A DNA stretch of 64,000 bases, from contig OX597840.1 in NCBI GenBank assembly GCA_951406725.2, forward strand, positions 37,634,001 through 37,698,000, given 5' to 3'. The translations under genes were made by a program, and so were the position numbers. Each line of letters opens with the position of its first letter. Position 1 is the first letter of the stretch. The notes under the pieces are model-generated. The model had not been told where the DNA came from and did no database searches. It saw only the letters and a list, made by a program, of their open reading frames with translations. This DNA comes from Octopus vulgaris (Eukaryota). Below are positions 1 to 64,000 of the stretch, piece after piece.

Positions 1-1319
1 GACTTCTTATCTATTTCTCGTTATCAATCTATATTTATCATTGGATGTATTTAAATATGATTATACATACGTATACACATACATTCATATACACATAAAC
101 GTATAAGTGTATAATACATATGTGTGTGTTGCTCGATGGATAGATAGGTGCATGCATACACCTATATGCATTTTATTGTGTTTATGAAATATATGTTAAA
201 TATATGTGTGGTTGTGTTTTTATAAATAGGTATTTGTGTGCATAGACAAAACACTTCCACTCAAAGAGCTACGAATGATAGAAGCAATATGTTAGCCATA
301 ATATATGAATGAAAGACGGTTTCTCTCCATTTATCACTGAAACTACATAGCCAAGGGAACATACAGCAGACACCGGGGCGACCACATAACTATACAATGT
401 TTCCGAAACTATATCATCTTCACAACTACAATAAAACAATATTGAGGTCAAGGAGGTGAATAGTTTCCTCCCACCAACACAATCACCCAACTCAACGCCA
501 CTTCCAGGCAAATGCATTAGTGGAAGTAATTTTTTTCAAAGAAATGGTGTAAACTATACATCATGGAGAGATTAGTGAATATAGGGTGAAGGTGTAATTG
601 TTGATGGAGATTATGTTAGCGAATGTGTGCAAGTATGGATGTCTGTCATAATTCATGTATGCGTGTGTGTGTGTGTGTTAAAATAATGGGTGTAATGGAC
701 AAATATAGAGATTCAATGCTAGAGGAAATAAAGTGATAGGGAGTGTGATGGTGTCTTTGTGTGAGGGGGCAAAAGTTAGAGGAAGTGATATTGAGAAGGA
801 TTGTGTGTGAAATTGCGTTGATGAACGAGGTTATGTGAAAGTGTAACAAATGTTATGTGTGTGTGTCTGAGTTTATGTGTGTATGTGGCTGTGAACGAAG
901 GTGAGTAAGGGTGTGTGTGAGGATGATATGATATAGTGAGGTAGGCTAATAAAGTGTGGGGGTAGGATATTTCGAACGTATAAGAGTGTTTATGGGCGAA
1001 AGGTGTTATACGACACCTAGTGTTAAGAACTATGGCATGATAGGTGTGAGGAGAGCTGGTATTTTGGCCAACATTTCGACCAATAGGAAACAAAATATAT
1101 GCCATTGCTGTGAATACTATTTCCTCCCTACCTGGGATTTTGCGATGGAGTCCTGCGGGCGCCGTGTTGGATATTTTTGTAACATGGACATACACTTCCC
1201 GTTCAATTATTTCTAAACTTGTAAACAGGAAAAAGAAGGAAGTGCTGGAAGGTGGGAGTGAGTGTCAGAAGGAACAGGAGTAAAATAAGGAGGAAAATAT
1301 AATAGGGAAGAAAAAAAAC

Positions 1320-1672
1320 GGAAGAGGAGAAGGAGGAGAAGAAGAAGAAGAAGAGGAAGAAGGGGAAGAGGAGGAGCAAGAAGAAGAAGAACAACAACAA
1401 CAACAAGAAAAAGAAGGAGGAGGCGGAGAAGAAGAAGAAGAAGAAGAAGAAGAAGCAGAAGAAGAAGAAGAAGAAGAAGAAGAAGGAGGAGAAGAAGGAG
1501 AAGAAGAAGAAGAAGAAGAAGGAGAATAAGAAGGAGAAGAAGAAGGAGAAGGAGAAGAAGGAGAAGAAGAAGAAGAAAAAGATGAAAAAGAAGAAGCAGA
1601 AGAAGAAGAAGAAAAGAAGAAGAAGAAGAAGAAGAGGAGAGGGAGGGGGAGGAGAAGAAGGAATAATAATAA
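1320..1672. repeat. Compound (GAA/GGA)n purine microsatellite
   Basis: Long gaagaagaa runs with interspersed gga/caa; explains the poly-L/S/F ORFs 1203-1767. Confidence 0.95.
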
Positions 1673-2235
1673 GAATCGACGACAGTACATGAGTGATACT
1701 TTTTTATGGACGCAGAATGCGAAGCAGATAAAAAATTGCGCCACAGTTTATTGGACGCTCTACCCATTTCGTCGACGCACCGCCTTCTAAAACATCAACT
1801 CAAAAATGGAGCCCGTACGTAGATACACAAAGTGTTAGCAGTAGCAGCCGAATTTGCTGGAACGATTCCCAAATTTGGTTAATAAACTTTTGGTTCGAAC
1901 TTTGGTTCATCCACATTACTTCTGGTTCCTGCACATCGTTTAATAAACATTTGGTTCGTCCACGTTACTCGGGAGGCAGCATATGGCGATTTTTAAAAAC
2001 CCTTTTACGCTACTTTTGGGCATTTACTAATTATGTGTTTAACTGCACCAAATGATTTTCTTCTTACACAGTCTACACCAAGGTAATAATATTGTCTTTG
2101 TAAAGGCTGGGGTTTGATTGAGTCGGTTCGTATAGCGCGTATTGAGTCGGTTCGTGTAGCGCAAGGATCAATATTTCATGTTCCCTTCTTTAAGGTCCAG
2201 CTTTGGTCACATCATCAATTGAACAGCTTCCTATA

Positions 2236-2378
2236 TACGAGTGGCTGTGTGGTAAGTAGCTTGCTAAAAACCACACAGATCCGGGTTCAATCCCACTGCG
2301 TAGCACCTTGAAAATGTATCTTCTACTATAGCCTCGGGCTGACCAAAGCCTTGTGAGTAGATTTGGTAAACAGAAAGT
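2236..2378 (+). mobile_element. tRNA-derived SINE family A, 5' half (interrupted)
   Basis: gagtggctgtgtggtaag (A box), gggttcaatccc (B box), gcaccttg..tcttctactatagcctcggg; matches the copies at 7855-8260 and 15869-16258. Confidence 0.9.
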
Positions 2379-2380
2379 TA

Positions 2381-2412
<32 letters not shown>

Positions 2413-2413
2413 T

Positions 2414-2471
<58 letters not shown>

Positions 2472-2475
<4 letters not shown>

Positions 2476-2880
2476 GTATATTTGCCATCTAAATGTGGCT
2501 AACCACTAAGGGCGAATGTTACTGTAGCTTGTAGCCCCAGGAGAACATCTCCAGCTGGCTATTCACACACTTTCTGTGCCCTATCGGTATTTGCAAAGGG
2601 AGGCCATCCTTTCCATCGTCGACCTAACGTGATACGCACGGACCCGGGATTCTGGGTATTTACACGTCATCAGCCCACGACAATCACCGGTCTTCGATGC
2701 GAAGGGGTCCCAATGCAGATACCGATAGAGCAATAAAAGTGTGTCAATAGCCAGCTGGATAAGATGTTTCCCCAGGGCTACAAGCTACAGTAGCATCCAC
2801 CCTTAATGGTTAGCCACATTCAAGTGACAAATATACTTCACATTGTCGTGCAGTTACTGTTTATACCTCGTTCAGAGATT

Positions 2881-2885
<5 letters not shown>
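2472..2885. mobile_element. Fold-back element with ~150-bp inverted arms, between (TA)n tracts
   Basis: 2472-~2624 (tgaagtatatttgccatctaaatgtggctaacc...ctatcggtatttgc) is a diverged reverse complement of ~2689-2839 (gcagataccgatag...ggttagccacattcaagtgacaaatatacttca); the right arm extends to the TA tract. Confidence 0.85.
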
Positions 2886-2927
<42 letters not shown>

Positions 2928-2930
<3 letters not shown>

Positions 2931-3106
2931 TTGTGTGTCTGTGTTTGTCAAACCACCATGGCTTCACAACCGATGTTGGTGTGTTTATGTACCCGCAACT
3001 TAGTGGTTCGACAAAAGAAGTCGATAGAATAAATACTAAGCTTAAAAAAGAATAAGGGGTCGATTTGTTCGACTAAAAGCGCTGCTCCAGCATGGCCGCA
3101 GTCAAA
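2928..3106 (+). mobile_element. SINE family A, 3' half
   Basis: acaaccgatgttggtgtgtttatgt...ggggtcgatttgttcgactaaaagcgctgctccagcatggccgcagtcaaat; continues the copy begun at 2236. Confidence 0.85.
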
Positions 3107-3135
3107 TTATGTATGTATTTATATATGAAAATATG

Positions 3136-3177
<42 letters not shown>

Positions 3178-3188
3178 AAATATGTATG

Positions 3189-3230
<42 letters not shown>

Positions 3231-3311
3231 CATATATATATTTATTTATATATATATACACATATATATATATATATATCATATATATATGCAATCATAT
3301 ATATATATATA

Positions 3312-3390
<79 letters not shown>

Positions 3391-4413
3391 TATGTTTATG
3401 CACATTCGTAATTCCTAAATTCCAACTATTTTCCAAGTTGTTTACACGGCCAGACATTTAAGAACTGTTTATGAGATTCGGTATCAGATTAAATCATTGG
3501 CGGGAGGGATGTTTTTAAACAAACACATTAATTAATAAAAACGGCGTAGATTAATTAGTAGACAACACTGTTTCTAGAGCGTTATCTTTATTCCTGATTA
3601 TGTCCACAGACTGGTGATGGAAGTATGATGAAAGTGGCCACCATGTTAACGTTTAGTTCTTCACTCTATTCTCGTTGATGCTTTTGAATGATGAAAGGGT
3701 AAACATCAACATCACTGCGCAAGAAAAACAGAAGCGATAACACCAGACATCCCGTCTGACATTGTAATAAATAGTTGATCCATTCCACTGTCCAGGCAAA
3801 GCTGACCTTGGTAGAGAGAGGGAACAAGAATCATTCTTAACCGCCGCTCTACCGACTTACAAGTTAGGGCAGTCGATTCTATTCAGTCAAACTAAATTCC
3901 CGAGACTTCCAATTGTGGGAAGCTCAGAAGCCCCCCTCCAAACCGTTAAATATTTGCAAAACAGCAATCTGAGATGATACAGCAGAAACAACGTTAAGCC
4001 ATTGAAGTTCATTATATAATATTCTTTTTTCCGTTGTCATCTTTGTTTACGCACACACACTTACATAGAAACACACACATAGATATCCATCTGTGCATAT
4101 GCATGTACGTATGTATGTATGTAATGATCTTTTGCAGAGTGCAAGCACAGTATTTCGTACGAATACGAAACAAAAAGCATTAAATGTGAGTTGTAAAGTA
4201 TGTAAGCCGCAAATAAAGCAGCAATCTCGAGTGCAACGCAATTTTCCCCATTTCGGCATGTCACACGCCATTATCACTTCCGATTTTATCAACGATAGCT
4301 AATGTTAAAACCAGAGTTATGGCCCAAGCAAATCCGCTTCTAAGAAATTGTACCGACTACCCACGTCATACAATGAGCAATATAGCACCCGTTGGCAAGC
4401 ACGGCCATGCAAA

Positions 4414-4485
<72 letters not shown>

Positions 4486-5130
4486 AATCCATACATGCAT
4501 ACATATATGTATATGTATATATTTATATATATATTTATATTTATATATATGTATGTACATATATATGTATATGTACATATATATATATGCATATATATAT
4601 ATGTACATATATATATATGCATATATATATATATACATGTGTGTGTGTGTGTGTGTATTTGGCATGTGATTTCTTTTAACAGAAATTGAAAGCAGTAATA
4701 AATTTGGAGGTTAATCAAGTATATTTTTTATACTGGTCCTTAATTAGTTCCTGACAGCAACGCGCCTTTCATGATGAAGCCTTGATATTTGATTGTATCC
4801 GGTATAAAACCATAAACTCTACGTTTTCGGTCAAATCACATGTTGTTGGAATACAAACATGCTAATATAAGCATAATAATATATCTTGACAATACTATAA
4901 ACACAAAATTTGTTGTTGGCCAAACCGATTGAGAAGATTTCTCACATTACAAAGAGGCAAATGCCGAGGCGATGTTCGATTTAGCCTGTATACATATGAA
5001 GATTGAATATGTTTATTTTATTGCTATTGAAGACAAATATTTTCACTTCAACATGAAACTTCGTTTGCTGTCTGGATGTTATTCAATCTCTCTATATGAA
5101 ACGCACACAAACAGACACAATTACATGCAA

Positions 5131-5186
<56 letters not shown>

Positions 5187-5212
5187 CATACATATATGTG
5201 TGTGTATGTATG

Positions 5213-5257
<45 letters not shown>

Positions 5258-5499
5258 GTATACATGCTTGTATGAAAGTAAACATTATCTTTCTATCTAC
5301 TATTCATCGCTATATAACAATCACACACACGTGCATACTTACTGCACACATACACACACATATATATTTAGATAGATAGATGGATAGACCTATATGTATA
5401 TGTGTATATACATATTCTATATACATATGTGTATGTGCAAGATACATACATACACACACACACACAGAGCCCCATGTATATATATATTTGTCTTAAAGG

Positions 5500-5759
5500 A
5501 GCACTCCGTCGGTTACGCCGACGAGTTTCCCAGCTGATCCGATCAACGGAACAGTTTGCTCGTGAAATTAACGTGCAAGTGGCTGAGCACTCCACAGACA
5601 CGTGTACCCTTAACATAGTTTTCGGAGAGATTCAGCGTGATACAGAGTGTGACAAGGCTGGCCCTTAAAAATACAGGACATAACGCGTCGCCGGGAATTG
5701 AACTCACAACCTCACGATCGTGATCCGAATGCCCTAACCATTAAGCCACGCGCCTTCAC
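5500..5759 (-). mobile_element. tRNA-derived SINE family C (internally deleted)
   Basis: Minus-strand head gtgaaggcgcgtggcttaatggttaggg...gagttcaattcccgg (A/B boxes); body similar to 45092-45413. Confidence 0.85.
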
Positions 5760-5814
5760 TATATATATATATGTGTGTGTGAGTATGTGTGTGTATGTGT
5801 ATGTGTATGTGTGT

Positions 5815-5853
<39 letters not shown>

Positions 5854-6188
5854 TAATATATATATAGATGTAATAGCTGGTGCAAAGAATGTCAGCTGCA
5901 GTGTAGAAAGAGATGGTCACCACATTGTCGGATTGTTAACAATTCTTTCACAGAGAATCTTAAAATAAGAGACGAATTTCATAACAAAAACTAGACACTT
6001 TTACACATAAGTTTGCAGGTTTCCATGTATGTATGCGCAAATAAAAGCACTTGTAAGAAAGGGATATATAAAGGCAGAGAAACTTGGAGATATATACATG
6101 CGTAGAATGAGACAGCCAATCACATATTTTTTAACATCTTGCGCACAACCTCTGCCTCTATAGATGCTATATATACATATGTACACTC

Positions 6189-6291
<103 letters not shown>

Positions 6292-6529
6292 TATGCATAG
6301 GTATACACACAAATAAATACAAATATATTCATGCGCACAAAGAAAACTGTGGAATCAGATAAATAGTGTCTCTCTCATCTGGCATCCGCCTGCAGTTAGT
6401 TCTATGACGACAATAGTTAGAAATTCAGTGTTGAAGTAACGTCTTCTTTTTGTAACGAACCACGTTTCAAAATCGATGAAAGGAATCTGATTGACCAGTT
6501 GCTTTTTTGCAGACGAATATATGCATAGA

Positions 6530-6970
<441 letters not shown>

Positions 6971-7697
6971 TCTTCATATACACACATGCATACATGTACA
7001 CAGACAAGCGCAACATTTATATGGATGTAGACATAGGTCATACGTCTGGAAATGTTTAAGAGACGGAAATACGTCTGACGAACGCGTCTCATATTAGCAT
7101 TACAGATGGCTGTTGTCGGTGTTTCGACCTACAACCGAAAAGTCATATTTTACCCAATGCGTGTGTTTCATTTTATTTTTTCTTCACATAGTTTCCTAGC
7201 AAATAGCAATAACGCAGGTGAGGTGAATTGTAACGACGGTTCAGGTGAAATGTCTCACCTGGACAATGATTCGTTCATGTAGGTATTTCTTTTTTTTTAT
7301 TTTTTGTTTACAACACACATAAGCTGCATATTGTATTTATATTCACATCAGCGCAGACACACGCGTAGATATTTACTATTTGAAGTCCATATAATGTGGT
7401 CATTCTCGGACAATGGCAAAATCACAAAGGCCACGTTTAGAAATTCTTAACCATAAAACTTTCGCCAACCAGAAAATATAGAACGTTACTAGCCACGTCT
7501 GTGTATATTCACAAACTTATATTTATGTATATATAATTGTGGAAGGCCCGATGTAGAATTGAATGACAATTGTTAATCCTGAAAATTCGTTTTGGCAGAC
7601 TCTACTGTTGTTGCGACCGACGGTTTGTTCAATTCAAGATCAGGCGATGTTTAGCAAAATTTATTTTAATTTTATTTGTTGAAGAGTTTGCTTAAAC

Positions 7698-7850
7698 CAG
7701 TGGTTCCCAAACTTTTGCACACTGTCGCTCCCTCGGCACCCAGGCCACTTTCCTAGCACCCCATCACCCTCCGCAAAACTAATATAGACCAGTTTCTGCA
7801 GCAAATTCGAAACAAATGTTTTTCACAAACAAAACTTAAACCTAGTTAAG
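7698..7850 (+). mobile_element. hAT-Charlie-type DNA transposon 5' terminus (remnant)
   Basis: cagtggttcccaaactttt is a typical Charlie/MER5-like TIR; no intact right TIR found. Confidence 0.5.
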
Positions 7851-7854
7851 CTAT

Positions 7855-8260
7855 TACTCTTTTTACTCTTTTACTTGTTTCAGCGATTTGACCGCGGCCA
7901 TGCTGGAGCACCGCCTTTAGTCGAGCAACTCGACCCCAGGACTTATTCTTTGTAAGCCAAGTACTTATTATATCGGTCTGTTTTGCCGAACCGCTAAGTG
8001 ACGGGGACGTAAACACACCAGCATCGGTTGTCAAGCAATGCTAGGGGGACAAACACAGACACACAAAAACACACACATACATATATATACATATATACGA
8101 CAAGCTTCTTTCAGTTTCCGTCTACCAAATCCACTCACAAGGCATTGGTCGGCCCGGGGCTATAGCAGAAGACACTTGCACAAGATGCCACGCGGTGGGA
8201 CTGAACCCGGAATCATGTGGTTGGTTAGCAAACTATTTACCACACAGCCACTCCTGCGCC
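7855..8260 (-). mobile_element. SINE family A, full length (CORE-like central block)
   Basis: Minus strand reads ggcgcaggagtggctgtgtgg...gggttcagtccc...ggcatcttgtgcaagtgtctt, then an internal TA/CA microsatellite and the tail ggcggtgctccagcatggccgcgg...tgaaacaagtaaaagagtaaaagag. Confidence 0.92.
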
Positions 8261-8550
8261 TATTAAAATATTTTTTTACATCTATCTCCCCATTTTGGCC
8301 ACCCTATTATCATTCCATTTTTCTTCAACGCCCTCTGGATTTTTCAACCGCCCCCAAGGGGACACTACTGTCTCCAGGTACCGTTTAAGGCTAAGTGGGG
8401 ACATTAGCTCCCTTGGTGGAGGTATAAGAATGCAGTTGTACATCGATAGCCAACTGTAAAAGATGTTATCCTGGGAGGTGGGGGCTACAAAAAGGCAGTA
8501 ACATCGTCCTAATCAGGACCGCCACTTTACGTTGGCAAAAAAGACTTTAC

Positions 8551-8613
<63 letters not shown>

Positions 8614-8697
8614 ATGTGTGTGTATCTATATGTATATATTTGGGTGTATATATTTGGGTGTATATATTTGTGTATATATTTGGGTGTATATATATAG

Positions 8698-8927
8698 GGC
8701 GGCGAGCTACCAGAAACGTTAGCACGCTGGGCGAAATGAGCAGCCGTATTTCGTCTGTCGTTACGTTCCGAGTTCAAATTCCGCCGAGGTTGACTTTGCC
8801 ATTCATCCTTTCGGGGTCGATAAATAAAGTACCAGTTACGCACTGGGGTCGATATAATCGACTTAATCCGTTTGTCTGTCCTTGTTTGTCCCCTCTATGT
8901 TTAGCCCCTTGTGGGTAGTAAAGAAAT
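8698..8927 (+). mobile_element. tRNA-derived SINE family B (Nin/Deu-domain-like block)
   Basis: ggcggcgagct...gagttcaaattcc (B box)...ttgccattcatcctttcggggtcgataaataaagtaccag, with tail ccccttgtgggtagtaaagaaa; about ten copies or fragments in the window. Confidence 0.9.
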
Positions 8928-9124
8928 ATATATTTGGGTGCAGATACGCATATACGCTTACGCACGCGCAGAGTCTGCTTGGAAGTCAAGTATCAAGCAG
9001 AGGTTATAAAAGACCTTACTTGCTGAAAATGCCGCGTGGAAACATCGGAGATAGAGCTATATACTAACGTAGCAAAGTTCTTCAAGACAGGGCCTTGCTC
9101 CTCAAGAGAAACAAAAGTGAAATT

Positions 9125-9187
<63 letters not shown>

Positions 9188-9571
9188 TGAAAGAGGGAGA
9201 CAGATAGGCAGGCAGACAGAGAAAGGATGGGAGAGAGGGAGAGAGAGAGTAACTTTCTAAGCATTCACTAAACCATTGTAATTCGAAATATTTGCTCACA
9301 AATGACTTTATGGGGTCAAGTCTGTTGATTTTATTTGAAATGTTTCCAGAAGCTCGCAAGTTTATGATATTACAGTCTATAGAATTATTTTAAATACCAC
9401 TGGGGTGTTTGAACAATACCCTATTATTGAGGAGGAAAATATCATCCGAGCCATCTCCTATAATACACGTAGGAAAGAATGGGCAAATTTGATCATACTT
9501 ATGCTTGTGTGTCTATCTCTGTTTACATACATACATACGTATGTATACATGCATGTATGTATGTACATATG

Positions 9572-9615
<44 letters not shown>

Positions 9616-9642
9616 ATATATATATATATATATATAAACATA

Positions 9643-9680
<38 letters not shown>

Positions 9681-10528
9681 TATGTATATATGTATAGATA
9701 TATCTGCGTGTGTGAATGTGTAGAGATAGAAACGCACAAACATATATACGCAATGTGTAAGTAAATACTTTCTTCACGTTTATATTCAGTAAAATGTACC
9801 CGGGAATCGGCGGGTATTCATCTGATATACCATAGCAATAGACATCGTGTCGATGAATCACCTGACGTCATCGGTGTTATTTTTGCTCCTGGAAGGAGAA
9901 TATTTCAGATTATGCGCATGTGTAGATCCGCTGTCGTAGCAAGACTTCTGCCCGTCCCTCCCACCAAGCAACCACGCTTAATTTTTTTCCGCACAACCCT
10001 ACCCCCCATTTCGACTACGGGAAAAATGTATTTGCCAAAAAATTGGCAAAAATCGATATTTGTAAATTACCAACTTCACCCACATTTCCTTCATTTTTAA
10101 CTTTTTTTCCCAATTTTTTTTTTTTTTCAAAATATGCGGAAAAATACAGAGATTATGGTTCTGAAAAAAATTTCCAAAAACCTTTGTAAATTCACGAGAC
10201 TGCGCTTCTGAAATGAAATTTCAATCATTGTCTATAATATTTCGAAATATCATAGTCGAAATGAGTCCTACACACAGGTTCGATGCCGGCAGAAGCGCCT
10301 TTATATTCCTTTCGTCAAAATATCTTACGAGAGTGATATAATATTTATTTTTCTAGAATTCCACGAAAGAACCTGTACGTTATTTGTGTTTGCTTTTTAG
10401 TGGGTTCTTTGATAAGCCGTTTAGATAAACGGTATTTCAGATTTCTCCAATTGCTATCTTGGTACACAGTGCCGTTATTCAACTGTATTTATTCAAGGAA
10501 TACGATTGAATATTTTGATAGTCTAAAG

Positions 10529-10747
10529 CAGTGGTTTTCAACCAGGGTTCCGTGAAACCTTAGGGTTTCGCCAGTACAGTCCAGGGGTTCCGCAAGAAGT
10601 TACAAAACTGCTAAAATCGGCAGTAATTTTTAATTCTCCTGTGCAGATATGTGTGCATAAGACTTTTAAATTATTGCACAGGGGTTCCTCGAGCCTGTGG
10701 AATGTTTCCTTGGGGTTCCGCTCTAGCAAAAATTTTGAAAAGCACTG
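10529..10747. mobile_element. hAT (Charlie-like) MITE, 219 bp
   Basis: TIRs cagtggttttcaa / ttgaaaagcactg; perfect 8-bp TSD gtctaaag at 10521-10528 and 10748-10755. Confidence 0.92.
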
Positions 10748-11207
10748 GTCTAAAGGTATGTTCTTTTTCCTCGTTCTTCTTTTATTGCACTGAATAATAA
10801 AATGTAATAATTTTGCTAATAAAATGGTTCTGGAATAATTAGCGCTTATAATGTCCCCGGTGAAACCGTGATGACGTCTTTCTTGTCTACTGCTTTACAT
10901 AGACATTTAGCATTCAGTTATCGTTAAAGCAATGCAATATATTTTTGGAATAAAGGCACCAGAAAATTGTCTGGGTACAAGAGCCTGTCATATTGAAGAA
11001 TGCATGTAGCAGAATATAGAAAAAATTTGAGAGTGTTGACACTGGGGGCTCCGGAGAGATAAGGGATGTACCAGGCTGATAGCTGATATGTGTGTGACAA
11101 GAGTTAATTTATGAGGAAAGGAATAATTGCAAAATTTGAGAAAACTTTCGAATCGGGAAATATCGGACGTGGCAGAATTATACTTCGAAGACAAATGGGG
11201 CAGAGAA

Positions 11208-11261
<54 letters not shown>

Positions 11262-12233
11262 CAAGAAAGAGAGAAATAGAGATAGATGAGGAGAGAGTGT
11301 GTGGTATAGAGGAGAGAAAGAATTTGAGTGAGTGAGTGTGTGTGTGTGTGTGTGTGTGAGTGTCGGAGGGGAGAAAGGCTAGAAAAGCGATACGTAAAAT
11401 GGTGTCATTTGTTGCATCGTGTTTCTGTCACAGGTTCCTCCTTAAGTCAAACAATGAGATGTTCTCCTAACAGAATGGAAAGGCAGATGTTTTGTGTCTG
11501 TGTATGTGTGTGTGTGTGCGTATGTGTGTGTGTGTGTGTGTGTGGAATGCTTAAACAGAAACCAAATTCCCTAACAAACAAGACATTCATCGTAAATTGC
11601 TTTCGATCTGATTAATCTCGAATGTGTCACAGTGGCTTCGGAATGTGTGTGAAACGGCATATTACGGAGACGTGTATATGTACGTATATATATGTTTCTG
11701 TGTGGAGCTGACGGTGGTGTTGGCTGCAGCGGGGGCGACAGCGCTGCTGGTGGTAATGGTGACGGCAGCAGCGGAAAACAAACCTGATTCTGCAGCATTG
11801 TTATAGCATAAAGCTGAGGCGGCAACGCATTTACTGGGTTACTTCTGATGTTACTGCATGCGTACGTATTCTTACATATACATAAAACAATCCTTATTCT
11901 TGCAAACACACTCATGCATATATATTGATATACGTACACACGTATATGTGAACGTACATCAATTTATATATCTATGTGTGTTGTGTGTGTATGTGTGGCT
12001 ATACATACACATGTACCTTTTTTTTTATTTCCTTTCTTATTTGTCAATTTTGTCTGTTATTGTGTTTTGTTTTGGTGTTGTAACATCAAAGCTTTTCCGA
12101 ATGATTTATATATGCCAATTTAGGAGGGAGAGTATTAACGTGTGTGAACATACGTGTGTACATGTACGTGTGTTGGCATGTATGTTTGTATGTATGTATA
12201 TACATACACACATATATATAAATATATATATAT

Positions 12234-12287
<54 letters not shown>

Positions 12288-12568
12288 CGTACACATATAT
12301 ACACATGTGTGTGTGTGCGTCGATAGATACATTTAGATGGCTATAAACATTTTATATACACATACAAATGTATTTGTAGTAATGCCTCCATAAAAATATG
12401 TACACACACACACATATACATACATGTATATATATATATATATTGATATATATATATATATATGCATATATATATATATACTAATATATATGTCTTTGTC
12501 TGTATATGTGCATTTATATATGCATATATATATGTATTTACATTTATGTATGTATATATATATATACG

Positions 12569-12658
<90 letters not shown>

Positions 12659-14175
12659 AAATACTGCTTCTGTACGCATAAAACCTATGAACAATGACTA
12701 CATAATAGAAGCGTGCAATCTAATATTTATAATACCTTTGATAGTGACTTCGAAGTTGAGCCAGTTTTGTGAATTAGTCAAGCTGTGTGTATTGACTGCA
12801 TACACGGGAAGAGATCGTATTCAACACGTAGAGATCATATGTATGAGTGTGTGTTTGTGTGTGTGCGTGTGTGTGTGTGTGTGTTTGTGCGTGTGTGTGT
12901 GTGTATGTTGAATGAGTGCTTATGCAGTATAGAAATATATCTAGCGAATTCTATAGCTGCCTTTCTTCAAATGTCGTTTAAATCCAATATATCACTGGAA
13001 CGACGTAATATCTGCAATAAGAATGAGTTTGCAGAGAGATAAATTGGTTTGAAGGAATGTTCACAGCAAAATACTTTGAAGAATTAAAACTCAAAATCCC
13101 AAAGATATTTTAAAATTTTATTCTATGTACATTTCTACAGCTGTATCTACAGTTAAATTACAATTTCCTCTCATAAAATGATTCTAAAACGTATAGAAAT
13201 ACAAGCGGAATTTGTTTCCAGGTTATGAGTGGAAAGTTTCATAGGGAACTCCGATTCAAACTGGAAGTTTCACTCCTGATGAAACGGTCAATCTTATTCA
13301 AATGATTATTTGCGTCACATCAAATTCATTACAGAATCTCTAACGGGAAGATGATATGCGTGTTTTAATTGTGGGAAATGTTATAGAAATTTAAAAAAAA
13401 CGAAATTTCGTAATATTTGGAATTTATTGTTTACATACACACAAACACACATACACAAATGCGCGTGCACATACACGCACACTCACACACACTCACACAC
13501 AAACGCACATTTACACACACACACACATTCCCACACATTCTCACACACATACTCACACAGATAGTCATACACACATTCACACACACATTCACACACACGC
13601 ACATAGATACAAACACACACATAAACACTCATATTCACACACACGCACATATTCACACATACACACACACATTCGGATGCGGACGCGTGGAACAATTTCG
13701 TTGTTGTTGCACGCATCTCGGATTGGCCCTGCTGATGGTACGTCCGACGCTGCATCCCCCTTTCTAGCTAGTACTGCTATGACCAGGCGTTCCGTAAGAT
13801 ATCCCTGGCTTCCACTATCCGAGTCTTCCTAAGAGACTATCAAAGAATGTCAAATTTTGTCCTCTTCTAATCATGTATAGAATGCCAACGTGGAACTCCC
13901 ATCTGCTGTGCAACATTCCATTGCTCGACTTATTCAAGGTTGTATTCTAGATACGAAGTGTGTTCTCGCGTTTTTTTTTTCTTGACAAAAGGCTTCAGAA
14001 CTGTGAAAGGCCAACTTCAAGGAATTGCCTGGAAAAATTACTGTCTTATCGTAAGACTGCGTATCGCCAGCCATAGCATGCTCAGTTCCTCATGACCTTC
14101 CACAAAATATGAAAGATCAGCCGCTCCACTCCGATCAGACGTAAACTGACCACACACGACGGTCAGGCAGTAATA

Positions 14176-14316
14176 TAAGGTTGTCCCAAAAGTTCGTAGA
14201 AAATCTTGGTAAATAATGGTCTTTATTTTGAGGAATAACTTTTGTTGTTTTTGTTAGTACTTGGCGAGTAAAAATTCAATTTTCGCAAGTGTTTACGAAC
14301 TTTTGGGACAACCTAA
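14176..14316. mobile_element. Tc1/mariner-type MITE, 141 bp (copy 1)
   Basis: TIR taaggttgtcccaaaagttcgta / tacgaacttttgggacaacctaa, TA on both sides; near-identical inverted copy at 45432-45572. Confidence 0.92.
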
Positions 14317-15827
14317 TATATGACGATGATGATGTAGGCATTGGTCACCTCTGCAGAACCTTTCAGGTTTAGATTACTCTTTGACTATTCCAGGTTGAAA
14401 CCGCCCCCCACCCCTTACATGTCAATCCGTGCCAATAAATAAACGTTGTACCAGATGCGGTGTCTGAAACATAACACCAAATGTGATTTTGATTGCAGAA
14501 GAAGCAGCATTGATCATACGACTGCTGGCTCAGTACATTACCGGTGGTTAAAAAAACAGCTAAATGTAAGAAACAGTAAAAAAAAAACGAAGCATTAAAT
14601 AATATTTTCAAATATGTCTGAAGAAAAGGCGGGATACATCGATATTGATAATCAGTTTGATCGATAAAGATTTGCCTAGGGCTGAAGAGGAACCACTACA
14701 AAACCGAAGAAAATTTTGTGATGATCTTCTACATAAACAATGGAGAACTTTGATCATTAGTCTCATCAATATGTTTTAACTTAGGGCTGATCAACAACAG
14801 CAACAACAACAGCAACAACAGCCACAACAAGAACCACAACACCAACAATTACAACAGTTACAATTAACCGGTTGCATTTGGAAATATATTCCTCGATAGA
14901 CTACGTCTGAACACATCGAAAAAGAAAACCAAACGGGATGGCTATGGCTGGGAAATAGATCACAGGTCTGTGCTAAGTATTGGAGGTTGACCTGAAGCTA
15001 AACAAACACATCAAACAAAGAAGCGAAATATTGTATTGTGTAGAGACGAATAGCGAGGAGATGAAACAGTTCGAGGTGCAAAGACAGAGAGGAGAGAAAC
15101 GGAAGCGGCAGAATTATACAGGAATGGTAAAAGTGGATTCTAGTCAAATACAACGGAAGTACTGTGCGACATGGTTACAGAAGACATTTAAATGGTTTTG
15201 TAATCAATATGTCTCTTCAATGGTACTCGGTTTAATTTACAATTCAAGGTATAGACATACGCACAGGTACACACAGACGCGCACACAGTTTTGTACATAC
15301 ATGCATACATATATACATACATACATATTTACGTATATATACACATATATGTTACCGCATTCATGTAAATGTGTACATATGCTTTCGTTCATTGATTCAG
15401 AATCCAGTATGCTTGCATACGTATATAGATATACACACACACAAACACACATATGTATACACATACCCGCGAATACATACGCGTTTATGCATGTATGTAT
15501 ATGGAAGGTCATATATAAAGAGAGAGATAGTTACATGTATCTACATATATGTATATAAATACATGAATATGGCTGTGTGGTAAGAAGTTTGGTTGCCAAC
15601 TACACGTTTCAGGTTCGATCCAACTGTGGGACACATTGGATATATGTTCTACCCTGATTGTCTTTTTTCCGTCCCCCAACCTCGGCTTGATAACCTGTGC
15701 CGGGAGGTTTACGCCTCGGGACATAGTGGTTCGGCATTACTAATCGATGGAATAATATAAGGTCTGAAAAAATAACATCAGTGACGTAGTATTGTTGCAT
15801 TTAATGATTGAAAAAAGTCAAGATTGA

Positions 15828-15868
<41 letters not shown>

Positions 15869-15872
<4 letters not shown>

Positions 15873-16256
15873 TGTGGGGTAAGTATATTGCTTACCAACC
15901 ACATGGTTCTGGGTTCAGTCCCACTGCGTGGCACCTTGGGCACGTGTCTTCTACTATAGCCTCGGGCAGACCAAAGCCTTGTCAGTGGATTTGGTAGACG
16001 GAAACTGAAAGAAGCACGTCGTATATATGTATATGTATATATGTGTGTATGTGTTTGTGTGTCTGTCTTTGTCCCCACCTCCCACCATCGTTTGACAACC
16101 GATTCCGGTATATGCGTCCCCGTAAACGTAGCGGTTCAGTAAAAACGTCTGATAGTATAAGTACTAAGCTTTCAAACAATAAGTCCTGGGGTCGATTTGT
16201 TCGATTAAAGGTGATGCACCAGCATGGTTCCAGTCAAATGAATGAAACAAAACGAA

Positions 16257-16258
<2 letters not shown>
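15869..16258 (+). mobile_element. SINE family A, near full length
   Basis: tggctgtggggtaag...gggttcagtcccactgcgtggcaccttgggcacgtgtcttctactatagcc...ccagcatggttccagtcaaatgaatgaaac. Confidence 0.9.
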
Positions 16259-16302
<44 letters not shown>

Positions 16303-16883
16303 ATATATATATGTATATATATAGCTATATATATATATGTATATACATACATTTATGGATGCTTACATGTATGTATACACACACACATATATACATCCAT
16401 ATATATATATATACATATGTACACACATACATACTTACATACATGCACACATAGATACATCCACACACATACATACATAGATAGATACGTACGTACGTAT
16501 CTACATACACATATATACAATCATACATCCTATGATTATGCAAATTTTATACGGAGTTGTGTTCGTTCTACTTTCACTTTCAGTATAATTTACTAAATGA
16601 AACAAAATGACAACGAAGATAAATCTTCAAGCAAAAAAAAAAAAGAAAAAGAATAAAAGAAATTAAATTGAAGTTTATTTTTCTCTCGTAAAGGAAATAA
16701 AATGGGGTAATCACAGATGTGATTTGTATTTTTTTTTTTTCTTTTTTTTTTTTCCACTTTTCTCGAGTCTCAGAGAAAGACTGAGACGATCTATTAATTA
16801 TTCACCGAAACTGATCGTATTGTTTGGCATTTCAAGTCTCATTGTTTGAACCGGTAAAAAGCTAACGAAATTGGGTAGCGAGA

Positions 16884-16887
<4 letters not shown>

Positions 16888-16944
<57 letters not shown>

Positions 16945-17178
16945 ATAGGAGGAAGAAAAGAAGAGAGGGAGTTAATGAGAGTTTGATCTAGAAAAGAGTA
17001 GAGAGGGAGAAGAGAGAGAGAGAGAGAGAGAGATTGATAGGAGGAAGGAGAGACGAATAGAGGGAGTTAATGAGAGTTTGAATTAGAAAAGAGTAGAGAG
17101 AGAGAAGGAGAGAGAGATTGATAGGAGGAAGGAGAGACGAATAGAGGGAGTTAATGAGAGTTTGAACTAGAAAAGAGT

Positions 17179-17224
<46 letters not shown>

Positions 17225-17364
17225 TGATAGGAAGAAGAAAAGAAGAGAGGGAGTTAATGAGAATTTGAATTACAAAAGAGTAGAGAGAGAGAAAGAGTGA
17301 GAGAGATTGATAGGAGGAAGGAGAGACGAATAGAGGAGGTTAATGAGAGTTTGAACTAGAAAAG

Positions 17365-17411
<47 letters not shown>

Positions 17412-17471
17412 ATAGGAGAAAGAAGAGACGAAGTGAGGGAGTTAATGAGAGTTTGAACTAGAAAAGAGTGT

Positions 17472-17510
<39 letters not shown>

Positions 17511-17580
17511 TTGATAGGAGGAAGAAGATACGAAGAGAGGGAGTTAATGAGAGTTTGAACTAGAAAAGAGTGTAGAGAGA
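16888..17580. repeat. Purine-rich minisatellite: 7 units separated by variable (GA)n
   Basis: Unit attgataggaggaag...gggagttaatgagagtttgaactagaaaagagta; starts near 16941, 17033, 17117, 17223, 17306, 17408 and 17510. Confidence 0.9.
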
Positions 17581-17784
17581 AAGTGGGGGATAGGAAGAGA
17601 CAGCTGAAGATGGAAAGAGTTGGAAAATTTTTGTATGAAGACTTAGATTAGCTTTTTATTTTTTTAGAGAGAAAATTCAATTGAGTTATTTGAAAATAAT
17701 TACCAACAACACTGTAACCGATGTCAATCACATTGTAACAGCGACTTCAACAACAACAACAACAACAACAGCAACAACAACAAT

Positions 17785-18017
17785 CGTTTCGACTAAAAGC
17801 AGAAGGCCTGAAATTTTGTTGGAGGGGACTCTTCGATCACGTTGGCCTCCAGTGTTCAACTGATACTTAATCTGTCGACCCCCCCCCGAAAGGATTAAAG
17901 ATTAAAGGCAGGGTCGGCCTCGGCGGAATTTGAACTCAGAACGTAGAGACGAACGAAATGCCACTTCGTATTTTTCCTGTCGTGATATCCTGATAACGAT
18001 TCTGTCAGCTCGCCGCC
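17785..18017 (-). mobile_element. SINE family B (alternative tail)
   Basis: cagctcgccgcc head and ggaatttgaactcagaacg on the + strand; tail aaggcctgaaatttt. Confidence 0.8.
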
Positions 18018-18019
18018 TT

Positions 18020-18840
<821 letters not shown>

Positions 18841-18849
18841 GGGGTGTCA

Positions 18850-19132
18850 TTTCAGTAACTTTTTATGGGCAATAACAACCAAGTTTCAGAAATTAGTTGA
18901 AGAAATTCGGATTGTCACGAGGTTAGGACATGCTCCGGAAATTTCATTATTGGGAACAGTAAGCATTTCGGTGTTGAATATCGCAGAAGGAGACCCTGAG
19001 AGAACTTTTGGCAAAAGGTTGTTGCCCGCTATTATAAGATTAGCGACGGCAAATGAAATGAAGAGCTCAAGAGAAGTGAAATAGAAACAGCCACGAGAAT
19101 AGTAATAATAATAGTAATAATGATAATAATAA
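18850..19132 (+). mobile_element. 3' end remnant of an RLE-type (R4/Dong-like) non-LTR retrotransposon
   Basis: Translation WAITTKFQKLVEEIRIVTRLGHAPEISLLGTVSI resembles the R4/Dong C-terminal consensus GALGxxxxxxxxxxxxIGIxxxxxxxQKxALLGTARI; an AAT-rich tail follows. Confidence 0.55.
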
Positions 19133-20234
19133 GGATACGAAGAGGAAAACGAGGAAGAAGATGAAATAGAAGTGGATGCAGAGGAGGAGGAGGAGGAAGA
19201 GGAGGATAAGGAGTGTGATGTGGAGATGGAGACACAGAACTCAAATACTTAGAAATCAATTGTAGCGTTTAAAATTGCTGTATCTACGAGCCAAAAATAT
19301 TTTTAATACTGTCTCCGGATTATAGAGGCTGTTAAGGAAGCGTTTATATTTATATGCTGTTAAGATAACGGTGTATTAAGAATTAAGAGATTAAGAAGGA
19401 TGTAGCTGCCGGGGATGAAACAGAAATACAAAAAAACAAAATGTTAAAATCAAACAGGAAAAAAAAAGAAGATAATATTAAACAAATTAAAGGAGAAAAA
19501 AAAATCAAAAAAATATATGAATAAAAATTACGAAGTATCAAAATAATGAGGGCCGGGGAAAATACCCGAAGATTCATAAATATGATAAATGGAAATATGA
19601 TGGCGTAAATGAAGCGGGTATAATATATTTTTCTTTCTGACTGTGAGAATCTTATACTTTATATAGCGACAGATTACATATATAGGTCCGTATCTTTGTT
19701 TGTCTGTCTATCTATCTGACTGTTTCTCTCTTTCTCTCTCTCAAACACACACGCACATAGGCATACATACACCCCCTCACACACCCCCTCAGTCTTTTTC
19801 TGTCACACATATTTCCACCCTCTCTCACTCACCTACACACATTCATGAATCATTGCAATATTGAAATAAATATGACAGCCATTTTAGACACAAACGCACA
19901 TACCGTTGTCGATTTTATTTCCTGTTGCAAATGCATATCTAGGTTGTCAGCTAAATTCATTGAGACTTCATGGGTGTGTGTGTGTGGGGGGGGGGGTAGT
20001 ATCTTTTGCAATATTCTTTGAGTTCACACTAAAGACACATTTTAACGTGTGTCATGCCATTTTTGTTTTCTTAAGCTCTATTTTTCCCTTTGAAACTATT
20101 ATTTATCGTCTTTGAAATTTGAATAAATTTTTGCACTTTTTCAGACACATGATGGATTGTCAAGCTGAAAGAAAACGAACGAATTTATCCGACAAACCAC
20201 GATACATACAAACAACACACACACATATATATAC

Positions 20235-20294
<60 letters not shown>

Positions 20295-21084
20295 TGTATG
20301 TTGAATAATCTTTGTCATGTAAATGACAATACAAGACCGTTCCAGTACAAGTGTCTCTGTGATACATTCAGTATTGTCTGACGAAGTAGTCCATTATATA
20401 GCCGTATATTTCTCAGTAAGTAATTAGAACAATGTTGTCTGTATCGGCATACGAGGCTTTTGAAGGCTAATACCAAACGTAAACCGAGTCTTGAGACGCA
20501 GCATATTCTGGACAATTCCCGATTTGTTTTCTGTTAGTTACCACGATATGGATTACTGAGTATTTCAAGCAATTAAGGAGGCATGAGGCTCATAAGCCTT
20601 AGTTGATGGTACACTCATTTAGCGAGCAATTTAATTATTATGAAAACACGAAGCCTTTCACTTGTGCACATTGATTATTTTCTGTTCAATTACCTAAGAA
20701 ATACAAAACGTATGAAATTTAACGTCGTATCTGAAGGAACAAAACAAACGTCGCAGCAAAGCAAAACAGACATAGATTTGCAACAAACTTCTAAAAGTAA
20801 ATACTGTAGAGATGGACGTAGAAATTGTATTATAAAAGAAAACTGCAAGTAAATGCTGAAGGGACCAGTTCAAGAAAGTAGTCCCAGATATGCAAAATAG
20901 TGTGCAAGATGTGGGCTGACATTTCAGTGCTTAAAGATATGAATGGAACGAACATACTATTGAACGAAAACGCATGACTGGCCATGTAGCGTGCAAGTGT
21001 ATTAAACGGGAAAATCAACGTCCTATACATATACATACATACATATACATACATACATATATACATACATACATACATACATAT

Positions 21085-21132
<48 letters not shown>

Positions 21133-21253
21133 TGTTTTAGATGAGCCAATTACGAGTTCACCGAATCTTGATGGAAATAAATTTAAGGGACACACACACA
21201 CACATACACGCATTCCCCAATATCAATATACGCATAGATAAGCTTATAAATAA

Positions 21254-21295
<42 letters not shown>

Positions 21296-22273
21296 TATTG
21301 CCATTTGCTCTATATATTGGCATATATATTTATCTGTTGCCTATAAGTTGTTATTATCTCTGCAACAGCAGCTAAACTGCATAGGAGTAAATATTTAGCT
21401 AGCTTCCAAAATAACGACTCAATAATCACACAAGAAAACGCATACTCATAGATACAAAGACGCACAAAGACACGTATATATAAGTATATTTACTTACACA
21501 CAGACAGACGCAAGCACACACACACACCAGGTTTATGTTTGTGTATATAGACTATGACGGCAGGGATATGCCCCAATTGCTGTCCCCTGATTGCTACGAA
21601 GCAGAGTTGCTATTTTTAAAGATAGGAAACGCCTGTCTCCGTGTGGAATTGTCATGTATTTCATCAATGCCAGTAATATCAAATGTTGCTTTGAAACCAC
21701 TGATTTAAATGTAAACACCGATGAGAAACGTGAACATAAATGAAGGCACCTAATTGTAGCAAGACAATTTATTTGATTTCTGGTGATTCTGAAGTTCGGA
21801 AAAATCCTGAAACAAATTCAGTAAGCCAAGAATTATATTTAAACTAAATAAACTAAATAAAAAAAAATCAACGTCATTTCTTGCATTATTTGTATATATG
21901 ATATTTGTAACGTACAAAGCAACACCACAAACTACTGGAAGACATTTTTACCTTAGCATTCTTCTGCATCTTTCACGCAAACAACATACTTATTGATGGT
22001 CAAGGATTGTAAGTCAAAAACCCAACAAACAAACAAAAGAAAACAAGAAAAAAAAAACAATGAAACAAAAAAAATTGCCTAAACGCCACGAAATAACTAT
22101 CAAACCAAAAATCTTCTCCACCAAACATATATAAGCTGCCTACCAATTCATTCTTCTGATATTTGCAGGTCGCTAGAAGGAAAAACCAAAATCGATAATT
22201 CTGGCAGCAATTACATTTCATGCAATGATAAAATTCGGTTTTCAGCCAAACATAGCATTAGTCTAATCTAGAA

Positions 22274-22337
<64 letters not shown>

Positions 22338-22364
22338 TAGACTTATATATACATATATGGACTT

Positions 22365-22401
<37 letters not shown>

Positions 22402-22427
22402 TAGACTTATATATACATATATGGACT

Positions 22428-22504
<77 letters not shown>

Positions 22505-22755
22505 GTGTGTGTGTGTGCGTGTGTTTCTATACATATATACATATATACTTATGTCTGTGTGTGCGTGTGTATGATGTGTATGATGTGTGTGTGTGTGTAT
22601 GTGTGTCTGCATAACAACTTATTTTTTTTCGTGCTTGACTTTCATTTTTTACTTTTATTTTTATCCCCGCGAGACAGGACATCTTTTCGGAGCCATTTTG
22701 TCTTCGAGCTATACAATATTTTATCGTCTGGCACACACAAAACCATAAATTCACG

Positions 22756-22835
<80 letters not shown>

Positions 22836-22948
22836 GCACAACAAATATAAACGTATATATATATACATACATATATATATATGTATATATATATATATGC
22901 ATATACACACACACACATATATATATAGGTGTGTGGATGTGTGTGCGT

Positions 22949-22980
<32 letters not shown>

Positions 22981-23178
22981 TCAAGCAAGCACACATTTAC
23001 ACACACATATGTAGGATGTGTGTGTGTGTGCGCGTTTGTCGTTGTTTTCCGTACAGTTCTTTTTTGTAAGTAATACATATTTAAGTATAATATGCATACA
23101 TAAATATGTAACTATTTGCATGTCTGTAATTATATTGAAAAATTATATTTATAAAATACAATACATAATTATGCATAG

Positions 23179-23258
<80 letters not shown>

Positions 23259-23428
23259 GTATATATATATAAACACATATACATATATATATATATTTAT
23301 ATATATATGTATGATATATATCTATCTATATATATGTATAATATATATATATATATCTTGATATATATAATGTGCATATACATTTATGTGTATATATATG
23401 CATACCTATATCTCTATATATATACCCA

Positions 23429-23465
<37 letters not shown>

Positions 23466-23632
23466 GTTTGTCTCTCAATATATATATGTTTGCGTGTGTG
23501 TGTGCGTGTATGTACACATAAGATTTATGCGTTTTAGTAACCATATATCACTACTCCTCTCTCTTTACAACTATACATACACACCCTCACAACACACAGA
23601 CACACACACGCACTCGCACACACACTCACACG

Positions 23633-23665
<33 letters not shown>

Positions 23666-24134
23666 AATTATGTACACATATACGGAGAAAATGAGAGTGA
23701 GAGAGACTTATCTCGTCGTTTTATGATCACTTGTTACGATGTTAATTACTTCGCAAGAAGCCATTTACCGCTGATGTTTTCTCTGTGTTCCAATCTCTGT
23801 GCATTTAAATATAAACAATGGCGACTTTTTATGACAGTCTTTGCCCCTCCCTCGCATCGTACTATATATTGCTGTTGTTTATCTCCAAATCGTATAGGAT
23901 TATAGGCGTTCTAGCCACGACCATTCGTCCACCATCGTTCCAGGCATGTGTATCTGTAATCCTATCATTTCACAATATTTTTGCTTGTTATCCTTATAAA
24001 GCAGCTAGCGTTTGATTTAACTGTGGTTTGACTGCTATTTTTAGCAGATATTCATGAGTACATATCACGTAGAGGAAGCTGTTCTTACTTAGTGTATGTT
24101 CTTCAGTCACTCTATTGTATTTTTCACAGTCATC

Positions 24135-24525
24135 GTTGGATGAACGCATGGAAGCAACCTGTGTATAATTTATAGATTACATTCAAACGTATTGTCAGCC
24201 TGGACAGGAATAGAAACCGCTCATGGATCTGTAAGAAGTTCATCACATCTCACCTGGAAGGCTGAGTTTTTGCTATCCAAGAACAGCAGACAGCTACTAA
24301 ATACTTAACTAAAAAAATTAGATAACGATACCTCAAAACCATTGCTCTGTGATCTATCAGAAACCAGCGTGGAAGATATCACTCTCGAAGAACTCTCGAA
24401 GAGTTGTCCAGTAATTCTCGAAGAATTGTCCACGAGATACAATCTTCCCACGAGGCATGACGTTGATCCTGAGACAGCCTTGAATGCATTTTGCACGGAT
24501 CATATTAATACTATAGCTACATAGC
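24135..24525 (+). pseudogene. R4/Dong-clade non-LTR remnant (post-RT region, zinc knuckle, RHD motif)
   Basis: Reads LDRNRNRSWICKKFITSHLEG*VFAIQEQQTATKYL, then after a frame change LCDLSETSVEDIT...SCP...STRYNLPTRHD; matches the EG-x3-AIQEQ-x3-TKY / Cx2C..EDxxHxxSxC / RHD pattern, with stops and lost ligands. Confidence 0.75.
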
Positions 24526-24963
24526 CTGGGACTTTTTTGAGAGTAAGAGGCTGGACAATTAAATCGATGCCAGCGCTCAATAGGTATTTATTACATCGAT
24601 CCTGAAAGAATGAAAGGCAAAACGAAACTCAGAGGAAAAATATATCCAACAACTGCTTGACAATTAAAATTTGGATGAAGTGAAATTCATTTTATTATCT
24701 CCAATTAAAAAATATATGCGTGTAATTCTATAACATATAATTGAAAAATTAATAACAACTGCATAAACTCATTTAAAACGTGCCCTGTAATTATCCATGA
24801 TGAAGTGTCAATCAAGTGGCTTATTTAAGCATACATTATATATATATATATATATATATATAAATATATATATATCTGTGTGTGTATATGTATATATATG
24901 TATATATATACATGCATATATACATACACATACATATATATGTGTATACTTATGTATATATAT

Positions 24964-25006
<43 letters not shown>

Positions 25007-25131
25007 TCTATATATACATACACATATACGTATACATATATATATGTATGTAAGTATGTATATATGAATATATATATATATATTATATCTATCTATCTAT
25101 CTATATATATATCTATCTATCTATCTATCTA

Positions 25132-25180
<49 letters not shown>

Positions 25181-25692
25181 GTGATTGTGTGCGTGAGTTT
25201 TAGCTAAGTTATAATATGACCCGTTCCAGTTTTATAGCAAGCGCATAATTGATAATAATTGATGATAAATGTATTTCTATACGGAGATAATGTATCGTTG
25301 TTCTCCCTCACAAACACTACATTCTAACAAGAGAAATATCACCCTCCGAGCGATTTCTCGTAAGCCCTGAAGCTTCTCTGCCTGCAGAACCCCAAACGCA
25401 ATAGCTGGAAATCATATACTGGTTGGGAACATGCAGGAGCCAAACAAATTAAGTAGGAAAGAATTCCGCGAAATGGCCACACTAGAAGCAGTATTCGGTT
25501 ATAAATGTTGAGGATTTGGCCGAGGGATAATGACATAATGACTCCACTTTCTTAGAGGTATTCCAACACCTACAGTATATATATATATATAGGTAGATAG
25601 ATCGATAGATAGATAGATAGGTAGATAGATAGATAGATAGAAAGATAGATGGATAGATTATTGATAGATAGATAGATAGATAGATAGATAGG

Positions 25693-25757
<65 letters not shown>

Positions 25758-25922
25758 GTGTGTATTTTTGCCTTGTTAACAATTCACACTGAAAAAATAG
25801 ATAAATAGTACCAGGGTAGCAAAAACTCACACAAGTAAAGAGGTTGTAACTTCTTGTTTTTAAAGGTAGAAACTTCGAGTTAAACTTATTTATTTATTTC
25901 TCTCTCTCTCTCTCTCTCTCTT

Positions 25923-25973
<51 letters not shown>

Positions 25974-26577
25974 ATATATATATATACGCACACACAGACA
26001 CAAGCATACACACGCACATACATATACACACATACATACTGTTTAGGGTCCCATTAGAAGTAGGATCAGCTAGAAACATTCTCCTGTAACTGATCCATTT
26101 AATATACACAAATAGGAAACAGCTGTTAAACGGTTTCATGTTTTAAGCTACATTGACTTGTGAGATTTATATAATATCCGCTCCCAATCCAGCGTCCTGG
26201 CCTTTAAAACCATCTCGTGTGTGATTGTTCGCGCGTTTGTAGTTGTGGGTGTGCGTTTGTGTCGATGTGCGTATGCATATCTACTAGAAACAGCCGTAGT
26301 TTCCTTTTATGCAAGAAACAAAAGAAAACTCAGTACACATAATGCAGCTGATCTATAGATGAATCCAATAATGCCACCCACTCCTTCCACCACAACACCA
26401 ACTGGCTCTCTGTAAATTTTACAGGGTTCTGATGAATAGGATAAGATTCATCGAACCTTTCACTTGAACAAGGATGTGTCTAACTACTCCTTGTTATGGC
26501 GAACGTGGATTCTTTTCAAATCGTTCTTCAGTCGGTCGCTCCTCGTGGCTTTTTTAAATCATCTGCGCCACTCAATG

Positions 26578-26795
26578 TACCACAAGGGGCTAAACACAGA
26601 GGGGACAAACAAGGACAGACATAGGTATTAAGTCGATTACATCGACCCCAGTGCGTAACTGGTACTTAATTTATCGACCCCGAAAGGATGAAAGGCAAAG
26701 TCGACCTCAGCGGAATTTGAACTCACAACGTTGCGCCAGATGAAATACCGCTAAGCATTTCGGCCTGCACGCTAACGTTTCTGCCAGCTCGCCAC
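26578..26795 (-). mobile_element. SINE family B with 16-bp flanking direct repeat
   Basis: Full body on the minus strand; cgccactcaatgtacc at 26566-26581 and 26790-26805. Confidence 0.92.
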
Positions 26796-27563
26796 TCAAT
26801 GTACCGTTCGCTGTTCCACAGTACAACCAACTTTCCCAAAATTAAGAACAATGCCGTAATTCTTAACCCCAGACTACAGTCACAATGGTATTCTTTATTA
26901 TTTACTGGTTCTCAAAATTTTAGTCCTTGGAGAAGAAGTGTTACTCTTTTCCATCGACTGAGACGTCGATTCCGGATCATAATCATGCGATCGCTTTTCA
27001 TCCGCTATCACCAAATCAGAAAATACATTCGTGGGCTCCAATCACTTCCTTCATCTCAAGCGACAACTGACAAGATAACTCTGTTACAAATTTCGATACT
27101 TAAAGTCTTCCACCATCTTCTGTAAAGCTTTCTAACCTTTGACAAGAGGTGGAAACTCATGGGTTGTGTCTCGTCTGTCGTGAACATCAATTTGTCTACA
27201 CGCTGGCGATTCAGATCAGTTTTATCATCGTTGTCTCCCGACGAAGAGTTATTAATCAACATTGATCTTGTCAAAGATGCAATTTATAAAAAGCAATCAC
27301 TGGTCAATGTCGGGCAGCCTGCTCCCTACCTTCGCCAAACATTCAATGAAGATATGTTACAGATGCTTGCCTCCCATTACTTGTCTGCAGTGAAGAACAG
27401 GAAGAAAAATAAACGTATGCAATTTAAGCGACGGCGCACATCAGCAAAACCTTGTCTACGGCTGCCATACTTTCGGAAGAATCCCTGTACATTTGTGCGA
27501 GTATGTAATGCGCTCTGTGTGTGTGTGTGTGCTTGTGCATAAGGTTGTGTGAGGTGTGTTTAC

Positions 27564-27617
<54 letters not shown>

Positions 27618-27770
27618 TTATACAAGTATGCATATATATGTATATATATATATATATATACATATATATGTATATATATATATACATATATATATGTATG
27701 TATATTTATACAAGTATGTATATATATGTATATATATATGTGTGTATCTCTATCTATCTATCTCTATCTA

Positions 27771-27827
<57 letters not shown>

Positions 27828-28072
27828 TCATATATATATACAGTGAGAGAGAGTATGTGTTTGTCAGAGTGTGTGTATATATATATATGTTTGTGTGTGT
27901 AGGTGTGTGTCCGTCTCTTCTTAATGTGATTTTAATTCTGTTTAACACTTCTTTGACTAAATGCACATTAGCTGCAAACACATTAACTGCCGGAGACATT
28001 CCACGAATCCTAATTTCCAAATCGAAAGAATCGAAATTCCATCGTCTACATTGCTATCAGCACTGTCGTAAG

Positions 28073-28163
28073 AATAATAATAATAATGATGATGATGGTA
28101 ACAATAATAATAATAATAATAATGACAATGATAATAATAATAATAATAATGATAATAATAATA

Positions 28164-28221
<58 letters not shown>

Positions 28222-28262
28222 TGATGATGATGATAATAATAATAATAATAACAATAATAATG

Positions 28263-28317
<55 letters not shown>

Positions 28318-28361
28318 TGATGATGATGATGATAATAATAATAATAATAACAATAATAATG

Positions 28362-28425
<64 letters not shown>

Positions 28426-28652
28426 TAATAATAATAATGATAAAAATATTAATCGCGATGATTATGATGATCATGATGATGGTGGTGATGATGATGATGG
28501 TGGTGGTGGTGGTGGTGGTGGTAGTGGTGTTGATGATGATGATGATGATGATAGTGTTGTCGATGTTGGTGGTGGTGATGATGATGATGATGATGATGAT
28601 GGTGATGTTGTGGTGGTGGTTGTGATGATGATGTTGAAGATGATGATGCTGG

Positions 28653-28693
<41 letters not shown>

Positions 28694-28795
28694 CTGGTGG
28701 CGGTGGTGATAGTGGTCGTGGTTACGATGATGACGATGATGATGATGATGTTAATAACGATGATGATAGCAATAATGAGAATCACTATTATTATT
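28073..28795. repeat. Compound (AAT)n/(GAT)n/(GGT)n microsatellite
   Basis: Direct observation; source of the spurious 437-aa poly-N/D ORF. Confidence 0.95.
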
Positions 28796-29247
28796 AATTT
28801 CGTTAATTATTTAGTTTCTTTTTCCCCGATTTAATGTGGTTATTCCTTTAATGAATTAATGAATGAAAATTCCCTTCGCTGTCTCCCTTTTGCTTTGGCC
28901 AAATGCAACTTCGACTCTTTTGAGAAATTTGGTAAATGCAGAATGGCAAACTGCTTCTGCAATTGAAACACTTCTCTCATTAAAACTGTGAGCATCCCAG
29001 CTTCATCTGTTTGCTTCCCACATCCTTCTCCTCGCGTCTCTGATCAATAAAGAAACTACGACCATCGACAAACTGTAAGGTTTGGAATACCATAATCAGC
29101 AATGCCAGCAACATCAGCGAGGGTCTAAGTCTATAACATCGCCCCCAGTGCGTAACTAGTATTTATTTTAGCGACGCCGATAGGATGAAAGGCAGAGCAA
29201 ACCTCAGCAGAATTTGAACTCATATTGGAATTTAAAAAACGGAGAAA

Positions 29248-29482
29248 TATCTATGTCTTTAGTACCCACAAGGGGCTAAACACAGAGGGGATCAACAAGG
29301 ACAGACAAAAGGATTAAGTCGATTATATAGGCCCTAGTGCGTAACTGGTACTTAATTTATCACCCCCAAAAGGATGAAAGGCAAAGTCGACCTCGGCCGA
29401 ATTTGAACTCAGAAGGTAACGGCAGACGAAATACCGCTAAGCATTTCGCCCGGCGTGCCAACGTTTCTGCCAGCTCGCCGCC
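29248..29482 (-). mobile_element. SINE family B, full length (further fragments at 29137-29222 and 29535-29600)
   Basis: tacccacaaggggctaaacacagagggg...gaatttgaactcaga...ctgccagctcgccgcc. Confidence 0.9.
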
Positions 29483-30370
29483 TTATAAACATTAGTATTA
29501 AAACTCCCACTGAACTGGCCGAATCGTCGTTGCCTCTCTACCTTTCGGGGTCAATAAAATAAGTACCAGTTAAACACAGGGTTCGATATAATCAACTGGG
29601 GCTTTACCCCTCGTACACCGGCGGTGGGACGCCACAATAATCAAAACACATTCTTTCTATGCTACGGATGTGTGACAAAAGAAGGAATGTGCGTTTTGGG
29701 AAAGATTTAGGCAACTTCCTTCCCTAACAAGAAACATATTTCAGCTGTTTGACGAAGCTGTCATAAATTAGCCTAGCTCATAAGTGTTTTAACTAATTTG
29801 CATATTTCTCCTTTTACAGGTTCTGCATTAATTAAAGAATCTATTTTATGCAAGCCATTTTGTACAAAGAACAGATTTCGTTTAATTACTGGCGTTATCA
29901 ACCACATTTTCATCTTAGCAGCTTAGATGTCGGACCTCATCTTTTGTTCATTCGCACATAGATACTCACATATGCATACATGCATACATACACACATAAA
30001 CATACATGTCTATATATGTGCGTATGTGTGTATGAGTGTGCGTGTGTGTGTGTGTGTGTGTGTGTATGAGTGTGCGTGTGTCTGTGCGTGTACTTTGACA
30101 TTTATCACATAGGAACACCGTATCAAAATACAGAGGATACGATCTCAAAGTTGTCGTAGAGAGGAGATAAGCGTTAATGCAGTGTAATAGGTTAGTGAAT
30201 CGTCCATTAGCAAACAGCTTCACCTCGAATTCGTATCTTATCTCAATCTATATAGCCATCTTTAAAAGTATAAAAGTATGGTGGAGAAAATAGATCAATG
30301 CGTGTGAACTGAAACAGCTACACGTGAAACTGTTCCGTAATGGACGGATACTTAATGAGTTATACTGGGT

Positions 30371-30458
<88 letters not shown>

Positions 30459-31774
30459 TATGTATAATCATACAGACACACACACACATTAAGACACACA
30501 TAAACGCACACGTGTGTGTGTGTGTGTGTGTGCGTGTACGTATTTATCATTAGATAAAGTGAGGAATAGAAAAGCGCGAAGGCAAGAATGACTGAATGAG
30601 TTTGCTTTCTTCTACCTACTCCTAGTTCCTTATTCTCCAACTCTTCCTTTGCTCTCTCCTTCTACTAACAAGTCCTAGATATTTCTAACTATTTCTATTT
30701 TCAGCAGAATCGAACATTATCATTTCTACTACTTCACTCGAAATATCAATCACTGGTTAAAAAAAAAAAAAGAAAAATTTCGGAAAAATAAAATAAAATT
30801 CTTGCTCGATATTAAAATGTTTTAAGTCATATTTTTGAAAAGAGAAATATAAAAAAACTAAAAACGCAAACCAAAAAATGGAATGAAAACACTCAGGAAA
30901 ACGAAGAAAATGAAAAAATAAAAATTTAGGTTTGTAGTAGTAATGATGTTAATAATACTTGTTAATTAATTAGAAATGCTCACGCGAAAGCTATTTCAGT
31001 AAAACAGCTGTTACTATATATAACCTCATCTGACGTCTTTAAACCGTAATAACACCACCGTTTCATATTTTAGGCAAAACAAGAGGATTCTGTTGTATCA
31101 TAGGAATTCTGTTTTCGTTTTTCCGTTCTCTGTCTTTCTCTCCTTCATCTTCTCTCTCAGTCTCTTGGTTGACAAGGAATGGTATTCGATCTTCATTAGT
31201 AAGATTCGTTGCTTTCAGTAAGTGTGAAAGGTATGAGAAAGAAGTGGAGGAGAGAGGGAGAGAGATGTAGAGAGAAAGGAAGCGAAAGAGAGAAAGTGAG
31301 AAAGAAAGAAAGCGACAAAGAAAGAGAGAGAGAGGGAGAGAAAGCGAGCGAGGCAATAAGAGAGAGAAAATGGGTAAGAGTGATAAAGAGAGAGAGAAAG
31401 ATATATGTAAGTACAGAGAAAGGTAGTGAAGGCAATTAGATACAAAATATGAGAGAGAGCAAATTTACATCGCCATAGAAAGAGGGAGAGAGATAGAGAG
31501 AAAGACAAACAAAGAGAGAGAGAGAATGAAGTAGGACTCACATACAAATACATGTACACACATTGACATTCACACACACACACACACACGCGCGCACACG
31601 AGCACAGAGAATCATGCATTTACACATGTATGTACGTACATGTAAGTACAGGGAGAGAAATGGATAGAGAGAAGTGAAAACATAATGGCAGCCATTAGAG
31701 AGACTTATAAGGAAACTATGAGGGAGAAAAAGAAGGAAATGAAGAGAGAGATAGGGAAATAGATAGACAGATAA

Positions 31775-31866
<92 letters not shown>

Positions 31867-32277
31867 TGTGAGTGGGAGAGAGGGAAGAATGCAGTTTGAA
31901 TAAGTTGACCAAATATAAAGAGAGGAATATTTCGAGAAATCCATTCATTTCTCGAGGCTTTGGTAGTTGCAAAGAAATCTGCCGCCAACCAACTTGGGAA
32001 GTTGGCCTCAAGACCTGAAGATCTTTGGAATCAGGATATTGTGAACAAGATTCAAAGTACCAGAATGGATTTCTTTTCGCTGATATCTGATGATCTAACC
32101 GTGAATAATATGCCCAGTGGACACTATTGTGGAAGCTGTGAATATTTTCAGACATTCGAATTCTTGTAGTGAAGATTCAGTTACTGCTGTTTACAGGAGA
32201 TAGCCAACAGGAATTTCGCAATAACAGACATATCTCTCACTTACCTCACTCACTAAGTCTCACCCTCGGCCATTTTC

Positions 32278-32517
32278 TTCTTTGATAGCGTCTAATCCGG
32301 GGTCGACCTACGCCAACCTTTGTCAGTGAAAGCGTGTAAAAACAAATTGTGCTGAAGACAATGGTATTTTCGTAATTGTTATTGAGCGGGATCCATATTC
32401 TTTGATAGTGTAAAATCTACAGTTGACCTAAGCCAACTTTTGTTAGTTAATCCGTGCAGAAGGAAATTGTGCTGAAGTCTGTGGTGTTTTCTCTAATTGT
32501 TATTGAACGGGTCCCCA
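32278..32517 (+). repeat. Diverged 120-bp tandem duplication
   Basis: ttctttgatag...aaattgtgctgaag...taattgttattga.cggg starts at 32278 and 32398. Confidence 0.8.
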
Positions 32518-32915
32518 CTTCAATTGTACGGGTGAACACCGCTATCAGACCGTTTCGCGTCAACCAATGAAAGTTCACAGAACATTCAACTTGCTAGAAA
32601 TAGCAACCGAATTGCTGTAAATTACAATGTATAGTCATATGTATATTTCTCTTTTGTTTGTGATACTTAAAATTCTTTCTCTGACAAAAGAGCTGGATTC
32701 TAACAAAGATACAAACCCCTATATTTGGAGTGTAGATAACGAAAACAGTGGAACATATTATTAAACCTATGGAAAGTCTTGCATATTTTTATAGTTCCAC
32801 ATATTGATTGTATTTGCAATGTGCGATTTTTGCTGACACCTTTCTCTGAAAATTCGAGCATAGCCACACTATATATATGTATATATGTATGTATGCATGT
32901 ATGTATGTATGTATG

Positions 32916-32949
<34 letters not shown>

Positions 32950-33480
32950 TGTATGTATGTATGTATGTATGTATGTAGGTAGGTAGGTAGGTAGGTAGGT
33001 ATGTATGTATTATTGTGTATGTGTGCGTGTGTGTATGTGTGTTTGTATGTATGTAGGCATTCCTGTCTGTGTATCTATGGGTGTGAATGTATGGTTGAAA
33101 AGGCCAGCGAGGGTGGCCTGTGCATTCTTGCAATAAGTGACAGACATAGCAGCAAAATTCTCCCTCAAATCACCATTGTCTTGTGGCTGTGTATATGTGT
33201 ATATTTATGCAAGTATACGGCCATGGCCAGAATGTCATCTCAATGGTATCTATTTATTTGTGTATGGGCGTGTAAATATGAAAAAAATATAGTGATTTGT
33301 ATTTGTAATCACACACACACACACAAAGCACACAATTAAATTTTAATGAATGTATATATTAAAGTATATGGTGGTCTAGATGTAAGTAAATCGATAAAAT
33401 AAGGCCAGTTGAACACTGGGTCGATCGACTATCCCACTTCCTCAAAAACCGCTAGCCTTCTACTAAAAATTTGATATCTC

Positions 33481-33549
<69 letters not shown>

Positions 33550-33554
33550 CGTTC

Positions 33555-33702
33555 GCCTTCACGTTCTGAGTTCAAATTCTTCAGAGATCGACTTTGCCTT
33601 TCATCTCTTCGGGGATCGATAAAATAGGTACCAGTTGCGTACTGGGGTCGATTTACTCGACTTAGCCCCTACCCGAAACTGTTAGCCTTGTACCAACATT
33701 TA
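33555..33702 (+). mobile_element. SINE family B, 5'-truncated
   Basis: acgttctgagttcaaattc...gactttgcctttcatctcttcggggatcgataaaataggtaccag. Confidence 0.8.
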
Positions 33703-34866
33703 TAATGATTATTATTATTGATATTCATTTTTTCGAGGTTGTTGAATAGAGGACCAGTCAAGTACTGGGAAGTAAAGTCCCCTCCCCTCCAAACCCCTGG
33801 CTGGAGGCGCAGATTTGAAACAATTCTATTTACGTGAAGAACTCTGCTCAACAATTTGCAATTAACCTTCAATATAACTCGTCCCACGATCGAACACAAA
33901 ACGAGAGTCTCTGAAGCGACTCTTTAAGTACACGGCCATTCCAGCACCTGTAAAAAGCACGAAATATCTTCTTTCCATTGGAAATTGTTAAAGGGCTGGA
34001 ATATTCCGCAGAATGAGTCAGAGAGAAGAGCATCCAACGTAGTTTAAGGCAATCCTAGTAATCGCATCTTAAAAGCCCGCCGACAGTGAATGGCTTTCAA
34101 TTTTCTTCATTATTTCTTTCCATTTCATTTAATATTTCGTTTTGTTTTCTCATTTTGTTTTACTATATCCAGTCTTGATTGTTGTTCTTTTATAATCTTT
34201 TGAGAGCAGAATACTTACAAATGCCTGCTGTTTAAATGAATCTGTCAAAATCATCTTATAGATTGAGTTATTTGCCTAAAGGTAACTCGCTTATTTCAAA
34301 GTAATAAAAAATAAATACGAAGCAAACGGAAAACAATGGAAAGCATTTAAAAATATCTAAAAAAAAAAAACAAGATCTAAAACGACATTCGTTGTGTGAA
34401 TGTATGAAGAATATTAAAAGAAAAAAAATACGATAAAAAGAACAAGTCTTGAAAAAGATCATCAGAAACTACGAAATAAACCACAGATATTCTCCTCTCT
34501 AGGATAATGATTTCTGTTTCACCAGCTCTCACTCTTTGTCTGTCTGTCGGTCGTTCTTTCTTTCATAAGATGTCAGCAACTTCTGTTTTATTACTCCATT
34601 CGTTTATGTAGATTATTTCAGGTGCCCAAGGTCGTGAACATCTGTTAAAAATAGCAAATCATAAAAAAAAAACAGAAACGTGGCTGATTCTAATTATGCT
34701 CTTAGATTTTTATTATTATTTAAGATGCTCATCGCTATGTGTTCCATTCCTGGGTGGGTCTTATAAAAACCTTAAGCATATTTGTGACACGAGTATCTAT
34801 ACACATACATACATACGTGCATACATATATACACATATATTAGGTCACCTTTTTTGTGTATAATAT

Positions 34867-34942
<76 letters not shown>

Positions 34943-34969
34943 TACATATATACATATGTATATATATAC

Positions 34970-35024
<55 letters not shown>

Positions 35025-35027
35025 AAG

Positions 35028-35222
35028 TTAATCCAAACAAGAAAGCACAAAAAAACACAACAACGCGAGGACGTTGAACAAATATAGTATTATTGGAAAG
35101 CTCAGGAAAGAAGGAAAGAAGGAGGGTTCAACGTTTCGAGCGGAGCTCTTCGTCGGAAACATAGGAGAAGGGAAGACGGAGGAAAAAAATCGTCAACGGT
35201 ACACACGAGGTCGCATTTTGAA
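35028..35222 (-). mobile_element. HHR-cassette family 1 (copy a), 3' end at (TA)n
   Basis: Homologous to 36775-36970(+), 37352-37540(-), 48890-49095(+) and 58886-59072(-); HHR-like motif at 35126-35160. Confidence 0.85.
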
Positions 35223-36696
35223 AGACCGGAAGGAAAAGGGTGAAGATATGCACATACATACACTCACACACACAAAAATATAAATGAGAAAAAGAAAACG
35301 GGGAAATTGACATATTAACATCAATTTATTCGAACACAATGCAATTTTTCACAATAACTAACCCAATTTCACCAACAATTGTCTCTATCCCCAATTAAAT
35401 CAATTTCAGAAAGTAAATTAGAGCAAATTAGATTAAATTTCCAGATCGAATATCGTTAACTGGGCATTTCATCAAGGAAAGAATTCGATAGAAAGGAGCT
35501 ACATTCCAACGTGTTGTTGACCCTTAATAGACTCAAAAACGCGTGTTTCAGTAACCGATGTATTTGAAAAACACCGTTACTTATATATATGTAAATGCAA
35601 AATTGTTTAATGCAATTGTACGCATGCGCGCGTGTAATGTATTAAAAAAAGAAAACACAAAATATCTGCTAGTTAGCTTAAACGATATTTAGATACTACT
35701 AATTTAAACTAGGAGCTAAAATACATTATACCTAATTTACACTGTTACCTGTGATAGATCGAAATGTCATTAAAATATTAAATCACTTTATTATAAGTCT
35801 CTCAGCTGCAATCTAGATATTATAGTGAAATAATAAAATATTTTTATTATTGTTTATCATTTTATATTACTAAAACCATGGTAACGTATAATATTTTTAT
35901 TATGTATTTGTACGTGTGTGTGCGTGTGTGTGTTAATGTGTTGAAAGCTACATAAACGATGACGAATCAAAACTGCTTAATAATTACCACAGCTGAATAT
36001 TACATCATCAGTATTTGTGCACACTATATTTTACATAATAGGGGGAATATATGCATACGTTCTTAATTGCGGAAAGCACTAACGTTAACAAATCAAAATT
36101 AATGAAATTCACAAAAATTAAAACCATTATTGAATTAATACGTAGAATCATTAACTTAAGATTACCAAATATTTTTTAAAGTATATTAATCACAGATTCG
36201 CAAGATATGTACTTAAATTAAAATTATTTTAATTTTTATATAATTCAGTTAGCTAAAAATAAAACCTTAGGTCCATATTTACCATTTATTTTATATTTTA
36301 ATATTAATATGCTATCTACTAAGAGTTACCTAATTTTTATAGCTATAATTGTTAGTATATTAATCGCGAGATTCCGCCTAAGTTTATTGTCCTGGTAACG
36401 TTTACATAGTATTTAATGGTAGTTGTTGTATACTAGCTTATAGTCATGAAAGGAATTCTCACCCTCTCTTCTTGTTTATAAAGATACTGCTTTTGGAATT
36501 TGCGATTTGGTATAATTCTTCTACGCAAAGAAGCCAAAAGGCATTGTCAATGTTTTAGGTACTAGCTCTGTATATTAATTCCCACAGTAACCATCTTAAT
36601 CTTGATCTTTGAGTCCCAAATAAATTTACTAAGACTAATATAAGACGACTTATTTCTTCGTATTAAATACGTTTTTTGATGTCAAAGAAATTCTCA

Positions 36697-36758
<62 letters not shown>

Positions 36759-36836
36759 CTGTGTGTGTGATCTCGTGAGTACCACCAGCGATTTTTTCCC
36801 TCTGTCTTCCCTTCTCGGGATCTTTCCTTCTCCTAT

Positions 36837-36870
36837 GTTTCCGACGAAGAGCTCCGCTCGAAACGTTAAC
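36837..36870 (+). ncRNA. Minimal hammerhead-like motif, U4->C variant (family 1)
   Basis: gttt CCGACGA A GAGC tcc GCTC GAAA cg TT aac: stem I, core, stem II, GAAA, palindromic stem III (AACGTT). Confidence 0.6.
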
Positions 36871-36965
36871 CCTCCTTCTTCCCTTCTTTCCTGAGCGTCA
36901 AATAATACTTTATTTGTTCCAAGTCCTGCGTTGCTGTGTATTTTTTTCTGCTTTCTTGTTTGGAT

Positions 36966-37034
<69 letters not shown>

Positions 37035-37047
37035 GTATATATATACT

Positions 37048-37195
37048 TTTACTTGTTGCAGTCATTTGACTACAGCCATGCTCGATCCCCGCCTTCAGTC
37101 AACGAATCGACCACAGGACTTGTTCTTTGTAAGCCTAGTATATATTCTATCGGTTTCTATTGCCGAACCGCTAGCTTATGCGGACATAAACAAAC
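37048..37195 (-). mobile_element. SINE family A, 3' half
   Basis: ttttacttgttgcagtcatttgactacagccatgct...gccgaaccgctag. Confidence 0.8.
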
Positions 37196-37312
37196 ACACA
37201 AATGCATATTTATACACATTCTTCGACAGAAAGGATTCAGAGAGAAAAAACTGGAACAGAATAAAAAAAGAAAACAGAGATATGATTGTGTTATGACACG
37301 TTTCCGGGTATA

Positions 37313-37351
<39 letters not shown>

Positions 37352-37353
<2 letters not shown>

Positions 37354-37540
37354 TTAATCCAAACAAGAAAGCACAAAAAAAAACACAACATCGCGAGGAC
37401 GCGGAACAAATATAGTATTATTAGATGCTCAGGAAAGAAGGAAAGAAGGAGGGTTTAACGTTTCGAGCGGAGCTCTTCGTCGGAAAAATAGGAGAAGGGA
37501 AGACAGAGGAAAAAAATCGCCAACGGTACACACGAACTCA
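37352..37540 (-). mobile_element. HHR-cassette family 1 (copy c)
   Basis: gttaatccaaacaagaaagcac...gggtttaacgtttcgagcggagctcttcgtcgg; motif at 37453-37487. Confidence 0.85.
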
Positions 37541-37884
37541 TGTGTGTGTGTGTGTATGTATCTATGTATGTATATAGGTATGTATGTGGAAATAGACTTG
37601 TATATAGATAAACAGAGAGAGAGAGAAACGAGTGTTGGACAGAGAGAAGAGAGCTACAGAAGAAATGATTGAATATATGCACCAGGAATTTTAGAGTGCT
37701 TATGGACAGTTTCACCAAAATATGCGTACAAGAGTGTTCGTCTCCTTCTTCTGCATTCTTTCCTTCTTCTTCATTGTCTCTCGCTTTCTTTCTCTCTCTT
37801 CTTTCTCTCTCTCTCTTTCTGTCAATATCTCCAATAGAAGATAAAGATAGGAAAAGCAAGAAGTGCAAAGAAAAAAATAAATAT

Positions 37885-37935
37885 TAGGAGGAGGAGGAAG
37901 AAGGGGAAGAAGAAGAAGAAGAAGAAGAAGAAGAA

Positions 37936-37966
<31 letters not shown>

Positions 37967-38167
37967 GGGAAGATGAAGACCAACAACAACAACAAAGGAC
38001 AACACACAAGAATACAATGATGGATAAGTGTTAGAACAGCGACAATAACAGTGACAACTTTCGTAATAATGATGATGATGATGAAGAAGAAAAAGAAGAA
38101 GAAGAAGAAGAAGAAGAAGAAGAAGAAGAAGAAGAAGAAGAAGAAGAAGAAGAAGAAGAAGAAGAAG

Positions 38168-38197
<30 letters not shown>
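37885..38197. repeat. (GAA)n microsatellites
   Basis: Two long gaa runs separated by a short mixed segment. Confidence 0.95.
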
Positions 38198-38198
<1 letters not shown>

Positions 38199-38967
38199 GG
38201 AAGTAATGGTGAGAAAATAACGAAGAGAGAAGTGACGGCGGGAAAAGAAAGAAATAAAGAATTTCTGCGATAAGAAGCTGGAAATTTTGGAGAAGTGTCA
38301 GAAGGTTTGTTTACCGATTCCAAGTGCCAAGGTGTTGTTGGCTGGAGATGTTATTTTAACTTTATACTTATTGACTTTGATCGATTAGCACCAGTAGAAA
38401 TTGGTTAAGGTTATGAAAGTGTCCGTTGATTGAGGCAGAGATATGGAATTGGTAAATGTCTTGGAGAGTGAGAGAGAGAGAGAGAGAGAGAGGAGGAGAG
38501 ACAGATAAAAAGAGATACAGGAAGAGAGGGTGTGTGAAATATGTGTATTTGTTTGCTTGTGTGTGTGTGTGTGTTTGTGTGCGTAGGGGTGTGTTTGTAT
38601 GTGTATTTCTGCGTGTGTCTGTGTGTGTGCCTTTATGTATGTGTGTGTGTGTATTGGTTTTCGTGTCTTTGTCTATTTTCCTGTACTTCTGAGCTTGGGT
38701 GTATGTTGTTGTTGTTGTTGTTGTTGTCAATGTTTTGTGAATGCGTGAACGTGTGTGTGTATGTGTGTGTGCGCGTTTGTGTGTGTGTGTGTGTGCGTGT
38801 GTGGGTTTATCTTTGTGCGTTTGCGCGAGTTTCTGGGTCGAGAAAGAAATTGAACAAACTAGGACGTGGTGGATGAGTGGTGATGGGTGTTGGATATGCC
38901 AGGACTAAAACTAACGTCTGTCTATTGCTGTTGTTGTTGTTGTTGTTGTTTAATCATGCGTCAACAT

Positions 38968-39076
38968 TGGCCATTTTCGGGGTCGATAAATTAAGTTCCA
39001 GTTGCGTTTTGGGGTCGATCTAATCGACTGGAACACTCCCCCAAAATTTCAGACCTTGTGCCTAGAGTAGAAAAGA
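38968..39076 (+). mobile_element. SINE family B, 3' part (alternative tail)
   Basis: tttcggggtcgataaattaagttccagttgcg...ccccaaaatttcagaccttgtgcctagagtagaaaag. Confidence 0.8.
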
Positions 39077-40098
39077 TGTGCGTGTTGTGCGTGTGTTTTG
39101 TGTGTGTGTGTGTTTGTGTGTTTGTTTGTTTGTGTGTATATAAAACCCCAGTACTCTACTGGTACAAGATTTTAGCGACCATGACATTTGACGTCGGCAG
39201 GATTTGAACTCTGTAAATGATAAAGTGCAGCAAATGACTAAAATGTTTTTTTCAGACGGTTCCACGGTTCGTTTGATCCAACGATTTTATTCCTAAAGAA
39301 AGAAAAAAAGAGAGGTAAAATTGGAGTAATTTTTAGGAAAGGTGTCAGGTCAATAAACTTGCACTTCAAACTACATTTTGTAATTTGTTTTATCGTTCCT
39401 TGGAAGGACAAATGTCAAAGTCGACACGAGCGGGATATGAAACCGGATTCCAAATCGCCGTAAATACATCCTGCAGACCATTTCATCACTCACTTCTCCG
39501 ACAGTGCCAATACCATAAAGATGTCAATAATTGTCAGAGTTTCTACACCCCCCACCGCCAGCCCCCAGCCAAACAGAATCAATAGTTTCCTGGCGAATAG
39601 TTTGTCATGTTGTCGAAATCAGTTTGTAAACGTCGCGATGAATTAAGATAAAGCGGGTTCCCTAAAGGTCACGAGAACTGTGGGCTACGACCAATCAATA
39701 AGCGCTCCGTCGAATACATTAAGCTGCGTTCATATGAATCTCATGAATATTTCTCTGATTCCTCAACGCGATAGGTCCGTGACAAAAATATGTGAATGTT
39801 TTGAAAAGGGCTCACTTCAATAAGGACGTCGAGTTGTTGCGGTTTTTTGCTCAGATTAACAGCGATGGAACACAATTTTATTCAAAGACATTCCAAACAT
39901 GGCTCTACCATCTTTATCTTCAACTATCACTGATCTAATGTTGTAACCGATGTAGCCTTAAATGGGATTAGTTATAAGGCATTTGGGGGGGGGGAACAGA
40001 AAAGAAAAAAAAATGCCCAGTTGTTTTGTTTCGAACGTTGTCGGCATGGTTGGAATACGTGTTGTTGTTTAGACCCAATAGGCACTGATCAAACACCA

Positions 40099-40131
<33 letters not shown>

Positions 40132-40278
40132 CAGTAGTAGTAGTAGTTAAAACGAAACAATGTATTCAGTTCATCTCAAGGAAACAGCCAAACTCCGCAC
40201 GGAACATTGCCTGTCAATGGTTCCACGCTGTGTCATTCTTATCTCATTAAGCGATGCTAATACGATATTAGCTGTATG

Positions 40279-40352
40279 CAGTAATCCCTCGATTATGGCA
40301 GGTGTTACTTTCCAAAATTACCTGCGATAGGTGAAAATCCTCTAAGCAGAGT
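40279..40352 (+). mobile_element. pogo/Tigger-like terminal remnant
   Basis: cagtaatccctcgattatggcaggtgttactttccaaaa...gcgataggtgaaaatcc resembles Tigger-type ends; the other end was not found. Confidence 0.45.
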
Positions 40353-40444
40353 CACTACCGATCTGTATATTTGTATTATTATTTTTATAATTTGTATATA
40401 TTTATCTTATTATAAATGCAAAACAACACCAGACATTCTCCCCT

Positions 40445-40800
<356 letters not shown>

Positions 40801-40950
40801 ATCCACAAAAATATATATAGAATAGATGGTCGAAAATCCGAAATCACTATCAATGCTACTCTTTTTTAAATGCTTGAAGTAACTCGACAGGTTAATATAA
40901 AACTGTCTTTATTATAGCTGAACATAAAAACAAACATAAATATATTTATG

Positions 40951-40984
<34 letters not shown>

Positions 40985-42042
40985 CTTGTGTGCGTGTTCA
41001 CGAAAGTGTATTTGATTGTGTGTGTATGTGTGTGTGCGTACATATGTATGTGTAGATGCAGGTGTGCATGTGTGCCGGTACAATTATTCATTGAATTATA
41101 GCACTGAACAACACAATATCCATTCTTGTCGTTAAAGAAAATATCAATTAAATTCTGCCAAAGTTTCTCCCAATGCTTCGTTTTATTTCAACAGAACCTG
41201 TTAAATAAGGAAAAAACGATTTTTAAGCACACTAATGCTGAATTTACAGCAACGGTTCTCAAAGAAAATCGAAAAGCACAGATGTTCCTCCAAAAGCCAG
41301 GTGGAAGATAGAGAATGGTGGTATAAAATTCTCCTGCAGAGGTACTTTTTCTGTTTCAAATATTTGAAGACTGCTTCACGAGGGAGATGAGTATTCTAAA
41401 TATCTGATTAATATTGAAATCCAATTCGATGATGCATCAGTTTTGAACAATTTGATAAGTTATTCATAGATAATTTTTATAAGAAATCATGGTATCTTGT
41501 ACACTGTCAGCACACTTACAAAACCAAAGGAAAAGCTGAAAGGAGGATTTCTGCTTAGTCCAAGATTCCTTTAATCGTCCTCCATAGTTTTGTACTTCAC
41601 ATAGTACATATACAAACAATAGCATGGAAAGATTGTTCATCAGGATATTAGTAACTAAGAAATTTACGAAAAAGTCGCTTTTGTTTCGATTAAACAATGC
41701 ATATCTTTATACATAGACATTTATATAGCTATTTACTAACACTCATAGACACTTTACCCGTATAATATTTCCAATTTTTAATAGGATATCAAGAAACATA
41801 CTACGAAACGTCTATTGTGCGTAAAAAGTTCTTGTAACTTGTCTACAATTTATGATATATATATATATATATCAAGTACAAAAGTAACTGTATCCAAAAG
41901 CAGAAAATATGTATGTAGAGTACATGTAATATATATATATATATATATAAAATATTATTAGAGACAAAACCACTATTTTGCAAAACAAACAAGGACAGAC
42001 TTAATCAATACATAAAATTTTAATAAATAGTCAAAAAAACCG

Positions 42043-42085
42043 CCACTACAATTGTTTCTTGTCTTGATCGACAATCTTCAGGTGG
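42043..42085 (-). ncRNA. Type I minimal hammerhead ribozyme (canonical core)
   Basis: Minus strand: ccac CTGAAGA ttgtc gatcaa gacaa GAAA caattg TA gtgg. Stem I 4 bp, stem II 5 bp, palindromic stem III, GUA cleavage triplet. Confidence 0.85.
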
Positions 42086-42131
42086 ACTTCCAATAAGTCA
42101 GTTTCAAATTTGAAACTGACTTATTGGAAGT

Positions 42132-42174
42132 CCACCTGAAGATTGTCGATCAAGACAAGAAACAATTCTAGTGG
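42132..42174 (+). ncRNA. Type I minimal hammerhead ribozyme (mirror copy, stem III G->C)
   Basis: ccac CTGAAGA ttgtc gatcaa gacaa GAAA caattc TA gtgg. Confidence 0.75.
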
Positions 42175-42349
42175 CGGTTTTTTTTGACTTTTTATTAAAA
42201 TTTTATGTATTGATTAAGTCTTTCCTTGTTTGTTTTGCAAAATAGTGGTTTTGTCTCTAATAATATTTTATAATATTTTACTATAAAATTGGATTTAATC
42301 CTAAATCTGATTTTTTCCCTGTAAATTTGGATTTATTCCCTAATATTTA

Positions 42350-42393
<44 letters not shown>

Positions 42394-42736
42394 TGTACAT
42401 TAGAGCACATTAAGAGGCTTCCAAAAAGACCACTGGTAATAATAATTTCTATAATTCTTATTACCCTAATATTATATATATATATATATACATACAGAGA
42501 GAGAAAGAGAGAGAGAGAGATAGAGAGACAGAGAGAGAGACAGAGAGAGAACAAGAAGTATATATGTCTTTTATTATAGAAACAAACGGGTTTATAGAAT
42601 TGCAAAAGAAATACTCAAATATAAATGAGCCGAAAGAAGCATTGGTTATAGAACAAATATTAAATATAGGTCAAAGTCTTTGACCCAATTTAACGTTTGT
42701 TCTATAACCAATACTTCTTTATACACGCACACACAC

Positions 42737-42807
<71 letters not shown>

Positions 42808-43041
42808 TATGTATGGGGTAGCAGCGCTGAACAACGATGCAATATATACAGATTCAAATGTTGAAATGTGCTTCAGGCATATTCGAACCCTTAACGAAGC
42901 CATTCACTGTATTTCAGCCCAGAGAATAATTTCTCGTTCGAGACAAATAGGTGTAAACAGACCCAGTTAGTTCCCCTTCCCTCCCTCACCTGACTCTATA
43001 TGCATATAATATATATACGCACATACACACAGACACATATC

Positions 43042-43074
<33 letters not shown>

Positions 43075-43076
<2 letters not shown>

Positions 43077-43338
43077 AAATATTAGGGAATAAATCCAAAT
43101 TTACAGGGAAAAATCAGATTTAGGATTGAATCCAATTTTATAGTAAAATATTATATAATATTAATTAGAGACAAAACCACTATTTTGTAAATCAAACAAG
43201 GAAAGACTTAATCAATACATAAAAAATTTATTTATTTATTTATTTATTTACTTTATATTAAAATTTTTTTATGTATTGATTAAGTCTTTCCTTGTTTGAT
43301 TTACAAAATAGTGGTTTTGTCTCTAATTAATATTATAT
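43075..43338. mobile_element. Family 2 3' region as a fold-back lacking the HHR
   Basis: Arms ~43153-43229 and ~43261-43338 are reverse complements (attagagacaaaaccactattttgtaaatcaaac...). Confidence 0.85.
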
Positions 43339-43410
43339 ATAAAAAGAGTACTCAAATACCAGGGGTAGAGTAATATGCTTTATTTAAAAGCAGCAGAAAT
43401 TCAACAAAAC

Positions 43411-43448
43411 CTGTTACTCGAAGTTCCACGTTCCCGTTCGTCGGACAG
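43411..43448 (-). ncRNA. Minimal hammerhead-like motif, family 3 (U4->C; GAAA->GGAA in this copy)
   Basis: Minus strand: ctgt CCGACGA acg ggaa cgt GGAA cttcgag TA acag; cassette ~43342-43455 between TA tracts. Confidence 0.6.
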
Positions 43449-43499
43449 TTTTAAATAAAGTATATATATATATATATATATTTGTATATATATATATAT

Positions 43500-43848
43500 C
43501 CTTTAAAAAAATCCTTAAAGATGTTTTAACCCGAAGGCCGCGGCCATGCTGGGGCACCACCGCTGAATGAGCTACACTAATATGTGAATCCACCTCTGAT
43601 ACGTATCACTTGATCAACAAGGTAGTTCGATGCTGCTGCCCGCATCTGCGTCTTCTGTCGTGAGGTAGGTTCATCTGGGACTCCCAACAAGAAGAGATCC
43701 AGTTAGTTTTAAAGAAACCCACATCCACACCACGTAAGTCTCTCAGGCATTTAGGGAGGATGTTAAAGAGGTGTGGTCCTCTGAAACCCAAGTTGTTGCA
43801 GTATCTGGTCCTGTATTTTGATGGTGATGTTGGAATCTTTGGCACCAT
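43500..43848 (-). mobile_element. 3' end of a CR1/L2-type LINE (ORF2 C-terminus + 3' UTR)
   Basis: [30 protein letters not shown], then after a frameshift [23 protein letters not shown]; typical LFNxLP / FKxxLDxFL post-RT motifs. Tail ggtggtgccccagcatggccgcggccttcggg; a tail-only copy lies at 58715-58780(+). Confidence 0.8.
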
Positions 43849-43954
43849 ATATATATATATATATATATATATGGATGGATGTATGTATGTATATACGTGT
43901 CTATACAAGTAAAAATACAAACGCACATACATATATATGAATGTATATGTACAC

Positions 43955-44017
<63 letters not shown>

Positions 44018-44600
44018 CATTCATACACATAAATTATCTCCACTGTTCCTAATAACTCGGCAGCTGCTCATGTCCTTAGATTGACAATCTGAACATCTAA
44101 ATCACTATTACAAGACTCTGAGTTATGCTTATATCTAAATATATATAAATACGCGAAAACAGCAGCAAAGCGATGAAAGTATCTTTATCAGCATGGTGTA
44201 TCAAATTATAATTGGACTCGATTGTCTCTTTACTGTAATTAATTTTTGCAGATATCCATCATAGTATTGTCATCAGTTGTTATTGCCTCTAAGTCTATAG
44301 GCGTTATTTAAAATAAATATCTCTATTGTTATTTCATACACACAATTGTCTATTTACTATAATTAATTTTTACAGATATCACGCATGATATTTCCTCTGT
44401 TTGTTGTTATTGCCGTTAAGTATGTAGATATTTAATTATGGGAAATATATGTATTTTTACTTGATAACTACTCAGACGAACAGACAGAAAGACGCACACA
44501 CACACACATAGCGGCAAGTGCACACACATGTGTTTGTATACACACACACACACACACACTCATATGTACATATATATATATGTATGTATATATGTATATA

Positions 44601-44668
<68 letters not shown>

Positions 44669-45091
44669 TGTATGTATGTATGTATGTATGTATGTATGTA
44701 TGTATGTATATACACACGTTTATAATTATATATAAACACATGCACTTGTAGGCACTTTAAAAAATATTGCGAAGTGGTTTTGTAAGTGAGACCACGTGCA
44801 GAAGACATTTGATGAGTAAAATGAGCCAAGCACTTATTCTTCACATAGAATAATGGTTAAATGTGCCGAGTAATAGTTTCAATTTCACATAATTCTCTTA
44901 CGTTTTCTGAGCCACTTGCAAATCGTTGAGATTTTCGCGGTTTGTAGATAAGATGTTCTTTAATCAATCCGATGCGAATGTTCGATCACTGACGGGCTTT
45001 GTCTTGTAGAATCATAATCGAACTTTTTGTTTTACTACTGTAATCACAGATGCTCATAAATAGACACTCAAAAACTGTCTAACTTAAATTT

Positions 45092-45413
45092 TTCTGGTTG
45101 CGATGACGATGATTCCAGCTGATGAGATCAGCAAAAAGCCTGTTTGGGAAATTGATGTGCAACTGGCTGTGTACTCCATAGAAACTGTACCCTTTAATGT
45201 AGTTTTCAGGGAGATTCAACATATCACAAAAAGGTAACAAGGCTGGGTGTTTGAAATACAGGTACGACTCATTTTTATCAGCTGAGTGGACTGGAGCAAC
45301 GTGAAGTATAGTGTCTTGCTCAAGGACACACACACACACACACCACCAGGAATCGAATGATGACCTTTAGATCGTTACCCGAATGTCCTAACCTCTAGGA
45401 CTCGCGCTTTCAC
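45092..45413 (-). mobile_element. SINE family C
   Basis: gctgagtggactggagcaacgtgaagtatagtgtcttgctcaaggacac and a tRNA-like head at 45345-45413; homologous to 5500-5759. Confidence 0.85.
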
Positions 45414-45431
45414 TGAGCAGAATCTGAAATA

Positions 45432-45572
45432 TTAGGTTGTCTCAAAAGTTCGTAAACACTTGCGAAAATTGAATTTTTACTCGCCAAGTACTAACAAAAA
45501 CAACAAAACTTATTCCTCAAAATAAAGACCATTATTTTCCAAGACTTTCTACGAACTTTTGGGACAACCTTA
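45432..45572. mobile_element. Tc1/mariner-type MITE, 141 bp (copy 2, inverted)
   Basis: ttaggttgtctcaaaagttcgta ... tacgaacttttgggacaacctta, TA-flanked. Confidence 0.92.
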
Positions 45573-45657
45573 TAGCTATGGGCATAAATACATAAAATGA
45601 AATTGTAATGTCTCTATATAGATGTTCCCATGCGCAAACACAGGCAACAACGTATGG

Positions 45658-45699
<42 letters not shown>

Positions 45700-45706
<7 letters not shown>

Positions 45707-46013
45707 CGGAGATGTACTTGCATAGCAAGTGACTTTATCTGAGATCGTGTGCTGGAACGAAAACAATTGCAGCGTGGAAGGTGTTTATAAGCCATTGAAG
45801 GGAAACACAAAATCGTTAGATTCACTTCAACATTTAAATTTGATTTGCCAAAATATTTTCGTCGCTATGAGAATGCGACCTGTTGTCAGTGAACAGGTCG
45901 CGGCCTCAAAGCGACGAAAATATTTTGACAACTTAAATTTAAATGTTGGAGTGAATCTAACGGTTTTGTGTTTTTCTTAAATGTCTTATAAACACCTTCC
46001 ACTCTGCAATTGT
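45700..46013. mobile_element. HHR-cassette family 4 fold-back between (TA)n tracts
   Basis: Arms ~45764-45884 and ~45892-46012 are diverged reverse complements. Confidence 0.85.
45882..45932 (+). ncRNA. Hammerhead motif with reciprocal G3-C8 core
   Basis: gttgtca GTGAACA g gtcgc ggcctcaaa gcgac GAAA atat TT tgacaac: 7-bp stem I, 5-bp stem II, palindromic stem III. Confidence 0.65.
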
Positions 46014-46700
46014 ATATATATATAATATTCTATAATTATATGCATATTTATAATCAGATGTCAGCTAAGTGCTGCGCGACGTACTGAATTAGAAATAGAA
46101 TTAGAAAATAGAAATATAATTCTGTACAAGGCGGAGCACTTAGTTGACCCTTGATTATAATTATGTATATAATTATAGAATATCTTGTATAATTTAACTG
46201 AAATAAAGGCCAGCATTGGTTTCTTAAAATTAGGAAAGTATCTTTGTGGCTCAACAATTTTTCAAGACGCTCTGGTTTTCAAGATGGAGGCGAACACTTT
46301 TCTGTATGTGATTGGTTTGGAAAATTGTTAAGACACCAGGTTAATATCCTACTTTATTTAACATGAAACCAATGGTAGCCTTAATTCAAAAATAAAGAAA
46401 TTATATCCACCAATGTAGTTTTGAACACTCATTTCCATCGTTCGATATTTACGCTTACAAACACACACACACACACACACAGTTCAACTTCATGTGCAGA
46501 ATAATATTGGTGAGCTGGCAGAGTCATTAGCCGGACAAAACGCTTAGCGTCACTTCGTCCGTCTACAGGATCTAAATTCAAATCCCTTTGCCTCTCATAC
46601 GTTTGTAACCTATTAAAACGTTCCAGATATGCACTTGTATGGTTACAATCGACTAGTCCCCTTACCAAGAAAATTTACAAGGACTTGTACATAGAGTAGA

Positions 46701-46775
<75 letters not shown>

Positions 46776-47340
46776 TATTATTGTAATTATCACCATCGTA
46801 GTCCTCATCATCAGCATCACCATTATTAAGTTTATATGTAAGACTATTGCGCTTAGCCTATTTATATGCGTCACAATAAATACAATTCCGCTCTATGTTA
46901 GCATTGAGCATTCTGTGTACAATAACTTAAGAAAATATATTGTCATAAAATATAATAAATATTTTTTTACTATCACATGTAGACAGCACACATTTTATGT
47001 CTCAAAAGCCATCTTCATAAAAGACACTTGGCAACACAAGTAGCATTTTCAGTTTGTATTTTTAGTAAAGAAGGAAATCAAAGACGGATTTAAAAAAAAA
47101 ATAAATTGATGAAAAAGTGCAGAAGAAATATTTATACTTTAGCAAGTTGCTAAGATATGACCATCTAAAAGCACAAGAAAAGAAATACGAAAGCACATAC
47201 ACCTCCCCGTGCGCACAAACAGACACACACACACACACATACACACATACACACAAACACACACACATACATACACACACACACACACACGCACGTACAT
47301 ATGTAGGCTTATGTTTATAAGCATATAAGTATCATCCTGC

Positions 47341-47444
<104 letters not shown>

Positions 47445-47579
47445 TGATAGAGAGATATATACATATATATATATATACACACATATACATATTGCTATAT
47501 ATGTATGTATATACATATATATATATATATCTGTATATACATATATACCTATATATACGTATATATATACATATGTATA

Positions 47580-47647
<68 letters not shown>

Positions 47648-48065
47648 TATATATATGTATATATATATGCATACTAATCTTCTCATTAGTAAACGAGACA
47701 TACCTAAACTCATAAATTTAATCTCCATCATCCTTATACTTATTATATCCAACTCAAAGTATGAACAGATAGAAGTCGCATTTATCAAAAAATAAAAATC
47801 GAACAAACCCCAAATAATATACACACTATTAACCCTTCAGAAAAAAAATTAATTTAGAAAGTATGTATGTATGTCTGTCTGTATATATGTATGTATGTAT
47901 ATATATATATATATATATGATATTCACATATATAAGTATATATATATAAATTTTTACATTTTATATTTTATATATTTTGTATATTATATTAATTATTTTT
48001 ATTTATGTTTTAGTTTATGTTTTTCACTGTTTGATTTTACTAATAGTGATCTTATCTCTAATTTA

Positions 48066-48105
<40 letters not shown>

Positions 48106-48113
48106 TAAATTAG

Positions 48114-48144
<31 letters not shown>

Positions 48145-48179
48145 CTCCATACACTACAAGAAGTCTTCCTTTCCTTGAC

Positions 48180-48405
48180 GAGTACATGTGACATGTATGA
48201 AAGTAAGAAAGTGAAGAATGTTGGAGTGTGACAAATTGATTGACGGAAGACTTCAACACACACACACACAGTCGCACACGGACACACATACACATGCATA
48301 TACATACATTGTATATGAATGTGTGTGTTGAATGTCCTCCGTCAATCAACTTGTCACACTCCGACATTCTTCACTTTCTTATTTTCATAGAGGTCACATG
48401 TACTC
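48180..48405. repeat. ~85-bp inverted repeat around a CA/TA spacer
   Basis: gagtacatgtgac...gaatgttggagtgtgacaa...ttcaacacac / gtgtgttgaa...ttgtcacactccgacattc...gtcacatgtactc. Confidence 0.88.
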
Positions 48406-48489
48406 CATTTTGCATTTATGTATTTATATACGTATGCATATATCTATCTATCTATATATATATATACATAGACACATATATACATATAC

Positions 48490-48545
<56 letters not shown>

Positions 48546-48889
48546 GAATGCACACATACCTAACACACTAAACCTCACGTACATAAATACACACGCACAT
48601 ACACCCACTGGCAGAATATATACAAACACACACACACTTATATACACTCGCACACACATACTTAAAGCTACCAGTTAAACACCTTTCTACTGACCATTCC
48701 CCTACACACACGTGAAGAAACACCCAAGTACACAAAAAAAACAGCTACTGCTACTACCAAATTTTTCCTACAACAGTAAGCGACATGAAGTTCACTCACA
48801 CTTACACATACACACACACACAACACATGCACAGAAATACACAAACTCTCTTGTCTTAAAAATATTTCTTCACCGATTCCCTTCCGGTC

Positions 48890-49095
48890 ATTTCAAAATG
48901 TAACCACATGTGAATCGTTGGCGATTTTCTTCCTCCGTCTTCCCTTCTATGGGACTTTCCTCTGTTTCCGAAGAAGAGCATCTGCTCAAAATTTTAAATC
49001 TTTTTTTCTTTTTTCCCTGAGCGTCTGGTAATATATTAACTACAACACTTCCTCGTGTTGATGTTTTTTGCGTTTGCTCTTTTTGGATTTACAAT
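48890..49095 (+). mobile_element. HHR-cassette family 1 (degenerate copy)
   Basis: cgttggcgattttc...gtttccgaagaagagcatctgctcaaaatttt...cctgagcgtc...tggattta. Confidence 0.75.
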
Positions 49096-49096
49096 G

Positions 49097-49181
<85 letters not shown>

Positions 49182-50384
49182 TATATACATATATATATAT
49201 TGTTTTATTCTTGTGCTTCAGCTTTAAAGCTGCGGTCACCCTGGGGCACCAATATGTCTATATATACATATGTCCGTACATATATTTATTTTTATACCTA
49301 CATGCGTACATGCAATATATATATATATACATATGTGTTTGAGCGTGTCTACATATACATACACTTATGTATATGTGAACGTATGTCTGTATAGACACAC
49401 ATCTACATTATACATAAATATATATATATACATGCATACATATATATATATAGGTATGTATGTATGCATGTATGTGTGTATAGCAATAATTCCCTATTTT
49501 TAGCGTACTATGCTTTATGACTTGTTAAAATTATTTTGACACATCGCCAAAAAACCTGATTGCATTTTCTAGGCGGATCGTGTCGGAAAGGTTTGAAAAT
49601 AGCCAATCTGTAAAAAGTCCAAAATAATTGTGAAAAGCAGAATTCCGATTCCAATGTAATTTGTCGAAGAAAAGCAGAGATGTTAAGCGTGCAATGTATG
49701 TAATGTAACTTTTGGCTAGGGCTCCAAATTCGATCTTAAGGAAGGACAAATTTACATAAACGAATAAAGCGAAGAACAAAATGGCTGCCACTTCAGTAAT
49801 GTGAAAATGGTCACGGTGTAATATTGTACGTAACTTTATGCTTAAGTAGAAAAGATGGATAGGCTATGAAACTGATTCTATAAATCTTTTATTTAGACTT
49901 CCACGAGCCAATGCGACTTTCTATATGTGGGAATTGTAGAACTAAGTGCCAATTTTCTCACTAATTACACCTTTACCATTATGTGTGTCTGTGTGTGTGT
50001 GTAGCTTTTTTCTGTGTATGCTTTACTTAATACAGTCATTGGATTGCAGCCATATTGAGGAACCGTCGTGAATGGTATTAGCCGCACAATTTGACCCTGG
50101 CACGTATGTTTTCAAGTCTGGTACTAACTCCATCGGGTTATTTTGCTAGTGATTTTAGTTACGGTGACAGAAACAAACCAACAGGGTGCGGGACTAACTC
50201 AAACAAAGACACACACCCACAAATGCATAAGTACACATACACACACACACATGTGTTCACACGCATATAAATATATAAAGTAAATGCAAATTGCGTTTAA
50301 TATTTATCATAGTTGTTTCAGCAGCATTGTATTATTGTGTTCACAGGTGATTATCTCATTATATCTAATCCAATAAATCCACAG

Positions 50385-50517
50385 CGGTTTTTTTCAGTCT
50401 CCGTTTACCAACTTCTCTCACAAGGCTCTGGTCGGCCCCGAGGCTATAGTAGAAGACACTTGCCCGTAACCATGTGGTTGGTAAGCAAGCTTCTAACAAC
50501 ACAATTACGCCTGCACC
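50385..50517 (-). mobile_element. SINE family A, 5' part
   Basis: ggtcggccccgaggctatagtagaagacacttgccc...ccatgtggttggtaagcaagc. Confidence 0.8.
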
Positions 50518-50524
50518 TACATAG

Positions 50525-50601
<77 letters not shown>

Positions 50602-50712
50602 GTCTGTCTGTCTATCTGTTTATATAAATGATGGGCTATTTTCATTTCTTATCCGTCAATCCCATTCACCAGGTTCCAAGGTTTTTTCAGCTCGAGACTA
50701 TTACAGAAGACA

Positions 50713-51436
50713 CTCTATGCTGACGATTAGGTCTTTTCTCTTGAATAGCTGTGTTGAGCCGTTCCATCCGTTGAACATAGAGTTCCGCGTTGACCGTTTG
50801 GTTCCGTTCAAGCAATTTGTAATGGATAATCTCTTCTCTGTCCCACTATACGCACAACATCGTTTTACGCGGATGACGGTCTTGTTTTTCGCATGGTGTC
50901 ACTTGTTTACCAGGTCTAAGCAATTCCTTATGCTGCTTCGTTTTTATGTGCATACACCATTTTACGTCGCCAGCAACGATTCGGTAAAGGAATATTTGCT
51001 TGTGTCCGTGAGTTGAGCGATGACGAGCAAGCAAAGCCGCGGAGATTTTGACTCGTTGATTTTTGTTGTTGTCACTTAAAGCATGCTCCATACTTCTGAA
51101 CCTTTCCCATCAAGTAAAGATGCTTCTCTATAGCAGTGTGGGAGCATTCTATTTTCTCCGCCAATTCCCTTGTCGTTTGACGAGGATTTTCATGCAAAAG
51201 TTGGTTTAATCTCTCTTCATCAAACTCAACTGGACGGCCAAAACGGGGTGCGTCTTTGAGATCAAAATTTCCATTTTGCACTTTGCACACCAATCATGAG
51301 CGGTTCTTTCAGCTATGGCACCCTCTTCATACACAGCACAAATGTCGCGAGCAGCTTTTGCGGCCTTAGAACCTTGATTAAATGCAAAAAGAAGGAGGTG
51401 TCGAAAATGGTCATTTTTCTTTACTTGACGTTCCGT
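50713..51436 (-). pseudogene. mariner transposase pseudogene (HTH domains to first catalytic Asp; 3'-truncated)
   Basis: (ACG)ERQVKKNDHFRHLLLFAFNQGSKAAKAARDICAVYEEG, then GNFDLKDAPRFGRP, HALSDNNKNQR, RIVAGDVKW (TGDEKW), HPRKTMLCV*W, HYKLLERNQTVNAELY and KRP; frameshifts and a stop; ends before HDNA. Confidence 0.95.
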
Positions 51437-51779
51437 TTTAATGATCAGAAAATATAAAAAAATTAACTAAAATTAACTGGAAAGAAAAACAAAACAAAAT
51501 AGATTCCAAAATGATTCAAAAATAGAATTCTCGAAAAAAAGCAAATTCCAACTTAGTTGCCAACTCAGTAACAAAACATAACTTCCACCGATCAGTGATG
51601 GCGTTTCTGAGTTTCTTCCTCTCAGCTGTCTACATTCACGAACGCGCCCAATTATACAGATCTGAAAATAGCAGCTATGTAGTGAATCGGTTTCCTTTAT
51701 AACGAGACGCTTGCAGGTTCAGTCTCACAGTGCAGCACCTCGGCCTCGTGTTTTCTACTATAACCCGAGATTTCCCAAT

Positions 51780-52085
51780 CAGCGGGGTTTATAATATAAA
51801 TATGTGCTAAAGCTCTCATAAACTTTTTTTTTATTTTTACGAATTTTTAGAAAGATTTTTCGATTCTGTCTTCTGCATAATGGAATTATAAAAACGAAAA
51901 CAAAAACGAAAACAATATTAAATCCGTCCACACCGTTTCTTTCTTACTTTTTTTTTTGGCATAATCGTATTAATTGGATCATGCAGAAGACAGAACCAAA
52001 GAAAACCGTAAAAATTTGTAAGAAAATCAAAAAAAAAAAAAAATTATGAGAGGTTTTAGCGCGCTCTTACATCATAACACCGCTG
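51780..52085. mobile_element. Non-autonomous element with ~100-bp imperfect TIRs, nested in a SINE A remnant
   Basis: cagcggggttt..gctaaagctctcataa..ttctgtcttctgcat / atgcagaagacagaa..ttatgagaggttttagc..aacaccgctg; flanks cccaat / aacaat. Confidence 0.7.
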
Positions 52086-52615
52086 AACAATGTCTTGTGA
52101 ATAAATGTTGCGAACGGACAATTAGCGGACTTACATGTGTATGTGTGGCTGTAACGAGTAAAAAGTATTCATAGATAACAGCTGTTGATATTTAATTGCC
52201 GTGGCTATGGTAAAACCTTCACTTATGAATATAATAATATGAATTGTGCAGAGACATTAATCATAAGAATGTATCCCTGTTAATAGATATGAGATTAGCA
52301 AATGCTGCAGCTAATGTGGAGCTATTAGTCATACTAGAAATAGCAGTAGAATCTCTCTGTAAGCTCATCCGATCTTTTAAAATAATGAAGTATATATTTG
52401 AGAATTTAACGGAAATTATAGACAAATATCCGTTGCTAAGGACTGGAGCTGCCCTGAATCAAAGAAATTCTCAATTATTGATGACGTGTCTGAAGAAAAA
52501 GATAAAAACAAAAAGGAAAAGTATTGACAAAAACGAATCTTAAATTTTTATGTAACATGTTATTCTAAGACAAAACTAGCAGAAACATACAAAATCGGAA
52601 GCAGGTGCATACGCA

Positions 52616-52685
<70 letters not shown>

Positions 52686-52835
52686 ACAAAGAGGAGTCAG
52701 CTCTTGTTTAGTCGTGGTTGTAGATAGTTAAGAAAAACAAATATGTAAAAACGCACCGGAGGTTTGTATAATAAGATTTATGCTAGTATTAAGAGCATAA
52801 TGAAACAAAAATTTGTATTACAACACTATATAATG

Positions 52836-52890
52836 AACTGGGAGTGCCGGTTTCGCGTCTTACGCTTATCAAGCTTCCAAAGTCCCAGTT
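52836..52890 (-). ncRNA. Degenerate hammerhead-like motif (family 5)
   Basis: Minus strand: aactggga ctttggaagc TTGATAA gcgt aag acgc GAAA ccgg CA c tcccagtt; 8-bp outer stem, palindromic CCGG stem III. Confidence 0.45.
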
Positions 52891-52935
52891 ATATCTCATG
52901 GGAACACCATTTTTGTTGTCAATATTTTTCTTTAT

Positions 52936-52994
<59 letters not shown>

Positions 52995-53155
52995 GTGTAT
53001 ATTTTCTAGATGGTGTAATTTAATTGTTCCTCTTGAATTGATAAATGGTGTTTTTTTCTAATTCTTATATATATATTATATTTTGTGAAATTTAATTTAG
53101 TATTTTGAAATTGAATTTTTCCTTGTAAGTTAGGAATAATATTCCCTCAAATTAT

Positions 53156-53212
<57 letters not shown>

Positions 53213-53254
53213 GTATTATATATATGTATGTATGTATGTATGTAAGTATATACT

Positions 53255-53311
<57 letters not shown>

Positions 53312-54284
53312 GAGCTTGTGCGTGTGGAGGTTTAGGCGGAGAGGCTTGTTATCCGTAATGTCAAGGCGACAACATCCAGACGTAGACGAAATTTCACACT
53401 TCACAAGTTAATATAATCATGTCTGTCATCAACTAGAATCAAGCCTCCTATGTTAAAAGATAAATTCCGCCGAGGTCTTTGATAAGTTCATTATCCAGTT
53501 TGAAAGATATCTCCGACTGATGAAGCCAGATGAGAACGATAAATTGGATTTATTTCTAATAAGTGTGGGAAATACTGCAGCCGACTGCTGCAATAAAATA
53601 GAGTGTCATGAAATTACACAAGACGAGGCTGAAGATGGCCGTGTAGGCTATTCAACTGAGAAAAACAATTGCATCTAAATCTTTTGAGCAACCAAAATAT
53701 ACTCAGTCAGCGAATAAAACGAAATTCATTGATACAGCTTCGACACACTATTAATAGATTTATGAATTATTTTACTCTGCTCTCCAAAATATTTTAGATT
53801 TCATATACTGTTTGCAATACAGGGACGTGACAATAATTAGAGGTGATGTTCTGCCAAGGTATACTTAGACATAACGATCGAAAGACCTCCATAGGTTAGC
53901 GTCGTCTCATAAATTTAATGCTGTTTCTACTGATCGTGTGGAATAGTCCATTATTATCGATAGGGTTGTAGGATGCGGTAGACACGAGTAGCTTAGTGGT
54001 GAGTGTGTTGGACTCGAGATCATAAGATTGTGGTTTCGATTCCTAGAGCGACGATGTGTTGCGTTCTTGAGCTGCTTGAAGTTTAAAGAATGTTAAAAGA
54101 AATAAATATATTTATTCTGATAAAAAATATATTTTCAGAAAACATTCTATCAGATGACGTGAGTATAAACAAAGTTATTAAAACAAATCCTGAAATCAGT
54201 CACAGTTTAATTTGTAGAACATCTAAATATTTAATGTTTTCAGTGTGTCCTTTAATTGGGGAACAAATAAAGAGTTTTGGGACT

Positions 54285-54905
54285 TCCAAGTCGCGAATAT
54301 CCTACACGTAATGTCCCATGCGAGAAGCAAGGAGAAGAAAGGTTGAGTCCAACAACCTTGATAAATTGTCATTGAAATTTGTTTATCTACATAGCAAAGC
54401 TTAGTTTCACTGGGAATTGGAGCTGTTTAAATTCAAAGGGGTGGTCAGATGAGATTAACAGGATCCGTGGAACGAAGACATCGTCACCCTTATATTTCCC
54501 AGGGATAATTGCTGCCTCTGGGATATGGGGTTGCATCGCTTTCCCCACAAGTCTGGTGCCATTGCACAGGCGAGGTGGATCCAGATTCTTGAGCAGCATG
54601 ATTGGGGCCTACTTTTTAAGTGTTAATTTGTGAAATGGCATCTCAGATGGCTGCAGTGAGTTCAGGTACTCGGTTGGAAAAAAACTGGCCAATGACAATG
54701 TCGATGGATTTGAAAGACTGTTCTTGTCCTGGCAACAGTTGCAAAAGATCCTAATTCCTTTTATCGACAGCGTCATTACAGGGAGCTAAGATGCCTCGTT
54801 CACATAGCCGTTCATTGTTGCTAAAGTTTTGTGCTAAAGTTTCCAATATTTGGAATCACATGCATTTTGAGATCATTCACAGTTGGTACTATCTCACCAC
54901 AGGGT
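54285..54905 (-). pseudogene. Helitron RepHel PIF1-type helicase remnant
   Basis: LCERGILAPCNDAVD, PTEYLNSLQPSEMPFHKLTLK, IMLLKNLDPPRLCNGTRL, VFVPRI, QFPVKLSFAM*INK and VVGLNLSSPCFSHG are diagnostic Helitron helicase C-terminal motifs, with stops and frameshifts. Confidence 0.93.
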
Positions 54906-55387
54906 AATTTGTGTTGTGATGGCAATTCTCCATATAAGTGATAGCAAAGTCTGTATGAAATGAAATTAAAATACTGATTCAGTGACAGATCGATTAAGTT
55001 AGTAAAGTTTCAACGTTTTTGGTAAAAACGTATTCTCTCTTCTAATTAAATATTGGAAAAGAGAGAAAATGCCAGCCTCTCTTTTGCAAGAGAAATGAAG
55101 TTAACTTGGCTGGTGTACAGTGCATGACATCGCCTCTAACCATTTCAAGTGTCTACTATGTACATGTACGACCTTTAGATATTTATAGGGGGTGAGCAAT
55201 ATGAGGGTTAAGAGGAAGCTCAGGGAAGAGGAAAATTGGAAGGGTAGGGAGGGAGTTTTCTCAACCCCCTTCTCCATTACCCGGTGGTATAATTGAGAAT
55301 GGTATAGGGAAGGATATAGGCATCGCTCCCACCTCTTTGCCGGCTAGTTTGTAATGTTAGTTATCACTATACAATAATTTTTAATCT

Positions 55388-55685
55388 GTACCCAAGTATA
55401 ATTACTCGCATCTGATTTAAAATAAAAATATCCAGTGATAATAAGTCAAGTTGCTCCAGGAATATTAAAAATAGGTAATGTAAGTTATCAGTATATAATA
55501 TTTTTCAAACCGTATCCAAGAATAAATACTCACGTCGGATTTAAATGTGAAATATTAAGTTTTAATATGGTTAGTTGTTCCGAAAATATCCAAAATATGT
55601 ATTGGAAGTTTATCAAGATATAACAATTTCTAATTCCTATCCAAGTAGAAATAGTCACATCGGATTTAAAGATGAAATATCGAGT
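55388..55685 (+). repeat. Diverged ~124-bp tandem repeat, ~2.4 units
   Basis: (c/t)ccaag..a.tactc.c.tc.gatttaaa...aaatat at 55391, 55515 and 55640. Confidence 0.7.
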
Positions 55686-57214
55686 GTACACTAGCTAGTT
55701 TTATTAGGTCCATTCTACAGACAATTATTTCAGTAACTTATGTCGATATCTCTAACCTATAACACAGGAATTTTGAACTTCAAAATTTATAAAGTTTATC
55801 GTATGAATTGAAAGATATCCTACAGTGTATGTTGCTTAAAGGACCGAATGATTGAACGGCTTATATCAATGTAATAAGAGTTTTCAGTGGTCGGGCGTCC
55901 GCATAAAACCATTTCGTTATTTAGAAACCCGTTTCTTGTTCTTCTGAAAATTATATAAGTTGTGTATAACATCGAATTTTAAGTTTTACATGATTGTAAT
56001 TCCAGTTCTTCGCGGGGGCCCCGTGCGACCACGTGGGTTGCAGGGATTTAACGCCAGCCCTTCTGTAAACAAATTTAGGGCTTAGGGTTACAGTTAGGGT
56101 TAGTATTTAACGAGTATGCTGTTATTGTGAATATTTACCAAAGTCTTATCAAGTCACAATTATGTTTATCAGCAAACAACCTTTGTGTGAAAATGTTACT
56201 GTGAATGCCCGTGCAACAGGACCGTACAGAGAAATTTTGTTTCAGAAAAGTACTTCTTACATATTTTGCTGTCAATTCAGTAGATTAATTTCAACAAAAT
56301 ACTACAAGTTTAGTCACTGGCTCAGCATCTATGTTTGAGTTCTTCATTCCAAAATTTAAACTGTAGTTGAAACACTCCTGTCACAACCTGGGACCTTAAA
56401 GAATGCTACAGGTCAAAAAACTATACTAGTCCCTTAATATCTTATACTCAGTATTTCATCTATTCAATAAGATAATCAATACTTCATTTCATTTTACTAT
56501 ATATATATATTATTTATACTATATATTCTATATTCTATTATAAAGAATATAAATAAAACATAAAAAACAGAGTTGGAATTTCTTTGAATAATATACACAC
56601 ACACACATATATATGTATATATATTTATACATATAATTCTCGAGTCACTGTTTTTTGGCGATTGCTGTCCCTGTGAGAACATATGTTTATAATCATATGC
56701 TTTAACTACAGCATAAGTGTACTTTAGCTCTTATTTCTAGCAGTATATGTGTCTTGAAGCCTTTAGTCGAATTCAGTGACAATTTTATTTTACCTTTATA
56801 GTGACACATTGAATATGGCTATATATATATATATATACATATAAATATATATATAATTTTCGTTGAGATATGTTTACATTACAAATTAACTACCTGTAGC
56901 ATGGAGGAAATTATTCTCTATTTTGGTAAAAAGAGTAAACACGCCACATCTGCGTAGTATCGGCCCCTATCCTAGATATGTTTCTGGTTCCGTAGGTTTC
57001 CATTGTAGGAGACGCTGAACAGAAATCTTTTCTCCACGGTAACTGCAGTGGATTTCAATTTATATATGGTTAAAATATATCACAAGCATATTTTAACTTA
57101 CCTAAATTTCGTTTATTAATCACCACTGCTCAGCGTTCACACCATTTCCTCGCCCTGTTCATTCTTACTGTCTATCACTCTCATCCTATCTTCCTCTCTC
57201 TCTATTTGTACATG

Positions 57215-57302
<88 letters not shown>

Positions 57303-57694
57303 GAGAGAGAGACATATATACATGTGTGTGATTATGTGTGTATGTATATCTCATATGTCATAAAACGTGCACAGTTGTGATCAATTTATCAAATTGTACC
57401 TCGATTATTACAAAAAAAAGTCCTGTCAACTGTCGAATGTACACGTTTATCGTGTGAACATGAAGAGTTGGTTGAAAGTGAGACTATTATAGCATGCAGT
57501 CAGACTAATTAGCGGGGAATATTTCCTGCACGAAACCAACAGTTGCTTAATTAATTTTTCCATCTACACATGTTACTTCCGTCTTCTTAGTTACATCTCT
57601 CTGCTTCGATATGTACCCTTTAATTGCTTTGTGCACGCATCTATGTACACTTGTGTCTGTATCTCTCTTTCTCTCTCCCACCATCGTCTGTCTG

Positions 57695-57818
<124 letters not shown>

Positions 57819-57852
57819 TATATATATATCTATCTGTCTGTCTGTCTGTATG

Positions 57853-57883
<31 letters not shown>

Positions 57884-57926
57884 ATCTATCTGTCTGTCTG
57901 TATGTCTATATATCTATCTATCTATA

Positions 57927-58009
<83 letters not shown>

Positions 58010-58094
58010 ATATATATATATATACATACATATATACATACATACATACACTTGTGTATGTAAGCGTGTGTCTGCATGTCCTTGGGTTTGCATG

Positions 58095-58135
<41 letters not shown>

Positions 58136-58779
58136 TTATAAATATGTGTGTGTGTAAATGTGTGTGTAATTGTTTTAACATGATCCTGAAAATGAGAACG
58201 CACAAGGCATTCATTGCGGGATTTCGTGTTTTAAGTGTTTTGGCATACTCTCATCTCACCACCTGTAGCCACACATCCGTATATTTCCCACTTCACATAT
58301 GTGTAAATATATACATATACATAAATTTATATTTATAAATAAATAAATAAATAAATAAATATATAGTAAAAATGCTAGTTCTCAAATTTCTCTAATAGAC
58401 CAACGCAGTAGTTGTACTCACAAGTAATGTTCTTAACCGCTTCATCATGGCCATCTGTTCGAACGGATTTTACTGTGATTCTCAATCCCAAGAGGATATC
58501 TCCTTTATCTGGTTAACGATGCTCAACAGCAACTGATATATATATATATATATATATATATAATCAAAATAAGCAACAAGGATATGAAGAGGTAATGCAG
58601 TACGATCACCCCATTTTGAATTATATGGATAATACCATACCAAATTCTGGTGCCTTTAACTTAAGTACCATATTCAACTGAATCTAAATTTTTACTGAAC
58701 GTATATATATATATCAGCGGTGGTGCCCCAGCATGGCCGCGGCCTTCGGGCCGACACATTTTAAAGGATTTTAAGGATT

Positions 58780-59072
<293 letters not shown>

Positions 59073-59096
59073 TATATATATATGCATGTATGTGTG

Positions 59097-59168
<72 letters not shown>

Positions 59169-59734
59169 CGTATAAACATTTATATAACTAGTCAAAAGCA
59201 CTTTTAGACATACAAATGCTATATCATTCAGTTTATAGTTTATTCCTGTTCCATACAGAATTGTCTTTATAAAGTGTCACGTAGTCGTGTCAGCTGGTTG
59301 TATCAGGTAGTTGTGACATGCGCATTGAAAGAGAGAACGGATGACATAAAATGAGAAAACTGCGAGCTCAAACTATTTTTGCCCTCTTTAACCAAAAAAA
59401 AAAGCATTCTTTGACGAGTAATTGTTTCAGTTTTTGTTGAATGTCAGAAAGAATCGCTTCACAACGAATACTTTATCTTTTCAACAGATTAAATTTATTG
59501 GTTATTTGTTGGTTTTATGCCTTTGTCCTTCCATAATTATTTTTATAGTGATTTTTGATTGACAGTTATTCTCCCACCATATGTTGATTCAAAAGCGATT
59601 CACCCTTTACGCGCAAAGACAAAAAGATTATGCTAAGGTTAATAAAACTGCAGTTCATGGATGTAAATGTTCATTTTTCTATATTGCATTCAATATATAT
59701 TATATATATATGTATATATATATATATATATATA

Positions 59735-59935
59735 TCTGTAATATAATATGTGACAATTATTTGTTTGCCATAATAAAACTCCGAGTTTCAGATGTTGGAG
59801 CTGAAACCTGCTCCGTCATCTCGTCAGTTATCAAGGCCAAAAAATAGTCTTGGTAACTGACGAGATGCCGGAGCATCCAAAACTCGGAGTTTTATTGTCG
59901 CAACCGAATAATTGTCGCATATTATATTACAGATA
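59735..59935. mobile_element. HHR-cassette family 6 fold-back with a hammerhead-like motif in each arm
   Basis: Arms ~59735-59835 / ~59848-59935. Minus: ataa CTGACGA gatg..catct GAAA ctcggag TT ttat. Plus: gtaa CTGACGA gatgc cgga gcatc cAAAA ctcggag TT ttat. Confidence 0.8.
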
Positions 59936-60358
59936 AATTCCTCTATATATATAATATCGAGGTCTCATTCATTCTGTTGTTGTCATGCCTTTACTATTAA
60001 TACATATATATACATATATATATATATATTATTTCTAAATCTCTGTACGAGAGACATTCCGACAGTGGCTGCCACAATATGTTGGCAAATAATTTTTAGA
60101 GTGATGCACCAGACTGGGACCCAACCTAAATAGTGACGAGGCAAACTTTCAATCCACGCTGCCTTTGGTAATGTTTGTTTTGAAACCGGTACCTCTTTTG
60201 AGCAGCTACTATACTTCATTCACTGCGGTTGTGCGTTCAAGCTTACCCATGTAAAAGTATATGTATATAAGGAAGTGATAATGAAACATTTTCAAATTTG
60301 CCAAGGACTTTTCAACGTAGACATCCGGAAGCAGAATAATATCAATGACATATTATAA

Positions 60359-60572
60359 GGTGGCGAGCTGGCGAAATAATTAGCAGGCCGGGTAAAATGC
60401 GTAGCACTACTTTGTCCGCCTTTACGTTCTGAGTACAAATATTGCTAAGGTGGACTTAGCCATTCATCATCATGCAATCGATAAAATAAGTACCAGCTGA
60501 ACTCAAGGGGTTGATGCAATCAACTTCCTCGTCCATCGAAACTGTGGATCTCGTGTCACAATTTGAAACAAA
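60359..60572 (+). mobile_element. SINE family B (diverged)
   Basis: ggtggcgagctggcgaaa...acgttctgagtacaaat...tcgataaaataagtaccag. Confidence 0.8.
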
Positions 60573-60938
60573 TATTATTTTCTACTCTAGGCACAAGGCC
60601 CGCAACTTAAACTCAATATGGCAAAGTACTACAAAATTTAATGAATATTAATTTGTCATCCAGACATATTGTCACTTCTTTCAAGAGGACGTTGAAATCT
60701 TCATTATAATCAGACATGGCTGGGAAAACCTTTGTTGAATTCCCAAGATTAATATGAAAAACTCAACACCTGCTTCAGCACTTCTTCTTCTTTTTCTTCT
60801 TCTTCTTCTTCTTCTTCTTCTTCTTCTTCTTCTTCTTCTTCTTCTTCTTCTTCTTCTTCTTCTTCTTCTTGTTTTTCGCTTTAATTTTATTTTTGCAATA
60901 TTTCCTTCATTTCTCTTAATTGTTTTCTCTATATTACT

Positions 60939-60972
<34 letters not shown>

Positions 60973-61049
60973 ACTCCGGTTTCCATTGACCTTTTCCCTA
61001 CTTTCCCTTTCCTACAACCTCCTCTCCTCTTTGTACAGATGTACACACA

Positions 61050-61126
<77 letters not shown>

Positions 61127-61477
61127 GTAAGGCCAAAACAAGGCGAAATAAATGCAAGGTAAATCGAAAGAAAACAAATAATTAAATTAATGTAGACCTA
61201 CCTTATATTCAATATTTCGTTTATTATGATTTACTTTGCATTTACTTTGCATCATTTTGGCCTCAACAAAGATCCTTTATACAATATATATATATATATA
61301 TAATAAATATTAGGGAATAAATCCAAATTTACAGGGAAAAATCAGATTTAAGATTAAATCCAATTTTATAGTAAAATATTATATAATATTAATTAGAGAC
61401 AAAACCACTATTTTGCAAAACAAACAAGGAAAGACTTAATCAATACATAAAATTTTAATAAAAAGTAAAAAAAACCG

Positions 61478-61520
61478 CCACTACAATTGTTTCTTGTCCT
61501 GATCGACAATCTTCAGGTGG
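61478..61520 (-). ncRNA. Type I minimal hammerhead ribozyme (family 2, cassette 61300-61548)
   Basis: Minus strand: ccac CTGAAGA ttgtc gatcag gacaa GAAA caattg TA gtgg. Confidence 0.85.
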
Positions 61521-61549
61521 ACTTCCAATTTACAAGTCAGTTTCAATTT

Positions 61550-61602
61550 GAGCTTCCTGAAGATTTCTCTTGAATGAAACAGTTCTAGTCCTGTAGAAGC
61601 TC
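61550..61602 (+). ncRNA. Type I hammerhead ribozyme (family 7)
   Basis: gagcttc CTGAAGA t ttc tctt gaa t GAAA cag ttctagtc ctg TA gaagctc: 7-bp stem I, 3-bp stem III, GUA triplet; U-U at the base of stem II. Confidence 0.75.
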
Positions 61603-62597
61603 CTTCTATATAATAAATAAATAAATATATATATATATATATGTGTGTGTATTGTGTTGTATTTGTGGTGCAGTGGTAGAATGCTTTTTTCAATTCCCAG
61701 CCGATGCACAGTAGTAAAATCATGAAACCGGTGCCCCAGCATGGCCGCAGTCAAATGACTGATACAAGCAAAATGTAAAAGCCAACATACACATGCATGC
61801 ACATTTATGCATGCATGTCTGTATGTGCATATGTGTATGTGTATATACGTATACACATACACATATACACATATTTGTATATGTGTATATACACATATTT
61901 GTATACACATATGTGTATATGTGTATGTATACATGTATGTATTTATAAGTAAAAACCTTGGAATCACGAGCCTTCATACGTAACACAATGAAAATATTTA
62001 AAATTGCAATTATATGCTGATAAATATTATTATAATTATTAGAGTTTTCCTCGGTAAGCATATAATCTGCAAAGTCTTTTGTAAAATTAACGTATTTTGA
62101 CAACATAACAAACCAAATGAAAACCTAATTAAGCACTTGTAATAGTACAGTTTATCTGTAGAAGCAGTGGAAGAAGAAAGCAGTTGAAATGAATAATAGT
62201 AATAAAAAAGAAAAATAAATAGATTTTAACATAAAATCTGCTGAGTGGAAAGCTGTCAGAAATAAACAACTTAGATTTTAAAATGTATAATAGAAGAATA
62301 TAATAGAAGAATTAAATGGAAATTAAGTAAAGCAATAATGAAAAGAAAAAAACGATAAACACACACACACACATATATATGTATATATACACGCAGTCAG
62401 GCATATATTAGCTGGAATGCATGTTGATGCAATCCAAGAGTGAAGTATAATGAACACACAGAACAAAAAAAAAAAAACGTACACAAAGACGCAATCAAAA
62501 ACATTACATGCGCATTCAACTATACAGATATAAATACGTACTTACTGAGATAGAAAGATAGATAGGGAGATAGGGTATATATATATATATACAATAA

Positions 62598-62791
<194 letters not shown>

Positions 62792-63325
62792 CGCTCTCTG
62801 AAATAAAGATTCGCAATGCATATATCTGTATAAATATTCCTGTATCACACTCCCACTAATTCTGTGTGTGTGTGTGTATTCTAATTTATGAATGTATATG
62901 AATAAATGTAGATAAATAGAGAGAGATAGATAGAGAGAGAGAGAGGTAAAGAATAAGAGAGAGGAAGGAAGAGAAATTGGAAATGGTGTACAGCAAGTAA
63001 TTTAGCTGGAGCTAACAGTGTCGTTAATCAGCGTAATTAATTAAATAACGCTAAGTGTTGTATATCTTATGTAGATCACATGATGCAGGATCTCCAGAGG
63101 CAGGAATTTCACGAAGTGATTTTGGTTTTTAATTTTAGATATAAGAATGAATGAATTAAGATTAAAAAATAACAAGAAAGAAAAAAACTGGGAAAGCATT
63201 TTGCTGCTTGCCTTGTAAATAAATACACGCACGCGTAAACATACATGCATGCATAAATGCAAACACGAATACACAGACACGTACCCAGATATATACATGA
63301 CCATATATATATATAAATATATATA

Positions 63326-63498
63326 TCATCATCATCATCGTCGTCGTCGTCGTCGCTTAATGTCCGCTTTCCATGCTAGCAAGGGTTGGACGATTTGACT
63401 GAGTGCTGGCGAACCAGATGGCTGCACCAGGCTCCAATCTTGATCTGGCAGAGTTCCTACAGCTGGATGCCCTTCCTAACGCCAGCCACTCCAAGAGG
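63326..63498 (-). mobile_element. RTE-type LINE/SINE 3' tail ending in (GAC)n(GAT)n
   Basis: Minus strand ggcgttaggaagggcatccagctgtagg...ccaacccttgctagcatggaaagcggacattaag, followed by gac/gat triplets. Confidence 0.65.
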
Positions 63499-63508
63499 GT
63501 ATATATAC

Positions 63509-63574
<66 letters not shown>

Positions 63575-63824
63575 TTATTAAATTTAAATCTCTGAACGAG
63601 AAAAATTCAATAACAGTACTCAGTAAAGATTATTTGCCAACATAACGTGGCAGTCCTGGTTATTTTAGCACCATGATGATGCTTCCTAGGGCTAAATAAC
63701 AGAGTCACTTTTGGGCCTACGCACAAGCACACATACATGAGAGCGAGGGCTCATCTTCGGTTCTGAAGGCCCATCTAAAATGTTCCCGTTGTCCCAGGCA
63801 CAAGTCCGGGTAAGGTTGTTTGTG

Positions 63825-64000
63825 GAAGCCCAGCAGTCGCCTATGCATACCAGGTTCCACTCTCCGCGCCACCGGTGTTATCCAAGGGAAACGCAAAGGG
63901 GCCGATACAGCTTGGCACCAGTGACATCGCAACGCATCTCTAAAATTGAGTGAACTGGAGCAACGTGAAATAAAGTGTCTTTTTCTCAAGGACTGAACAC
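63825..64000 (-). mobile_element. SINE related to family C (different 3' part), running off the window end
   Basis: tgagtgaactggagcaacgtgaaataaagtgtct is shared with 45283-45315. Confidence 0.7.

What the first reader, a model, noticed from the sequence alone, without database searches (positions are those of the whole stretch)
61300..61612. Two unrelated hammerhead cassettes fused head-to-head
Family 2 (minus, HHR 61478-61520) ends at ...aagtcagtttcaattt, essentially the point where the 42108 palindrome folds back. Here the partner arm is instead a different element, family 7 (plus, HHR 61550-61602). The geometry matches the homologous fold-backs, with 5' ends joined and 3' ends in TA. Inference: both ends of a break in (TA)n are primed independently on RNA templates and joined at their 5' ends, so one RT can use different cassettes at a single site.
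Basis: partly seen in the sequence, partly recalled or inferred. Interest (0 to 1): 0.72.

Follow-up and report, generated by a model that had tools for sequence, protein, structure and literature searches.

The report
Rare two-family Penelope head-to-head insertion
The front ends of two different Penelope-type jumping genes are joined head to head in a TA repeat, a rare hybrid among about a thousand same-family joins, which likely records one insertion in which the two cut DNA ends were each copied from a different RNA.

Summary
In detail: a family-2 arm (minus, type I hammerhead 61478-61520) abuts a family-7 arm (plus, 61550-61602), both ending in (TA)n. The exact junction is unique in G000; one more F2/F7 hybrid exists (C1, L073), against an estimated 1,060 same-family joins (about 384 hybrids expected if partners were random). 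The 'cassettes' are not free ribozyme elements: each is the first 70-250 nt of the mRNA of its own protein-coding Hydra-clade Penelope-like element (RTs 39% identical). The F2 arm is spliced and the F7 arm starts at a predicted capped start. Same-family joins pair one tailed with one tail-less arm (93 of 97) and share variants and splice form, so normally one RNA is likely copied from both cut ends. The hybrids keep that geometry, so the best reading is two-ended priming with a second RNA (0.6). Deletion between neighbouring palindromes (0.2) or cross-joined simultaneous insertions (0.12) are not excluded; no empty site could be tested. 'One RT uses both cassettes' is untested. This scan already noted two-ended Penelope priming in other DNA; the cross-family count is what is added.

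The parts
61284..61301 (.). left (TA)n target tract
61302..61385 (-). family-2 tail: about 85 nt present only on the long (tailed) arm; its outer end is the distal reverse-transcription start (inferred)
   Evidence: 53 of 56 palindromes have it on one arm only; in the parent the ORF starts about 55 nt further on
61386..61477 (-). family-2 body between ribozyme and tail
   Evidence: 99.2% identical over 243 nt to L331 and L332
61478..61520 (-). family-2 type I hammerhead with a 6-nt palindromic stem III; predicted cut between 61482 and 61481, uncut here
61521..61546 (-). spliced leader of family 2; exon junction between 61530 and 61529 (downstream of two donors 4 nt apart); stops about 9 nt short of the RNA start
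   Evidence: parent copies carry a 0.9-1.9 kb intron here
61545..61551 (.). head-to-head joint; 7 letters also read as F2 sense leader, of which only 2 are not shared with either arm
61550..61602 (+). family-7 type I hammerhead; begins at the family's fixed start with an extra G where the parent has T (cap copy, inferred)
61603..61617 (+). end of the short (tail-less) family-7 arm, the proximal start site (inferred)
   Evidence: same end in 40 of 41 F7 palindromes; arm 100% identical to other copies over 66 nt
61618..61642 (.). two extra 4-nt repeats and the right (TA)n tract
41950..42354 (.). comparator: same-family F2 palindrome, short arm 41950-42108 (minus) and long arm 42109-42354 (plus)

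Best explanation
This is a short hybrid insertion of two Hydra-clade Penelope-like elements, likely made in one event in which both cut ends of a (TA)n tract were extended by reverse transcription, one on a spliced family-2 mRNA from the tailed start site and the other on a family-7 mRNA from the tail-less start site, and the two copies were then likely joined by end repair. Shown: both arms are 5' pieces of protein-coding PLE transcripts; the tailed plus tail-less rule; arms normally match; hybrids are about 0.2% of joins. Inferred: a double cut by the GIY-YIG endonuclease, priming from both ends, one RNA molecule in the normal case, a second RNA here, joining by short homology. Whether one RT or two ribonucleoproteins acted is open.
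For: Parents: F7 continues into an RT plus GIY-YIG ORF in two frames (L250), F2 into intact 839-840 aa ORFs (L322, L324). The F2 arm lacks the parent's intron; the F7 arm carries the extra first G. Tailed plus tail-less pairing: F2 53 of 56, F7 40 of 41, and all kb-scale inverted pairs read (8 F7, 6 F2). Either arm can reach the RNA start (19 versus 11 of 30) or extend further at the centre (26, 15, 13 ties of 54). Both F2/F7 hybrids and a third hybrid (F7 with another family, L201) are tailed plus tail-less with young arms: 99.2% and 100% here, 96.7% and 100% in L201, 94.8% and 98.4% in L073. The L201 joint shows repeated re-priming like same-family centres. One F2 palindrome has arms with two different leader types (L200), so a second RNA is used at times. 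In vitro a PLE protein cuts and extends both strands from two internal sites and is predicted to be a dimer (PMC11167929).
Against: Only 2 F2/F7 cases. Intact F2 and F7 neighbours exist (6 tail-to-tail pairs), so deletion between neighbours has substrates, and the control was inconclusive (a third family has 5 such neighbours with F7 and 0 hybrids). L073, L177 and L201 keep 18-39 nt of a second same-family arm at the centre, which needs an extra template jump under this model but comes free under deletion. L177 joins two tailed arms, breaking the rule. No read or contig confirms the junction, and no empty site was seen.
Confidence: 0.6

Rival explanations
1. An F2 palindrome landed beside an F7 element in the same TA cluster, and a deletion during or after insertion removed the inner arms and joined the two centres.
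For: 6 F2-F7 neighbours within 150-400 nt, two of them intact palindrome pairs (L203, L204). Remnants of a second same-family arm at the centre of L073, L177, L201. L177 (two tailed arms, partner cut before its ribozyme) looks like such a deletion.
Against: Both hybrids begin exactly at the F7 start although allowed about 19 nt of truncation. Only 1 of 6 neighbours has the inner-arm layout that would give the observed product; 4 would give the opposite product, which was not found. Loss of an arm end into the flank was seen in 2 of the 30 loci (L177, L196). No hybrid with the larger third family.
Confidence: 0.2
2. Two simultaneous two-ended insertions at different TA tracts, one F2 and one F7, were cross-joined, so the hybrid bridges a deletion, inversion or translocation.
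For: Described for L1 in tumours, where two synchronous insertions recombine their cDNAs (bioRxiv 10.1101/2024.08.27.596794, passages). It predicts tailed plus tail-less hybrids with young arms, as seen.
Against: No reciprocal product (tailed F7 plus tail-less F2) among the 2 matches. It needs two rare events together in one germ cell.
Confidence: 0.12
3. Sequential insertion of a one-armed F7 at the 5' end of a one-armed F2, or an assembly error.
For: One-armed copies of both families exist. No read support was obtained.
Against: One-armed copies keep a TA tract at their 5' end, and no F2/F7 head-to-head pair with a TA spacer was found within the reach. Two loci on different contigs have different junctions and the same polarity.
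Confidence: 0.08

Closest known systems
Endonuclease-positive Penelope-like insertion with an inverted 5'-truncated copy and one-sided tail (PMC8557442; PMC3846280)
   Same: Head-to-head arms, tail on one arm only, hammerhead in the pLTR, AT-rich target.
   Different: The two arms come from different families; tails are about 70-85 nt rather than 30-40; the arms are spliced sense-RNA copies, against the antisense self-priming proposed in PMC3846280.
Hydra clade of C-terminal EN+ PLEs (PMC8557442, section 11)
   Same: Both parents show DKT, CxCX5C linker, late CxxC and CxH, C-terminal GIY-YIG, hammerhead, (TA)n targeting.
   Different: Units are about 5-6 kb (tandem spacing 5.2-5.4 kb for F7, 6.0 kb for F2) against 'generally <3 kb'; F2 has an Asn-rich insert; no tree was built.
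Anole Poseidon element PAc in vitro (PMC11167929)
   Same: Two internal start sites bounding the tail; both strands cut and extended; uncleaved hammerhead RNA is the template.
   Different: Mixed RNAs were not reported in the parts read; here the ORF starts after the tail, not in the ribozyme.
L1 twin priming and synchronous-insertion bridges (bioRxiv 10.1101/2024.08.27.596794)
   Same: Two DNA ends primed, cDNA ends joined by short homology; chimeras from two RNAs occur.
   Different: L1 twin priming copies non-overlapping parts of the RNA; here both arms copy the same part. L1 chimeras bridge rearrangements; whether this one does is untested.
Non-LTR retrozymes (bioRxiv 10.64898/2026.07.22.740005)
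   Same: Short, non-coding, type I hammerhead, PLE-related.
   Different: Defined by tandem units; these are inverted stubs that begin upstream of the ribozyme and trace to coding parents.

Membership tests
EN+ Penelope-like element | pLTR followed by one ORF with RT and C-terminal GIY-YIG endonuclease | tested here: met
   F2: 839 aa (L322), F7: two frames (L250); motifs read. Pfam gave no significant hit for either, so this rests on motifs and on the paper's description.
EN+ Penelope-like element | hammerhead motif in the pLTR | tested here: met
   not listed by Rfam in 150 of 315 rows
EN+ Penelope-like element | inverted 5' copy with tail on one arm | tested here: met
   93 of 97 stubs; 14 of 14 long inverted pairs
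EN+ Penelope-like element | target-site duplication | tested here: inconclusive
   hidden in (TA)n; none visible at either hybrid
Hydra clade | DKT, CxCX5C linker, late CxxC and CxH, no CCHH in the GIY-YIG core, (TA)n target | tested here: met
   read by eye in the ORFs against PMC8557442 section 11; the RWK motif reads KWK in F2 and RWR in F7
Hydra clade | placement in the RT phylogeny | not tested
   no reference Hydra sequences were fetched
Non-LTR retrozyme | tandem units each with a hammerhead | tested here: not met
   copies are inverted pairs or single arms; only short partial tandems at L004 and L005 among 30 loci; no genome-wide tandem count
Active hammerhead ribozyme | self-cleavage | not testable with these tools
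   arms cross the cut site intact; PLE hammerheads cleave poorly in vitro (PMC4209133, passages)
Fixed composite F2+F7 element | many copies with one junction | tested here: not met
   1 exact match; 2 loci with different junctions

The most novel reading that the evidence does not exclude
The Penelope integration complex has two copying sites that normally read one RNA molecule but can load a second RNA, even from a family whose RT is only 39% identical, at a single break. Such hybrids would be fossil proof against self-priming and a route for exchanging ends between Penelope families.
Probability: 0.35. Interest if true: 0.7.

Novelty: new variant of a known kind. Interest (0 to 1): 0.48.

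Why it matters
How Penelope-like elements make their inverted ends is stated to be open (PMC8557442) and was proposed to be self-priming on an antisense RNA (PMC3846280). A join of two families cannot come from self-priming of one RNA, and spliced, cap-marked arms point to the sense RNA. The data give a ranked, testable picture: one RNA molecule nearly always, another family member in about 1 of 61 scorable joins, another family in about 2 of 1,060. That can be tested directly in the existing in vitro system with two marked RNAs. If the deletion rival holds, the locus is an ordinary rearranged pile-up of insertions in a TA tract.

Tried and rejected
Rfam: no hammerhead in the 150 rows shown of 315; the rows shown are almost all low-complexity miRNA matches. 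The repeat finder was swamped by microsatellites. No PLE ORF among 72 ORFs of 120 aa or more in the window. Folding energies of both ribozymes are no better than shuffles. Pfam: no significant family for either parent ORF; 18 homologues, one named. Sequencing runs: no RNA holder listed; 5 of 23 runs were laid as contigs and none bridged the joint, which shows nothing about presence or absence. Neighbour-pool control (6 F2-F7 against 5 third-family-F7 neighbours; 2 against 0 hybrids) does not separate the models. Fixed composite element rejected. Random choice of templates rejected (about 384 hybrids expected, 2 seen). Simple fold-back of the tailed cDNA disfavoured; later deletions at the centre could blur, and 3 rows there were mis-scored (L059, L063, L109). 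One apparent mixed-subfamily call (L065) was a labelling error, and one of the two leader discordances (L171) is a single substitution. My first guess that the partner in L201 was an old copy was wrong. A genome-wide count of exon-1 variants of the F2 parents was not obtained, so the share of the two splice forms rests on the stubs sampled. Tandem versus inverted orientation of same-family pairs was not counted genome-wide.

Full report
Observation. The window is G000:C27:37634001-37698000 of a 2.8-Gb assembly; the only named homologue of a parent protein is from an octopus, so a cephalopod host is likely. A descriptor scan found three full type I hammerheads, at 42043-42085 (minus), 61478-61520 (minus, F2) and 61550-61602 (plus, F7); 20 shuffles gave one weaker hit in all. 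The F2 arm is the reverse complement of the long arm of the 42108 palindrome and stops 2-3 nt before that centre; F7 follows at once; both outer ends run into (TA)n.

How common. The exact F2/F7 junction pattern matched once in the genome, control 0. F2 followed head-to-head by any hammerhead core within 60 nt gave 467 matches; the 100 rows listed are 54 loci by my hand count, all F2 with F2. F7 with F7 gave 1,298 matches, 62 loci per 100 rows listed. That scales to about 252 and 805 joins; these are estimates and lower bounds (exact motifs, short gaps). Searches aimed at non-self partners gave 5 matches for F2 (1 hybrid, this one) and 75 for F7 (2 hybrids); a looser F7-F2 pattern gave the same 2. 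The second is L073 on C1, with a different junction. Random pairing would give about 384. Other hammerhead families fold back the same way (3,934 matches, control 49); a large third family gave 3 matches in a non-self search, all mutated self pairs.

What the cassettes are. Longer copies exist for both families (1,101 and 300 matches, many as kb-scale inverted pairs). [quoted passage not shown] F2 continues into intact ORFs of 839 and 840 aa (L322, L324). The proteins are 39% identical over the RT and 35% over the endonuclease. Both carry the motifs that PMC8557442 lists for the Hydra clade (section 11 read); Pfam did not recognise them and no tree was built. The F2 stub leader is spliced: parents hold its first exon 0.9-1.9 kb upstream between a GT donor and an AG acceptor. 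Full-length F2 stubs start with G where the parent has C (58 matches to a pattern that demanded the G; parents), and F7 stubs mostly start with G where the parent has T, about 30 nt after a TATA-like box (64 of 73 non-parent occurrences, in redundant loci partly selected with a query bearing the G). So the stubs are copies of the 5' ends of sense mRNAs of two separate autonomous families.

The normal insertion. One arm has the tail and the other lacks it: F2 53 of 56, F7 40 of 41 scorable (16 of 57 loci had no pair), long inverted pairs 8 of 8 and 6 of 6. Arms of one locus are more alike than arms of different loci (0.46 versus 1.62 substitutions in 39 loci, 0.53 versus 2.81 in 15; 0 of 10,000 permutations). 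Discordance at diagnostic sites was 1-2 of 70-76 where 30-45 were expected; the F7 stem III variant was concordant in 41 of 41. Parents with two donors 4 nt apart explain two leader types; the rare type (5 of the 108 arms, against a large majority of the common one) paired with itself in 5 palindromes (L059, L105, L329, L331, L342), with the common type in 0, and with a third type in 1 (L200). This points to one RNA molecule for both arms; conversion between arms after insertion is the alternative. Yet neither arm is a copy of the other: the arm that reaches the RNA start is the tailed one in 19 and the tail-less one in 11 of 30 loci. Two cDNAs from two start sites fit the in vitro behaviour of the anole element (both strands cut and extended, two internal starts, predicted dimer; PMC11167929, parts 1-2 of 4 read) and do not fit self-priming on an antisense template (PMC3846280, passages).

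The hybrid. Here the tailed arm is F2 and the tail-less arm is F7; L073 has the same polarity. Both arms here are young (99.2% and 100% to their best relatives). A third hybrid, L201, joins a tailed F7 arm to a tail-less arm of another family that is 100% identical to a copy in L240, with repeated re-priming at the joint. I read these as two-ended insertions in which the second end used another RNA. Against this, L073, L177 and L201 keep 18-39 nt of a second same-family arm at the centre, so the foreign cDNA must have jumped onto the first RNA or a deletion occurred; L177 joins two tailed arms and looks like a deletion. Six F2-F7 neighbours exist, only one in the layout that would yield the observed product. 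The control with a third family (5 neighbours, 0 hybrids) is too small to decide. Contigs of 5 runs did not bridge the joint; this is uninformative. The own genome has no relatives here, so the empty site could not be read.

Two-ended priming is supported; independence of templates is the rare exception; 'one RT, two cassettes' is untested because each family has its own RT and two complexes could share one TA tract.

Novelty. The inverted, one-tailed layout is known (PMC8557442, passages and section 11; PMC3846280, passages). I found no report of cross-family head-to-head PLE hybrids in six literature searches (listings only, apart from the papers named); the library lacks most subscription papers and I read no supplements, where such cases could be listed. 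Also read: PMC4209133 (passages), bioRxiv 10.64898/2026.07.22.740005 (part 1 of 5), bioRxiv 10.1101/2024.08.27.596794 (passages). This scan had already noted two-ended priming in several genomes and mixed-subfamily arms in two (unchecked notes). Added here: the cross-family count, the splice-form test and both coding parents. Verdict: real, rare, a new variant of a known kind; interest 0.48.

Noticed in passing
window 61124-61285: Another repeat between TA tracts with an internal inverted repeat and no hammerhead core; covered deeply by contigs of public runs but with no match among my loci.
   Followed up: partly
L200 (G000 C13:8324841): F2 palindrome whose two arms carry different leader types; the one clear within-family mixed case among 61 scorable.
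   Followed up: yes
L201 (G000 C1:134043270-134043900): Tailed long-form F7 arm joined head to head to a tail-less arm of a third hammerhead family, with 39 nt of F7 sense between.
   Followed up: partly
L177 (G000 C3:41758836): Tailed arm of another repeat family joined through 20 nt of F2 antisense leader to a tailed F2 arm; probably a deletion between neighbours.
   Followed up: partly
L164:1405-1640: Older three-piece join: one hammerhead family, a short remnant of its second arm, then a different family.
   Followed up: no
L322:1209-3725, L324:3737-6256: Intact Hydra-type ORFs with an Asn-rich stretch between RT and endonuclease, like the N-rich inserts described in rotifer Penelopes (PMC3846280); candidates for in vitro work.
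   Followed up: partly
L321-L327, L291-L320: F2 long copies keep a 0.9-1.9 kb intron in the pLTR, some with a duplicated first exon, while the short stubs are spliced.
   Followed up: partly
L246-L255, L321-L327: Inverted pairs 6-9 kb across obey the same tailed plus tail-less rule.
   Followed up: partly
L020 and L149: F7 and the large third family share weak similarity across the tail (9 of 500 shuffles reach the score), yet no hybrid between them was found.
   Followed up: partly
L246:4252-6948, L251:8291-9808: ORFs of other Penelope-type families (different linker motif) lie inside or beside F7 long copies.
   Followed up: no
window about 59800-59860, minus: A further hammerhead-like motif of another family, picked up only by the looser scan.
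   Followed up: no
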